DNA from: Gammaproteobacteria bacterium
Lineage (GTDB): Bacteria; Pseudomonadota; Gammaproteobacteria; Ga0077536
Direction: 5' to 3'
Assembly (NCBI GenBank): GCA_963662545.2
Contig: CAXXLL010000003.1
Span: forward strand, 2,432,001 to 2,496,000
DNA: 64,000 bases
Part shown: positions 1 to 64,000 of the stretch, piece after piece
Position numbering within the stretch: the stretch's first letter is position 1
How the letters are laid out: the number at the start of each line of letters is the position of its first letter
Notes under the pieces: generated by a model
Database searches by the model: none
Told to the model about the DNA's origin: nothing
Seen by the model: the letters and a program-made list of their open reading frames with translations, nothing else
Translations under genes and position numbers: made by a program

Positions 1-333
1 GTTTTGGGTGATCACCCATAGGTCAAAATGCGCGTCCCATTGAGCAAGCAGATAATGACCGTTGTTGGGTTGCGCGCCACGACAGGCGTGTTCGATTTGG
101 GCGAGGTATTTCCAGGTCAACGCGGAATTACACGCAAAGGTATAGGCGTGCAGGATCTCTTCGATCGGCATCCCTTCCTCGACGCTCATATCGTTATACA
201 GGCCGCCGATACCGCGGTAAGTCGGTAGACCCGATTCTGCGGACATTCCCGCCCCGGTAATGACGGCGACACGCTTCGCGCTGCGCAGCGCTGTGGCAAT
301 CTGTTCGATGTTGCCGCGTTCGGGATTGCTCAC
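1..333 (-). CDS. cobB: NAD-dependent protein deacylase (sirtuin), runs off the window start
   Basis: Hand translation from GTG at 333 (RBS GAGGT upstream): VAVITGAGMSAESGLPTYRG...QPNNGH...VITQN, the Sir2 motifs; absent from the ORF track. Confidence 0.85.
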   Translation of the reverse strand, partial: MSNPERGNIEQIATALRSAKRVAVITGAGMSAESGLPTYRGIGGLYNDMSVEEGMPIEEILHAYTFACNSALTWKYLAQIEHACRGAQPNNGHYLLAQWDAHFDLWVITQN

Positions 334-580
334 GCGTTACCTCACTCGCTCAAGCCGCGGTTTCGGCTACGCTATCGGCACCGGCTGCCACCAGAGAATG
401 GCATTACGCGCCCGACCTCCCGAGGCGCCGGTCACGAGCGCTGTACGATGTTCCTAAGCACGGTTCAATACGGTGTCTTCAGGTATCGATTCGCCCGCAA
501 GCGGGCTCCTACGAGTGCCGGTGGTTTATATCCGGGGCATTGTTGTAGGACCCCGCCTGCGGGCGATTCATTCGTAACAC

Positions 581-2287
581 CTATTGGACCCGGGCCAGCG
601 GCCCCCGGACCAGGCGTCCTGGCAGGTTACCGCTGTGTTCATTATTTTCGAGCAGGATTTCGCCGTTGACGACGGTCGCGCTGATACCGGTCGCGGTCTG
701 TTTTAACCGGGGAGCTCCGGAAGGTAGATCGTTAAGTAGTTCCGGCATGTTCTGAACGATCGTGTCCGGATCGAACACGACGAGATCAGCGTTCATGCCT
801 TCACGGATCAGGCCGCGGTCATGGAGCCCCCACGCTGTGGATGTATCGTAGGTGATCAAACGCACCGCCTCTTCAAGCGTGAATTCCTGCCTGTCCCTGA
901 CCCAGTGACTCAGCAAATGCGTTTGCAGCGAAGAATCCATGATCTGGGCGACATGAGCGCCTGAATCGGAAAACGTCACGACGCTGCGCGGGTGCTTCAT
1001 CATCTCGAGAACGTGGTCCTGGTTCTCGTTTGCCAGCGGCTGGCGGAAGAACACCTCGAAATCGCGCTCGATGGCGATATCGATCATCGCTTCAACTGGA
1101 TGGACACCGCGAGCTCTCGCGACGTCCGCCATGACTTCCTCATCGCCGATATCATTAAATAAATATACCCAGTCCCATTCGGGCGGGCGCGGTTCCGCGC
1201 CGACGATGCGCGGACCTTCGTACGGACGGCTCGCCACTTCGACCAGCTTCCGTTTGAATTCAGGATCACGCAGCAGATCTTTTTGTTCATCGAGCGGCTT
1301 CACTCGAAGGTCGCGCCAGACGTCCCAATCATCGAACGGGATATGCGATTTGAACGACAACAAGGTCGAAATCGAACGGCTGTGCGACTGCAGAAACATA
1401 CGGCCGCCCGCATCTGCTACTTCATTGGCAAGTTCGTAAAATAGTGGCCAGACTTCGGGCGCAATGCGCATGCTCGGCATGCCGAAAGTCACCGGTCGTC
1501 CCGACTCGACGGCGAGGTTCTTGAGACGGTCGAAGTATTCCCGCTGCCGTTTGGGATTGCGACCGGGCGCCTCGCTGGCAATTTCGAAAATCCCGGCGCC
1601 AAGATCACCCATGGCGTTGACGATGGCCCGAACCTCTTCCCAGTCGGCGACGCGGCTCGCCACGGGTCGATCATCAGAGGTCAGATGGTTATAGGTACGC
1701 GAGGTCGAAAAGCCGATGGCGCCGGCCCGCACGGCATCCTGCACTTCGCGCTGCATGCGCTCCAGTTCGTCGGGCGTAGCCTGCTCAATGAAGGCGCGTT
1801 CACCCATGACGTAAGTCCTGAGCGCCGAGTGCCCGATGTATCCGCCGTAGTTGATACCCTTCGGCAGTGCGTCGATAACGTCGAGATACTCGGGGAAGGT
1901 CTCCCAACGCCATTCGATGCCCGCCAACATTGCGTCGCGCGACAGGTCTTCGGCGCGCTCCAGGTTGCGGAACACCAGATCCGCGTCCTGCTCGGCACAA
2001 GGTGCCAGAGTAAAGCCGCAGTTGCCCATGATGACGGTCGTCACGCCGTGGTAGCAGGAAGACGAACCCAGGGGATCCCAGAAAATCTGCGCATCCATGT
2101 GGGTGTGGCCATCGACGAATCCAGGAGTTACCACCTGCCCGTCCGCATCGATCGTGCGCCGGGCCCCGCCTTTGATGCGCCCGATATTGACGATCTTGCC
2201 ACCGGCGATACCGACGTCGGCGGGAAAGCGCGCGGCGCCGGAGCCGTCGATTACATAGCCGTTTTTGATGACGAGATCGTATTGCAT
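581..2287 (-). CDS. N-acyl-D-amino-acid deacylase family amidohydrolase
   Basis: 568 aa; PGFVDGHTHMD, GVTTVIMGNCG, RGLIREGMNADLVVFD. Confidence 0.85.
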   Translation of the reverse strand: MQYDLVIKNGYVIDGSGAARFPADVGIAGGKIVNIGRIKGGARRTIDADGQVVTPGFVDGHTHMDAQIFWDPLGSSSCYHGVTTVIMGNCGFTLAPCAEQDADLVFRNLERAEDLSRDAMLAGIEWRWETFPEYLDVIDALPKGINYGGYIGHSALRTYVMGERAFIEQATPDELERMQREVQDAVRAGAIGFSTSRTYNHLTSDDRPVASRVADWEEVRAIVNAMGDLGAGIFEIASEAPGRNPKRQREYFDRLKNLAVESGRPVTFGMPSMRIAPEVWPLFYELANEVADAGGRMFLQSHSRSISTLLSFKSHIPFDDWDVWRDLRVKPLDEQKDLLRDPEFKRKLVEVASRPYEGPRIVGAEPRPPEWDWVYLFNDIGDEEVMADVARARGVHPVEAMIDIAIERDFEVFFRQPLANENQDHVLEMMKHPRSVVTFSDSGAHVAQIMDSSLQTHLLSHWVRDRQEFTLEEAVRLITYDTSTAWGLHDRGLIREGMNADLVVFDPDTIVQNMPELLNDLPSGAPRLKQTATGISATVVNGEILLENNEHSGNLPGRLVRGPLARVQ

Positions 2288-2485
2288 TGGCGTTGCCGAC
2301 TAGGTCAGGGAGTCTTCGCAGAGTACCAAGGTTCCGGATTTTCGCAAATTACGGGCGTTGAGGACGGATCGCGATGTCGCAGCCGGACGACCGCGGGCTT
2401 GCGCGTTACGGCGGTTCCGCGTGCAATACGTGCGGAATACGGCGAAAATTCCCAGTGGACCATCCGACCCTTGAAGGTGAGGCAG

Positions 2486-3658
2486 ATGACGGCTTATTCG
2501 ATCATTGACGTCGACACCCATGTCACCGAGGCGCCCGATCTGTGGACGAGCCGGGTACCGGCGCACATGCGCGATGCCGTGCCGCAGATCCGGATCGACA
2601 AACGCGGCCGCAACATGTGGTACATCGGCGACCAAGTGATCGCCAAACTCGGGCTGAGCGCGACAGCCGGTGTCGGCGATATGAAGAAGCCACCCAACGG
2701 TTACGACGAAATGCATCCCGGCGCTTACGATGCCGATGCGCGGCTCGCGTACATGGACGAGATTGGGATCTGGGCGATGGTTATGTACCCCAACGTTGGT
2801 GGATTCGGTAATCAGGCATTCCTCAAACTCGGCGATGCCGAATTGATGTTGACCTGCGTTCAGGCTTACAACGACTGGCAGACGGAATGGTCGTCCGCCG
2901 ATCCGCGACGCTTGCTGCCGATTACATCGACGCCATTCTGGGACGTGGACGCAGCGGCCGCGGAAGTCCGTCGCTGCGCGGCGATGGGACACAAGGGCAT
3001 TCTGTTCACGGGCGAACCGCAATCTCTGGGACAACCCGTGCTCGGCGACCCGCATTGGAATCCCTTGTGGGAGGTGGCTGTCGAGTACGATCTGCCGATC
3101 AGTTTTCATATCGGTTCCGGCAATATGGAGAGCGGAATCAATCGTGAAAAGATAAAGATTTACGGGCGTATGGCGGCTTTTACCGAAGTGTCGGTGGAAG
3201 TCTTCATGCGCAACGGCGTCCACCTGAGCGATCTGCTGCTTTGCGGTGTGCTGGCTCGTTATCCGGACATCAAGTTTGTGTCCGTCGAGAGTGGCATCGG
3301 CTGGATCCCGTTCGTTCTGGAAGCCCTTGATTATCAGTTTACTGACAACCGCGTCGCCGAAGAACGGCCGGATCTGGACATGCTGCCGTCCGCATACTTT
3401 GCGCGTAACGTCTACGGGTGTTACTGGTTCGAACAGATCGCACCACGGCGCCTGATCGACAAGATCGGGGAGGACAACATTCTGTTCGAAACTGATTTCC
3501 CCCACCCGACGTCCTTGTTCGGAGAAGACGTACACGACCGCATCCGCACCGGTTTGAGCGAATGTGACGAGGGCGTGAAACACAAGATTCTTTGGGAGAA
3601 TGCGCGGCGCCTGTACAAGGTCGAACAACCCGAAGCTGCGGTACAGACCATTGACTGA
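2486..3658 (+). CDS. Amidohydrolase_2 family metal-dependent hydrolase
   Basis: ATG at 2486 inside the long ORF; IIDVDTHVTE, FHIG, VESGIGWIP, FETDFPHP, ENARRLY. Confidence 0.85.
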   Translation: MTAYSIIDVDTHVTEAPDLWTSRVPAHMRDAVPQIRIDKRGRNMWYIGDQVIAKLGLSATAGVGDMKKPPNGYDEMHPGAYDADARLAYMDEIGIWAMVMYPNVGGFGNQAFLKLGDAELMLTCVQAYNDWQTEWSSADPRRLLPITSTPFWDVDAAAAEVRRCAAMGHKGILFTGEPQSLGQPVLGDPHWNPLWEVAVEYDLPISFHIGSGNMESGINREKIKIYGRMAAFTEVSVEVFMRNGVHLSDLLLCGVLARYPDIKFVSVESGIGWIPFVLEALDYQFTDNRVAEERPDLDMLPSAYFARNVYGCYWFEQIAPRRLIDKIGEDNILFETDFPHPTSLFGEDVHDRIRTGLSECDEGVKHKILWENARRLYKVEQPEAAVQTID

Positions 3659-3669
3659 TCAGGCTCGAT

Positions 3670-3966
3670 ATGACCGAAATCCAGACCCCCTTCCTGGAAT
3701 TTCGCGAAATTCTTGCGCTTCATATCAAAGAAATTGAAGCACAGTATGTCGAACGCCATTCGATTGACTGGTATTTTTTAAGCTATCTGAAACGGGTATC
3801 GAAAAGCGCCATATCGACATCCTCCCCTCACGAAGTGAGCGGTGCCGTACGTGGTCTCACCCGATTTTACGTGGATTCAGTCGATGCGGGTTCGACCCTC
3901 GGCCGGCGCTTTGAAGAGGTCGTCAGTTTTCACCGACGCGCGGTCCGCCTCTATCGGCGTGAATGA
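3670..3966 (+). CDS. Hypothetical protein
   Basis: 98-aa ORF 11 bp after the previous gene; no recognisable motif. Confidence 0.5.
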   Translation: MTEIQTPFLEFREILALHIKEIEAQYVERHSIDWYFLSYLKRVSKSAISTSSPHEVSGAVRGLTRFYVDSVDAGSTLGRRFEEVVSFHRRAVRLYRRE

Positions 3967-4120
3967 CTGATCCTGTGTAGTGGGTGCTGAACCCCCACAC
4001 TATCAGTATCTTGCTCGGCCTGGGCATCGGGTTAAGCGCTAAGTCGACTGTTCGTGCGGGTTGTCCCTGCGATGGGAAAATCCCTATAATTTTTGCCATT
4101 CATCGGCCCGGGAGTTCGAG

Positions 4121-5944
4121 ATGAAACGACGGCTCACAGCGTTTTCGATTGCGCGTATCGCAGCCTTATCGATGGCCGTTAGTGCCGCCGCGGACGAGGC
4201 GTGGGAGGGCGATCTGTCGCCAATCGATCCGGCCGGCTGGAATCAGGCGACGGCGCGCCACCTGATTGAACGGGAGGGATTGGGCGGCACGCCCGCGGAT
4301 ATCGATGCGCTCGCCGCAATGACACCCACCCAAGCGGTTCGCCACATGGTTCACTTCGAGGGTGCGATACCTGCCGAACTGCAATCATTCGATCATTCCG
4401 GCATCTTCGAGGAAGGCCTCGATCCTTTTCCGCCGAGCCGGCCGGCAACCACGGCGCTGGCGCAAGAACACGGTGAAGCGCTCGGTATCAAGGTGAAGCC
4501 ATCGGGCAACCGTCCGATGCAGGCGATCGTCGACAAGTTCTTCTACTGGCTGCGCGCCAGCCGCCTGGAAACGGATCGGGTGGCGTACTGGTGGGCGAAC
4601 CGGATGCTGGTAACGCCTTATCCTCTGCAGGAAAAGACGGTACTGTTCTGGCACGGTCATTTCGCGACGAACGAGGACAAGATCCGCGATTACCGCAAGC
4701 TATTAAAGCAGCTCGAGCTGTTTCAACGCGAAGGACTGGGTAATTTCCACACCCTGTTGATCGGTGTCGCCCAGGATCCGGCCATGCTCGCGTTTCTCGA
4801 TGCCGGGGTCAACGTAAAAGGCTCGCCCAACGAGAACTTTGCGCGAGAGATCATGGAATTGTTCACCATGGGCGTCGGTAACTACACCGAGCGTGACATT
4901 CGTGAAGGTGCTCGTGCCTTTACCGGGTGGAATTAATCAGGGCTCGAATTCCGGGTCGACCCTGCCAAGCACGATGACGATGAAAAGGAATTTCTCGGCC
5001 GCAAGGGCGATTTCGACGGTATCGACGTCATCGACATCATTCTCGAACAGGAGGTCACGGCCGAGTTCATCGCGGCCAAGCTCTATCGCTTCTTCGTACG
5101 CGAAGACATCACGCCGGAATTCAAAGCACGTCTCGGTAAGCTGCTCAAGGACGCCGATTGCGAAATCGCGCCCTGGCTAGAAACCGTTTTTCTGTCGCGC
5201 GATTTCTACGCCGCATCTTCAATCGGCACACGGATCAAAAGCCCCGTCGAACTGGTCATTTCAACCTATCGCAAGCTTGGTCTGGACGTCGTACCGGGAG
5301 CGCCCGATTTCAACCTCGTCACTGGCGCCCTGGGACAGCGCCTGATGCATCCGCCCACGGTCGCGGGCTGGAGTTATGGCCGCAGCTGGATCACGCCGAG
5401 TCTGTTGATCGAACGGGGTAATTTTGCGCTGGACGTGGTGTTTCCCGATATCGTCTTCGTGCCCAATGACCGCTATCCGGAATACCCGAGCGGCCCCGAG
5501 ATACGGGCAGTCCACAGGCGTCTGCGCGATGGCGAAGACATCGCTTCGGCCACCCGCCCCGTCGATGCCGTCCAGGTCGACGGCATGATGTCGATGTCCA
5601 ACACCGTCGATCGCGATGAAGCCTTCAACACCCGCTACGGGAGCTACCGCGGCTGGCAAACTGCCATCGAACGCGTCAAGCCCATCGTGCGCCACCTGGC
5701 GAACTTCAACCTGGCGAAGATGGTGATGGCACGGGAACTGGCGACGCCCGTCGCGGTGGTGGACTATTTCATGCACCGGTTTTTCTCGGTCCCGCTGGAC
5801 TTAACGACCCAATCCATGCTCGCCGACGCGCTCGAGCATGATCTCGGCACAGGTGCGGTTTTGTCCGCGGAAACGTACATGGAAGGGCCCTTGCGGGTGT
5901 TGCTGCACCTGATGCTGAGCCGGCCCGAATATCAATTAGGCTGA
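4121..5944 (+). pseudogene. DUF1800 family protein interrupted by an in-frame TAA at 4934-4936
   Basis: LFWHGHFAT, PAMLAFLD, PNENFAREIMELFTMG, ARAFTGW before the stop; the same frame continues with IKSPVEL, PPTVAGW and ends SRPEYQLG. Confidence 0.8.
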
Positions 5945-5948
5945 CATC

Positions 5949-7157
5949 ATGTTGAATCGACGCACGCTTCTCAAACGTACCGCCCAGGGGCTTGGCGGCT
6001 TGGGTCTCTTCTCCGGCAGCCTTTTATCGCCAGTCGCGCGCGCCTTCGCGGCCGAGGCGGCACGCGAAGATCGGATCCTGGTCGTGTTCGAGCTATCCGG
6101 CGGCAACGATGGTCTGAATACGGTCGTCCCTTTCTCTGACGACACCTATTACCGACTACGACCGCAGATCGGCATCAGGCCGGCTGATTTACTGAAACTG
6201 GACGATGACTGGGGATTCAACCCCGGACTGTTGGGCCTCCAGCGCCTTTGGAATGACGGACAGCTCGCGATCGTACACGGCTGTGGTTACGAGCGGCCGT
6301 CTTTTTCACACTTCACGTCCATGGCTTACTGGCATACCGCCTCGCCTAACAGCGGTGACGAGTACGGCTGGTACGGGCGTCTGGCTGATGCGATGGCGAG
6401 TGAAGCGCGGGCGAATTTTCTGATCAACATCGACACCGCACAGTCCCTGGCGGTCAAGAGCCGTATTCATACGCCCGTGGTGTTCGACGATCCGGAGCGC
6501 TTCAAGCGCAATGCGCTTTTGCAGGAAAAAGCCATTCTCGATTACGTCGACGACCAGTTCGGAAAAAACGCAACCCTCGACTACCTCAACCTCGTCGCAC
6601 GCGGCGCGCGCGAAGCCTCTGCGCTGATTCGCCAGGCTTGGGCGAACTACCGCTCACCGATCGACTACGGCATCGCCCCATCTCAATTCCGCAAGGTGGC
6701 GGCGTGTATCGCCGCGGGCCTGCCCACCCGGCTCTACTACATTGCGTTTCCCAACAACGCTTTCGATACCCACGTGCAGCAACCCGATCTGCACCGGCGT
6801 CTGTTGAGCTATGCGAGCGACGCGGTACACGGTTTCCTGCACGATATGGAGCGCATCGGATACGCAGACCGCGTATGCGTCATGATGTTTTCGGAGTTCG
6901 GACGGCGTGCGCCGGAAAACGCGAATCTGGGCACCGATCACGGCGCCGCCAACCTAATGATGCTGGCGGGCAAAGCCGTGCACGGTGGCCATTACGGCGA
7001 GCCGCCGAGCCTGGTGGACCTGGATGACGGGGACAATCTGATCTACACGACGGATTTCCGGCGCGTCTACGCGACGGCTATCGACGGCTGGCTCAAAGTT
7101 GGCGCGGCAGACACCGTACTCAAAGGGCGGTTCGATCCGTTCCCGATCTTCGCCTGA
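5949..7157 (+). CDS. DUF1501 family Tat-exported protein
   Basis: NRRTLLK Tat signal, LSGGNDGLN, FDTH, SEFGRR, GTDHG, DFRRVYA; usual partner of DUF1800. Confidence 0.85.
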   Translation: MLNRRTLLKRTAQGLGGLGLFSGSLLSPVARAFAAEAAREDRILVVFELSGGNDGLNTVVPFSDDTYYRLRPQIGIRPADLLKLDDDWGFNPGLLGLQRLWNDGQLAIVHGCGYERPSFSHFTSMAYWHTASPNSGDEYGWYGRLADAMASEARANFLINIDTAQSLAVKSRIHTPVVFDDPERFKRNALLQEKAILDYVDDQFGKNATLDYLNLVARGAREASALIRQAWANYRSPIDYGIAPSQFRKVAACIAAGLPTRLYYIAFPNNAFDTHVQQPDLHRRLLSYASDAVHGFLHDMERIGYADRVCVMMFSEFGRRAPENANLGTDHGAANLMMLAGKAVHGGHYGEPPSLVDLDDGDNLIYTTDFRRVYATAIDGWLKVGAADTVLKGRFDPFPIFA

Positions 7158-7269
7158 GCGCTTGCGGTAAGGAGTTTGACCGGCGCGGCAAGGAACGGCA
7201 TGTCTCCTTGAACCGAAGATCCCCGGGATGTGTCCAAACCCCGCCTGAATCATCGGTAAATCCAAGCTC

Positions 7270-7977
7270 ATGACCCGCCAGGTTCTCATCGTCGTTCACC
7301 AGAAGGCGTCGAATCCAGGACGCATTGGCGAGTTTCTGGTCGAACGGGGTTACACCCTCGAGCAATGCTGCCCGAACCTCGGGGATCCCCTGCCGCAGGA
7401 TCTGGTGGGATACGCGGCCATCGTCGTCTTCGGCGGACCGCAGAGTGCAAACGACAACCACCTGCCCGGCATCCGGGCCGAGCTCGACTGGCTCGAAGCA
7501 CGCGCGGTGCCTAGCGGACGTCCTCTGCTCGGGATCTGCCTCGGCGCCCAGGAGATCGCCCGCGTGCTGGGCGCGCGGGTTGCACCGCACGACGAAGGCC
7601 TGGTCGAGATCGGATACTGTGAGGTGTCGCCGACCCCCGCAGGCGGCGAATTCCTGAAACGCCCGACGATGTTCTATCAGTGGCACACCGAGACCTTCGA
7701 CATTCCGGCAGGTGCCGTTCATCTGGCTGAAAGCGAGCGCTTCCCGGGCCAGGCTTTTTGTTACGACGGACATGTTTACGGTATCGAATTTCACCCCGAG
7801 ATGACCGGCGACATGATCGAACGCTGGTGCGCTACGAAGAAAGGCCGCCAGAGAATCAAACGGTACGGCGCGCAACCGCCCCAAGTTCAAATGGAAAACT
7901 ACCGGCGCTACGCCACCGAAACGGACCGGTGGCTCGGCTGGTTTCTCGACGAGCTGCTGCTGGCCGGCGCAGAGTAG
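7270..7977 (+). CDS. Class I glutamine amidotransferase domain protein
   Basis: GGPQSA, LGICLGAQ, FHPE triad motifs. Confidence 0.85.
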   Translation: MTRQVLIVVHQKASNPGRIGEFLVERGYTLEQCCPNLGDPLPQDLVGYAAIVVFGGPQSANDNHLPGIRAELDWLEARAVPSGRPLLGICLGAQEIARVLGARVAPHDEGLVEIGYCEVSPTPAGGEFLKRPTMFYQWHTETFDIPAGAVHLAESERFPGQAFCYDGHVYGIEFHPEMTGDMIERWCATKKGRQRIKRYGAQPPQVQMENYRRYATETDRWLGWFLDELLLAGAE

Positions 7978-8066
7978 ACGTCCGGCATACGGTCAGCTTG
8001 GCTTGGCCCGCACTGTTGAATGTCCGTGCCGGACTCAATCCAGTCCCCTATCGCATTCGATCCAGC

Positions 8067-9383
8067 TCAACTTTCAGCCGGCAGTACCGTGCCCTTGGCC
8101 TCCCCGAATCCGATACGCACCGCAGAGGCGGCCTCACACCAGGCACGCAGGATCACCGTATCACCGTCTTCGAGAAACGTACGTGTCTCTCCATTGTCGA
8201 GGGTGATCGACTGCTTCCCACCTTCGCTGAGCTCGAGCATCGATCCCGCTTCTTGGGGTTCGGGGCCCGATTGTGTACCGCTGCCGAACAGGTCCCCGAC
8301 CCGCAGCTGGCAGCCGTTGATCGTGTGGTGCGCCAGCATCTGCGCAACCGTCCAATAGGCATGCCGGTAATTGGATCTCGAAACGCGGCTTGGCGGCTGC
8401 GCCTTGTCGCGCATGCTTTCACTTTGCAGGGACACCGCGAGATTGATATCGAAAGCACCGGTAGTGCGATTCCGCGCCGAATCGAGATACGGCAGCGGCT
8501 GTGGATCGCTCACCGGCCGCGTCCACGATGTTCGAAACGGCGCGAGAGCCTCCAAGGTGACACACCAGGGTGACACCGTCGAGGCGAAACTCTTTGACAA
8601 AAAGGGGCCGAGGGGGCGGTATTCCCAGGCCTGGACGTCGCGTGCCGACCAATCGTTCAGCAGACACAAGCCGAACACGTAATCGTCGGCGTCGTCGAGC
8701 TTGATCGCGTGCCCCGGCTCATTGCCCTGCCCAATGTAGATACCGATCTCGAGCTCGTAATCGAGGCGTCGTGATGGGCCAACTACCGGTTGATCGGCAT
8801 CGGGCGCCTTGAGTTGTCCACGGGGCCGCTTGAATGCCTGCCCCGACACGTCGATTGAGGAGCTGCGTCCGTGGTAGGCGATGGGGATCCATTTGTAATT
8901 CGGCGGCAGCGGAACATCGGGGCGAAACAAGGCGCCTACGGCCATTGCGTGGTAGATGGACGTGAAGAAATCAGTGTAGTCGCCGATCGAAACAGGCAGA
9001 CCCAGTTCAACGGAATCTTGCGGCAGCAGGCACGAGGAGACCAGGTCGCGCGATGTGGAATCCGGTCTCAGCGCGCGCGATAGTGCGAGGCGCAGTTCCG
9101 ACCAGGTCTCCCTGCCCATGGCCATGAATTCGTTCAGTGCGGGCGCACCGCAGGCCATGGCGCCGCGGGCGGCCAGGCCGCTCAAGACATCGGTTGCGGA
9201 AAGCGCGGCGAGGTCGACGATCGCCTCTCCGATCGCAACACAGCCACGCAAGGCGTCCTTGCTCCCGCGCCGCCGGAAGACCGAGAACGGAAGATTCTGA
9301 ATCGGAAAATCCGCTTCATTCCGATTAGCGCTTTCCACCCAGCTTTCCAAAGCCGGATCATGCGTTTCATTCAATCCGGTCAT
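8067..9383 (-). CDS. fahA: Fumarylacetoacetase
   Basis: DFPIQNLPF, DYTDF, PIAYHGRSSSI, LDYELE, LLNDWSARDVQAWEY, GSGTQSG. Confidence 0.9.
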   Translation of the reverse strand: MTGLNETHDPALESWVESANRNEADFPIQNLPFSVFRRRGSKDALRGCVAIGEAIVDLAALSATDVLSGLAARGAMACGAPALNEFMAMGRETWSELRLALSRALRPDSTSRDLVSSCLLPQDSVELGLPVSIGDYTDFFTSIYHAMAVGALFRPDVPLPPNYKWIPIAYHGRSSSIDVSGQAFKRPRGQLKAPDADQPVVGPSRRLDYELEIGIYIGQGNEPGHAIKLDDADDYVFGLCLLNDWSARDVQAWEYRPLGPFLSKSFASTVSPWCVTLEALAPFRTSWTRPVSDPQPLPYLDSARNRTTGAFDINLAVSLQSESMRDKAQPPSRVSRSNYRHAYWTVAQMLAHHTINGCQLRVGDLFGSGTQSGPEPQEAGSMLELSEGGKQSITLDNGETRTFLEDGDTVILRAWCEAASAVRIGFGEAKGTVLPAES

Positions 9384-9396
9384 CGCGGGAACGCCT

Positions 9397-10359
9397 TCAT
9401 CGTCCGTCGCTGCCGGACGCCCCGGTCGCACGGTCATAGGCGAGCGCCGCCAGGGCCAGATCGCCCAGGGCCAGTCCGCGAAAAACGAAGGCCGTGCGTT
9501 CCTCTTCAGCGGTGCGGCCGGACACCGTCTGCGCTACGAGACCGGAAAGATCGCCATCGATCGTTTCGATGGGCATTAATGGCTGGTCACTCTTCAGTTC
9601 CTGCTCCATGTCGTCGATGAAGACGCGGTCGAACGCCGACATCCCACCCGGCTCCCAGGACATTGCCAGATCGGTGATGGCCGCAAAAGCACCGACGTCC
9701 AGCCAGTGCGCGTCTATAAATGGTTTCACATCGCGAGACAGGGTGACGGAACTTACGACGATATCGGCCCCGGCAAGTGCTTCCCTGGCGGACGTGCTCT
9801 TGACGGCTTCTAGACCCATTGCCGCCGCCGCGTTGCACAAGGCGTCGCGGTTTGCCTGGCCGCGTCCAAATGCACGCATTTCGCTCAACGGGAAAAGCTC
9901 TTTGAACAGGCGCAGATGACTGTGTGCCTGAACACCGCAGCCGATGAGCGCCAGAACCTTGGAGTCGAGTCGCGCGAGCCGCGTTGCGGCGACCGCGCTG
10001 AGTCCGGCAGTCCGCACGCCCGTGATCCAGTTGCCGTCCAGCACCGCGAGCGGGACGCCGGTGGTGCTGTCCGACAAGGTAACCGAGGCATTGATTCCCG
10101 GCATGCCGTGCGCGGCGTTGCCGGGGTTTACGATCAGCGATTTCATCACCATATAGGGCGGGTCGTCGGCGACGGCCAGGGTTCCCATGACGTAGCGGCC
10201 ATCCGGCGGGAGTATCACGGCCTTCGGTGCGTTCCAGACTTCGGCCCGTGCCTGGCCACCTATGAGGTGCTCGATACTTGCAATGACGTCCTGCGCGGTG
10301 ATTCCCAGCACATCCAGACTCGCACCTGACAGGTAAAGCGGTGCCCCAGTGTCGTCCAC
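9397..10359 (-). CDS. Ornithine cyclodeaminase/mu-crystallin family protein
   Basis: ITGVRTAGLS, IGCGVQA, FRGLALGDLA; GTG start at 10359 inferred. Confidence 0.8.
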   Translation of the reverse strand: MDDTGAPLYLSGASLDVLGITAQDVIASIEHLIGGQARAEVWNAPKAVILPPDGRYVMGTLAVADDPPYMVMKSLIVNPGNAAHGMPGINASVTLSDSTTGVPLAVLDGNWITGVRTAGLSAVAATRLARLDSKVLALIGCGVQAHSHLRLFKELFPLSEMRAFGRGQANRDALCNAAAAMGLEAVKSTSAREALAGADIVVSSVTLSRDVKPFIDAHWLDVGAFAAITDLAMSWEPGGMSAFDRVFIDDMEQELKSDQPLMPIETIDGDLSGLVAQTVSGRTAEEERTAFVFRGLALGDLALAALAYDRATGASGSDGR

Positions 10360-10390
10360 GGTGACGCGGATTCCGTCGGGTAAGGTGAGT

Positions 10391-11227
10391 TTACAGCGTC
10401 GGACGCACCCGGTCCGCGTCCTTGAACAGGATATCACGGAAGGCACTGGCCGCTTTTTCGTGAAACCGCATCGCCTCCGCGTCCAGGTCATGGGCGGGCC
10501 GGGGCGCGCGTGCGAAATGTTCAAAGCGGTCCTCGCCACGTACCAGGGATGCGCTGTCCCAGTCGACGGCAAGTTGCTTCGTGTAGGTCGGAATGTAATG
10601 CATCGAAAGACCGATGCGCCGATCGGCTGATCGATTGGGCGCCGAGGCGTGTGCAAGACGAATATTGTGTAAAGATGCCTGGCCCGGATCCAGTTCCACG
10701 GCGACGGTTTTCGATTCGTCAATGGGCACTGAAATTTTCTGTCCCCGAGTCAGCATGTTGTCGTTCTCGTATTCGTCGGTATGGGGAAGCACCTCGCCCT
10801 TGTGGCTGCCCGGCAGCAACCGCATGCAGCCGCTTTCCAGCGCCGCCGGCGAAAGGGCCAACCACACCGTGACGAGCTCACTCGTGTCGAGCCCCCAGTA
10901 GCGCACGTCCTGATGCCAAGACACGTAGGCGTCGCTCCCGGCCTCCTTGATCCACCAAACCGTGGTCCAGCACAGAATGTCGGGGCCGATCAAGTCTTCG
11001 ACGGCGTCGAGGATGCGGGGATGACGTATGAGTTCGTCGACCCAAGTAAAGATCAAATGGGATTTGCCGCGTTCCGCGCCCGAAATCGGGTGACCTTGCG
11101 AGGCCTCGTAGGCTTCCAGTTTCCCGCGCGCGGCCGTGATTTGATCCGCAGACAAAACATCGATCGGGAAATAGTAGCCTTCCCGTTCGTACTGCTTGCG
11201 AGCCTCTTCGTTCAGAATCTTGGCCAT
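10391..11227 (-). CDS. Phytanoyl-CoA dioxygenase (PhyH) family Fe(II)/2OG dioxygenase
   Basis: WHQD, TVWLAL, PGSH, HAS.PNRS..RRIG. Confidence 0.85.
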   Translation of the reverse strand: MAKILNEEARKQYEREGYYFPIDVLSADQITAARGKLEAYEASQGHPISGAERGKSHLIFTWVDELIRHPRILDAVEDLIGPDILCWTTVWWIKEAGSDAYVSWHQDVRYWGLDTSELVTVWLALSPAALESGCMRLLPGSHKGEVLPHTDEYENDNMLTRGQKISVPIDESKTVAVELDPGQASLHNIRLAHASAPNRSADRRIGLSMHYIPTYTKQLAVDWDSASLVRGEDRFEHFARAPRPAHDLDAEAMRFHEKAASAFRDILFKDADRVRPTL

Positions 11228-11422
11228 ATGATCCATCCTCTCACAACATGGTGAAAACGTCTTGCTAACAAGAACCAAGATTGCCGTCGCGGTTCAGTCT
11301 GCGCGGACGTCTGTGTTCGCTGTGTGCCGGCAAAAGTCACCTACCCACTCGCTGCCGTCGCCGCGGTCATGGTGTAAACTGCCGTTCGCATCTCTCGCGC
11401 AGAATGGCGAATTGGGGGCATT

Positions 11423-11929
11423 ATGAATCCGGAAGAATTGAAAGCACTGCAGGCGCCGATCAAGGATCAATACAAGGAAACGCCTGAAGCCGCGCTCATT
11501 ACATTGCGCGCGGAATCCAACGGCGCCGAAGGTGTCGCTTGCAAGCTCGAAACTTCCAAGGGCATGCTTGAAGCCGGTCTCCATCCCGCGACCGGAGGCG
11601 ATGGTACACAAGCCTGCTCGGGCGACATGTTGCTGGAAGCGCTGACGGCTTGTGCCGGGGTGACCCTGCAAGCGGTCGCAACCACATTCGGCGTTGAACT
11701 CACCAAATCGAGAATCATCGCCGAAGGCGACCTCGATTTCCGCGGAACGCTCGGCGTGGCCAAGGATGCGCTGGTCGGTTTCCGGGACATCCGGCTGACC
11801 TTCGATATCGATGCCGATGCGCCCGTTGAAACACTCGCCAAGATCGCGCAGTTGACTGAACGTTATTGCGTGGTGCTGCAGACCATTCAGCAGAAGCCGA
11901 ACATCGAGGTCATCACGGCCGGCAGTTAA
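11423..11929 (+). CDS. OsmC family protein
   Basis: AGLHPATGGDG, CSGDMLLEAL, LTERYCVV. Confidence 0.85.
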   Translation: MNPEELKALQAPIKDQYKETPEAALITLRAESNGAEGVACKLETSKGMLEAGLHPATGGDGTQACSGDMLLEALTACAGVTLQAVATTFGVELTKSRIIAEGDLDFRGTLGVAKDALVGFRDIRLTFDIDADAPVETLAKIAQLTERYCVVLQTIQQKPNIEVITAGS

Positions 11930-12097
11930 AAACGGCGGGTACTGACGTATCCGACTTGCAGGCTGCTACCCGCCCGCATATTTCACCAGCCGTTTACCGC
12001 GGCGGCTTCATCGATGAGTGTTCCCGCCCGTTCCGGCATTGCATTGCGGCTTGCAACATGATGTCGAGATTGCCAACCATATCTATGCCAATCGCCA

Positions 12098-13204
12098 TCA
12101 CGCCGCGGAAATTTCCAGGGGCGACGGTTCAACCAGCAGATTGGTGTCCCACTTCTTCAATTCGGGCAATACGTGCTGTGCGAAGCACCGCATGTTGCGC
12201 TCGGCTTCATGGTACGGCATGCCCGCATAGCTGAAATTACCCATGATGCCGTTCATGTCGATCTGGTCCCTCATGTAGGCGATTTTCTCGAGCACCTGCT
12301 CCGGCGTACCCCAGGGCATTAATTTCACGAAATCCTCGGCCGCGCCGTCCAGACCTTGCTTTTCGATGTATTTGCCGACGTTTTTGTAGAACTCGTACCC
12401 TTCGTGGCTGCCAAATTTCTCCGAGGTCATCTCGTAGTGTTTCATCGCCGAGTGGTAATACCGGCCGATCCATTTGTACGCCATCTCCTCGGCCCGGTCC
12501 TGATCCTCGTCAACAAAGTAGAAACCGCCGCAGAGCGGCTGCGGCGGCTCGCAACCATTTGTGTTCAGGAAAACGTCCCGATAGACCGCGAAATCCTGTT
12601 GCACGACGTCCCAGGGTTTTTGCGGGATCACGAGCAGGCCGATACCCAGCTTCGCCATGATGGGCATGGATTCCGGCGACACGGCGGCCGCGTACGTTCT
12701 GCCCTTGAATGACTTGAAAGGGAACGGACGGATGTCCCGCCGCGGTTGATTGAGCGTGTCGCCGCCCTCCAGGTACCCGCGCTCCAACCCCTCGATCAAC
12801 AGTTCTGCGTACTCTACGAATCGCTGTCGGCCAGTTCCCTGATCGATTCGGAATCCCTCGAATTCGACGTTTCCCAAGCCGCGGCCAAGCCCGAGGATCA
12901 TGCGCCCGCCCGACAGGTGATCCAGCAGCGAAATCTGCTCAGCGACCCGCATCGGATCGTGCCACGGCAGAACGATAACCATGGTGCCCAATTTTACGTG
13001 CCGTGTCTTGCCTGCCATATAAGTCAGGAACTGCACGACGTCCGGACACATCGTGTAATCGGTGAAGTGATGTTCGACCGACCATATCGAATCAAAGCCC
13101 AAGGGTTCGGCCATTTCGGCAAGACGTACCTCCTCGCGATATACCTCGGTATCCGGCAGTCTGTTTTCCGGATTTTGAAATACGGGTGCATAGCCTACGT
13201 GCAT
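12098..13204 (-). CDS. Luciferase-like (LLM) flavin-dependent oxidoreductase
   Basis: GFDSIWSVEHHF, PWHDPMRVAE, LDHLSGGR, GTPEQV. Confidence 0.85.
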   Translation of the reverse strand: MHVGYAPVFQNPENRLPDTEVYREEVRLAEMAEPLGFDSIWSVEHHFTDYTMCPDVVQFLTYMAGKTRHVKLGTMVIVLPWHDPMRVAEQISLLDHLSGGRMILGLGRGLGNVEFEGFRIDQGTGRQRFVEYAELLIEGLERGYLEGGDTLNQPRRDIRPFPFKSFKGRTYAAAVSPESMPIMAKLGIGLLVIPQKPWDVVQQDFAVYRDVFLNTNGCEPPQPLCGGFYFVDEDQDRAEEMAYKWIGRYYHSAMKHYEMTSEKFGSHEGYEFYKNVGKYIEKQGLDGAAEDFVKLMPWGTPEQVLEKIAYMRDQIDMNGIMGNFSYAGMPYHEAERNMRCFAQHVLPELKKWDTNLLVEPSPLEISAA

Positions 13205-13243
13205 GACACACTCCTCGGGATTGAAATTTTCAAAGATTTGAAA

Positions 13244-13774
13244 CTATACCGGCACCGCATTGACGAGTACCGCCGCGAGCAGGCAGGGTTCGTCCGTGCG
13301 CACGCTCCAGGAATGTTTCGTGCCGCGTTGAATCATGACGTCCCCCTGCTTGAGACAGACTTCACCTTCATCCAGGATTGCCCAGATTTCTCCGCGAAGT
13401 ACGACGAGGTAATCGATCGTCGCAGTCGTGTGCATCATGGGATCGTCGGAAACGCCGTCCGCGGCGTGGCCGGCCCCGATTGAATCAAAGGCTTCTGCGG
13501 CGTCGCCTTGCCCGCGCCACGCTGAATCGGGTGGAAATTCGACGATGCGAAATATCGTGCCATTGGCAGGCGGTTCGAGTACCACCGGACGATCCGCTGC
13601 ATCGTCGGTACCGCCGTTGTCTACGGGCATGGTGTTCGTTTCCCACAGATCGGTCAACGCAAGCCCCGGCATCGATTCCATCCCCTGAACGTTCCCCGCA
13701 TCGCCGTCCATGATGAAAACCGATCTGCCTTGATCGTCATGTCCCGTAACGACTCGGCGTATTTTTTGAACCAT
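13244..13774 (-). CDS. Cupin domain protein
   Basis: RRVVTGHD, MHTTATIDY, QRGTKHSW. Confidence 0.85.
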   Translation of the reverse strand: MVQKIRRVVTGHDDQGRSVFIMDGDAGNVQGMESMPGLALTDLWETNTMPVDNGGTDDAADRPVVLEPPANGTIFRIVEFPPDSAWRGQGDAAEAFDSIGAGHAADGVSDDPMMHTTATIDYLVVLRGEIWAILDEGEVCLKQGDVMIQRGTKHSWSVRTDEPCLLAAVLVNAVPV

Positions 13775-14110
13775 CAGGGTGTCTCTTCGCTGGGGTTAAA
13801 AGTTATGCGGTATCTATAGTACCCAATTCAGAAACGGTTATTTGCCACCAGAAGAATGGGGTTCGGCTTAGCCTATGATAAACTCGTAACACGACGTGCT
13901 GAGGGGATCATTACGTGGAATTCTCGCTTGTTTTTAGCAATAGCTCGTCAAAATCCGGGTGGGTCTCAGGGACTACGAATCCGACGGATATCTCAAGGAC
14001 CTGACAGGTTTGGATCATCCGCCTAAGGATGCGAAATTCGAGGACCTCGCAGCACACGCGTTTATCGTGACCACCGAACCCATCACTACGATTCCGCTCG
14101 CGCCTGCGCC

Positions 14111-14779
14111 GTGCTGACAGCACGATCCGTGGTGGTGACCGGCGCAAGCGGCGTCCTGGGACAGGTCGTGGCCGAAACCGCCCGCCTGCAGGGCGCCTCG
14201 GTGTCGGCGCTGGACCTCCACGAAGGTCCCGGCCACGAAGACATTCGAAAATTTGCCGTCGACCTGATCGATGCGCCAGCGACCATGGAATGCATCCGGC
14301 AGATCGGTGACATCGACGTGGTTTTCAACATTGCCGGCGGATTTGCCATGGGTCCGGCAGTCCATGAGACGACGGCTGATCAATGGGACCACATGTTTCG
14401 CATGAACGTCGTGACGATGCGCAACACCGTCAACGCCGCTATCCCGCAAATGATGGCCCGCGGCTACGGCAGTATTGTCAATGTCGGTGCGATGTCCGCG
14501 CGCGAAGGCCAGGCCAACATGGGCGCTTATTGCGTCGCCAAGAGCGCCGTCATGCGACTGACCGAAAGCCTGTCGAAGGAATTAAGGCAGCAGGGCATTA
14601 ACGTCAACGCCGTTCTACCCAGCATCATCGACACCCCCGCCAATCGCGCGGACATGCCCGACGCGGATTTCTCGAATTGGGTACGGCCGCAGGATCTGGC
14701 GAACGTCATCTGCTTTCTGGGTTCCGAGGCGGCTCGCGCCGTGCACGGCGTGTTGCTGCCGGTTCAGGCGCTTGCTTGA
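14111..14779 (+). CDS. SDR family oxidoreductase
   Basis: TGASGVLG, YCVAK, PSIIDT. Confidence 0.85.
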   Translation: MLTARSVVVTGASGVLGQVVAETARLQGASVSALDLHEGPGHEDIRKFAVDLIDAPATMECIRQIGDIDVVFNIAGGFAMGPAVHETTADQWDHMFRMNVVTMRNTVNAAIPQMMARGYGSIVNVGAMSAREGQANMGAYCVAKSAVMRLTESLSKELRQQGINVNAVLPSIIDTPANRADMPDADFSNWVRPQDLANVICFLGSEAARAVHGVLLPVQALA

Positions 14780-14845
14780 ATTCGGACGCCGGAATCTGCC
14801 ACGATTTTCTCCTCTAACTTCGCCACTGAATACGTTCGCTTAAAA

Positions 14846-15607
14846 TCACGCGACCCGCTCAGGTCCTTTTGGCAGGGTTGGCCAAAATTCCGGGTCGTGT
14901 CCATAGATGATCTGCGCGCCGCGCGCCTGCAGTTCGCGGAATTTATTGAGCGATGCGATCGTTTGTTCGCGGTCGTGCATGACTCCCGGTAAAGCGAGCT
15001 CTTCCAGGGTCTTGCGCAGGTAACAGGCATCACCCGTCAGCACGTATTCGCCTTTCGCGGTTTGAATCTTGAGCGATTGGTGGCCCGGGGTATGGCCGTA
15101 GGTGGGAATGCACACGACGCTGCCGTCCCCGAAGAGATCGTATTCACCCTCTATGATTTTGATGTCCTGCCCGGTGTCGTAATCCGACCGGACGTATCCG
15201 CCGTCGGGCTCCGGCTTGGTGGCCCAGTCCCATTCGCGTTTCTGGATGATGACAGGCGCATTGACAACCTTGTCATTGCATCCGCAATGGTCGAAATGCA
15301 GGTGCGAGTTGACGACGAAATCTATCCGCGCGATATCGATATCCACGGTTTCCAGCCGCGACGCGATCTCTTCTCCATCGCTGAAGTGGACCTCCGTCAT
15401 GCCCGCCAGCCGTTCTCCCATATATCCAACCGGATCCGTTCGTATCACCTCGTTCAGTCCGGTATCAAACAACACTGTCCCTTTAGGATGCTTGATCAAA
15501 AACGACGGGATCGGTGCGCGCATCGTGCCGTCTTCGGCGTTTTCGAAAAATATTGCGAGCGGCATCGTGAGTTGGCCGCACTCAAAAGCGTAGATTTCGG
15601 CAGTCAT
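14846..15607 (-). CDS. N-acyl homoserine lactonase-like metallo-beta-lactamase fold hydrolase
   Basis: SHLHFDH, GHTPGHQS, TGDACY, GHD. Confidence 0.85.
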   Translation of the reverse strand: MTAEIYAFECGQLTMPLAIFFENAEDGTMRAPIPSFLIKHPKGTVLFDTGLNEVIRTDPVGYMGERLAGMTEVHFSDGEEIASRLETVDIDIARIDFVVNSHLHFDHCGCNDKVVNAPVIIQKREWDWATKPEPDGGYVRSDYDTGQDIKIIEGEYDLFGDGSVVCIPTYGHTPGHQSLKIQTAKGEYVLTGDACYLRKTLEELALPGVMHDREQTIASLNKFRELQARGAQIIYGHDPEFWPTLPKGPERVA

Positions 15608-15812
15608 GGTGATTCCTTAAAGGTTTGTACCATCAGGGGAACGTGAGATTGATCAGAATCGATGTTAATTGCGGCCGAGGGAAGGAGCAAGGAGCGCCGG
15701 CCTTGTAGATGGTATCCACGTTTTTGGCGACCCGTTTTAAGCTGTCGGCATATTCGCCAACGTAAATCCATCCGGTATTGCCATGACGTTCGGGGCGGGT
15801 GACACTGCATGA

Positions 15813-16415
15813 ATGACCCGTTCACCGCGCTTTGACAGCAGATGCTGCGTCCGGCGCCGCACATTTCTTGCCGGTATGCTGGGCAGCACCTTATTCGGAA
15901 TCGGCACTTTCGCCGCCACGAACGCTGGAACGCGTTCAAAAGACCCTCGGAAATTGCCGCCACAAATCGGCGACGAACTGGTACGTCCCTCTTGGGAAGA
16001 TGAAGGTCGCATCATTTCAATCGACGACCTCCCGTTGAACGGCCCGCCGCTTCTCGCCTACCCGCGCGATCCTGCTGCGGGAATCGCGCGCGAACGGTCC
16101 CGATTGAATCAGATCCTGCTCGTGCGTCTCGAGTACACCGAAATGAGCGAGCAGACTCGTGCAGTCGCGGATGCAGGCATCGTCGCCTATTCCGGGATTT
16201 GCACACACGAAGCCTGCGGCGTGTCGGAATGGAACGCGGCCGACCGGTATTTCATCTGTCCCTGTCACGCCTCCGAGTTCGACCCCAGGAATCGCGCGGC
16301 AGTGGTGGGCGGACCCGCTCGGCGTGCCCTCCCCGCCTTACCGATCAAACGCGTCGGCCGGAACATCGTCGTAGCCGGAAAATTTACGAACCGTGTTGGC
16401 GCAAAAAGAAAGTGA
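15813..16415 (+). CDS. Tat-exported Rieske [2Fe-2S] protein
   Basis: RRRTFL signal; CTHEAC and CPCHASEF boxes; GPARRALP. Confidence 0.85.
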   Translation: MTRSPRFDSRCCVRRRTFLAGMLGSTLFGIGTFAATNAGTRSKDPRKLPPQIGDELVRPSWEDEGRIISIDDLPLNGPPLLAYPRDPAAGIARERSRLNQILLVRLEYTEMSEQTRAVADAGIVAYSGICTHEACGVSEWNAADRYFICPCHASEFDPRNRAAVVGGPARRALPALPIKRVGRNIVVAGKFTNRVGAKRK

Positions 16416-16423
16416 ATCAAACC

Positions 16424-18142
16424 ATGAAACGATCGATGAGATTCTTCGCGCTTGCGTGCATAAATACCTTAGTTTCACTCGCCGTAGATGCAGAACCCAT
16501 TGACTATAATCCGGTCACCGCCGATCGCCTAATCGAGCCGGAGCCCCGGAATTGGCTGATGTACCGCGGCACTTATGACAGCTGGGGATACAGCCCGCTC
16601 GACCAGATCACACCCGACAACGTGGCTGGTCTCATCCCCGTCTGGACCTTTTCCACCGGCGTCGAGGAAGCGCACCAGTCGCCGCCCATCGTCAACGATG
16701 GGATCATGTTCATCACGACGCCTGAAAACCAGGTCTTGGCGCTCGACGCCCGCACGGGCGATTTGATCTGGCGTTACCGGCGCGAATTGCCGGACGATCT
16801 TATGCAACTCCACCCGACCAATCGCGGTGTCGCCTTGTGGAGCGATCGTGTCTATCTCGCAACCGTCGACGCTTACCTGATCGCGCTCGATGCCCGCACT
16901 GGAGAAGTGATATGGGAGCGCGAGGTCGAGGATTATCTCGGGGGTTATTACATGACTCTTGCGCCGCTGGTAGTCGACGGCAAGGTAATGGTCGGCATGT
17001 CGGGCGGCGACCTCGGCATCCGCGGTTTCATCCAGGCTTTCTCGGCGGATGCCGGCGAGCCGCTGTGGAAGACTTACATGGTGCCGGGACCCGGCGAGCC
17101 AGGCCACGATACCTGGCCCGGTGATACCTGGAAGCGGGGCGGCGTTTCGATTTGGGTAACGGGCAGTTACGATCCGGACACCCAGCTCGCCTACTGGGGC
17201 ACCGGCAACGCGGGGCCTTGGATCGGAGATCAACGGTCGGGCGACAATCTCTACGCGACTTCGGTGCTTGCGCTCGATATCGCCACCGGCGAGGTGCGCG
17301 CACATCATCAATATCACTGGAATGATTCGTGGGACTGGGACGAAGTCTCAGCACCTCTGCTCGTCGATATCGAGCGCGGCGGCAGAAAGATCAAGACCCT
17401 CGTTCACGCGGGACGCAATGGCTATCTATGGCTGCTCGAACGAAGCGCTGAGGACATTCGTTTCGTCGATGCGACCCCGTTCGTACGTCAGAACGTCTTC
17501 ACTCGGCTCGACCCGGAGTCCGGCCGTCCGGAATACGACCCGACCAAGGTTCCGCGGACCGGTTCGCGCGTCGAGTTCTGCCCCAGCATCTGGGGCGGTA
17601 AGGACTGGCCACCGTCCGCTTACAATCCCAAGACCGGCTACCTCTACATTCCGGCGAACGAGAATCTTTGCGGCGCATTTACAGGTGAACCGGCGAAATA
17701 CCGGCGCGGAGAGCTTTATCTGGGCATGCAGTTTTCGACGATCGAAGTTTTTCCGCACGAGGACGCCGCGCATCACATCGGCGAATTGCAGGCCTGGGAT
17801 CTGACCGCAGGGAAAAAAGTCTGGACGGTTGAGTTTCCGTTTCACAACTGGGGTCCGGTTCTGACCACCGGTGGCGGTCTGGTGTTCTCCGGCGGGACCA
17901 ACGACCGCTATTTCCGCGCCTTCGACGCCAAGACCGGCGAAACACTGTGGAAACAACGGACCAACTCGGGCATCGTCGGCGTCCCGACCAGCTACAAAAT
18001 CGACGGCGTGCAATACGTCGCTGTGCAGTCAGGCTGGGGTGTCGACGCTCAACGCAAGCAGGAATATTTGGACAAGGCTTTCGGCACGAAGACGCACGTA
18101 CCGCAAGGTGGCGTGCTGTGGGTGTTCGCGCTGGGCAATTGA
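16424..18142 (+). CDS. PQQ-dependent dehydrogenase, methanol/ethanol family (atypical active site)
   Basis: Signal peptide, YSPLDQI, repeated ALDARTG..W propeller motifs, WGTGN.GPW, WDWD, CPSIWGGKDW. Confidence 0.85.
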   Translation: MKRSMRFFALACINTLVSLAVDAEPIDYNPVTADRLIEPEPRNWLMYRGTYDSWGYSPLDQITPDNVAGLIPVWTFSTGVEEAHQSPPIVNDGIMFITTPENQVLALDARTGDLIWRYRRELPDDLMQLHPTNRGVALWSDRVYLATVDAYLIALDARTGEVIWEREVEDYLGGYYMTLAPLVVDGKVMVGMSGGDLGIRGFIQAFSADAGEPLWKTYMVPGPGEPGHDTWPGDTWKRGGVSIWVTGSYDPDTQLAYWGTGNAGPWIGDQRSGDNLYATSVLALDIATGEVRAHHQYHWNDSWDWDEVSAPLLVDIERGGRKIKTLVHAGRNGYLWLLERSAEDIRFVDATPFVRQNVFTRLDPESGRPEYDPTKVPRTGSRVEFCPSIWGGKDWPPSAYNPKTGYLYIPANENLCGAFTGEPAKYRRGELYLGMQFSTIEVFPHEDAAHHIGELQAWDLTAGKKVWTVEFPFHNWGPVLTTGGGLVFSGGTNDRYFRAFDAKTGETLWKQRTNSGIVGVPTSYKIDGVQYVAVQSGWGVDAQRKQEYLDKAFGTKTHVPQGGVLWVFALGN

Positions 18143-18209
18143 TCGACCGTCGCGTCCGGACGCTGCGCCGGGATCGAAATCGAAAGACGTCACAGCCGAT
18201 AGTTGCTTA

Positions 18210-19274
18210 CTACCGGCCCGGGGTATGACTGCGGTCGATAAACTTGTCGAAGTAAATATCGCGGCCTCGTACGCCGGCATTCATGAGGATCGGCAGTGCG
18301 GCATCTATCATCCCGGGGGGGCCGCACAAATAAGTCTGACAGCCTTGGAGCTTGAACTCATTCACTGCCTCGATGAAGTCGGTGACTAAGCCGCGCGCAC
18401 CCTGCCAGTCGCTGTCTTCGGGTTCTTCGGATAACACCGGAAGAAAGCGGATCGGCCCGGCCCATCCCTTCGTGAGCGTTTCCACGAACGCATCCTCGTA
18501 GAGGTCGGCACGCGTGCGCGCACCGTAGAGATAAACCACGCGACGAGACAGACCGACCTGGCGACCCACCTCCAGCATGGCTTTGATCGGCGCCATGCCG
18601 CTGCCGCCGGCAATACACAAGATCGGCGCGTCCGATTCGCGCAGCCGGAACACACCGAATGGGCCTTCGACTCCAAGGGTCGCGCCCACGCAGTCGCCCG
18701 CGGCAAACCAACCCGACACTTCGCCGTCTGGGATCAGGCGTACATGGAAGGAGAGATCATCGCTGCCGTCACTTCTCGGCGCCTGCGCAAAGGAATACGA
18801 CCGGCTCCCCTCTACTCCCGGCACGCTGAGGTTCGCGTATTGGCCAGCGTAGTAGTCCATAGGCCCGTCGAGGGAGATGCGTACATGTAGGATATCGCGC
18901 GTCAGATTGGAGACCGACGTCAAACTACCGTTGAAGTTTCGCGCCGGAATCATATCGAGGCCATCGTCGAGCGAGGTGACTCGGATTTTGAGATCGCTCT
19001 TGGCCAGCGATTGGCAGGCGAGAATATATCCGCCGCGCATTTCCGCCACGTCGAGCGTGTAGGCGAAATCGGTCAGCGGCTTGATGTCGCCTTCGAGCAG
19101 TAGTGTCTTGCAGGATGAACAGGCGCCGACCTGGCATTCGTGGGGATAAGCGAGCCCGGCCTTGAGCGCGGCTTTGAGGATCGTTTCGCGGGCGTCGACC
19201 GTCAAGCTTATGCCGAAAGGCTCAACGTAGACCTGATGGGTTTTAGGCGTGCGGCTGAATATGCGCTTAAGCAT
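18210..19274 (-). CDS. 2Fe-2S/FAD/NAD(P)H reductase (XylA-like)
   Basis: CQVGACSSC...LAC, RSYS, AGGSGMAP, YLCGPPGM, FDKF. Confidence 0.9.
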   Translation of the reverse strand: MLKRIFSRTPKTHQVYVEPFGISLTVDARETILKAALKAGLAYPHECQVGACSSCKTLLLEGDIKPLTDFAYTLDVAEMRGGYILACQSLAKSDLKIRVTSLDDGLDMIPARNFNGSLTSVSNLTRDILHVRISLDGPMDYYAGQYANLSVPGVEGSRSYSFAQAPRSDGSDDLSFHVRLIPDGEVSGWFAAGDCVGATLGVEGPFGVFRLRESDAPILCIAGGSGMAPIKAMLEVGRQVGLSRRVVYLYGARTRADLYEDAFVETLTKGWAGPIRFLPVLSEEPEDSDWQGARGLVTDFIEAVNEFKLQGCQTYLCGPPGMIDAALPILMNAGVRGRDIYFDKFIDRSHTPGR

Positions 19275-19382
19275 GAAGACAGGCGATGTTCGCCCGCAAG
19301 CAGGCTCTTACAGGGGTTTTTTCACGCCCGTAGGAGCTCGCTTGCAGGTGAATGAAAGATAGTTTTCGCTCGTGCAGTACCT

Positions 19383-20558
19383 TTATTGAGGGGCCGTCGC
19401 AGCCCGGGTATACACGGAAATACCACTCCCCGCGTTTTGCTCGACGGCAATCTGTCGCTCCTGCGCCGTCGCGAATTCCTCGTCCCACTTGAGTATCTGG
19501 GGCCCTGTTACCCAGCGGAACACGGGCGGGAAGTAGGCCAAGAAGGCATTCGTAACGCAGCCGGTTTTCAGTATGGGCACATTGCCCGCTTTGGCCTTGG
19601 ACAATTCGTGAAAAGGCCGGTTCGGGTGCGTATGGTGTTCGGAGTGTTTGCTCACGTTGAACAACACGACTTGAGAGCAGAGGCGGTTGCAGTTCCACGA
19701 ATGCCGCGTGCCATAGGTCTCACCGGGCGACAACACCAGCCCGTGATGGAACATGTAGCCGATCGCCTCGTACATCATCTTGCTCATCCAGAATGCGATC
19801 GTATACATGCCGACCGCGAGCCAGCCGCCTAGGAGGAACACCGCGGTCCACACGACGCCGATACGCAGCCCGCATCGGATCATCTTGTTGCCGATCGAAA
19901 TGACCCCGTGCCCGTGTTTCGCCAGGCGTTTTGTTTCAACGTCCCAGGCATAGAGGATTTGCTTGAAGGGCGCGGTCGAATAAAACGCCCAATAACTGTC
20001 CCCGCGCAGCGACAGTGATGCGTCGTACGGTTGCCCGAGCGTGTGGTGATGGCCGTAGACGTGTTCGGTCTCGAACGGAATACCGCCGGACATCGCAAAG
20101 AACCAACGCCCGAAGAACATCGCGACCGGATCCCAGGTCCGGTGAATGAGCTCGTGGCCCATAATGGTGTTAATAATTGCAAGCATTAAACCGAGGCCCA
20201 AGGCACCGCCCACGTAATCAATGATCCCGTTGCTGGCCTTCGCGGCCAGTGCGTCGTAGCCAGTCAGAGCCGCGACTGCGCTACCGATACCGAATAAATC
20301 GCCCGGCGCTATGGTCCAGATAAAGATCACCGCGGTGCCCACTATCACCGGAAAGTAGCTGTACAGAATCAAGTTCAGGATCTGTGGGTAGCTGTATTCA
20401 GGTGCTTCGCCATGATCACCGAACAGAAAATCACCGCCGACGGTGCCCACGATCGTGAATACGTATCCGAGCCACAGCCAGTGGCCGCCGAGTATGAATC
20501 CGAACACCGTTACGCCGATGAGAATATCGTTCGATAAATACTTGAGGTATTTCAGCAT
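19383..20558 (-). CDS. Membrane di-iron monooxygenase, AlkB/XylM family
   Basis: Hydrophobic helices; His boxes HELIH, EHVYGHH, HSEHH; HSWN. Confidence 0.85.
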   Translation of the reverse strand: MLKYLKYLSNDILIGVTVFGFILGGHWLWLGYVFTIVGTVGGDFLFGDHGEAPEYSYPQILNLILYSYFPVIVGTAVIFIWTIAPGDLFGIGSAVAALTGYDALAAKASNGIIDYVGGALGLGLMLAIINTIMGHELIHRTWDPVAMFFGRWFFAMSGGIPFETEHVYGHHHTLGQPYDASLSLRGDSYWAFYSTAPFKQILYAWDVETKRLAKHGHGVISIGNKMIRCGLRIGVVWTAVFLLGGWLAVGMYTIAFWMSKMMYEAIGYMFHHGLVLSPGETYGTRHSWNCNRLCSQVVLFNVSKHSEHHTHPNRPFHELSKAKAGNVPILKTGCVTNAFLAYFPPVFRWVTGPQILKWDEEFATAQERQIAVEQNAGSGISVYTRAATAPQ

Positions 20559-20896
20559 TTCAATGCCTCCCTGTGACCGCTCGGCAGCGAAGGCCGAGAG
20601 GTCCGCTACCTGGGAACGCCTGAGGTAATTGTCACATGATCCGGCGGCGAAATATCCTATTTCGACGAAATCACGGTTGGTATTCGGGCCAATACCCGCC
20701 CGCCGGACTGCGCTAAGCCCCTAATTTATCGGAACATTCTGCGAGGGCCGTAGATCCGACCCGCGGAGGACAGACGTATTGCCGGAGAATGCGTTTGCTC
20801 GTTCAGGAACACTCATAATCCGCTTACCATAAACGCCTGAATCGAAAAGATGCTAGGGCTTCGGGTTCATAAAGGTTCCAAAATGCGCGTCTTTGA

Positions 20897-21541
20897 TCAT
20901 TCCACGCTGGCGGCAAAAACACTCAAATCCTGCGGCCCGCCACGCTCAAGCGCCCGTTTATAAGCGTCGCGCGAGCGCAAACCGTCGAGATATTTCTGCA
21001 AGCCGGGGAAACTCTTCAAGCGTCCGCGGCATTCCGAAAATTCAAGTGTCCAGCCGAGGTTAGTGTCCGCCGCCGAGAAGCCCGAGGCCAGCACGAACTC
21101 GCGCCCGTCGAGACTGTCCTGCAGAAACTGGTGATTCTTCGTGATCTCAACGTCGAAAAAACCCATCAGCGTGTCGTTGCCACCACCGGTCCACGCGTAC
21201 AGAAGATCGACGATTAAGCCCGGAAACAAGGTGCCTTCCGAATAGGCCGACCATTGCAGGTATTCGCCGTATTCCGGTGAGTCGGAACTGCGGCTCAGGC
21301 GGCCGCCACCCAGCTTGTTGCAGACGTATTCGGTGATGGCTTCGGATTCAACAATGAGTTTGCCATCGTGCTCGATCGTCGGCGCTTTGCCGAGCGGATG
21401 CACCTGGTTCAGTGAGTCGGGCGAACGTTGTGTTTCGGCATCGCGTTGATGCTTGACGATGTCGTAGGTAATTTCGAGCTCTTCGCACAGGAACAAGATG
21501 CGCTGCGAGCGGGAATTGTTCAAATGATGGACGGTGAGCAT
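20897..21541 (-). CDS. Glutathione S-transferase
   Basis: LNNSRSQRIL, HPLGKAP, ESEAI. Confidence 0.9.
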   Translation of the reverse strand: MLTVHHLNNSRSQRILFLCEELEITYDIVKHQRDAETQRSPDSLNQVHPLGKAPTIEHDGKLIVESEAITEYVCNKLGGGRLSRSSDSPEYGEYLQWSAYSEGTLFPGLIVDLLYAWTGGGNDTLMGFFDVEITKNHQFLQDSLDGREFVLASGFSAADTNLGWTLEFSECRGRLKSFPGLQKYLDGLRSRDAYKRALERGGPQDLSVFAASVE

Positions 21542-21555
21542 GGGTATTTCTCCTT

Positions 21556-21585
21556 AGGTCGAGGTCGAGGTCGAGGTCGAGGTCG
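21556..21585. repeat. (AGGTCG)x5 simple repeat just upstream of the GST RBS
   Basis: Read directly from sequence. Confidence 0.9.
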
Positions 21586-21696
21586 GGGTATGGGCATCAG
21601 CATTGCGCCGACCACATTAGTGTAATTGATTTTCCATGAAGGCCCATCGCACCGTGTGAATCGGAAAGGCAATGGCGGCGGACCGGATTCGCGCAT

Positions 21697-21795
21697 CTGA
21701 AAAAAGTCGATGTATCGCCGCACTGAGCGCGCTGCGTTTTCATTCTGGGTCCAGTGGCCGACCTGACCGATCACGTGCTGCTGCGAGCGCGCGAT
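21697..21795 (-). pseudogene. C-terminal remnant of a meta-cleavage-product alpha/beta hydrolase
   Basis: IARSQQHVIGQVGHWTQNENAAR...DFF resembles the XylF/TodF-type C-terminus. Confidence 0.55.
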
Positions 21796-21932
21796 TAATA
21801 TTTTATCCGTTCACCTGACAACGATAACAAGTGACCAATGAATAACCCCTTCGTGCCCTTCTCCGTTTTCATCGCTATCATTACCTATTCGTTTTATATT
21901 CGCGTGTGAGCAAGCTTGGACAAAGGATCGCA

Positions 21933-23048
21933 ATGCAATTCTTCAATCCAACACCGCTTCAACGAAGAAACATTGGAAAAATCGTCCCGTTCGGATTCAT
22001 CTGGTTTGGTTTTGCACTGATCTATTTGATTCTTGAACGGGGGCTTCTTGGTGATTTGACCGAATATCCCTCGACCGGAAACCCCTATGAATTCGGCAGC
22101 GCATTCGTAGTAACGTCTATCAGCTCATTATTCTTGGGGTGGGTACTTGGTGCCCTTGAGATCTTGGTGATCAACCGGCTTTTCGCCCGTCGGTCATTCG
22201 GTGCCAAGATTGCTATTAAAACCGTGCTGTATCTAATGCTGATCTGCACCTTCATTGTGCTCGTAGCAATGCTCGTGAACGCCGTTGAAATGAGAGTGAT
22301 GCCGCTTGATCCAGATGTCTTACGGTATACCTTCGTCTTCTTCACCGATTTAGCTTTCTGGGCCATCGTTCTTTACGCAGGATCTGTCATCGGTCTGACC
22401 CTGTTCATCTCAGAAGTGAGCGACAACCTTGGACAGGGGGTATTGAAGAATTTCCTGACCGGGAAATATCATCAACCGAGAGAGGAGGAGCGGGTATTTA
22501 TGTTTCTGGATATGAAGTCATCAACAACGATCGCAGAGCAATTAGGCCATGTCCGATATTTCCAAATGCTTAATACATATTACGCGGACATCACGGACGC
22601 CGTATTGCGGACGTTTGGAGAAATCTATCAATATGTCGGCGATGAAATCATTATTTCCTGGAATATGAATAAGGGGTTACGGAATAGCAATTGCCTCCGC
22701 TGCTTTTTTCTCGTCAAGGACATTCTTGCAGCAGAAAAGCTCAAATACGAGGAATCATTCGGACTCGTACCGGAGTTTAAGGCAGGGTTGCACTACGGCA
22801 GAGTGTCTACCGGAGAAATTGGAGTAATCAAAAAAGAGATCATATTTTCGGGCGACGTATTGAACACGACGGCCCGAATACAAAGTGCATGCAAGGTCTA
22901 TGATGTGGAGTTCCTGGTTTCGAATGACCTCCTTTCTTTGCTACAACCGGACGATCTGTATGATTCAACAGAAATCGGTCATTGTGATTTACGTGGAAAG
23001 GATACGAAGATAGCGCTTTCAACCGTTGTGCAACGACGGCCAGCCTGA
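21933..23048 (+). CDS. Membrane-anchored class III adenylate/guanylate cyclase
   Basis: About four TM helices; FLDMKSST, YVGDE, AGLHYG, GDVLNTTARIQ, LRGK. Confidence 0.85.
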   Translation: MQFFNPTPLQRRNIGKIVPFGFIWFGFALIYLILERGLLGDLTEYPSTGNPYEFGSAFVVTSISSLFLGWVLGALEILVINRLFARRSFGAKIAIKTVLYLMLICTFIVLVAMLVNAVEMRVMPLDPDVLRYTFVFFTDLAFWAIVLYAGSVIGLTLFISEVSDNLGQGVLKNFLTGKYHQPREEERVFMFLDMKSSTTIAEQLGHVRYFQMLNTYYADITDAVLRTFGEIYQYVGDEIIISWNMNKGLRNSNCLRCFFLVKDILAAEKLKYEESFGLVPEFKAGLHYGRVSTGEIGVIKKEIIFSGDVLNTTARIQSACKVYDVEFLVSNDLLSLLQPDDLYDSTEIGHCDLRGKDTKIALSTVVQRRPA

Positions 23049-23224
23049 ACTACTCTATCGTTTATATCGCTACTTCTTCATCATGAAACAATGCCTGGCG
23101 CATCATCGCGCCATATTAAAGGTGTCTACTAAACCGAGGCCGGTCTAAAAGCGATCACGACAACTCTAGGCAATTTATACCGGGTCTTCCCGATCGACGC
23201 GGTGAGCGAATTAGAATAAACCCC

Positions 23225-23908
23225 TTACTTCCCCTTCTTTGCGTTTTTACGAAGTGCGGCCGCTCGCCACAAATACCAGCTCGCAACGGTCCGGTAGGGC
23301 CGCCATCGTTCACCGCGATTTTGCACGCGTGCGCGATCCGGCATCGCCGACTGCCGCATGGTATAAGCGTAGCCTTGGCGAATACCCAGATCATCGACCG
23401 GTAGTACGTCCGGGCGGCCCAAGCGGAACATGAGCAACATCTGCGCTGTCCAGCGACCGATGCCACGCACGGCCACGAGACGCTCGATAATGGCCTCGTC
23501 GTCCATGCCTTCCATTTCTTTCAGGGTCGGGATCTCACCAGCGAGTGTTCTACGGGCCAGATCGCGCAGTGCCAGAGTCTTGGCTTGCGAGAGACCGGCT
23601 CCGCGAAGTTTCTCTGCGGAAATACGCAGAATCTGCTTTTCACTGGGCGCACCCACGGTGCGCGGGAACAGCGCGCATACGCGCGCGAAAATCGTGGCCG
23701 CGGCTTTGCCACTCAGCTGCTGATTGACGATCGCCTCGGTCAGCGCGCCAAAGATACTGACAGTGTGCTTGAGTTCCATGCGGCAAGGTCCGACTCTATC
23801 TATCATGCGCGCGAGTGACTTGTCGGCGCGCCGTAGATGCGCAATCGCAGAGTTGGGTTCGACCCTGAATGAGGTCGTATACGATGCGGGTTTACGCGCG
23901 GTAGCCAC
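23225..23908 (-). CDS. alkA: DNA-3-methyladenine glycosylase II (HhH-GPD)
   Basis: QQLSGKAA, VRGIGRWTA, LPVDDLG, WRPYRTVASWYLW. Confidence 0.85.
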   Translation of the reverse strand: MATARKPASYTTSFRVEPNSAIAHLRRADKSLARMIDRVGPCRMELKHTVSIFGALTEAIVNQQLSGKAAATIFARVCALFPRTVGAPSEKQILRISAEKLRGAGLSQAKTLALRDLARRTLAGEIPTLKEMEGMDDEAIIERLVAVRGIGRWTAQMLLMFRLGRPDVLPVDDLGIRQGYAYTMRQSAMPDRARVQNRGERWRPYRTVASWYLWRAAALRKNAKKGK

Positions 23909-24042
23909 TTTCTCTATCCGGTAGTGCCAACTTAAGGTAGAACTTAAAGTATTTGCGGCGAAATGAGCCGGCCCCTACCGCGAATTGATCTGCTTAAAAT
24001 GGAAGTTCGCAATCGGCGCCCCTCTTTTTCTTCTTCTGATTG

Positions 24043-24837
24043 CTAAACCTTTCTTGCCCGGCTCATCAGAAAATCCTGGCGCAGGGCGTTATTGTCAAAG
24101 TAATTCGAGATTAGACTTTCGAATTCCGCGCGGAACCGAGTGAGACGATCGGCGTCATCTGCCAGGGATTCGACCAGACGAGATACCGGGCCCGCGTTTG
24201 CTTCCATGAAAAGGCGTACATGCGCCGGGCTCAGCGCAGGAAACAACAAAGTGCCGCTGTCGAACGCAAGGTCGGTGACGGCATCGCCAAGCCGTTGGCG
24301 CACGATATTCGGATCGCCCCATGCAGTCGGCGGCGGGACGCCTTCTGGGGGCGGCGGTGCGTAGCGGCCAATCAGCTTGAACATCAGCCCGATATAGAAC
24401 TCGGGCGGCCAGGTCGAAAAAGCAATGATGCCGCCCGGCTTCAACACGCGCAGCATCTCGCTTACCGTGATAGCAGGACGCGGGCCGAACATGTGGCCGA
24501 ACTGACTGACGACGTGATCGAAGCTTGCGTCGTCGAACGGAAGGTTCTCGACATCGCCCTCCCGGAACTCGATGGTCACACCGGCCAGAGCAGCATTCTC
24601 CGCGGCGCGACCAAGCAACGCCGGTGTGAGATCAAGACCGGTAACCTCGGCACCGACTCGCGCCATACTCAGAGCGACTACGCCGGTGCCGCAGGCGACG
24701 TCCAACACGCAGTCGCCTTGGTTGACGCCGGCAAACTTGACGAGCATTGGCGCAACGGATCCCGTCATCGTCTCGAAAGGTGCGAACGTCGACCAGCCCT
24801 CACGGGCCGCCTCTTTCATCTTGGCAATGGGATCCAT
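24043..24837 (-). CDS. Class I SAM-dependent methyltransferase
   Basis: VLDVACGTG, LPFDDASFD, RVLKPGG. Confidence 0.9.
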   Translation of the reverse strand: MDPIAKMKEAAREGWSTFAPFETMTGSVAPMLVKFAGVNQGDCVLDVACGTGVVALSMARVGAEVTGLDLTPALLGRAAENAALAGVTIEFREGDVENLPFDDASFDHVVSQFGHMFGPRPAITVSEMLRVLKPGGIIAFSTWPPEFYIGLMFKLIGRYAPPPPEGVPPPTAWGDPNIVRQRLGDAVTDLAFDSGTLLFPALSPAHVRLFMEANAGPVSRLVESLADDADRLTRFRAEFESLISNYFDNNALRQDFLMSRARKV

Positions 24838-25294
24838 TGGGAATTCTCCAAATAAATTGAATTAGGCTTTACACGCGTGTGCGGTGTCCAGGATTTCTGC
24901 GCAAGGTGATGACGATACGTTGGTTACGATACTCACTGGCGTCCGTGCACATTCGGTATCACAATATTGCTGATAAAGAAACCGATGGGTAGAGTCGAAT
25001 CAATCATGCACACGTATTCGAAATGTGATTATACGACTCGCAATTACGACATCCGAATATTCATTTTGGGAGCGCATAAAGTTGCCAGATTGATCACTAT
25101 GGAGCACCAGGTGAATCGGCCTGACCCCTTTATCACTTCTCCGGCCAAGAACGGCCCCAGATGAGCGCGTATGACGACAGTTAATTGAGAATGGAAAGGA
25201 CAAAATTTGGCGGGCGCAGCAGGGAATACCCACGATCCGTTTGACCATAACCACTTGAATGGAACGACTTTCATCGCCTTGGGTTTATGGGTGT

Positions 25295-25331
25295 CCCGAA
25301 ATTCCCCCGAAATTCCCCCGAAATTTCCCCC
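25295..25331. repeat. About 3 tandem copies of CCCGAAATTCC
   Basis: Read directly; intergenic. Confidence 0.8.
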
Positions 25332-25540
25332 GTGGGATTGCTACCTTGTACGATGACGGTCGCGAACGAGCGGACCGGGCGAATTTCCCTGACTCGCGTC
25401 CCGCTGGGCACGGCTCACTAGATATAGAATGAAAATATAAGAAATATGGTCAGATATTATTCGTTACCGTAGCTGAATATCGTTACACTCGGCCATTCGA
25501 ATCCTGTCGGCCCAATCCCAATCCCAATCCGGAGGAATCC

Positions 25541-26767
25541 ATGGCGTTACCCAAAGTCATCGTGCAACTCTATCCCATGATTCCCGCGGGCGGCGAGGAA
25601 GGCCGCAAGGCCAAAAGGCCGGTCGGGGCCGACAACGAAGCCTACCACCGGATCATTCACGAATGGACGGATATCGCCAAGGAAGCGGACGCCATGGGGG
25701 TGTGGGGATTGTCGACCATCGAGCATCACCTGCATTCCGAGGGCTACGAAGTAGGCCCCAATCCCGGCGTACTAAACGCCTACTGGGCCGCGCACGTCAA
25801 GAATGCCCACGTCGGCGCGCTCGGCTACGTCGCCGCGACACAGGATCCGATCCGGATCGCCGAGGAAACAGCGATCCTCGACCACCTCACCAACGGCAAG
25901 TACTTCGTTGGATTCGCGCGCGGTTACCAGTCGCGCTGGACGAACATTCTCGGGCAATTCACCGGTACGCCGGCGACGGTCTCCGATGGCAGTAAAGAAG
26001 ACGACTTGAACCGCGAGATCTTCGAAGAACGGGTCGAGATGGTGCTCGAATGCTGGCAGACCGAATCGACCATCCTGAACGGCAAGTACTACCAGGCGCC
26101 CTATCCGCTCGAGACCGGCGTTCAGAACTACCCCGCGGCCGCCATCGCGCGCGAAGCGGGACTCCCGGGCGAGATCGACGAAAATGACAGCGTCCGCAAG
26201 ATCTGCGTACTGCCCAAGCCATACCAGAAACCCTATCCACCCGTCTTCGTAGCGGCCAGCAAAAGCCGAGCATCGATAGAATTCTGCGCGAAGCATGGTT
26301 TTCGCCCGGTTTACTTCATGCCGAATCAGGGCATGTTCGACCTGTCGAAAGTCTACGTCGAAGAGGCCGCCAGGCACGGCCACGATTTCGCCCTCGGCGA
26401 GCGCCAGGCGCTGGTCCGCTGGCCGCATATCACCAAGACCCAGGAGGAATTCGACCGCAAACTGCGTCTCTATGACCTCGACGTCTACAAGAATTTCTAC
26501 GGACCGTTCTTTCCGCAGTTCCCACAGGGCGACGAGAGCACCATGATTCAGAGCATGAAGGATTCGGGGATCTTCATCGGCGGCACCATCGAGGAGTCCA
26601 TCCGCCAGTGGCGGGTGATCTACGACGAAGTGCCGGTCGAATACATCACCCTGATCTGGCATTGGGCGGAACAGCCCAAAGATGACATGCTTGAAGAGAT
26701 GCGGCTGTTCATGGAAAAGGTGCTTCCCGAACTCGAATTTCCGGATTATTCGAGGAAAGCCGCTTGA
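25541..26767 (+). CDS. Luciferase-like (LLM) flavin-dependent oxidoreductase
   Basis: EHHLHSEG, DPIRIAEETAILDHL, ARGYQ, PYQKPYPP; GGAGG RBS. Confidence 0.85.
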   Translation: MALPKVIVQLYPMIPAGGEEGRKAKRPVGADNEAYHRIIHEWTDIAKEADAMGVWGLSTIEHHLHSEGYEVGPNPGVLNAYWAAHVKNAHVGALGYVAATQDPIRIAEETAILDHLTNGKYFVGFARGYQSRWTNILGQFTGTPATVSDGSKEDDLNREIFEERVEMVLECWQTESTILNGKYYQAPYPLETGVQNYPAAAIAREAGLPGEIDENDSVRKICVLPKPYQKPYPPVFVAASKSRASIEFCAKHGFRPVYFMPNQGMFDLSKVYVEEAARHGHDFALGERQALVRWPHITKTQEEFDRKLRLYDLDVYKNFYGPFFPQFPQGDESTMIQSMKDSGIFIGGTIEESIRQWRVIYDEVPVEYITLIWHWAEQPKDDMLEEMRLFMEKVLPELEFPDYSRKAA

Positions 26768-26866
26768 GTTGATGCCCTGATCGCACGCGCCAACGAGTTC
26801 CGACCGTCTTTTCCTCGTAACCCGCTTGCGGACGAGCCCCGTCCTCTCGAACATTATTGAACCTAA

Positions 26867-27027
26867 GGAATCTCTGAATAAGTCATGGCACATCTGCCTT
26901 GACCATGAAATGGCGGAGCCGTACGTTACTAACCTTGCCCATAGTCCCCGCTATGGCCTGCGTTCGTGCCTTGACCTGCACCATTGCATGAACCATTCAG
27001 ACGTTCCATGGCTTATTCAGAGGTTCC
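26867..27027. mobile_element. 161-bp MITE with IS5-family-like ends
   Basis: Terminal IRs GGAATCTCTGAATAAGTCATGG / CCATGGCTTATTCAGAGGTTCC, with a CTAA direct repeat on both sides. Confidence 0.8.
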
Positions 27028-27085
27028 CTAATCAAACGCTATAGCGTTTCCGCACCTCCCCCGACGATGGTTCACGGAGCGCACC

Positions 27086-28117
27086 ATGCCGAATAACCCT
27101 ATCGAACAATTCACCGTTAGTAAGGACGACTTCCGCTTCGTCGGCGAACGGCTGCAACGCCCCGAATGCATCCTCGCCGAAAAGGACGGTACTCTGTGGT
27201 CAGCGGACGCCCGCGGCGGCGTCGTCAGGATCGATGCCGACGGGACGCAAACCATCATTACACAATCCCATGCGGCCGACGCCTTCAGTTCCAGTAAAGA
27301 CGAGGCCCAGAAATTCGTTGCGGGCACTTTGCCTAACGGTCTCGCGTTCGCCGATAACGGTGACATCTGGATTTCGAACTTCGGTACCGACTGCCTCGAG
27401 CGTATGAAGCGTACGGGCGAGACGGAGGTAATCCTCGATAGTGTTGACGGGGAACCCATCGGCAAGGTCAACTTCATCGCCCGCGATACGCGGAACCGGA
27501 TCTGGATCACAATCTCGACCATGTTTTCCGATTGGCCGAAGGCGCTTTGCAAAAACGTCGTCGACGGGCGCGTGCTGTTGTTCGAGGAAAGCAAGGGCGT
27601 TCGCATCGTTGCGGACAACCTGCATTTCACCAACGAGTGCAAGCTCGATGCCCGAGAGGAGCATCTCTATGTCGTGCAGACCTGCGGCCGCAACGTCGTG
27701 CGCTACCGGATTGGGTCAAACGGAGATTTATCGGGCCGGGAAGTCTTTGGTCCAGAAGACCACGGCCGTTTCATCGACGGAATCGCCTTCGACAGCTACG
27801 GCAACTTGTGGGGCACGTACATCATGAACGACGGGATCTTCGCCATCACGCCGGAAGGCGAGCGGAAAACGATCTTTGATGATTCGACACCGGAGGAAGT
27901 CGCGAAGATCGATCGTGCGTTCCAGACGGGCGATCCGCTCGACATCGAGATGCTGATGGAGTGCGGCGGCACGGTCGCGCCCTGGTGTGCTTCGGTCACC
28001 TTCGGTGGGGCGGATTTGAAGACCGTGTACGTCGGCAGCCTGCGCGGAACGACGATTCCGTATTGTTCCTCACCTGTCGCAGGGCTGCCAATGGTGCACT
28101 GGGACGCGACGTTCTGA
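27086..28117 (+). CDS. SMP-30/gluconolactonase family protein
   Basis: RPEC, PNG, FTNE, DGIAFDSYGNLW, SVTFGGADLKTVYVGSL. Confidence 0.85.
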   Translation: MPNNPIEQFTVSKDDFRFVGERLQRPECILAEKDGTLWSADARGGVVRIDADGTQTIITQSHAADAFSSSKDEAQKFVAGTLPNGLAFADNGDIWISNFGTDCLERMKRTGETEVILDSVDGEPIGKVNFIARDTRNRIWITISTMFSDWPKALCKNVVDGRVLLFEESKGVRIVADNLHFTNECKLDAREEHLYVVQTCGRNVVRYRIGSNGDLSGREVFGPEDHGRFIDGIAFDSYGNLWGTYIMNDGIFAITPEGERKTIFDDSTPEEVAKIDRAFQTGDPLDIEMLMECGGTVAPWCASVTFGGADLKTVYVGSLRGTTIPYCSSPVAGLPMVHWDATF

Positions 28118-28241
28118 ATTCCGTAAAAAATGAGGGAGGGATTAAAGGAGCCTCTGTAAAAGAGGACGTAGATCATTTGACTCACATACGCGGGGAAGCG
28201 ACCATGCTTTCCTATTAGCAATATGATTTAACGAGGTAGCA

Positions 28242-28508
28242 ATGGCTGGTGGCTGGGCAAAAGACGGGGCTGTTCAGGATCAAATTGACGCCAGCGTTGA
28301 AGACGCCGTTAGACGAGCTCGGGGCCAGATAGCGCACGGCGAAAGCGTGGCTGAATGTGAAGAGTGTGGGGCGACCATTCCGGAAGCGCGTCGCCAGGCT
28401 GTTCCTGGTGTGCGCCGGTGCGTGCCCTGCCAAGAGGCGGAAGACTCGGAGCAACGGCACATAGGTCCGATCAACCGGCGCGGGAGTAAAGACAGCCAGT
28501 TAAGATGA
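28242..28508 (+). CDS. DksA/TraR family C4 zinc-finger protein (YbiI-like)
   Basis: MAGGWAKDGAVQ, CEECG...IPEARR..PGVRRCVPCQ, NRRGSKDSQLR. Confidence 0.9.
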   Translation: MAGGWAKDGAVQDQIDASVEDAVRRARGQIAHGESVAECEECGATIPEARRQAVPGVRRCVPCQEAEDSEQRHIGPINRRGSKDSQLR

Positions 28509-28639
28509 GACGGTGGTGGACTGGTCCGTTTATTTCTGGAAAGTTAATCCGTGCGTTGCGGGCGCCGCACGTTCCGCATCACTCATGCCAACACGGATCC
28601 GCAAACAACCCTAAAAAACCCGCCGGCAGAAAAAGGGGC

Positions 28640-28703
28640 AGAAAAAGGTGACGGAGGGATTAATCTTTAATTCCTCCGTCACCTTTTTCTCCGTCACCTT
28701 TTT
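28640..28703. repeat. REP-like palindrome, copy 1 (plus an extra half arm)
   Basis: AAGGTGACGGAGGGATTAA-tct-TTAATTCCTCCGTCACCTT. Confidence 0.85.
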
Positions 28704-28797
28704 CTGCACGGGAATTTCGACCAAAAAGATTCATACGCACTATGGCGTAAGGTCGAAATCTGATTCCATATAAAGCTGACGCCTTAGGAATCCTAAA

Positions 28798-29199
28798 ATG
28801 AAAGCCATAAAAATAATCGCGATTATGTTGCTCGTTTATATGGGAATAGTCGCAGCGTTCGAGTCATTGCTCGGGTATTTCCAGCCCACGAGTCAGAGTA
28901 CGCTAATCATCACCACCACAGATGAGGATGGGACCACAAAAGATCGCGTCTTAGCTCGCCTTGAAAGCAATGGCCGGCTTTACGTAGCAGCCAACCACTG
29001 GCCTCGAGCCTGGTATAACCAGGCGTTAGAGAATCCGAATGTGCAAGTCGCTTTGGATGGTGAGAAAGGCGCCTACCTGGCAGTACCTGTCACTAGTGAG
29101 GAGCACGATCGCGTAGATGACGAATACAGCCTTGGTTTGGGATTTCGAATTTTAACTGGGTTTCCTCCGAGATACTTTGTTCGGCTAGATCCCAAATAG
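28798..29199 (+). CDS. Split-barrel nitroreductase/quinone reductase-like protein
   Basis: N-terminal TM segment; LIITTT, RAWYNQALENPNV, FVRLDP. Confidence 0.55.
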   Translation: MKAIKIIAIMLLVYMGIVAAFESLLGYFQPTSQSTLIITTTDEDGTTKDRVLARLESNGRLYVAANHWPRAWYNQALENPNVQVALDGEKGAYLAVPVTSEEHDRVDDEYSLGLGFRILTGFPPRYFVRLDPK

Positions 29200-29357
29200 G
29201 GGCCTTTGACAGCGGAGAGAAGTGTCGCCCATGAAACGCCGTCAGGCTTTGTATGTAGCTAAGCTACTACTCACCAAACGGCGAATGTCTCTTGATGCCC
29301 GGGAGTCGGACTCGGCCCCGTGGTGAGCCACTAGGCGAGACCGAGCTAAAAAACAAT

Positions 29358-29408
29358 GGTAAAAGGTGACGGAGGGATTAATCTTTAATCCCTCCGTCAC
29401 CTTTTACC
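29358..29408. repeat. REP-like palindrome, copy 2
   Basis: Perfect inverted repeat with the same core as copy 1. Confidence 0.85.
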
Positions 29409-29449
29409 TTTCCTTTTACCTTTTTCTCTTATGGAACAGGGAATGAGTA

Positions 29450-29815
29450 ATGCTCGAAGAAGAAGCCCAAATCGAATGCATCAGTGCCGTCACTATGTAC
29501 ACGGCTGATATGGCGCGTGCCGTCCGCTTTTACCAGGCGATGGGATTTCAATTGCGATACGGAGGTGAGGACGCTCGTTTCACCAGCTTTCATGTGGGTT
29601 CAGGATATTTAAATCTGATGGCCGGCGGCCCGCCTAAGGCTCATTGGGGGCGGGTTATTCTCTATGTCTCTGATGTGGAAGCCATGTACCAACGGGCGAT
29701 AGCCGCAGGATTTGAGTCGGAAGGGTCACCTGCGGATGCGCCTTGGGGAGAGCGTTATTTTCACCTGCGAGATCCCGACGGTAACGAGCTGAGCTTTGCT
29801 CGGCCGATCGTCTAG
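29450..29815 (+). CDS. VOC/glyoxalase family protein
   Basis: DMARAVRFY, DAPWGERYF..RDPDGNELSF. Confidence 0.9.
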   Translation: MLEEEAQIECISAVTMYTADMARAVRFYQAMGFQLRYGGEDARFTSFHVGSGYLNLMAGGPPKAHWGRVILYVSDVEAMYQRAIAAGFESEGSPADAPWGERYFHLRDPDGNELSFARPIV

Positions 29816-30504
29816 CTGGAGCTACCAGTAACGCTAGAGTCGTCACTAAAAGACCAAACTTGCCGCCCTCGCACGGCTTTTCTGTGCAGTGATCTACTCT
29901 GAATTGAGAGGCCAGGAGGACCATAAGCATGGAGAGGCTTGTGACAGAGGCTACCTCCTCTGATTTGAAGGCGACGGTTGAGAGTCTGCACAAATGCGTG
30001 GCCGCATTCGTTTACGACATCGCCGTAATCGTCTCAGCGTCAGAACCTATAGCGAAGTGATGTTTCTTATTGATTGCCTGCCGCCCTGCAGGCGCGGTAG
30101 TGGACTTTGTCGTATGCGGGCATAGTTAGATCTCCGCGCAGACTTTTTAGTCTTACCCTTTACAGATCCTTATTCACTTGGTCCATTTTTTTTTGCCAGA
30201 TCTGGTTTGTGACGACCGTCACAGATAACGACGGCCGCTGTGCGCTGTATCACAAACATTATTTCGAATCGTAAAGTCGAAATCATTTGCGGACGATCTC
30301 CCGTCAGGCTTATGACTCGGTCGACACGATCACGGAATACCAACATGCAACGATCGCGACAGCTATAGACGGATCGAGTCCATACGATCGCATCGCTCGT
30401 GTTTACCGCGAAGCGGGTTGGGTAATGAGGTAGTCAATATTTCGCTAGGTGCGTAGCCGTTGATAGACCATCGGCTATTGGTCCTCGAGGTGAGGTGAGG
30501 TGAG

Positions 30505-30768
30505 ATGGATTTAGATACTACACAGCAGCTTTATTGCGGCTATGACAACGAAGACGGGCTGTCGTTGAGCGGCTGCATTTTTTGGGCGGCTCAACATCTT
30601 CGATTGGTGTCGTCGGATGAGACCGGATTCCGTTGGAGTAACGCAGAAATCTGCGATTTGGCTGATAGGGTAAGGGTCAGCATTGAATACGATCCGGGCG
30701 TTCTTGATGATCTACCGCAGAACGTGAAGGATACATTGTTAAACGGTTTGAATATCTCGCTCGCCTGA
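30505..30768 (+). CDS. Hypothetical protein
   Basis: 87-aa ORF preceded by GAGGT x3. Confidence 0.4.
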   Translation: MDLDTTQQLYCGYDNEDGLSLSGCIFWAAQHLRLVSSDETGFRWSNAEICDLADRVRVSIEYDPGVLDDLPQNVKDTLLNGLNISLA

Positions 30769-30795
30769 TCTCAGGTGCAGCTCTCATCTAACTCA

Positions 30796-30854
30796 TCTCT
30801 CCGCCAATTAAATAGGCCCGCGAAAGCGGGCCTATTTAATTGGCGGAGAGAGAG
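30796..30854 (-). other. att site: tRNA-Ser-like 3' fragment within a 26-bp perfect hairpin
   Basis: Minus strand CTCTCTCTCCGCCA (30841-30854); stem 30796-30821/30826-30851 with GAAA loop; 170 bp upstream of the integrase. Confidence 0.7.
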
Positions 30855-31023
30855 TCCGCTATAATATAGTTCTACCAAGTCCAGAGTAGTCCATAAGATT
30901 CGAATATTCATGTACTTGTTATCCTATACTATCCAGAGCCAACTGCTATAATCCATACATATCGGGGGACCGTTTGGGGGACTTACCCAATGGAGCTCCA
31001 CCGACAAGAACAGGATTTATGGC

Positions 31024-32238
31024 ATGCCGATACACAAGCTCAACCCGCGCAAAGTTACAACCGTAGGCCCCGGCAAGTATGAGGACGGCGGCGGGCTTCG
31101 CCTGGTGGTTGCCGGTTCGGGAGCGAAGAAATGGGTGCTGCGCTTCACCATCGACGGCAAGCGTCGGGAGATGGGCCTGGGCAGCTTCCCGGATGTAGGA
31201 TTGGCCGAAGCACGGGACCAAGCTGCGGCCTACCGGAAACAGGCCAAGGCCGGGGTTGATCCGATCGAGGCGCGGCAGACCGGGATCGAGACAGCGCCCA
31301 CCTTCACCACCTGCGCGGCCCGCTATATCCAGACCCATCGACGCGCCTGGAAGAACGCCAAACACGCCCGACAGTGGGTGCGCACGCTCAAGACCTACGC
31401 CCGGCCGGTGATGGGCTCGAAGCGGGTGGACATCATCGTTACGGAGGATGTTTTGAAAATCCTCAAACCCATCTGGACCACCAAGACCGAGACCGCCAAG
31501 CGGGTCCAGGGGCGGGTCGAAAACATCCTCGACTATGCGGCCGCGCATAAGTACCGCGATCCCTTGAACCCCGCCCGCTGGCGCGGCCATCTGGACAAAC
31601 TGTTACCGAAGCCGGCACGGGTGAAGCAGGTTACCCACCATCCGGCCATGCCCCACACCGAAGTCCCCGCCTTCATGGCGGAGTTGTCGGACAACAGCAG
31701 TGTTTCCGCGTTGGCGCTGCGGTTTCTGATCTTGACGGCCACCCGCACCAATGAGGTGCTACACGCGCAATGGCAAGAGGTTGACCGCGAGGCCGCTGTC
31801 TGGACCATCCCCGCCGACCGGATGAAGACCCGGCGCGAACACCGGGTGCCGTTGTCAGACGCGGCTATAGCGGTTCTGCAGGCGCTACCCTGCCTCGAAG
31901 GCAATCCCTATCTCTTTCCCGGTGCCCGGCATGGCCACCCTCTGTCGAACATGGCCCTGCTGCTGCTGATGCGCGGCATGGGGTACGGGGCCAGTGACGA
32001 GCGGGGTCACTACGTGCCCCATGGCTTCCGCTCCAGCTTCCGCGACTGGTCCGGTGAGGTCTCCAGCTTCCCGCGCGACGTGGCGGAGATGGCCCTGGCC
32101 CACGTCATCGAGAACAAGGTGGAGGCCGCCTACCGACGCGGGGATCTGTTCGCCAAGCGCCGCAAGATGATGCAGGAATGGGCGGACTACGTAGGCAAGC
32201 CACTAGCCGAAGTCATACCGATCGGCACACACGCCTGA
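31024..32238 (+). CDS. P4-type tyrosine integrase with arm-binding domain
   Basis: DGGGLRL..GLGSFPDVGLAEAR; catalytic TATR, RMK, HGFR, LAH, AAY. Confidence 0.95.
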   Translation: MPIHKLNPRKVTTVGPGKYEDGGGLRLVVAGSGAKKWVLRFTIDGKRREMGLGSFPDVGLAEARDQAAAYRKQAKAGVDPIEARQTGIETAPTFTTCAARYIQTHRRAWKNAKHARQWVRTLKTYARPVMGSKRVDIIVTEDVLKILKPIWTTKTETAKRVQGRVENILDYAAAHKYRDPLNPARWRGHLDKLLPKPARVKQVTHHPAMPHTEVPAFMAELSDNSSVSALALRFLILTATRTNEVLHAQWQEVDREAAVWTIPADRMKTRREHRVPLSDAAIAVLQALPCLEGNPYLFPGARHGHPLSNMALLLLMRGMGYGASDERGHYVPHGFRSSFRDWSGEVSSFPRDVAEMALAHVIENKVEAAYRRGDLFAKRRKMMQEWADYVGKPLAEVIPIGTHA

Positions 32239-32816
32239 AATGGTCAGGGCCCCCCTGGGAGGGACAGACCCTGTTCTATCCCGCAAGCCGCGTTTGCACG
32301 GCCCGCTCCATCCGCTGGTGATACCCGTCAATAACCTGGCGCGCTCGGGACTGTGTTTGTCTCGATATTTATGTGGCGGCCCAGTCATTCGTCACGACTC
32401 ACATGCGCGGCATCGCGGCGGTTCACCGATGGCATTCGGTGACACTTTTCGCAGCTGGTCCTTCCGTAACCGATGAAACCGATGAAACCGACACCGCCCG
32501 CCACGCCCCATCGTAAACCTGGACGAACCGCAACGAACCAATCTCTTGAGTCGGTGACGACACGGTGAAGACCCTGGGAAAGCCGGTCATTGCGCAAACG
32601 TCGAGCGGAGATCTGAACCACATCATCTCGGTGCTGCGGCCAGCCGGGGTCACGGTTGAGCGGCAGAAAAGCGGCCGGCGGTTGATTTTCGGGTATACGG
32701 TTCACTCGAAGGGGGGGCGCTGAAAGGCGTCGCCATGCGCGCGGGGCCGTGGTGGATAGACACTCGATACGGTCCCTGAACGAACAGCATTGGAGGATCA
32801 TTGGCGTTTATATACT

Positions 32817-33113
32817 TCACGACAAGTCGTCAAGTATATAAACGCCGGTACTTTCGTATAGACCGGCTACACGGGCCACCCTGGGCAGGAAACGTTTGAC
32901 CATGCCGCGGGCGGCATCGTTGATGTGCTTCTCAAAGAGCATGAAGTCTCGGAATGAGCGCGGCTCAACTGGCAAGACGATGCGGCCCGCGTTTACCTCC
33001 GCCTCGGGAAGGTCGTCCAATAGGCCGTTTAGTTCCGCCCAGCCTTCGCTTAGCAGTTGCGGAAATGGCAAGACAGAGATTGGATTATCCTCGCCGATAC
33101 CGTGACGTGCCAT
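32817..33113 (-). pseudogene. Fragment of a fumarylacetoacetate-hydrolase-family gene
   Basis: LPVEPRSFRDFMLFEKH; truncated. Confidence 0.5.
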
Positions 33114-34585
33114 AAGCTTGGCTACGGTATCCGACCCGGTCAGCCGATGCCATTGGCCCCCAGTATTGGCCTCGACGAAAAATCTGTCGAACCACGTCGT
33201 AGCTTGAGTCCATGTCGAATACTTCCGAACGTTGAAGGATGCGGTCAGTGGAGTTGATCAAGTCTTCGGCAAGTATTCCTATGTCACGTCTAACGAGCTT
33301 GCCGTCCCGTTTCAGGACTTCGCCATCGACCATGACTGTGTCGATATTCCTGACATTCGCGCACATCACCACCGAATGTACCGCGTGGCGGACCGGAACC
33401 ATGTTGATGTCCAACTTGCGGATCAGCTGAATATCCGCTCGCTTGCCAACGGTCAGGCTGCCCGTGATATCGCCTAGGTCGAGCGCCTCCGCCCCGTTGA
33501 TCGTTGCAGCGTGCAGCACGTCGATCGATTTGTAGTCGAGTTTTTCCGTAAACAGCATGTTGTGCGCCATGTCCTCGTTATGCAGGCCACGCCCGCCAGC
33601 GCCAGACGCATGTGCGTGAACATGTCGGCGCTGTTGTTGGAGACGATATCGATGCCCAAACTGACCTTGCCGCCCGCCGCCTCAAAGCGTTGCGTGACCG
33701 GAAATCCCATGGCCATCTGCAACTCTGTTTCGGGCGTAGCCGCGAGCGAAGCGCCGTTATCGGCAATCAGGCGCAATTCGTGATCCTTGAAACCCCAACC
33801 ATGCACAAAGTGGAAATCGGGCTTCATCGCTCCGGCTTTATACAGCCGCTCCGCAAACTTGGTGTACTGGCTCGCCGCGCCAAGACCCGCATGGATCGAA
33901 ATCTTGTGTGCCCCCAGGTCTCACGCAAAGTCGATTTCGCGAAGTGAGTGGTGCAGCGGGAACCATTCCAGCTCGGTCAAGGCCAAACCGAACCGGACAC
34001 GGCCGTGATTATCGTGAAAGTGTTTCTCGCGAGTTTTGCGGGCATTTCCATTATATGGGCTGGCGGGTTTAACATCCGCTGGATCGAGAATTCAGATACA
34101 TTCTCGTTCTCCGGGTTCGGATAGAGCCCGTAGTAAAATACGCCCCGCGCGCCGGAACCCTTGAACGCGGCGATAGCGCGGTCGGAATGCTCCATCGAAT
34201 TCATGATGTGGCAATGATCGATCAGCGTCGTGCAGCCTGCATTCAACGCTTCGAGATAACCCATCAGAATGCCGATATAGACATCGTCCGGGTCGTAGCA
34301 TGCGCTAAAGACGTTGCGGATTTGCGCCGCGTAATCGACCAGAGTGCCGTCGCCCATGCGGGCGCGCAGCTGGGTTTGCCACATGTGTCGATGTGCATCG
34401 ACAAATCCGGGCATCGCGATGTGGTCCTTCGCCTCAATCACCTCGGCGTTGGGAGCGTCAATGCTGCGCGCAATATCGACGATTTTGCCGTCCTCGATCA
34501 GGATATCCGCGCAAGCCATCTCTCCGACCCGGTCGTCCATCGTCAAGAGATGGCCGCCTCAGATTAAAGTCCGTTGTGTTGCCAT
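33085..34585 (-). pseudogene. Amidohydrolase (deaminase-like) pseudogene
   Basis: MATQRTLI*GGHLLTMD, PGFVDAHRH, VSLGID, GSLTVGKRAD spread across several frames. Confidence 0.8.
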
Positions 34586-34728
34586 AATTTTCTTCCTGAA
34601 GGTATCCTGGCCTCGGAGCCGTTTTTCGCTATCGTTCTCAAGGGTATTGTCAGAGTAAATCGGCTTGAGCCAGGAAATGGCGTCCGCCACTCAACAGGGC
34701 AGGAACTCGCGGTCATGAGCCACGCGCC

Positions 34729-35031
34729 GGTAATGACAAGTTAACTGATTTTATCCGATGCTGGTGGCATGAACTTGTACAAGCGCCCCCGTTTTCCACC
34801 CGACATCATGAGCTATGCAGTGTGGTTGTATCACCGGTTCAATCTGAGCCATAGGGGTATCGAAGAGCTGCTGGTCGAGTGGGGTATCACCGTCAGCTAC
34901 GAGTCAATTCGCCTTTGGGGCATCAAGTTCGGGCCTGAATTTGCCAAGCGGCGGCGTCGCAAGCATTGGGGCTTCGGCGACACAAGTTCATACCACCACC
35001 ATCGGATAAAATCAGGTGACTTGTCATTGCC
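34729..35031 (+). mobile_element. IS6-family derivative made of two inverted left ends
   Basis: Truncated IS6 ORF 34769-35062 (YAVWLYHRFNLS..IEELL..GITVSYESIR); 50-bp IRs with 5 mismatches. Confidence 0.8.
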
Positions 35032-35149
35032 GCTGAGCTATCCAGCCGCGCCAATGGACTGACCTCATACGGTGGGTGGCCATGGTTCGTCAGCTCACCC
35101 CCCCGCTCTCGAAACCTCGTTCGGGTTGTCTACCTACCCGCTTATGCCT

Positions 35150-36711
35150 CTGGCTTTGGGTTCGGTTGGCGCCGGTTTGAATCAACCAGTGCCTCGACGC
35201 CACCTTCATCCACCGCCGCTTTGTAGCGATAGAACGTATCTCGGGACAGGCCCATGACTTTGCACGCCTTGGACACGTTCCCCAGTTCTTCGGCCAGATT
35301 TAGCAATCTGAAGTGGCCCCAGTTTAACGGACACCTAGAAAGGGACTACGCTGTCCCTGAAGGAGATGTCCGATGTCGAGGAAGCCGTACCAACGTTATA
35401 GCAAGGAATTCAAGCTGGAAGCCATTCGGTTTGCAGCGGAGTGTGATAAGCCGGTGACAGCGGTCACTCGGGAACTAGGACTGCGGGTCAACCAGATCTA
35501 CAAATGGAAGCAGCAGCTCGAGACCAAGGGCGATAGCGCGTTTCTCGGTCACGGCCGTGCAGGCGGTCTGGAAGCAGAGAATGCGCGCCTGCGTCGCGAG
35601 CTAGCGGCAGCAGAAGAAGAAGAAGTTACCATTTTAAAAAAAGTGTCGGCGTACTTCGCCAAGGAATCCCTGTGAAGTACGCCTTTATTGAGGGCCATCG
35701 CGATGCGTTCAAGATCTGGCGGATGTGCAAGGTGTTGGCGGTTTCGTCAAGCGGCTACTACGACTGGCGTAAACGGCCGGAGAGTGTGCGCTCGCAGCGT
35801 CATCGCCGCTTGAGTGGTCCGATACGTGCCAGTTTTGAAGCGAGCCACAAAACCTATGGTGCTCGGCGCATTCGTGATGACCTGGTCGATGCGGGGGAAC
35901 GCGTCGGTCGCCATACCGTCGGGCGATTGTTGAAACGGCTGGGCCTGGAGCCGAAGACGGTGCGGCGTTTTCGCGTGACGACAGATTCGCGCAAGACCAT
36001 CGCCGCGCCGAATCTCCTGGCCCAGGACTTTCACGCCCAGCGGCCCGACGAACGTTGGGTCTCGGATGTGACCTTTATCCCGACACGCCAGGGCTGGCTA
36101 TATCTATCGGTGTTCATTGACCTGTTTTCACGTGCGGTCGTCGGCTGGTCGATGGATACGCGGCTTAAACGTGCGCTGGTGGTTGAGGCCCTCACCATGG
36201 CGCTGACGCGGCGTGCCCCGAAAGCCCTGAAGCTGGTCCATTCCGATCAGGGCTCGCAATACACGGCGGCCGAGTATCAATCGCTCGTGACCCAGCAAGG
36301 CGCCCAGTGCAGCATGTCGCGCAAAGGCTGCTGTTGGGATAACGCGGTCGCGGAAAGTTTTTCCACACGCTAAAAACCGAGCTGGTTCATCATGAGGACT
36401 ATCGAACCCGCCAGGCAGCTCGCAGCAGTATCTTTCGATACATCGAGGGTTTCTATAATCGCAACCGGCGCCACTCGTTTATCGGTAGCCAAGACCCGTT
36501 CACGTTTGAACTAAACTATGCAATCAACCCTTAATCAACTGTCCGTTTTACTGGGACCACTTCAATCCGACCTTGTGCTTGATGACTTTCTCGTTAGTAT
36601 TCAACATGAGGGTTACCTCTTTATGGTTTTGATGTTGCTTGGTAACTCCATCAAAACCGGTAACCCTCGCTTTCTTCAAGCGCGGTGTCAGATCAGGTCG
36701 AAACTTCTACA
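35150..36711 (-). mobile_element. IS481-family remnant interrupted by IS3
   Basis: Terminal TGTAGAAGTTTCGACCTGATCTGACA; rejoined ORF from 36607 reads MLNTNEKVIKHKVGLLNLAEELGNVSKACKVMGLSRDTFYRY. Confidence 0.8.
35309..36564 (+). mobile_element. IS3-family element: orfA 35373-35675, orfB from 35672 with a frameshift near 36360
   Basis: TG...CA IRs, ATC target duplication, A7G slippery run, WVSDVT/HSDQGSQY/NAVAESF motifs. Confidence 0.9.
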
Positions 36712-36842
36712 CATAACGCCCTTTATTATCGTAATCGTCGCCGTTTTGGGGGCGGCATCGCGGGCCGAGGAACGAGCCCCGAGCTTGGATTGAGCCGTAC
36801 ATTCTAGGCGACGAGTCACTTTGCGGGGGCCGTAGGGCGGGC

Positions 36843-37167
36843 GGCTTCTCCGTTCATGCCGGCCTGGCCGCCGCGCCGTGGGCACGCAACAAGCTCGAAC
36901 GTCTCACCTGCTACATCACCCGCCCCGCGCTCTCCGAAAAACGACTCTCGCTGACCGCCCACGGCCTCGCGCGCTACGAACTCAAAACCCCCTATCGTGA
37001 CGGCGCCACGTCCGTGTTCTTCGAACCTCTCGATTTCATCGCCCGGCTCGCCGCCCTCATCCCCAAACCGCGCATCAACCTCATTCGCTACCACGGCGCC
37101 AGGTAATCTACTTGAGCCCCCAACAGCACCCATCGCGCCGCCGTCACACCCGCCAGGCAGGGGCGCT
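36843..37167 (+). mobile_element. ISCR/IS91-family transposase fragment
   Basis: GFSVHAG...KLERLTCYITRP...LKTPYRDG...LAALIPKPRINLIRYHG. Confidence 0.85.
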
Positions 37168-37330
37168 TCGAGGTCTATGCCAATCGCGCGGAACCCGAAT
37201 CTGGACACGCCGCCGTACTGGACACGCGAACAGATAGACTCCTTTTTACGACCGGCGCCGCCTGCCCAAACTCGCGGCATCGCCTGCGCACGGGATAATA
37301 TGCGTCATTGATCCGCAGCGGGAGTCGATC

Positions 37331-38621
37331 ATGAAACCACAGCTATTCACCAACGTCGTCGTGTTCGACGGCGAAGGGACGCCACCCGTCCCCGCCGACG
37401 TGCTCGTCGAAGGCAACCGCATTCGCGCCGTGGGCGCGCCGGGCGCGCTCGATCGCCGCGACGCAGAAGTCGTCGACGGTGGCGGTAACACGCTCATGCC
37501 GGGCATGGTCGAGGCCCATGCCCACGTCACCTACACCAACTTCGTGCAGCTCAAGGAGCTCGGCGAGATCCCGGTCGAGGAGCACGTGCTGGCGACGATG
37601 GAGAACGTGAAGCTCATGCTCGATGCGGGCTTCACCAGCGTCTACTCCGCGGCGTCGTCGAAGCTCCGGCTCGAGGCCGTGATCCGCGACGCGATCGACG
37701 CAGGCCGAATTCCAGGCCCGCGCATGCGCGCGGCGTCGCCCGAGATCACCTCGACAGGCGGGCTCGGCGACGTTCGCCAGCTCCACATGCACCACGAGGG
37801 CGTCGAGATCGTCGCCGACGGCGTGGACGAGATGCGCCGCACCGTGCGCACGGTGATCCGCGAAGGCGTCGACACAATCAAGGTCAACATCTCCGGCGAT
37901 AACTTCGTGCGCCGCGGCTTCGGCAGGCGTTGCTCCTATTCGGAGGCGGAAGTGGCCGCGGCCGCCGAGGAGGCGCACGAACGCGGCGCTTGGCTGGCGT
38001 GCCACGCACGCGCCGACGGCGCCGTAAGAATGGCGCTGCGGCACGGATTCCGCGTCATCTATCACTGCGATTTCATCGAGGGAGAGACCTACGACCTCCT
38101 CGAGGCCGCGCGACGACGACGTCTTCCTCGCGCCGGCGCTCGGGATCATCTACACCACCGCCCACGAGGCCGAGCCATGGGGCATCACCAAGGAGGTCGC
38201 GCAGCACATGGAGATGTACGAGATGCTGGAGACCGCGCCGGGGGTGTACGCCGAGCTCAGGCGCCGCGGGGTGCGTGTGCTCCCGGGCGGCGACTACGGC
38301 TTCGCGTGGAATCCGATGGGAACCAACGCACGCGACCTCGAGCATTTCGTCAAGCTGCTCGGGTACTCGCCGGCGCAGGCACTGAGCGCGGCGACCAAGC
38401 TCGGCGGCGCGCTGATGGACATGCCGGACCTCGGCCTGATCAAGGAGGGCTACCTGGCGGACCTGCTGCTCGTCAAGGGAAACCCGGTTGAGGATGTGCG
38501 TATCCTCCAGGACAAGGGCAACCTGATCGTGATCATGAAGGACGGGTGCTATCACAAGCGCCTGGGCGCGGCCGAGGGGCAGCCGGTCCATCAGGAGCCG
38601 CTCACCGCCGTGTGGCAATGA
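37331..38621 (+). pseudogene. Metal-dependent amidohydrolase, frameshifted near 38110
   Basis: PGMVEAHAH, ACHA, YH in one frame; GGDYG, GYLADLLLVKGNP in ORF 38208-38621. Confidence 0.8.
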
Positions 38622-38673
38622 CCATGGCACAGGCGCACCCGCCCGCGCGGCAATCAAAAGGAGAACATCGGTT

Positions 38674-39453
38674 ATGACTTCCGAACAGAACATGGTCTTC
38701 GAGGTCGCGGGGGAAGGCGTGCCCGTGCTGCTGGTGCACGGGCTCGGCGGTACCGCCAACGTGTGGGCCGGGCAGGCGGGGATCCTGGCTCGTCATTTCA
38801 AGGTGGTGCGCCCGGATCTTCCGGGCTCCGGGCGCTCCCCGTTCTCCGGGACACTGTCGACCGGAAGCCTGGTCGCGGCGCTGCACGCGCTCCTCGACTC
38901 GAACGCGCTCGGCGCGGTGCATCTGGTCGGCCACTCCTACGGTAGCATCGTGTGTCAGCATTTCGCTGCGCAGCATCCGCAATCCGTGCGCAGCCTCGCG
39001 CTCATGGGTGCGTTCGCCGCGCCGCCCGATCCCGTGCGCGGGGTCTTGCGGGAGCGTGCCGCCGCGGCCCGCGGCGGCGGCATGGTGCAGATCGCCGATG
39101 CGACCGTGCAGAACGGCACTTCATCGCATGCCCGTGCGGACCGTCCGGAGGCGGCGGGATTCGTGCGCGAGCTCGTGATGCGCCAGGATCCGGAAGGTTA
39201 CGCTGCGACCTGCGAAGCAATCGCCGCGACCGAGGCGGCCGACCTCGCCGGCGTGCGGGTGCCGGCCTTCGTGATGAACGGCGACTAGGACGCCACGTCG
39301 CCGCCGGCCGCCGGTGCCGCCATCGCGCGCGCCATTCCCGGCGCGCGCTTCACCGTGGTCGCGCGCTGCGGCCACTGGACCCCGATCGAGCAGGCCGAGG
39401 AGGTGGCCCGCGGCCTAATCGATTTCCTGTTCGGCGCTGCGGCCGGCGCCTAG
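38674..39453 (+). pseudogene. Alpha/beta hydrolase with an in-frame TAG at 39286-39288
   Basis: VHGLGG, GHSYG, NGD*D, then CGHWTPIE in frame. Confidence 0.8.
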
Positions 39454-39466
39454 CCCGGGCCCCATC

Positions 39467-40351
39467 ATGAACGCGGCGGCGGCCGTGTACCGGGATTTCG
39501 ATCAGGCCGCGCTCGATGCGCAGTACAACAACCGCGCGCGCTTTCCTAACTTCCACGACCACTTCGAGGCGTGGGGACGCTGGAGCGCGGCCACGCGTGC
39601 AACGACGCCAGGGTTCATCGACGTAGCCTTCGGCGCGTCGGCGCCCGAGAAGATCGACGTCTTTCCCGCGGAGACCGACAGCGCGCCGCTGTACGTGTTC
39701 ATCCACGGCGGCTACTGGTACTCGCTCGACAAGGCCGATTACAGCTACGTGAGCGACGGGCTCAGGCCGCACGGCATCGCCACGGTGGTGAACAACTTCG
39801 GGCTCGCCCCGCAGCACGACATGGACGAAATCCTGCGGCAGAACCGCGCCGCACTCGCGTGGCTGTGGCGCCACGCGCGCGACTACGGCGGCGATCCCGA
39901 TCGCATCTACGTCGCCGGGCACTCTGCCGGCGGCCACCTCGCCGCGATGCTGCTGGCGACGGACTGGCCGGCCTTCGGCGAGGGGCTGCCCGCGGACCTC
40001 GTCAAGGGCGCGTGCGCGATCGGAGGGATCTTCGATCTCGATCCGATCCGGCTTTCGTTCCTGAACGAGAAGCTCGCCCTCACACCGGAACAGGTCGCAC
40101 GCCACAGCCCGCTTGGCCAGGCTTACCCGCGAGCAGCGCCGCTTCTGCTGATCGTCGCGGTCGACGAATCGCCCGAGTTCCATCGACAATCCGCCGAGAT
40201 GCATGCGCTCTGGCGTCGCCTCGGCTACCCAGTGGAATCGGTCGTGCCCGCAGGGCTCGATCACTTCGACGTGGTGAACCAGCTTCGCGATCCGCAGTGC
40301 GAGCTGGTGCGCCTGCAACTGCTCCAGATCGCCCTGGCGTTCGGCGCGTAA
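39467..40351 (+). CDS. Arylformamidase-like alpha/beta hydrolase
   Basis: LDAQYN, FIHGGYW, GHSAGGHL, DHF. Confidence 0.85.
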   Translation: MNAAAAVYRDFDQAALDAQYNNRARFPNFHDHFEAWGRWSAATRATTPGFIDVAFGASAPEKIDVFPAETDSAPLYVFIHGGYWYSLDKADYSYVSDGLRPHGIATVVNNFGLAPQHDMDEILRQNRAALAWLWRHARDYGGDPDRIYVAGHSAGGHLAAMLLATDWPAFGEGLPADLVKGACAIGGIFDLDPIRLSFLNEKLALTPEQVARHSPLGQAYPRAAPLLLIVAVDESPEFHRQSAEMHALWRRLGYPVESVVPAGLDHFDVVNQLRDPQCELVRLQLLQIALAFGA

Positions 40352-40500
40352 CGCGAGCACCGCGGAAGAACGTACACCGCTGCAGAATGCAAGAAGCATA
40401 AAGGCCCCTTTCTCCGAGTGCCCTTGCCCCGTGATATCATTCCTACCGTAGTTGGGTGGAAAGAGCGGTAGACGTTTCTATCGAAATCAGGAGAAAAGCC

Positions 40501-41256
40501 ATGGCGACCGTTGACATTGTTGATCGTGGGGACATGACCGAGAAGTTGATGGGGATGCTGGAGTTAGACCCGAAACAAACCGCGATCGTTACGATAGACA
40601 TGCACCGAGGGCACCTGGACCCCGAAGTTGCAACCATGCCCGCCTCGGCCGAAGACGCCGAAAAGGTCATAAAGAATGCCGAAGAAGTGTTGGACTTTGC
40701 GCGTGGCTACGGTATCCCGATCATTCACGTGAAGCTGGTATTCCGGAAAATACCCGGTCTGGGAAGCGAGGGGATGCCGGTGAAGTTCTGGAAGGCACTT
40801 CACGATATCGTAGACGAAAGCAATCGGCTGAGCCCCGGGCGCAAGAGCACGGTGGATGACCACAACATTATGGGATCGGTTCAGACCGAGCTCATCCCCA
40901 GCCTGGTCGAGGAAGGCGATTACGTCATCGACAACAAGAAGCGTCTCGACTGCTTCATGGGAACGGACCTGGAAGGTCTCCTGGATTCGCTGGGCGCAGA
41001 GAACGTGTGCCTGATGGGGATCAATACCAACACCTGTGTGATGAATACGGCTTTCACGGCTTTCAATAAGGACTACCGGGTAGTGGTGATGTCTGACTGC
41101 GTCGCCAGCATGTATGGTGAGGATCTCCACGTGCTCGGACTGCAGAATATCTGCCGATGCCTCGGCTGGGTCGTGAATAACGAAGAGTTCAAGGCGAAGG
41201 TGGCGGAGTCTCGTGGCGCGGACGAGCCCCAGGCAGCCGTTTCCGGGGTAGTCTGA
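40501..41256 (+). CDS. Isochorismatase-family cysteine hydrolase
   Basis: TAIVTIDM, KKR, GINTNTCV, SDCVAS. Confidence 0.85.
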   Translation: MATVDIVDRGDMTEKLMGMLELDPKQTAIVTIDMHRGHLDPEVATMPASAEDAEKVIKNAEEVLDFARGYGIPIIHVKLVFRKIPGLGSEGMPVKFWKALHDIVDESNRLSPGRKSTVDDHNIMGSVQTELIPSLVEEGDYVIDNKKRLDCFMGTDLEGLLDSLGAENVCLMGINTNTCVMNTAFTAFNKDYRVVVMSDCVASMYGEDLHVLGLQNICRCLGWVVNNEEFKAKVAESRGADEPQAAVSGVV

Positions 41257-41453
41257 GCCGGAGCGCCGTCCGAAAGGCCGGCCGATTTCGACAAGCGTAT
41301 TGTTGCGGGGACTTAGACCTACTTATTGGTCCCTGGGCGGCTCTTTTCGTGGTGCCGGAGTCCGCCGGCGTGGGTTGGCGTTGCATGCAGCCAACGCACA
41401 GATCAAAAAGATCTACTGGCTTGCTCGAAGGAACGCATTGAACGATATTGCTT

Positions 41454-42642
41454 TCACGATGTAGCTCCTTGCGCCCCGCGCGCTTCTGCATGTGGAAACA
41501 CGAATCGTATTTCGACGCCCTTCGATTCCACCGCCTTACCGCCTTCGAAACGCGGCCTGAAGCGCGTCCCCCGCAACTGCACGCGAGCCTCCTGCGCCAG
41601 GCGCGTCTTCCCTGCTGGATTCACTTCCAGTATGGTCACGTTGCGCGCGCGCCCCTGACGGTCGATGTCGAAGCGCGTGCGTACGTAGTTGACATGACCA
41701 CCGTTTGGCGTCGATGCGCGGCCGGGATTCGTGACGTTTACGAAGCCCGGTAAACGCCTCGGTTTGTCGAACAAGGTGATGTCGGCTTCTTGGGCGAGCC
41801 TCTGCGCCCTCTTGTAGTGTACGGCGGCCGCGCTACGTCGGCCGAACAAAAGATGCCAGTCGCCGATGTGTTGCTCCGCCCGGGCCTGTGCCGCTTTGTT
41901 GTTCTGTTCCCTGCCGATCTCGACTGCTCGATCGAGCGCACCTCGCCCGGCAATGTAATTGACGATGATGCGGTTGTGGATCCGCTCACCGATCCAGGTC
42001 GACAAGTGATGCACGGTTCGAAACGAAATCGCTGCCTGTAGATTCAGGATTTCTATGTAATCAAGCGCGGATTCTTTACTCGTCGCGTCCATCGAAGCGA
42101 GCGTTTCTTCTACCATTTCCTTGGCGGTCGAGAGATGGCTGAGGGGCGCCAGGCCGGTCGGAAGCTCCGTTGCCTCCAGGTGCCAGCTGCTTGGCGGTCG
42201 CCGTTCGTGCCGTGCTTCCAGTGTCGCGGCCCCGTTCGTTGACTATCTGTAGCAGCGTATGATTTTGTGCGACTGCGGGCCAGGCGCCGAGCGCGCGATT
42301 GCTCTCGATGAGGCGCTCGCTCAGTGGGATCTGGTCCGCGTGATGCAGCCCCTTGTGTAAGCGTTCGATGTATAGCGCGTTCTCGAAGCTGTCTACTGCG
42401 GCGCGATGATCGCGGGCTCGTTGCCGCGCGAACCCGAGCGCGACCCATTCTTCCGCCAGCTCGAATGCCGACGACCCCTTGGACAGGGTCAACTCATCGA
42501 TGCGGTCCTCGTATTCTTCGAGAGCGTGCTTCAGCGCTGCGGGCGGCGCCGTGTCCTGTGCAGCGTTGGGATTCGCGGCCACCGAGATCGACGGCAAGCA
42601 TGACATCAAGGTCGCCAGAATCAACGTCGCACTTGCTCGCAT
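41454..42642 (-). pseudogene. Exported TPR-like protein with a C-terminal TonB domain, frameshifted near 42185
   Basis: Signal peptide; GLHHADQIP; GDWHLLF; FDIDRQGRARNV...RFRPRFEGGK. Confidence 0.7.
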
Positions 42643-42869
42643 GGGGCGATTTCCGCTGCCTTGAATCAACGGATCCTCCTTGAAAATTCGACCTGAGTAA
42701 TTTTAGTTTGTTCCGGCGTGCGGAACACAAGCGGTCGGGCTTTGCGGGGTCGGTGCGAGAGCTGTCATGCCGAGCACCTCGTGGCGTTCAGTTGCAAACG
42801 GCGCGGTTATTGCGCCAGCTATCGTTGTGCAGGTTAGGCGAATTTGCGCGGACGTACGTCGAGCCTAGA

Positions 42870-43652
42870 TCACCGTCCAATCCCGATCATTGATCTCATC
42901 GCGTCATTGGCTTCGAGCAACTCAGCTCGATGTTTGAGATCCAAGCCGATCTGCCGACATTCCTTTTTAGAAAACCTCGTCGCGAACGCCAGAATACTTA
43001 GAGCGAATCGTGGGCGCCCATCTGGTCCCTGTACGCAGGTGGACACTTTCACGACGCCACGGATGTGGTTCCCCATATCGATTGCAAATCCATCCTTTTT
43101 CGCTTGTTCAACTTGCGCGAAGTAATCCTCGAAAGACGGAGCATCCTCCCATTGTGTTTTCTCGAACTCTGTTCGCAGAGCGTCTTTCGTCAGATCCGAA
43201 CAGGCGGCGAAGCAGCGCCCGAATGCGCCAACAAAAAGCTGGAAGTCCTGGCCAACATCGATCTTGAATCGTAATGGCGAATCTCGCTCCACGACGTCCG
43301 TTATGATCGCGCGCTCGCGCCCGACCGGAAACATCACCACCGTTGTCGTGTCGAATTTTTTGGATAATTCTTCGATTTCCGTCCGTAGAATCTTATATTC
43401 AAGACGGTAAAGCGCTCCACGTGCGAGTTCGATTAGTCCCATAGCCGGAGAGTACTTTTTACTCCGTTCGTTAAAAACCAAAACACATTCGCTAGTGAGC
43501 GTTTTCAGCAGTCGAAAGCAACTGCTGGCGTTGATGCCCAAGTCGATGGCAATTCGGTTTGCTCCTACCGGTTCTTGGCACGCGTTCAGATAACGACTAA
43601 TGCGCAGAGCATTTCTCACCGAACGAATGCCGTTCTCTTTACTTTTTGCCAT
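42870..43652 (-). CDS. IclR family transcriptional regulator
   Basis: SVRNALRI HTH, GAFGRCFAA, DGFAID. Confidence 0.85.
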   Translation of the reverse strand: MAKSKENGIRSVRNALRISRYLNACQEPVGANRIAIDLGINASSCFRLLKTLTSECVLVFNERSKKYSPAMGLIELARGALYRLEYKILRTEIEELSKKFDTTTVVMFPVGRERAIITDVVERDSPLRFKIDVGQDFQLFVGAFGRCFAACSDLTKDALRTEFEKTQWEDAPSFEDYFAQVEQAKKDGFAIDMGNHIRGVVKVSTCVQGPDGRPRFALSILAFATRFSKKECRQIGLDLKHRAELLEANDAMRSMIGIGR

Positions 43653-43839
43653 AATCGATTGGCGTCTCCCTGATTGCGAGTCTGTCATCGAGCTGTGCTC
43701 GTCCGAAAACGAGCGGACGCGCCACGACCAGATCTGAAATGCCCGTGACCGCAGTCCGCGTAATTCTCCACTCTGAGGAGACGATGACCGAGCCGAAACA
43801 GATTGTCGCAGTGCCCATCGGCGCTTAGGCATCGTTGCG

Positions 43840-44180
43840 CTTGACCATCCAAACGAAACCCGCACATCTATCTTTACTTGCTCTCAAGTCGGTTCGTGCG
43901 AAACTTCCGCTCGGTTGTTTGCGTACCGATCTTGGAGGGTATCAACAAGATCGCCGTGTCGATCAGCGGCTCGCCAAAGATAACGACGTTGACATCGGTT
44001 TGAAACGACAACCTCGCTGAGAAACCAGCGCTCGCCTCGAGGTCCGTTAGATTTCTTGATCCGCCGAACGTACTCCGGATCGAATGTCAGACACCACTGT
44101 CGAATGTTTCGTAAGACATCGCAATACCACGTTCCACCAAAATGTCCTCGACGTCCCGGTAGCTGAGCGTGAAACACCCG
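43840..44180 (-). mobile_element. Degenerate IS6-family remnant
   Basis: FTLSYRDVEDILVERGI, YLWRA, NNRAE.SH.P in mixed frames. Confidence 0.7.
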
Positions 44181-44251
44181 CAGTGTGATTTTGATTCATG
44201 GGGACCGACCTAATCGATCAACACCGGAAAAATAAGTCGGTCCTCACTTTT

Positions 44252-46576
44252 TCAGAATTGGTACTGTATGGAACCGACGACCCGCCGGGGCTGCTCCAAG
44301 GTGCCGACGATGGCAGCGCCCGGGCTCACACCGCCTGGATTAACCAATGCTCCCCCGGCGAAATTCGGCAATTCTTGAGCGTCGATGTAATAGTCCTCAT
44401 CGAAAATATTTTCGACATGGAGGCCAATCTCCCAATTGCGCCACTCTATCCATGCACCCAGGTCGACGACCACAAATTCAGGGTTATTCCAAAACGGATA
44501 ATCGTCGCCCGGTGCATCAAAGAACTGCGCGTTCGTGGTCGCTGAGCCTTTATGGCGCACCTGTAGGCGGCTATTGAGGCGCATTTCGTGCTGCAGCTCG
44601 GTGTTGAATTGAATGGATCCCGTTGCACCGAAATCGGCTGTGTTGGGTGGGGTGGTTCCCGAAAGATCCGCACCGTTAACCGGCGAGATGACACCACTGT
44701 CCCACTCCGCATCGATGTAGCCCAAGCTCCCGTTAAGCGTCCAATGGTCGTCGAAGTAATACGTTATATCTAGTTCAACGCCCAAATTTTCGGAATCACC
44801 GACATTGATAATGCCTTCGACGAAAGCACCGGTAACGGGGTCTGTAGTCTGAAGCTCGAATTGGCGATCCCTGTAATCGATCAGAAAACCCGCCAGGGTA
44901 ACGACCACGCGGTCATCAAACAGCCGCCCCTTGTAGCCGATTTCGTACTGCGTTGCATGTTCCGCCCCGAAATCCAACAAACCACCGGCGGCGAAGCCGC
45001 TTAAGTTGAAATCGCCAGGTTCAAAACCCTGGGCGGCGTTTACGTACAACATATGTCGCTCGTCACCGGAATACCACGCAAGCGAGGCCCGCCCCAACAA
45101 TTCTGTTAGGACCTGCCGCCCAGCTTCGCCGGTAGCCCTATTGGTTCGCTCTGCTTCCCAACGGTCGACGCGCAATCCGCCTGCAATCTCGAAGTTTCTC
45201 CAGCGGTAGGAGCTATTCGCATAGCCGGCATACTGTTCGCGTTCACGGTGGCTGTGCTCTAATGGATCGGCGAGAAACACTGCGGACTCGGTCGCGTCAA
45301 GCGGGGGTGGTACTGGTAAGGGGAAACCTAAAAATCCCGCCCCACCGCGGAACAATAAGTCCGAGTCAAACTTTCTGCGGTATTCCAATAGATAGCCGCC
45401 GACCTGCCATTGCCATGGCCCAGCGTGCGTTGAAGTAAATCGCAACTCCTGGGTGATCACGTCCAACCGTTGAGGCCGGAAAATATCGAGGATGAATTCC
45501 GGATTAGCGTCGAGGTCAGTATCGCGATCGGAATCGGTGTCCGTATAAGAGGTAAGCGAGGTGATAGTAAACCAGTCGAAGTCGTAAGCGAGTTCCAAGG
45601 TAGCCGCGAAGGTTTCCCGGTCGTGGCGTGGACTGAAGCTAAAGTCAACTTCATCGCCGTATTCAAAGTTGCCACTGAGCTCTTGGAGCCAGACGTTGTT
45701 GGGCCCATCGAGCTCGTTCCAGCGAAACGTCGCATAGACATTGAACCGCTCGGTTATATCACCTGCCACGGCGACGCGAATACCGTACTCGTCGTATTCA
45801 CTAACGTCGTCGTCGGCTGTGCTGAGGCCACCGTTAGCACGGGGTGAACGACGATTGGTGTAGTACCCGTCGTCAGCTGAATAGAATCCGAAAACCCGCA
45901 CGGCCCACGTGTTTCCGAGCGGAATGTTCACTCGAGCGTCGACGTCGTAATAATGGTCTTCACCGGCGCGAGTCTTGATAGTGCTCGAAAATGCCTCCGG
46001 ATCCGGTCGCTTGGAGACGAATTTCACCGCGCCGCCAATATTCGCTCCGCCATACAGAATGCCCTGCGGCCCTTTCAGTACTTCGATTCGCTCGAGATCA
46101 CCGAACCGCGACGACGCATCCGCAAACAGTTGTACGCCATCCAGATAAAATCCGGTCCCCTGGGTGTTGCCAAACCCACCCAAGCCACGAATCGAGACGT
46201 TCGGGAAACCATCCGTCCGCCGACTCAAATATAAATTAGGCACCAAAAGCCCGATATCGGAGAGCCCGTTGATGTTGGCCTGCTCGACCATCTCCCCGGA
46301 AAAAGTTTGAATGGACTCCGGGATCTCCAGCAGGTTCTCTTCGCGCTTCCGGGCCGTTACAAGAACCTCTTCCAATATCGGTCCGGATTGCGCTTCCGCT
46401 GTCGATTCGGTTTGCGCCATGACCGCCTGACTCGATACCAACAAGACCGGCGACGCGATCACAAGAGCGGCGGCGAATGCCGCGAGCCCGCAGGCGGATC
46501 CGGCATGAACGTTTGTCTTATCGTGAAAATTTCCCGCGCGGATGCTCGTCCATTTTTCGGCGACGTACTTCATCAT
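44252..46576 (-). CDS. TonB-dependent receptor
   Basis: LEEVLVTARKREE, IEVLKGPQG.LYG, ENIFDEDY, terminal YQF. Confidence 0.95.
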   Translation of the reverse strand: MMKYVAEKWTSIRAGNFHDKTNVHAGSACGLAAFAAALVIASPVLLVSSQAVMAQTESTAEAQSGPILEEVLVTARKREENLLEIPESIQTFSGEMVEQANINGLSDIGLLVPNLYLSRRTDGFPNVSIRGLGGFGNTQGTGFYLDGVQLFADASSRFGDLERIEVLKGPQGILYGGANIGGAVKFVSKRPDPEAFSSTIKTRAGEDHYYDVDARVNIPLGNTWAVRVFGFYSADDGYYTNRRSPRANGGLSTADDDVSEYDEYGIRVAVAGDITERFNVYATFRWNELDGPNNVWLQELSGNFEYGDEVDFSFSPRHDRETFAATLELAYDFDWFTITSLTSYTDTDSDRDTDLDANPEFILDIFRPQRLDVITQELRFTSTHAGPWQWQVGGYLLEYRRKFDSDLLFRGGAGFLGFPLPVPPPLDATESAVFLADPLEHSHREREQYAGYANSSYRWRNFEIAGGLRVDRWEAERTNRATGEAGRQVLTELLGRASLAWYSGDERHMLYVNAAQGFEPGDFNLSGFAAGGLLDFGAEHATQYEIGYKGRLFDDRVVVTLAGFLIDYRDRQFELQTTDPVTGAFVEGIINVGDSENLGVELDITYYFDDHWTLNGSLGYIDAEWDSGVISPVNGADLSGTTPPNTADFGATGSIQFNTELQHEMRLNSRLQVRHKGSATTNAQFFDAPGDDYPFWNNPEFVVVDLGAWIEWRNWEIGLHVENIFDEDYYIDAQELPNFAGGALVNPGGVSPGAAIVGTLEQPRRVVGSIQYQF

Positions 46577-46646
46577 CTGTATAATCCTCCCACAGGTGTC
46601 AACAGCACTGCTCCAATTGGTGTGTTGCGCCGCAGCGTGATTGACG

Positions 46647-47711
46647 TTAATACTTGGCGATGATCTCGCGACCGATTTCTGAAATCAACTCGCGCCCGTC
46701 GGTGCCGGTTACCCGGAACACCACACTCTTAGTGCCCGCCTCCTCCATCGCCTTCAGTTGCTCGATAACTTCGGCACCTGAGCCGACGAAGGTCGTGGCC
46801 CTGATTAACTCCTCTGAAACAAAACGCTTTTCCTCCGGCTTCAAATATATGAGATGCCCTTCATGAATTTCCTGATAGCGCTTCTCCATCGGGGTGGACA
46901 TCTTCATGATGCACTCGTCGCGGTAACGCTTGGCCAGGTCATACAGTGACGGCGGAGCAAAGGGACCGACCGGAATCTCGTCGGGGCTCCAAAGGGTATG
47001 GAGTCGAAGCATCGCCCACGGGCCGATCCGGTCTACGACCCGCGGTGACATCGGCGTTTCTCCGGGCCGCAACACACACCCGCCGATCAGTACGACGACG
47101 TCGAATGCGTCGCTGGTGTGGCCCGTCGCTTCTATGTCCTTGATTCCATTGCGCACGAACTCAGGGTCGTTGGTCAGCGTAATCCAGCCTTCGGCCTTGA
47201 GTTCGCCAGTAGTCCTGATCGCGTTGGGGCCGTTCGCCGCAACATAGACCGGAATCGGGTCGTGCATATTGACGAAACCCATGTCGGGATGTAGATGGCG
47301 GATTTCGCGAGCGCGCTTGCCCTCGCGATAGGTGGCCTCCTCGCCCGCCACCATCTTGCGGAACACCGCGACATCGTCCCTGACCACACGCCACGGCTGC
47401 GCCGGCATCCCCATTACGTTACGCGCGCTGAAGCCGCTGCCGACGCCGTAGATGATACGGCCCGGGGCGAGCTCGTTGAGCGTCGCCATCGCCGTGACAA
47501 CCGTCGGAGTGGCCCGATTGCCGGCGATTATCACAAATGTCCCCAACTTGATGTGGCTGGTGTGCTCGGCGGCCAACGCCATCGTGCAGAAGACGTCACT
47601 GTAGCACATGTGCGAGTCGTCAAACCACGCGTGGTCAAAGCCGCAATCTTCGGCCCGCTTTACATCCTCCCAAGCGCGGATGTAAGTGGGAAAACTGACA
47701 CCAAATTCCAT
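46647..47711 (-). CDS. LLM-class (Mer-like) oxidoreductase
   Basis: GFDHAWFDDSH, TLNELAPGR, IPVYVAANGP. Confidence 0.85.
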   Translation of the reverse strand: MEFGVSFPTYIRAWEDVKRAEDCGFDHAWFDDSHMCYSDVFCTMALAAEHTSHIKLGTFVIIAGNRATPTVVTAMATLNELAPGRIIYGVGSGFSARNVMGMPAQPWRVVRDDVAVFRKMVAGEEATYREGKRAREIRHLHPDMGFVNMHDPIPVYVAANGPNAIRTTGELKAEGWITLTNDPEFVRNGIKDIEATGHTSDAFDVVVLIGGCVLRPGETPMSPRVVDRIGPWAMLRLHTLWSPDEIPVGPFAPPSLYDLAKRYRDECIMKMSTPMEKRYQEIHEGHLIYLKPEEKRFVSEELIRATTFVGSGAEVIEQLKAMEEAGTKSVVFRVTGTDGRELISEIGREIIAKY

Positions 47712-48035
47712 GATAACCCCCCTGTTGTTAGAAGGGATGGTTCGGCTTAAGCCCGGTCTCCGTCCCGGTTCGGCAGTCGGTCTCCGTCCATTTCAATGCG
47801 CCCGCTTAGGCCCGCCCTTCTTGATGTTTCCGGCTAGATTATCATCCCAATAATGCAATTACGAGCGATTACCAGCCAATGATCCCAATCGTAACCAGTG
47901 CAAGGATCGTTACAGCACGTTGGGTTCTTAAACGGGCTGAGAGCCCAGGAGAAGGTTCGGCTGAAATGACGGGCAGAAAAGCGTCGATCCGGCCTTACCC
48001 GATGTCGAGGGTGAGTCGGGTAAAGCGAAAACAGA

Positions 48036-48662
48036 TCAAACGGCCTCGCCCTGCCAGTCGAATGGGGCGAAATGACCGTTCGTACGTTCTTCGTTGTCTT
48101 CCCACTCAATGCCAAAGCATCGGATTACATTTTTCACAGCGGTAGCCAGGTTAAGCCGCCGGTTTGCCGGGTGGCGGGTATTATCAATACATACGAATTC
48201 GCCCGGTTTCGCGACGCTCTCAACACCTACGAGCGATTGATCGATCATGCCGTCGACAACCACGCTGACGTTGCCGCCACTTTTTTCAAATTTTATCTCG
48301 GCGCGTTCGACCCCGCGAAAATCGGATATCAGCGAGGCAAGCCGTCCCAATGGACCATTACCTTCCACGCTCGCGATCACGGCAACACCGGCAGCCTGCT
48401 CATCACTGGCGCCGTGATCGATGATCAAACCGGCGATCCATTCGCCATGCGACATAATGGCCTTGGTTTCGGCGACCAGGATAAACTGCACCCCGGCCAT
48501 CGACGTCGTGCCGTAGTAACCTTCGCGAATTTCAAATGCTAGCGCGACTTTGCAGGAGTCGTGCGTTGCGGGTGTCGTTGAATTCCTTGGGATACACGGA
48601 CACAAGAAGTCGCAATTGCATGCTTCCATATACTCACCCGAAGCGGACCATGACGTGGACAC
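48036..48662 (-). CDS. DUF1326 family protein
   Basis: GEYMEACNCDFLCPC...C, NGHFAPFDW. Confidence 0.8.
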   Translation of the reverse strand: MSTSWSASGEYMEACNCDFLCPCIPRNSTTPATHDSCKVALAFEIREGYYGTTSMAGVQFILVAETKAIMSHGEWIAGLIIDHGASDEQAAGVAVIASVEGNGPLGRLASLISDFRGVERAEIKFEKSGGNVSVVVDGMIDQSLVGVESVAKPGEFVCIDNTRHPANRRLNLATAVKNVIRCFGIEWEDNEERTNGHFAPFDWQGEAV

Positions 48663-48799
48663 TATGACTTCCCCTTTTCAGTTTCGGTTTTCGATGCTGG
48701 TATAGATTATAGATTAAGGGGTGAAGTCAACCGCGCGTAAGTCGGGGTGTACGCCACCAACAATGAGCGCCTACGCTTCTAGCGCGTCAAGGCACCGAC

Positions 48800-48982
48800 A
48801 AACGTGGAACTGGAAACGCTTGTGCAACGCCTCAGCGTGCGCATCGGCCGGCACCGTGAGTGCCAGGGCCTGCTGGTCCGGGATATCGACAACACTTATC
48901 TCGCCTTCGAGCCGCACGATAACGAAAGCATGGCCCGACTCGCTCCGCTCATCCCTGAACCGCGGGTCAATCTCATTAGGTG
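48800..48982 (+). mobile_element. ISCR/IS91 transposase fragment with an internal deletion
   Basis: RIGRH..QGLLVRDIDNTYL joined to MARLAPLIPEPRVNLIR. Confidence 0.7.
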
Positions 48983-49006
48983 CAGGTGGCGAGGCTCGCG
49001 GCGGCG

Positions 49007-49477
49007 TCAAGCGCCGTTCTCGGCACCTTCTTCGAGGTTCTCCGTGGCGTCGCTCTTGGGTTTTCTCGAAAAGAGCTCGTAGAGGCCTTCTAAAGGACCG
49101 ACTTCGGTACCGTCGAGTTTCTTTATGCCCCGGATCAAGCTGCGCTGCGAAAAGCTGCCTCTGACGATGATCCCGTCCATACCGAACCCGCACAGCCGGC
49201 CGTCACGGTTGCCGTCTTCAAAGGCGATCGCGTCCCGGAATCTCAGGCCGTGGAGCGGGAACGACAAGGTTACGACGTACGGCTGCCTGCGCGACGGCGA
49301 CCATACGATCAGATTGCGGTCATCGAGAACCTTCCAGTTCTGGATACTGCGAAAGAACATGCAATCGTTGTCGGCGGTGAGATAGTGTTTCCCGTCGTCG
49401 TCGGCTGCCGCCGGACCGCTGAACGCGGCCAGACAGAGCAGGGCACCGGGGAGAAAGTGCTTACAACTCGTCTTCAT
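49007..49477 (-). CDS. Exported protein, DUF6491-like
   Basis: Signal peptide; C...SIQNWKVLDDRNLIV, RLCG.GMD. Confidence 0.6.
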   Translation of the reverse strand: MKTSCKHFLPGALLCLAAFSGPAAADDDGKHYLTADNDCMFFRSIQNWKVLDDRNLIVWSPSRRQPYVVTLSFPLHGLRFRDAIAFEDGNRDGRLCGFGMDGIIVRGSFSQRSLIRGIKKLDGTEVGPLEGLYELFSRKPKSDATENLEEGAENGA

Positions 49478-49570
49478 CGATGCTCTCGTAATGGCGGGGG
49501 TGCGTCCCGCCTCGTAATATAGACAGACGCCAGGCACGTATAGTTCGTATATCTGAGTACCGCGCATACC

Positions 49571-50182
49571 GTGATCCGTTCAATCTGTCGGGCAAAGTTG
49601 GCGATAGGTCTGCTGCTGCTGGCGGCTGCAGGCGCTGCCGTGGAAGACCAGACCACTTCGGCCGGTCCGGACAGCAGGTCGGCAATCGCCGCATTCGAAA
49701 CCGCGTTGGCGGCGCTGGAACGCGACGGCGGCGCGCAGGATCCCGGGCTGACCGAGCTGCTGATCGGTCTGGCCAGGAGCTACGAAGGGGCACGTCGGGA
49801 GAGCGAGGCGTTGCAGGCGTACCGGCGTGCCTGGCATGTCCAGCGCATCAACGTCGGCCTGCACAACTTGCAGCAGGAGCCACTCGTCGATGCGATCATC
49901 GCGCTCGAGGCCAGGCGCCACAACTGGGAAGCCGTGGCGGACAGCCATGACTACCTGCTGTGGCTTTACCGCCGCAACTACAGCGACCACGATCCGCGCT
50001 GGCTGCCTGCGGCGAAACGGCTGCGCCGCTGGCACCTCGACGCCTACCGATTACCCACCGGCCGTGAGTTCAGCGACCACCTGGATGCGCAGATCTGGTT
50101 GTACCGAAAAGCCATCGACATCATCGAGACGCACACCGGTGATCGCAGACTCGCGCAGTGTTTCTGGGATGAACGTTGTTGA
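49571..50182 (+). CDS. Exported TPR-like protein, homologous to the N-terminal part of 41454-42642
   Basis: RAWHVQRINVGLHNLQQEPL, WHL...LPTG. Confidence 0.6.
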   Translation: MIRSICRAKLAIGLLLLAAAGAAVEDQTTSAGPDSRSAIAAFETALAALERDGGAQDPGLTELLIGLARSYEGARRESEALQAYRRAWHVQRINVGLHNLQQEPLVDAIIALEARRHNWEAVADSHDYLLWLYRRNYSDHDPRWLPAAKRLRRWHLDAYRLPTGREFSDHLDAQIWLYRKAIDIIETHTGDRRLAQCFWDERC

Positions 50183-50194
50183 GAGTCGGCCCAC

Positions 50195-50315
50195 GCGAAG
50201 CATCCTTGCCGGCCTGAACGGCATCACGCTGTCGTGGGTGAATTATCTCGACGATCTGAAGCAATTCGAACAGACCGTGCTCCCGCTGCTGCGGGAAGTC
50301 CGCCTCAGGGAATGA
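50195..50315 (+). pseudogene. C-terminal fragment of an LLM monooxygenase
   Basis: AGLNGITLSWVNYLDDLKQFEQTVLPLL. Confidence 0.55.
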
Positions 50316-50415
50316 ACTAGCCCGGATATTTCACCAGTACGCGGGATGATCGCGCCGGCGAGGTTCGACGGAGCGCAAGACCCCATACCGCGATGGGACT
50401 ACACACGTCATCTTT

Positions 50416-50486
50416 ATTCCGGGCATCCTGCCCCCCACCCTTCGGGCCAGCCTACGGCTGTTCAAAATCGCTCCCGGCGATTTTGT
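50416..50486 (+). repeat. Four-hairpin element, copy A (71 nt)
   Basis: Removal restores ATC TTT GAG (I-F-E) of the ISCR transposase. Confidence 0.8.
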
Positions 50487-50500
50487 GAGGCGCTGGAATT

Positions 50501-50572
50501 GATGGCGCACTTCCCTGTGCGCCACCCTTCGGGCGACCTCCGGTCTTCCAATTTCATTCCCGATGAAATTGT
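50501..50572 (+). repeat. Four-hairpin element, copy B (72 nt)
   Basis: Same architecture; lies between the LE and HGVF codons of the ISCR transposase. Confidence 0.8.
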
Positions 50573-51376
50573 CACGGCGTGTTCGTACCGAACAGCACAC
50601 ACCGCGCGCGGGTAACACCGGCCAAGCGGGGCAGGGGCGGTCAGCGTACTGCGCCGATAGATCCGGAGGAGCCGACACCGGCGGAACGCCGCGCTGCCAT
50701 GAGCTTTAAGCACAACGCCTGAAACGAGTCTTCGTCATTGACATCGAGATATTCCCGACTTGCGCGGGGCCGTGCGGATCATCGCCTGCATCGAAAACGC
50801 CGTGATCATCGAGCAGATCCTCAGCCACCTTGACAAGAGAAGTGTCGTGGCCGAATTCTCCCGGCTGCCGCCATGCCGGGCGCCACCCCACACGAGCCTG
50901 TTCGACTGAACCTGGCTGCCCAGTGAGCCACACTCACGGCTGCGATACTGAGCGTCGCGGCAAAGGTGGCAGCTGACCAGAAGGTCGGCACCCAGCGCCG
51001 GCAGTCGCGTGGCCGAGGTCAATTCGGGAGGCGTCATGTCAGTCTGAGGCACTTCATGGCTCAGAGCGACGGCCGAGCGACGAAAGCAAGGAGGGAAAGC
51101 TGCCGAAGAAAGGCCGTTTATACCGCTTACACGTGCGACCGAAGCACGACGAAACTGAGTGGATAGAGATACGGACCTGCAATCCGAATAGATCGTCCTT
51201 TCGCTTTTGCCCACACCCGACGAGATCATCCAATCTCGGCCTTCCGCCATCCCTAGTATTTGCGGAGTTCTACCGAACTCAGTTCGGATCGCGGCCCTCG
51301 CAGCCAGAAGACGTGACAGCCAATGTCACACACGGCAGCGGCGGTCGTTCTGTCCCCAGGCCCGTGAGGGGCGCGA

Positions 51377-52108
51377 TCACGTGCGATAGGCCGGGTCTTC
51401 ACGGTCGAGGTGGCGTAGGAGGGCCTGGAAGCCAACCTCGCCAAAGTTGCGGTCGCCGACGCCTTGCGCTGTCCTGACGGTGTGTTCGACCACGTCCGGC
51501 GGTGGTATGACGAGGTCTCCACCGCCCGCTTGCGCCGCGATCTGGATCTCACATGCGCGTTGGAGGTGGTCCATCAGGGTGTACGCCTCGGTGATCGTGC
51601 GGCCGTGCGTCAACGTGCCGTGGTTACGGAGAAACATCATGCGCTTGTTGCCGAGGTGCTCGACGAAACGCGGCCGCTCCTCAGCTCTGAGACCTGGACC
51701 CTCGTAATCGTGGTAGGCGAACTGTCCATGATACGTGATGCCGAACTGGTTGAGCGGCAGCAGGCCTTCTTTTTGGGCTGAGACGGCGATCCCGGCGACC
51801 GTATGTAAATGCATGACCGAGCCTGCCTCGGGAACGGCATCATAGGTGGTCTTGTGGACGATCCAGCCGGCGGCGTTCGCCTCGCCGGGCGAGGAGCCAA
51901 CGTTGTTGCCATCGCGATCGATCGTCAGCAGCGTGGACGCGGTCACCTCATCGAACAACATGCCAAAAGCGATGAAGAGGAAGCGCTCCGTTTGATCGGG
52001 CAAGCGCGCCGAGAGATGCGTGAAGATCCCATCGTCGAGGTTGCGGCGCGCAAAATCACGGTAGCATGCCGCTAGCTGGAGCCGGGTTTCCCGTTCGTCG
52101 GCAGTCAT
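51377..52108 (-). CDS. Class II aldolase/adducin family protein
   Basis: THLSAR, FDEVTAS, VMHLHT, LRNHG. Confidence 0.9.
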   Translation of the reverse strand: MTADERETRLQLAACYRDFARRNLDDGIFTHLSARLPDQTERFLFIAFGMLFDEVTASTLLTIDRDGNNVGSSPGEANAAGWIVHKTTYDAVPEAGSVMHLHTVAGIAVSAQKEGLLPLNQFGITYHGQFAYHDYEGPGLRAEERPRFVEHLGNKRMMFLRNHGTLTHGRTITEAYTLMDHLQRACEIQIAAQAGGGDLVIPPPDVVEHTVRTAQGVGDRNFGEVGFQALLRHLDREDPAYRT

Positions 52109-52387
52109 CTCACATCCCTCCTCCCAAAAACAGCCCTGGTCGCAAACCGCCTACCAGCGCCCAAACCGAAGAAATGGAAGGGCGACAGCTCGAACGTCAG
52201 GAAGACGGGCTCGTCCCGTTCGAGGTGCGGCTGCCCATCGTGCTTCCGGCGGCTCCGATCTGGGTGTATTCAGGTCGGCAGTAACGTCGATGGTCGCGCC
52301 GACGGTGACCGACGGCCGACCGCCACGCGCCGCGATCACGTTCCGGTCACCACTGCTGAGATGAATGAGCGCACGCGCTTCATCGCC

Positions 52388-53164
52388 TCAGTCCGTTCCA
52401 AAATAGAAATTCAGCATAGCGTCGGTGACCTCATGCGGACACTCGACAGGCGTCCAGTGTCCACATTCCGTAAGAATGAACATCTCGGCATCGCCGATCG
52501 ATTCCACGAGGCGCTTCACCGCAGCGGGCGGGGCAACCGCATCCTCATCGCCGGTTATGAGGAGTGTCGGGCAGGTTATCGCCGTCAGGTCTGCTGATTG
52601 TGCCGCCGACAAGGCCTCGCAGTTGCGCGCATATCCTTCCGCCGATTGGCGCACCAGCAATTCGCGCACGAAGGCGGCTCGCTCGGAATGGCTGACCTTG
52701 GTTGCCGCGGACGTTGCGACCTGGACGAGCGTGTCGCTGACGGGCCGCATGTCCTCGCTGCGCGCGGTTGCCGCCCGGTCACGAAGGGCTCCACGCGCCG
52801 GCTCGGGAGGCTCGGCGAGCGGACCCAGAAGAACGAGGCTCTTGACGCGCTGGGGCTGCGCTGCGGCAACGTGCTGGCAAACAATCGTGCCCATCGAATG
52901 TCCCGCGAGGTGCGCCGAACTGATACCGCGACTATCCATGAGCGCCACGACATCGGCCACGTGGCTGGCGATCGTGATGTCGCCCTGAGCGGGCGTGAAG
53001 CCCGAGCCTTCGAGGTCGGGCCGGATCACCGTGAAGAAACGGCGCAACGCACCAACCTGAGGTCCCCACACGTTCGCGTTGCCCCCGAGCCCATGCACCA
53101 TAATCAGGGCATCGCCTTCACCGTCCGTCTCGACCGAGTACTCTTTGTCGTTGAGCGATTCCAT
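52388..53164 (-). CDS. Alpha/beta hydrolase
   Basis: VHGLGG, GHSMG, GDED, CGHWTPVE; paralog of 38674-39453. Confidence 0.85.
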   Translation of the reverse strand: MESLNDKEYSVETDGEGDALIMVHGLGGNANVWGPQVGALRRFFTVIRPDLEGSGFTPAQGDITIASHVADVVALMDSRGISSAHLAGHSMGTIVCQHVAAAQPQRVKSLVLLGPLAEPPEPARGALRDRAATARSEDMRPVSDTLVQVATSAATKVSHSERAAFVRELLVRQSAEGYARNCEALSAAQSADLTAITCPTLLITGDEDAVAPPAAVKRLVESIGDAEMFILTECGHWTPVECPHEVTDAMLNFYFGTD

Positions 53165-53397
53165 CTCACCCCCCCAAGCTTCGCATGAGACGTAACAGCG
53201 CATACTTGCAGAATTGGCCGCAGGTGACGAGGGGGTGTCGTCCTGCCCCGACAGCCTGAGGCCACCCGTGCTACTGGATATCAGGCGTGGACGGCCTTTG
53301 GATTCTGGCGCCGAACTCGGCGCTGGCGGCGTTGCCGCGCTTGGAAATAGAACCACTAACGCGTGCGCACGGCGCCTTGCCTAAGAAAATGATATGG

Positions 53398-53446
53398 CCG
53401 ATTTCAGGGCGCAACACGGCCTCGTATAATTTTGAGACCGCTTCTA
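53398..53446. repeat. 49-bp inverted repeat (MITE-end-like), left of the monooxygenase
   Basis: Reverse complement of 54729-54777 with 3 mismatches. Confidence 0.85.
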
Positions 53447-54682
53447 TAGATGATCGTAGTCCTCGAGGGCGATCGAATTCGCCGCCTTCTGGATGAGGTC
53501 ACCGATTGAACCTTCGGGCGGCGCGTCCGGCGGCGCGTCGCGCATCGCCCGCAGCGCCGCATTCTGCTCTTCGATTTCTTCCCACGTTTGCGGTAGCTGC
53601 ACTTCCTTGGCCTTCAACGCGATTTCCTGGTTCTGCCGCATGTAAGCCCGACACAGTTGTTCGTAACGGACGTAGGCCGCGCGATAGTCGCCTGCGGCGG
53701 CTGCCAGTTCGCCTGCAAGGACATATGCGCCGACGAACGCCATGCTCGTACCCTGCCCCGTGATCAGGGTCGGAGCGTAACCCGCATCACCCACGAGTGC
53801 GATCCGGCCCTTCGACCAGGCATCCATGCGGATTTGACTGGCGTCGTCGAAATAGAAGTCTGGCGCGTGCCGCATCTCCGCCATCAACCGTGGGAAGTGC
53901 CACCCGGCTTCCGACGCGTACGTTTTCGCGACGATAGCCATTTGCTCTTCAATGTCGTGATGGTCGTAGTCAATTTTCGGGCAGGAAAATATGATCAAGG
54001 CGCGAGTGTGTTTACCGGTTCCGTACTGCATGACGGCGGCCATCTTTTTCGGCACGTAATGCATCAACCAGACACGGTCGAGATTGAGAAAGTTCGGGAT
54101 CGTGAAAACCGCTACATGCTGGCCCAGGTAATGACTGAATTGTGCTTCTTCGCCGAAGCACAATGCTCGGACGTTGGAATGTGAGCCGTCCGCGCCGATC
54201 ACGAGATCAAATCTTCGCGTGGCGCCGTACTCGAAGCCGACCTCTACCCCATCGTCACGCTCGCACAGCGACGTAATCGAATCACCGAAAATATAGTCGA
54301 CCTTATCTTTCGTGGCCGCGTAAAGGATCTGGGCCAGATCGTCACGCAGCAGTTCAACGTCACCGGCCTCGCCACCACCCGCTCCAAAGTTCGCGTCTAT
54401 ACTCGCCAGCGTTTCGTCATCGCCGCCGACAAACAAGATTTCGCGCAGGTCCGTGCCCGCACTGCGTACATCGGCGATGATGCCCATGCGTTCAGCGACG
54501 TCAACGGCGGCACCACGTAGATCGATCGCGTAGCCGCCGGTACGCAGCGCGGGGGATCGCTCCACTACGGTGGGCTTAAATCCGTATCGTTCTAACCAAT
54601 AAGCGAGACAGGGGCCGGCCGCGCTCGCACCGGAAATAAGGACAGTCATGGGCTCCTGTTGATGGCCGTTCTTCTTGTTCAT
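53444..54682 (-). CDS. FAD-dependent (class A) monooxygenase
   Basis: GASAAG, GADG.HS, DFYFD, GRIALVGDAG..P..TGQG. Confidence 0.9.
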   Translation of the reverse strand: MNKKNGHQQEPMTVLISGASAAGPCLAYWLERYGFKPTVVERSPALRTGGYAIDLRGAAVDVAERMGIIADVRSAGTDLREILFVGGDDETLASIDANFGAGGGEAGDVELLRDDLAQILYAATKDKVDYIFGDSITSLCERDDGVEVGFEYGATRRFDLVIGADGSHSNVRALCFGEEAQFSHYLGQHVAVFTIPNFLNLDRVWLMHYVPKKMAAVMQYGTGKHTRALIIFSCPKIDYDHHDIEEQMAIVAKTYASEAGWHFPRLMAEMRHAPDFYFDDASQIRMDAWSKGRIALVGDAGYAPTLITGQGTSMAFVGAYVLAGELAAAAGDYRAAYVRYEQLCRAYMRQNQEIALKAKEVQLPQTWEEIEEQNAALRAMRDAPPDAPPEGSIGDLIQKAANSIALEDYDHL

Positions 54683-54728
54683 GAGGCGCTCCTTCGTCCT
54701 GGAATTGTTGTTGGTCCAAAATACTAAT

Positions 54729-54777
54729 TAGAAGCAGTCTCAAAATTATACGGGGCCGTGTTGCGTCCTGAAATCGG
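54729..54777. repeat. 49-bp inverted repeat (MITE-end-like), right of the monooxygenase
   Basis: TAGAAGCAGTCTCAAAATTATACGG... Confidence 0.85.
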
Positions 54778-54784
54778 TGATGGC

Positions 54785-55379
54785 TCTGTCGGGCAAAGTT
54801 GGCGATAGGTCTGCTGCTGCTGGCGGCTGCAGGCGCTGCCGTGGAAGACCAGACCACTTCGGCCGGTCCGGACAGCAGGTCGGCAATCGCCGCATTCGAA
54901 ACCGCGTTGGCGGCGCTGGAACGCGACGGCGGCGCGCAGGATCCCGGGCTGACCGAGCTGCTGATCGGTCTGGCCAGGAGCTACGAAGGGGCACGTCGGG
55001 AGAGCGAGGCGTTGCAGGCGTACCGGCGTGCCTGGCATGTCCAGCGCATCAACGTCGGCCTGCACAACCTGCAGCAGGAACCACTCGTCGATGCGATCAT
55101 CACGCTCGAGGCCAGGCGCCACAACTGGGAAGCCGTGGCGGACAGCCATGACTACCTGCTGTGGCTTTACCGCCGCAACTACAGCGACCACGATCCGCGC
55201 TGGCTGCCTGCGGCGAAACGGCTGCGCCGCTGGCACCTCGACGCCTACCGATTACCCACCGGCCGTGAGTTCAGCGACCACCTGGATGCGCAGATCTGGT
55301 TGTACCGAAAAGCCATCGACATCATCGAGACGCACACCGGTGATCGCAGACTCGCGCAGTGTTTCTGGGATGAACGTTG
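54785..55379 (+). repeat. 595-bp direct duplicate of 49584-50178 (ORF 54799-55443)
   Basis: Near-identical; at least 3 substitutions seen. Confidence 0.9.
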
Positions 55380-56007
55380 CGCTTTTCCAGAAACCCTTCC
55401 AGATCGAAACCTGCGTAATTCCAATGAACCTCCCGGGCTTTAACCACTGAGCCCCAATATCCTTTCAACCCACGGATGCCAGGCCGCGCCACAGACAGCC
55501 GCGGACGCGCTCGATTTGAACACGCCGATCTCAAGTCAACGACGCATCTCCACCCAACGGACTCGTCATTCCACCTCCGCCTGACCCACGACAATCTCGC
55601 TTCCAGCTTCGTCCCAGGCCTTCGCTTCACAACTGATTAATCGACACATGGGCTTTGTTTTTCTTATACGTCCCGTCACCCGAGCGGCATACTTTTCTGC
55701 ACGTTCAATGTTGGAATGCGTATCGTAACGTTAAACAACGATTTGGCATGGTGACCCTGCCCGGAATTCCTGGTCCAGATCTAAAGTGATAAAAAGATGA
55801 AAAGAGGTGTCAACGGCGGAGCAAAATTAGTCCACCCGGGCGGAGCAAAACCAGTCCACTTAACGTTATGCGGTACGCAGTGTTGGGGGGTTGTCCCGGT
55901 AGTCCATAGGAGGGACCCGCGCTGCTTCGTGTAGCGCTTGCGTTACGCGGAGCGAAGCAGCGTGGGAGGTTCCTGTGGACCCACCGGGTCAACCTTGAGT
56001 TCGGTGG

Positions 56008-56777
56008 TCAAGCAGGCGTATTTGGGGATTTCCGCCGTTTTTGGCTTTGGTTGAGACGATAGCTCTCGCCGTTCATTTCCAGGATATGGACAGGGTGGGT
56101 CAGGCGGTCCAGCAAAGCCCCGGTCAGACGTTCCGAGCCGAATATCTCCGTCCACTCATCGAACGGCAAGTTGGAGGTCACCATGATCGAGCCCCGCCCG
56201 TAGCGCTGGCTGAAGACTTCGAACAGCAGCTCGGCGCCGGTCTTCGAGAGCGGCACGAAGCCGAGTTCGTCGATGATCAGAAGGTGATACTTTGCCAGTT
56301 GCTTCTGCAGGCGCAACAGGCGTTTTTCATCCCTGGCCTCCATCAGTTCATGAACCAGGGCGGCGGCCGTGATGAAGCCGACGGAGAGCCCCTTTTGGCA
56401 GGCCGCCAGACCGAGACCGAGGGCGATATGGGTCTTGCCGGTTCCGCTGTTGCCGAGCGCGATGATATTCTCACGACGCTCTACGTATTCGCATCGCGCC
56501 AACTCCAGAACCAGCATCTTGTTGAGCGAGGCGATGGCCTTGAAGTCGAAGCTGTCGAGGCTTTTGACGGCGGGGAACCTGGCCTGTCTGCTCCGCCGCT
56601 CGACCATGCGGCGCTCACGGTCGATCAGTTCCAACCCGGTCAGACGGACAAGATACCGCACAGGGTCGGCGCCCCGGTGGCGCATTGGCGGGCCAGCTTG
56701 TCGTATTCGCGCAGGAACGTCGGCAGTTTCAGGGTCTTGAGGTGATGGGCCAGCAACACTTGCGGCGTATCGGTCAT
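56008..56777 (-). pseudogene. istB: IS21 helper ATPase, frameshifted near 56675
   Basis: MTDTPQVLLAHHLKTLKLP in one frame; GNSGTGKT, LIIDELG, LLDRL in another. Confidence 0.85.
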
Positions 56778-58273
56778 GACGCGCCTCCACCCAACAAGCT
56801 CATATAACTGGCGGCGGCCGTGGTCGCCACGTTGGCCCGAGGCAGGTAGGGATAGATATCCAGGTCGAGTTTGGGCGGGCGTCGCTCGATACGGCACAGC
56901 ACAAGGTGTTTGACGGCGTCGTAGCCGATCGCGCCCAGGCGCAGGGCGTCCTTCACCGCGCCGTGAAGCACCTCGAGATCGAAGGTCTCCAGAAGCCGAA
57001 GGACCTGGACGTATTCCCGCTTGCCGGCCTTGCCCATGCGCGCCTCCAGGAGACGGCGCAGGGTTGGGAAGGCATCAGGCAGTTCCCATCCGGCTAGCGG
57101 CGCGGCCTGATCCAGGGCACCGATCCTGTGCTCCAGCAAAGGCAGGTAGTGGATCGGATCGAAGACCCTATCTTCCCGGTCGCAGGAACGGGGGTGTCGG
57201 GCAATGATCCCGGCGCCGCAACCGATAACCACCTCGTGGACATAGCCACGGATCCAGACTTCCTGATGGCCGTAGGCGACGGGCACGGAATAGTCATTCG
57301 TCCGGTAGCGCACCAGGGACAGCGAGTTGACCCGCGTGCCCTGCCTGTCGCACGCGTCGAACGGTGCCGGCAGTGGCCTCTTCAACGCTTCGCGGTCACG
57401 CACAAACCGTTCGCCGATGCTCTCGCGGTGGCCGCGCAGGACGTCGTCTTGCCGTTTGCGGCATTGTTCCTCCAGGTAAGCGTTGAAGGCGTCCCAGCTC
57501 GCGAACCGGGGAAGCGGCGTCATGAAGTTCCGTCGGGCGTAGCCAACCACCCCCTCAACATTGCCTTTGTCGTTGCCCTTGCCGGGACGGCCGTAACGGT
57601 CCTCGAAGAGGTAATGGGACTGCAGTCCGCTGAACGCTCGCGTTCGTTGTCGCGTGCCATCCGGCAAGATGCGCGACACCAGGCACTTGTCGTTGTCGTA
57701 GAGAATCGATCGGGGAACACCGCCGAAGAAGGCGAAGGTTCTGTTGTGCCCGTCCAGCCAGGCCTCCGTCGTCGCTGACGGGTAGGCCGCAACGAAGCAG
57801 GCATCGCTGTGGGGAAGTGTCATGACGAAAAAATGCGCCCGATACCTGACGCCGGCGATGATCGCATCCGCCTCGCCAAAGTCCGCTTGAGCATGGCCCG
57901 GAGGATGTGACAACGGCACAAACATCTCACGCCGACGAAGGCGCCGTTCCCGAACGTAATCCTTCACGATGGTCTCTTTGCCCGTGAAGCCATGTTCGTC
58001 GCGAAGGCGCTCGAATATACGCTTCGCCGTGTGGTGCTGCTTACGGTGAACCGTTCGGTCCTCCTCCAGAATACGGTCGATGATATCCGTGAAGGGGGCC
58101 CGTTTCGGGCGTTTCGGTGGCTGGCGTCGCCGATATCCCGGCGGTTCCGAATGCCGCAGCATCTTCCTCACCGTCTCGCGCGCAATGCCAAACCGACTTG
58201 CCGCCTCTCGCTGGCTCAGACCATCAACATGGCAGGCCAGCCGAACGCGCAGATATAGGTCCACGGTGTACAT
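56774..58273 (-). CDS. istA: IS21 transposase
   Basis: HTH, AQADFG, LYDN, KGNVE. Confidence 0.95.
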   Translation of the reverse strand: MYTVDLYLRVRLACHVDGLSQREAASRFGIARETVRKMLRHSEPPGYRRRQPPKRPKRAPFTDIIDRILEEDRTVHRKQHHTAKRIFERLRDEHGFTGKETIVKDYVRERRLRRREMFVPLSHPPGHAQADFGEADAIIAGVRYRAHFFVMTLPHSDACFVAAYPSATTEAWLDGHNRTFAFFGGVPRSILYDNDKCLVSRILPDGTRQRTRAFSGLQSHYLFEDRYGRPGKGNDKGNVEGVVGYARRNFMTPLPRFASWDAFNAYLEEQCRKRQDDVLRGHRESIGERFVRDREALKRPLPAPFDACDRQGTRVNSLSLVRYRTNDYSVPVAYGHQEVWIRGYVHEVVIGCGAGIIARHPRSCDREDRVFDPIHYLPLLEHRIGALDQAAPLAGWELPDAFPTLRRLLEARMGKAGKREYVQVLRLLETFDLEVLHGAVKDALRLGAIGYDAVKHLVLCRIERRPPKLDLDIYPYLPRANVATTAAASYMSLLGGGAS

Positions 58274-58387
58274 CCTCCCGCCTTCCATCTCAAAAAAGAT
58301 CGAAGGCTACAGGTGGCAGAGTTTTACTCCGCCCGCGGCTGGGAAATCCCGCCGCTTCCGTGGACTAATTTGTCACCGCCGTTCTCA

Positions 58388-59277
58388 CTCGCGAACCGGG
58401 GAAGCGGCGTCATGAAGTTCCGTCGGGCGTAGCCAACCACCCCCTCAACATTGCCTTTGTCGTTGCCCTTGCCGGGACGGCCGTAACGGTCCTCGAAGAG
58501 GTAATGGGACTGCAGTCCGCTGAACGCTCGCGTTCGTTGTCGCGTGCCATCCGGCAAGATGCGCGACACCAGGCACTTGTCGTTGTCGTAGAGAATCGAT
58601 CGGGGAACACCGCCGAAGAAGGCGAAGGTTCTGTTGTGCCCGTCCAGCCAGGCCTCCGTCGTCGCTGACGGGTAGGCCGCAACGAAGCAGGCATCGCTGT
58701 GGGGAAGTGTCATGACGAAAAAATGCGCCCGATACTTGACGCCGGCGATGATCGCATCCGCCTCGCCAAAGTCCGCTTGAGCATGGCCCGGAGGATGTGA
58801 CAACGGCACAAACATCTCACGCCGACGAAGGCGCCGTTCCCGAACGTAATCCTTCACGATGGTCTCTTTGCCCGTGAAGCCATGTTCGTCGCGAAGGCGC
58901 TCGAATATACGCTTCGCCGTGTGGTGCTGCTTACGGTGAACCGTTCGGTCCTCCTCCAGAATACGGTCGATGATATCCGTGAAGGGGGCCAGTTTCGGGC
59001 GTTTCGGTGGCTGGCGTCGCCGATATCCCGGCGGTTCCGAATGCCGCAGCATCTTCCTCACCGTCTCGCGCGCAATGCCAAACCGACTTGCCGCCTCTCG
59101 CTGGCTCAGACCATCAACATGGCAGGCCAGCCGAACGCGCAGATATAGGTCCACGGTGTACATCCTCCCGCCTTCCATCTCAAAAAAGATCGAAGGCTAC
59201 AGGTGGCAGAGTTTTACTCCGCCCGCGGCTGGGAAATCCCGCCGCTTCCGTGGACTAATTTGTCACCGCCGTTCTCA
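58388..59277 (-). mobile_element. istA: Partial second IS21 copy (890 bp, duplicate of 57498-58387)
   Basis: Tandem copy ending at the same terminal IR; 2 substitutions seen. Confidence 0.9.
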
Positions 59278-59438
59278 GAAACCGGCGCCTGTGTGGAATT
59301 GTATAAGTGCACCCGTCCATCTGCGTCCCCGATGATGTTTCGGTCTAACCAATTCCATGACCACATCCCGGCTCCGATCAACAACAGCCAATAGATGAGA
59401 GACCCCAAAGTCGTGCTCTGCTGATTCGTGGTCGCCAT
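59278..59438 (-). pseudogene. Small membrane protein truncated by IS21
   Basis: ORF with a TM segment runs into the IS21 end. Confidence 0.45.
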
Positions 59439-59584
59439 ACCGCAGGCCCATCGTAATCTACCTGTTCCGGTATCGGTCTATTTCGGCGCTACTTGAGGCG
59501 GGCGGGGGGAAACGGGTTAGTTTAGTTATTCTTTATACCTTAGCTTCGAGAGAAGGATTAAACCAGACCCCACATAAATGCAGA

Positions 59585-59650
59585 TGGCGAAAGAGGCGGG
59601 AGTCGAACCCGCCAGACACACCTTCGTGCGTCTCACCGGATTTGAAGTCC
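59585..59650 (-). pseudogene. selC: 3' two-thirds of a tRNA-Sec gene (att-like fragment)
   Basis: GGA-CTTCAAA-TCC (UCA anticodon), long variable arm, GGGTTCGACTCCC, GCCA end; D-arm absent. Confidence 0.8.
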
Positions 59651-59821
59651 TCGTCTTTCGATAAACCGCAACGATCTACAACACCTCACAGCAAATCATT
59701 CAGTGACTTAATTCGCAATCGTTGTCGCCTTTCGTTGTCAGTATTTGTGACCGTTTGTATTCAAGTGTCCCATGAGTGTCCCACGGCTACCACGCGGATT
59801 CGGCACACCCCCTCCCCCTAC

Positions 59822-60591
59822 AGCGACGAGGCTTTTGCCCCAGTTGCGGTGCTTAGGCAACATGGCTGAGAGTGCGGCGCTGCTGGTGGACGAGGTCTTT
59901 CCCGAACAGCCAGTACGTCAATGGGTGCTGAGCTTTCCGTATCCATTGCGTTTTTTGTTTGCCAGCCGTCCAGCAATCATGGGCCACGTGCTCGGCATCG
60001 TTTACCGCTGCATTGCCACGCACTTGACTAGTAAGGCGGGGTATTCCTGCACAGTAGCCCGCACTGGCGCGGTCACGTTGATCCAGCGGTTCGGAAGTGC
60101 GTTGAACCTCAATCTTCATTTTCACATGCTCTTTCTTGATGGTGTCTACGTTGATAGCGCAACTGGATCGAGCACCCGATTTCGCTGGGTGAAGGCGCCG
60201 ACGGGTGCTGAGCTGACCCGCCTGACGCACACCATCGCTCAGCGCGTCGGGCGCTTGGATGCGCGCCATCCTTGGCGCGCCCCCTTCGGGCGCACTGCGT
60301 GCGTCCAAATTCACTCCAGGTGAATTTGTCTGGAACGCCAGGGGCTGCTGGTACGTGATGCCGAGAACAGCTATCTGTGCGCGGAGGCCATGGACGTGGG
60401 GTCGTTCGATGAACTCCTGGGTCACTCGATCACGTATCGCATCGCGGTGGGCCCGCACGCCGGCCGTAAGTTGTTCACCCTACAGACACTGCCGGACTGC
60501 AATGACCCGTTCGTTGACCAGGTGGGCAAGGTGGCCGGCTTCTCGCTGCATGCTGGTGTCGCAGCGAGGGCGGACGAACGCAAGAAGTTAG
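59822..60591 (+). mobile_element. ISCR/IS91-family transposase remnant
   Basis: RGFCPSCG, MAESAALLVD, RQWVLS.P, QRFGSALNLNLHFHML, GFSLHAG. Confidence 0.9.
60258..60329 (+). repeat. Four-hairpin element, copy C (72 nt)
   Basis: Removal restores QRVGR(L)LERQGLLVRD in frame. Confidence 0.85.
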
Positions 60592-60892
60592 CGTGTTGTT
60601 CGAGATAGGTCCGGATGACTTCGGGGATCTCCCTGCCACCATTCGATGATTCACCTTCTATCGCCGCCGCGAATTCCTGTTGTACGGCTGGGGGTTCCTC
60701 GCCATCTATCGGGGCCACCGGTACCTGTTTGGCGAGTTCACCCAACGTCGGCTCCTCAGCATATTTCGTTTTGAGCGCGATATAGAGGTTCCAACACACA
60801 AAGAAAATCGCCGAAGCTATACCGAGTAAAGGAATCACAATAAACAGCGCAGGCCAAAGATTCATATCCCAGGTTGCCATGAATGATCGCAT
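60592..60892 (-). pseudogene. Membrane protein truncated by the ISCR remnant
   Basis: TM segment; ORF runs into the antisense strand of the transposase. Confidence 0.4.
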
Positions 60893-60931
60893 CAGTGTGA
60901 TTTCGGATACCGCATCGAAAAGGTGAGATAT

Positions 60932-60972
60932 AAGGTGACGGAGGGATTAAACTTTAATCCCTCCGTCACCTT
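60932..60972. repeat. REP-like palindrome, copy 3
   Basis: Same AAGGTGACGGAGGGATTAA arms as 28640 and 29358. Confidence 0.85.
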
Positions 60973-61229
60973 TATGCGCCGCAACGCATGCAGTAGTTGC
61001 CGAGGGTCGCCGTCGTGCCACCGGCCGGAACCGTCGAAAAATTGCCCTGAAGTGCCGGATCTCTCCGGGCTCAAGCGCGCATTTCAGGCCCGCACCGCGT
61101 CGAAACGCCGGTTGACGACAGTTTGATGGTATGACGATACTCAATGGCATCGCGGGAAAGGGCATTTGTTCGTCTTGTACTCACCCATACGCCTATAATA
61201 AAAGTTACACATTGCTGAGGAGGATGTGA

Positions 61230-61876
61230 GTGGCCACCTCGACCTACCCCAGGCGCTGGCTTTCGCCTGCGCTCCTCGCGATGTCTGCATTGGTCCTCCA
61301 CGCTGGAATCGTGCCCGACAGTCGGGCCGCGCCACTGGAAATGACGCCGATGTCGCTCAACTACTCCTTTGGCACTCCGGTGCTCGGTTTGTTGACGGTC
61401 GAGCTGATTGCCGGCGACACCTTGCCGGCGACACCTTACCCGCGCCCGAGGTTACGCTGCGCCACAGCGTCACGAACCCCATCTTCGGGACGTCCGGCGT
61501 CAGGTTTGTGTACGACTTCGACGTGGACGTGACCGGCGTCAGTGCATTCCTCGTCCAAGATCCCGATCTGCATCCGCTGACCGGAACCATCCTGAATGCC
61601 CCGCCCTAGATAAACATCGATGACGACGCGGTGTTCGATTTCAGCTGCGCGAATCTAGCGGGCCTAACTTGCATCATGGACCTGACCATCGAACTCGCCG
61701 GGACTCCGATCTCGGCCTCGATAGGGCGGGACGGCGTTGGTGGCAATAACTGGGTACCCACGCCGCAGCTCGTCACGTTTGCAGTCGTGCCACTGCCGGG
61801 CGCGCTGCTGCTGTTCGCGTCCGCCATGGGTGTGACGGCGCTGCGCGCGACGGCGTCTCGCGGTCGCCAGACGTAA
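61230..61876 (+). pseudogene. VPLPA-CTERM (exosortase target) protein pseudogene
   Basis: Signal peptide; 14-bp tandem duplication 61408-61435; TAG at 61607; C-terminal VPLPGALLLFASAMG plus basic tail. Confidence 0.7.
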
Positions 61877-62008
61877 TATCGCTCTTCAACAGCTAAAGGT
61901 GTCAGGTTCTGAGTAATCCCCACGAAAAGTTGATCAAAAACAGAAGCTTGCAGTGATTAGGGAACATGCATAGCGCCGACTGATCAGACGCGTTCTCTCC
62001 GCGGCTCT

Positions 62009-62860
62009 TCAGGAGGCCGCGGCCGCTGTCGCCGTTCGGGCGTGGCGGTTGAAGAAGTCGATGACAACTCGATTGTGCTCCACGGTTCCATCGAAGATCG
62101 TCGAGTGTCCCGAGCCGGCGATGACGTGCTTTTCGGCGTTTTTGATTCCAGCGTAGACCGCCTCCTGGCCGGCACCCTCGGGTCCTTGATCCCACGGCGT
62201 CATGATGTCCTCGTCGCCACCGAGGATAAGGGCGGGGGAGCTTATCTTTGGAAGCCATCCCCGAAGGTCCATGTCGCCCATCGCCTGGCACGCTGCGGAG
62301 AAGACCTCAATCCTGTTTGAATCGCGGAGAATCTGCTGAATGAGATCCACGATCCCCTCGGCCTCCGGTGTTTCGAGGAAACGCTTCGACACCGCCTGCC
62401 AGGCGATCAGCTCCGCCAGCGTACGGCTCCCGGGGCCGTCCATGCGCGCGAGGTCGATCCAGTTGTTGAAAATCAGCCTCCCTGCCCGGCCAAGCTTGGC
62501 CGCGCCGCAGTTGATCACGACCGACGTCGTCCGGTCGGGGTACTTGCCGGCAAAGACGATCGCGATCATGCCGCCCATGGACGTGCCGTGGATATGAGCC
62601 TGCTCGATGTCGAGGGCGTCCATGAGTCCCGCCAGGTCGTCGGCCCAGACCTCCATGTCGTAATCCTGAATCGGCCGGTCTGACAGCCCGTAGCCACGCA
62701 TGTCGTAGTCAACGACTTTGAAGTGCTTCGAGATTTCGGGCGTCGCCGGGTCGAGGTTGAAGTGGCCGAAGCCTGCGCCGTGGATCTGCATCACGGGCTC
62801 CCCGTCGCCCGTAATTCGGTACCAGAGATTGACGCCGTTAACGAGAGCCTTGCTCTCCAT
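62009..62860 (-). CDS. Alpha/beta hydrolase
   Basis: IHGAG, YDMRGYG.S, GTSMGG, GDED, SGH. Confidence 0.9.
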   Translation of the reverse strand: MESKALVNGVNLWYRITGDGEPVMQIHGAGFGHFNLDPATPEISKHFKVVDYDMRGYGLSDRPIQDYDMEVWADDLAGLMDALDIEQAHIHGTSMGGMIAIVFAGKYPDRTTSVVINCGAAKLGRAGRLIFNNWIDLARMDGPGSRTLAELIAWQAVSKRFLETPEAEGIVDLIQQILRDSNRIEVFSAACQAMGDMDLRGWLPKISSPALILGGDEDIMTPWDQGPEGAGQEAVYAGIKNAEKHVIAGSGHSTIFDGTVEHNRVVIDFFNRHARTATAAAAS

Positions 62861-63201
62861 TGCTGCCTCCCTTTTCTCTCCGCCGCGAAGACGCGACTAT
62901 TCCACCGATGTCTGACATTTGCGAGGGTCGTCGTCTCGCCGGTCCGTGTCGCTCAGGCTCGTTTCGGTATGGTAATCTCGAACCGCCGAGCGTCGCGAAT
63001 GACTTCTCCATCGCCCATGGCCGCCACTAACTCGGCTATATTACGAACCAACACTTCAATACGCAAAACTTGTCTCGCCACGGGGTACGCGGAAGATCGA
63101 CAACGCCGAATGCATCGCGGTGATCTTGATCCAAATCCCGCCTACGAGTTGGCGCGCAAACCGGGCTGGGGTAAGATCACCGGAACGTCAATCCGCGAGG
63201 T

Positions 63202-64000
63202 ATGACTCCGATGGGCCATCCAACCGCTGACTTCGATCGTATCCCTTATTCCAATTACCATGATCCGGATATTTACAACGAAGAACTCAAACGTATTTTC
63301 GAAGGGGATACGTGGTCGTTCCTGGGCCTCGAAGCCGAGATTCCGAACCCGGGTGATTTCCGCAGAACCTTCATCGGCGAAACGCCGATCATCTACAACC
63401 GCGATCGTGATGGCAAAATTCACACCTTCGTCAACCGCTGCTCCCACCGCGGCGCCCTGATTCAGCGCGAGAACTTCGGCAATGTGACGAGCCACATCTG
63501 CCTTTACCACAGCTGGGCCTACGACCTTAACGGCGACCTCATCGGCGTTCCTCACAGGAATGGGGTCGGCGGCAGCCCTGGCATGCCCGACGATTTCGAC
63601 ATGACGTGCCACGGGCTCCGAAAGCTCCGTGTTGACAGCATCAACGGCGTCCTGTTCGCAACCTTTTCGGAGAGCGTCGAGACGTTGGAGGACTATCTCG
63701 GCCCGGCCCACGTCGACCACCTTGACCGGCTGTTTCACAAGCCGGTCAAGGTCCTTGGCTATCAGCGGCAATTCGTCAGGAGCAATTGGAAGGCCTATCT
63801 GGAGAACGTGCGCGATCACTATCACGGTGCTTTGCTGCACGGGTTTCAGAGCACGTTTGGAATCAATCGCTCGACCCACGACTGCGGCTCGATGATGGAT
63901 GTGAAGGCAGATTGGCATCTCGCGCCCCGAAACCGCCCAACGACGGCCTCGCCGACACACTTCTCCGCCTCCCGCCGGTTTCTCGCACAGACGACGTCTT
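63202..64000 (+). CDS. Aromatic ring-hydroxylating oxygenase alpha subunit (NagG/salicylate-hydroxylase-like), partial
   Basis: Hand translation: NRCSHRG...CLYHSW Rieske site; NWKAYLENVRDHYHGALLH iron site. Confidence 0.85.
   Translation, partial: MTPMGHPTADFDRIPYSNYHDPDIYNEELKRIFEGDTWSFLGLEAEIPNPGDFRRTFIGETPIIYNRDRDGKIHTFVNRCSHRGALIQRENFGNVTSHICLYHSWAYDLNGDLIGVPHRNGVGGSPGMPDDFDMTCHGLRKLRVDSINGVLFATFSESVETLEDYLGPAHVDHLDRLFHKPVKVLGYQRQFVRSNWKAYLENVRDHYHGALLHGFQSTFGINRSTHDCGSMMDVKADWHLAPRNRPTTASPTHFSASRRFLAQTTS

Follow-up and report, generated by a model that had tools for sequence, protein, structure and literature searches.

What are the short structured blocks that interrupt transposase genes in this gammaproteobacterial genome? 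The window analysed here, the whole stretch of 64,000 nucleotides, holds several remnants of ISCR-like genes, two of which contain three such blocks, copies A, B and C (Table 1). All three have arisen by insertion of a small mobile DNA that is related to the E. coli small-RNA gene rrB and breaks ISCR-type transposase genes. The family, labelled R1 below, comprises small, non-coding, non-autonomous mobile elements of 66-73 nt with three or four hairpins.

Three insertions in decayed ISCR-like genes

By their homology to Y2 HUH transposases, and by a conserved oriIS-like block downstream of ISCR genes, the interrupted genes belong to the ISCR/IS91 family. The intact neighbour gene that we used as reference scores 696 bits against the NCBIfam ISCR clade Ia model, under its cut-off of 925, and 105 bits against IS91. 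It matches Pfam Y2_Tnp, and a query made of part of the gene and its upstream region has 75% DNA identity to plasmid genes annotated as 'IS91 family transposase'. The element is absent from all full-length ISCR ORFs examined and from five intact classical IS91-type genes of the genome, and every ISCR copy that carries it is a broken relic. Empty-site ISCR alleles, which the initial annotation had proposed to look for, do exist, and the full-length genes contradict the possibility it raised that intact ISCR homologs natively contain these segments.

Table 1. Element copies and ISCR-like genes (window positions unless a contig is given)
Feature	Position	Strand	Remarks
Copy A	50416..50486	+	71-nt four-hairpin element, 'A-type' subfamily; 81.6 bits (covariance model)
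Copy B	50501..50572	+	chimeric element; 80.9 bits (covariance model)
Copy C	60257..60329	+	73-nt block replacing C of TTC codon, GRF↓LERQ (residue 234); 88.6 bits
ISCR-like (IS91-family, Y2 HUH) transposase fragment, decayed, C-terminal	50350..50912	+	reference residues about 343-499; frameshifted; bears copies A and B
ISCR-like transposase fragment, truncated, with HUH motif region	59859..60590	+	reference residues 103-321; bears copy C
ISCR-like fragment without element	36825..37202 (C3:2468825-2469202)	+	residues 298-419; no covariance model match
Smaller ISCR-like fragment	42742-42819 (C3:2474742-819)		no covariance model match
Smaller ISCR-like fragment	48744-48941 (C3:2480744-941)		no covariance model match
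Intact reference ISCR-like CDS	L030:403-1902	-	

A covariance model built from 32 copies of the genome finds exactly these three copies in the window, at 81-89 bits. Each forms four hairpins when folded as DNA (minimum free energies of -19.0, -19.8 and -25.7 kcal/mol for A, B and C), with z-scores of -4.9, -6.2 and -6.9, and none of 200 shuffled sequences folded equally well. The single four-hairpin fold proposed by the initial annotation is therefore correct, as are its coordinates (50416-50486, 71 nt; 50501-572; 60258-329), its in-frame TGA in copy C and the absence of target duplication at the junctions. Some details need amending. Copy C is 73 nt long (60257-60329) and stands in place of one C; and the supposedly invariant CCCTTCGGG is invariant within the three window copies, not across the family.

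Copy A lies at ...THVIF↓EPLD, behind the Phe codon (reference residue 363; the arrow marks the insertion point), with ...THVIF on one side and E(A/P)L(E/D) on the other. An unrelated MAG (L087) has an insertion at the same site, and so does a second ISCR copy of the genome (C3:2504299). Copy B is composite: its hairpins 1-3 are those of the type at DF↓IA (residue 368), its hairpin 4 is that of the type at RF↓HG (residue 386), and the 18 codons that separate these sites in the intact gene, previously counted as about 17, are absent. Both parent insertions persist, 51 nt apart, at C3:2214058-2214264, while the chimera and the A+B arrangement of the window are common to a congener (L038). Two R1 copies within one gene can evidently recombine and delete the intervening stretch, which is the origin of copy B and agrees with the earlier suggestion of two recombined insertions. 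As for copy C, comparison with close empty alleles shows a single C turned into the 73-nt block, a net gain of 72 nt. In contigs of run X6, position 60256 is joined to 60330 with only 'C' in between, so that copy C is skipped; depth over the window copies is 0-0.66 in the assembled RNA contigs of two metatranscriptome runs. The many contig 'skips' at 55.8-59.3 kb were disregarded because they stem from multi-copy IS DNA.

A precisely inserting family throughout Gammaproteobacteria

The covariance model, a step suggested by the initial annotation together with a covariation test, revealed at least 59 R1 copies in the genome when 150 of 2423 candidates were scored; this count and those of the class-wide pattern scan are lower bounds. 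In the 32-copy alignment, 91.5% of cells are paired and 18 of 25 pairs show double changes, a level of covariation reached by none of 500 shuffles, and slid controls are 34-44% paired. Compensatory change is strong. Class-wide, loops and unpaired bases are conserved while stems covary. A TCC in the loops of hairpins 1 and 4 is nearly invariant (hairpin 1: 54 of the 57 scorable class-wide copies among the matches listed), and the reverse strand accordingly presents GGA in two hairpin loops. The two ends of R1 are unlike each other, as are the two end hairpins, and target duplication was found at no junction; inverted pairs, nested copies and truncated copies all occur. These features support the non-autonomous, structured insertion element envisaged at the outset.

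Insertion is precise, 3' of TT and 5' of C, with TT↓CG as the best site. The C is retained at TT↓CG sites, one C is lost at several Phe codons, and the register shifts by 1 nt at some sites. Insertions were seen in spare tRNA 3' ends (at TT↓CGAA of the T-loop), in a copy of a 5S 3' end, in a MITE, in another R1 and at TTC (Phe) codons of ISCR genes. The 168-bp MITE offers clean empty/filled pairs: besides 17 copies of 163-168 bp, there are longer copies of 231-234 and 300 bp that hold one or two 66-nt units at TTTT↓CG. Similarly, three genomes (G000, G063 and G023) have intact genes with an empty ISCR site 386, and in two others (G058 and G004) this site is filled. The filled site in G058 contains a variant of copy C with two loop-base differences, and a near-identical element variant thus occupies two different ISCR sites in two genomes. 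We distinguish 12 ISCR sites, 10 of which are at Phe codons, in a gene where 20 of 26 TTC triplets are in-frame Phe codons. Inspection by eye for guide-like complementarity between hairpin 1 and target flanks gave nothing consistent.

R1 occurs throughout Gammaproteobacteria, where most copies among the matches listed are intergenic or lie in copies of tRNA or 5S 3' ends. Of the 87 class-wide matches listed, 19 have a tRNA gene no more than 300 nt away, 17 in antisense orientation, and the tRNA-near copies are lodged in GGTTCG↓..↓AATCC of a duplicated 3' end. This bears out the initial annotation's statement that similar repeats lie inside tRNA remnants of other proteobacteria. In the genome under study, six R1 copies lie near tRNAs; the csrA gene is present, and the spacer between it and tRNA-Ser contains a weak family copy.

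The initial annotation also supposed that the family may be partly known, and so it is, with a spread across the class wider than that annotation saw. In E. coli K-12 the model has exactly three matches, full length, in the T1-T2 spacers of rrnA, rrnB and rrnD, each at 76.8 bits (E 3.7e-19), with nothing else at E<=0.01. These matches correspond to the core parts of rrA, rrB and rrF, small RNAs of the 'tRNA-linked repeat' (TLR) group. A BLAST search with a Kluyvera copy matched only 11 of 5426 E. coli genomes, at unannotated places; it took the covariance model to bring out rrA, rrB and rrF. Against Rfam 15, the element gave no match in the window at gathering score, and four loci and the E. 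coli rrnB spacer gave none at E<=1. Very many cloning vectors carry the rrnB T1-T2 spacer.

What was known of these repeats? According to the accessible text of PMC8144298, rrA, rrB and rrF are the three rRNA-operon members of the tRNA-linked repeats, which had stood unexplained since 1978 (Egan and Landy 1978 and Rudd 1999, cited there). In 2021 the E. coli copies were described as small RNAs that bind CsrA and Hfq and whose origin was unknown; transcription of RrB is documented, as is its binding to CsrA, via GGA motifs, and to Hfq (PMC8144298). That text describes no mobility, TT↓C target, class-wide spread or copies in transposase genes. Mobility is not treated in the literature that we found on tRNA-linked repeats, element sequence strings gave only unrelated text matches, and searches on REP/IS91 and on T-loops and repeats returned nothing relevant, subscription journals being outside the scope of all these searches.

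Why ISCR genes?

ISCR-like DNA amounts to 22 kb, or 0.4% of the genome, and holds 26 of the 42 four-hairpin copies listed, against an expectation of 0.17. The enrichment that the initial annotation proposed to check is genuine: in this lineage, R1 occurs in ISCR-like genes far more often than expected and disrupts them. It is not exclusive, as had been claimed from the window, since the remaining copies of the genome lie elsewhere and, class-wide, only 4 of 80 loci among the matches listed are within IS91-type genes. Nor are copies always co-oriented with the host gene, as 20 are in the same orientation and 6 in the opposite one. The remaining 670 kb of repeated, IS-like DNA (>=90% identity) contain no four-hairpin copy, an imperfect control because old ISCR relics were exposed to insertion for longer than young IS copies. 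In other genomes of the family, 8 of 29 ISCR loci carry the element, and ISCR-like genes of unrelated MAGs have been struck as well.

On the most probable reading, the window copies are insertions of a mobile, ISCR-enriched element, R1, that would have moved as folded single-stranded DNA by means of an HUH-type or similar enzyme acting in trans, as IS200/IS605-derived elements and REPs do. That R1 parasitises rolling-circle transposons, as the initial annotation suggested, is likewise an inference. ISCR genes may be hit often because rolling-circle transposition would expose them as single strands. The copies would now do nothing beyond keeping dead genes dead. Reading R1 from the opposite strand would give an RNA with GGA in two hairpin loops, the CsrA-binding feature of RrB. 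We found no cognate mobilising enzyme for R1. The genome lacks a classical IS200-type TnpA and has only RAYT-like Y1 genes (best Y1 match, of RAYT type, E 6e-13; one RAYT-like gene at 79.8 bits against a cut-off of 80), and 1.5 kb on each side of 4 of the 7 Y1 matches gave no model match better than 9 bits. Across the genomes sampled, Y1_Tnp matches occur in 20 of 26 with the element and in 6 of 15 without it, figures that are descriptive only as the genomes are related; the other 6 element-bearing genomes have no such match. Replication-strand orientation showed no bias (10:6, 12:14 and 9:8), in a rearranged genome with weak GC skew.

Could the enrichment instead be a matter of history, with a few ancient insertions into ancestral ISCR elements inherited, passed on among ISCR copies through gene conversion while these diversified and changed hosts, and followed by neutral decay of long-lived relics? 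We hold this somewhat unlikely. Subtypes do track sites (A-type at 363, 367, 390, 305 and 97; a six-base-loop type at 190, 368 and 444; the B/C-type at 386 and 234), a correlation explained equally well by repeated targeting and by inheritance, or gene conversion, within ISCR lineages. Both the A+B arrangement shared with the congener and the broken state of all ISCR copies with an insertion agree with such a past. Yet with at least 12 separate sites, 12 insertions must have struck a gene family accounting for 0.4% of the genome; one variant is found at two sites, copies with and without the element intermingle at 80-86% identity, and unrelated MAGs are affected too. Distinctly improbable in our view is that the ISCR/IS91 transposase itself mobilises the element, as a parasite landing in cis near the place of enzyme synthesis. 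Enzymes of the IS91 type are HUH nucleases and leave the target unduplicated (accessible text of PMC13181058), and all 16 genomes with a Y2_Tnp match, out of 41 sampled, have the element, with no match in the 15 element-free genomes; but this link may merely reflect copies inside ISCR genes. Against it, 10 of the 26 element-bearing genomes have no Y2_Tnp match, some with 6-12 copies, E. coli K-12 has its three copies, and the intact classical IS91-type genes of the genome are untouched. The oriIS block downstream of ISCR genes shows no likeness to the element ends, and ISCR ends were on that account rejected as a model for the element.

We give an equally low probability to a functional role of the copies, either as small-RNA genes like that of RrB or as RNA structures acting in cis, in CsrA titration or another RNA task, with only an incidental location in ISCR genes. 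The class-wide conservation of loops over covarying stems, the transcription of RrB and its binding to CsrA and Hfq (PMC8144298, accessible text), the csrA gene with its neighbouring family copy, and GGA in two loops of the reverse strand all speak for an RNA. In the window, however, the strand with GGA runs antisense to remnants of dead genes, chimeric copy B and the nested or truncated copies resemble junk, and precise insertion at TT↓C is left unexplained. The segments are hardly credible as native parts of the transposase genes (a module translated in frame, or an insert that is spliced out or bypassed), although the net 72 nt at sites 386 and 234 equal 24 codons and two site-234 copies read without in-frame stop. 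The gain is 71, 73 or 74 nt in other subtypes, an in-frame TGA or TAA is present in most copies, and the empty intact genes, together with non-genic copies in tRNA and 5S remnants and a MITE, led us to reject the in-frame coding idea.

Significance and relation to known systems

Membership of a mobile, class-wide family that targets TT↓CG (the T-loop) provides tRNA-linked repeats with a testable origin. ISCR elements move neighbouring genes by rolling-circle transposition, and a small element preferentially landing in and killing their transposase genes would be a rare case of predation of one mobile element on another. If the single-strand idea is true, R1 is a natural probe for ISCR intermediates. 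A bolder reading, which we regard as rather unlikely, makes the element a self-spreading CsrA-binding RNA module, a mobile DNA that would seed GGA-hairpin sRNA units behind stable-RNA genes and selectively inactivate rolling-circle (ISCR) transposons while they are single-stranded; it would explain the origin of both the E. coli tRNA-linked repeats and the dual rrn terminators. For annotation, one covariance model recognises ISCR pseudogenes split at Phe codons as well as "dual terminator" spacers.

Like REPs, REPINs and their RAYT systems, R1 consists of short structured intergenic repeats that form inverted pairs and duplicate no target, in a genome with RAYT-like genes. It differs in its three or four dissimilar hairpins in place of a single palindrome, in numbering about 60 copies rather than hundreds, and in a sequence conserved over the whole class rather than species-specific; it does not flank RAYT-like genes and its presence does not track Y1 across genomes. 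IS200/IS605 elements and their gene-less derivatives (PATEs) share with it hairpins near both ends and precise insertion 3' of a short fixed sequence, with neither target duplication nor terminal inverted repeats, but R1 has no cognate small Y1 TnpA, its end hairpins are dissimilar and no replication-strand bias was detected. MITEs differ by their terminal inverted repeats and duplicated target. Rickettsia palindromic elements are small structured repeats within protein-coding genes, where the frame is sometimes kept; the hosts of R1, in another class, are broken by stops and frameshifts, and only some subtypes keep the frame.

The known relatives are rrA, rrB and rrF. They share with R1 a common family of sequence and secondary structure, recognised by a model made from this genome's copies only, and GGA in hairpin loops of the RNA strand, a motif that R1 has on its reverse strand. 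Each lies within a downstream copy of a stable-RNA 3' end, leaving an 18-19-nt repeat, and many R1 members are placed likewise; the window copies, in contrast, lie in ISCR gene fragments and not behind an rRNA or tRNA gene with 18-19 nt of end identity. The accessible text of PMC8144298 treats rrA, rrB and rrF as conserved sRNA genes of Enterobacterales only.

Fold of the element and its family in the genome

Copies A, B and C of the hairpin element each form four hairpins when folded as single-stranded DNA, with free energies of -19.0, -19.8 and -25.7 kcal/mol, where shuffled sequences average -7 to -11 (z = -4.9, -6.2 and -6.9; none of 200 shuffles folded as well). The initial annotation was right about both their places and their fold. 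The opposite strands fold equally well. Scanned simply for hairpin 4, the entire genome under study (G000; 5.58 Mb in three contigs, with the window at C3:2432001-2496000) returned dozens of look-alikes and, in an alignment of 32 copies, the four-helix structure is paired in 91.5% of cells, against only 34-44% in a slid-partner control. Changes on both sides affect 18 of the 25 pairs, and the covariation score is 0.497 versus 0.164 in shuffles (none of 500 scored as high); RNAalifold, unaided, recovered three of the four helices. Across the family, loops are conserved and stems covary.

A covariance model named R1, as is the family, was trained exclusively on copies from G000. It matches copies A, B and C and nothing else in the window, and has at least 59 matches in G000 among the best 150 of 2423 candidates scored. 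Visual sorting assigns 42 of the 59 to a form with four hairpins and 71-74 nt (type I), and 17 to a shorter, three-hairpin unit of 66 nt, frequently in tandem (type II). Some copies are nested within hairpin 4 of others, 3' of AATT.

Insertions in ISCR-like genes and their junctions

The frames flanking the window copies are pieces of an IS91-family, ISCR-like transposase; in copy C, a TGA inside hairpin 4 closes an open frame of 190 codons. With the intact 500-residue gene as tblastn query, G000 presents 40 ISCR-like loci, fragments almost throughout, summing to 22,166 bp (0.40% of the genome), and the window region resembles a graveyard of ISCR relics. The only intact gene, our empty-site reference, scores 696 bits on the NCBIfam model 'ISCR element clade Ia', below its cut-off of 925, also matches IS91, and is about 75% identical in DNA to annotated plasmid IS91-family transposase genes. 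It reads uninterrupted through the A/B sites (...THIIF/EPIDF/IARLAALVPKPRVNLTRF/HGVF...) and the copy C site (...RIVRY/LERQ...). None of the three window segments is present in it, so that these are insertions, as initially proposed, and the opposite possibility, that intact ISCR homologues natively contain them, does not hold.

Coordinates of the element copies and related features
Feature	Location	Strand or orientation	Remarks
Copy A	window 50416-50486
Copy B	window 50501-50572
Copy C	window 60257-60329
ISCR-like fragment	window 36825-37202		element absent
ISCR-like fragment	window 42742-42819		element absent
ISCR-like fragment	window 48744-48941		element absent
Intact ISCR-like transposase gene (reference)	C3:2499002-2500501	minus	500 aa; 3 kb right of window end; element-free
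Ten co-oriented sites	reference residues 72, 95, 190, 234, 305, 363, 368, 386, 390, 439	gene orientation
Two opposite-orientation sites	near reference residues 367, 444	opposite
Surviving pair of parent insertions	C3:2214058-2214264
Longer MITE	C3:1087829-1088062
Longer MITE	C2:2528506-2528805
Classical IS91-type genes	C2:626393, C3:8278, C3:921389, C2:1618238, C2:614567		intact frames, 266-406 aa; three hits identical
Multi-copy repeat block	window 55807-59277
csrA, weak family copy, tRNA-Ser	C3:2532411-2532964
ALIL pseudoknot	L038 2093-2209
tRNA-Lys and tandem units	L072 1380-2160

An ISCR-like match (E<=1e-40) was found in 31 of 81 genomes of the same family. Strong copies (at least 62 bits) lie inside 8 of the 29 ISCR loci fetched from other genomes, one to three per gene; among the fetched loci, the full-length ORFs of genomes G063, G004, G061 and G052 have no copy inside the gene.

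Twelve positions of the ISCR gene are hit in G000 and its relatives, and every co-oriented site falls at a Phe codon (Tyr in the reference at 234). This link to Phe is compositional: in an ISCR gene of 65% G+C, 20 of the 26 sense-strand TTC triplets are in-frame Phe codons. The junction rule is that the element lies 3' of TT and 5' of C, with no duplication of the target. The C is retained at TT/CG sites (363, ATT/CGAG; 390, ATT/CGCG; and two on the opposite strand, ..T/CGAT), while alignment of empty and filled genes shows it replaced by a block of 73-74 nt at sites 386, 234 and 190, the net gain being +72 at 386 and 234. Contigs from public run X6, which may be paralogues or alleles, join window position 60256 to 60330 through a single C. 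Insertion at TT/C(G) is precise and free of duplication.

Copies also recombine with each other. In copy B, hairpins 1-3 match the site-368 type (seen in fetched loci L172, L188 and L042, and at C3:2214185) and hairpin 4 the site-386 type; the left flank stops at residue 368, the right one begins at 387. Elsewhere in G000, both parent insertions are retained, 51 nt apart. These hybrid hairpins, flanks and surviving parents show that copy B arose from two co-oriented insertions with deletion of the 18 intervening codons, bearing out the earlier suggestion of a recombinant. A second such product joins sites 95 and 305 in locus L183.

Mobility and the preference for ISCR-like DNA

Clean empty/filled pairs within one genome are provided by a 168-bp MITE with 22-bp terminal inverted repeats, present outside the window in about 29 paired copies across G000. 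Seventeen of these are of the short form (163-168 bp), the others measuring 231-234, 264-300 or 394 bp, and alignment shows that the 234- and 300-bp versions equal the short form plus, respectively, exactly one and two type-II units (66 nt each) at TTTT/CG; across the MITE copies, a filled one may hold one, two or more such units. Since the type-II unit ends in T-runs and CG follows, the target is re-created with each insertion, which would account for the tandem type-II arrays.

Could the occupied ISCR sites merely reflect history, a few old insertions having been inherited and spread among ISCR copies? Shared arrangements exist, the copy B chimera being common to the congener G001 (locus L038). 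Yet the copy C variant, at site 234 in the window, occurs again at site 386 in genome G058 with two loop differences only, in an ISCR gene otherwise uninterrupted. Site 386 is itself occupied by differing variants in ISCR lineages 40-80% identical to the reference, and empty site-386 copies (61-86% identity) are interleaved with filled ones. We consider this main rival to repeated insertion rather unlikely. Beside the A+B arrangement shared with G001 lies a match, at 105 bits, to the ALIL pseudoknot (Rfam RF01497), which is a frameshift signal of IS3 type.

Type-I copies fall within ISCR-like DNA in 26 of 42 cases, whereas its genome share predicts 0.17; 20 of the 26 have the orientation of the gene and 6 the opposite one, contrary to the initial view that they are always co-oriented. 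That the element targets ISCR genes is right as an enrichment and too narrow as a rule, since there are also tRNA, 5S, MITE and intergenic copies. A reading in which any dead mobile DNA offers a safe landing place does not account for this pattern: repeated DNA (identity of at least 90% over at least 500 bp) makes up 674 kb of G000 (about 12%, in 319 segments, mostly IS-sized pieces), only 4.5 kb of it ISCR-like, and the non-ISCR part holds no type-I copy, the remaining 16 being located elsewhere. This control is imperfect in that young IS copies are more recent than the ISCR relics. No copy was found in the five intact classical IS91-type genes of G000 either, which narrows the bias to the ISCR-like subgroup. 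It is strong and apparently new. The window also holds a multi-copy repeat block whose summed depth across public runs is very large.

By analogy with IS200/IS605 and REP systems, the element may move as a single strand, guided by its hairpins, with an enzyme supplied in trans. ISCR genes would then be favoured because rolling-circle transposition exposes them single-stranded, and a strand-specific step would fit with co-oriented sites outnumbering the others 10:2. The ISCR enzyme is an unlikely driver: the element is present in all 16 genomes with a Y2 transposase match, but such a match is lacking in 10 of the 26 element-bearing genomes. The oriIS block downstream of ISCR genes shows no likeness to the element. 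G000 has seven Y1_Tnp matches; two of the genes examined look like REP-associated tyrosine transposases, scoring 79.8 and 65.8 bits where the cut-off is 80, none of four checked is flanked by the element, and Y1 presence does not track element presence across genomes. No replication-strand bias is visible in G000, where GC skew is weak and rearranged.

Spread beyond ISCR genes and relation to tRNA-linked RNAs

R1 detects family members in 26 of 41 sampled genomes of the same class (10 of 17 families), and an exact-pattern scan with one genome per species gives at least 119 loci. Among the matches listed are Serratia, Yersinia, Brenneria, Kluyvera, Sodalis, Methylomonas, Thioalkalivibrio, Halomonas, Ectothiorhodospira, Paraglaciecola, Steroidobacteraceae and many MAGs labelled Gammaproteobacteria. 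IS91-type homology appears in only 4 of 80 fetched loci. A tRNA gene lies within 300 nt of 19 of 87 copies, 17 of which are antisense to it; in G000, 6 of the 16 non-ISCR copies are within 300 nt of a tRNA, the remainder lying between ordinary genes. In the cases read, a partial second tRNA 3' end stands 50-90 nt behind the intact gene and the element splits its T-loop (GGTTCG/element/AATCC...CCA), a junction that reads GGATT/CGAACC on the element strand. Near-identical sequence occurs in 14 public runs from nine studies under nine coded organism labels, with weaker matches in metatranscriptomes, two labelled sponge metagenome; the source organism may be host-associated.

The family is also found in Escherichia coli. 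R1 matches the K-12 rrnB T1-T2 spacer over its full length (76.8 bits, E 3.7e-19), and the entire chromosome has exactly three matches, the rrnB, rrnA and rrnD spacers, namely the genes described as rrB, rrA and rrF by Stenum et al. (2021, PMC8144298). There, the RNAs are described as made by T1 read-through and then processed, as binding Hfq and CsrA, the latter depending on GGA motifs of which two occupy hairpin loops, and as conserved across 12 Enterobacterales genera. They are counted among 22 tRNA-linked repeats (TLRs), recognised because the 3' end of the preceding tRNA or rRNA gene recurs as an 18-19-bp repeat; the TLRs 'thus far ... have no known function' (PMC8144298). The length of this repeat would equal the span between the insertion point in the T-loop and CCA. 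The rrnB element itself lies within a partial second 5S 3' end, with GTT before and CCC after it on the element strand.

Through rrA/B/F, the family is partly known, as an enterobacterial small RNA gene; mobility, the TT/CG or T-loop target, class-wide spread and ISCR bias appear new. Rfam 15 has no family for RNAs of the rrA/B/F type, the term TLR is confined, in the literature searched, to PMC8144298 and an editorial, and R1 was not previously known as a class-wide insertion element or an occupant of ISCR genes.

The strand complementary to the initially annotated one has GGA in the loops of hairpins 1 and 4, the kind of loop through which RrB binds CsrA (PMC8144298); its complement TCC is near-invariant in the 32-copy alignment and is found in 54 of the 57 class-wide copies that could be scored. 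The genome encodes csrA. Copies A-C are credited with no function at present, since their GGA strand runs antisense to fragments of dead genes and the RNA contigs leave them uncovered. A weak family copy (29.9 bits) lies between csrA and tRNA-Ser in G000, its GGA strand being the csrA sense strand, a curious placement for a module that, from its sequence, would be of CsrA-binding type. Locus L072 (Serratia sp.) has an intact tRNA-Lys and, behind it, three units of about 273 nt in tandem, which all close with the 3' end of that tRNA, its T-loop split by the element; these units resemble the classic tyrT-type tRNA-linked repeats of E. coli.
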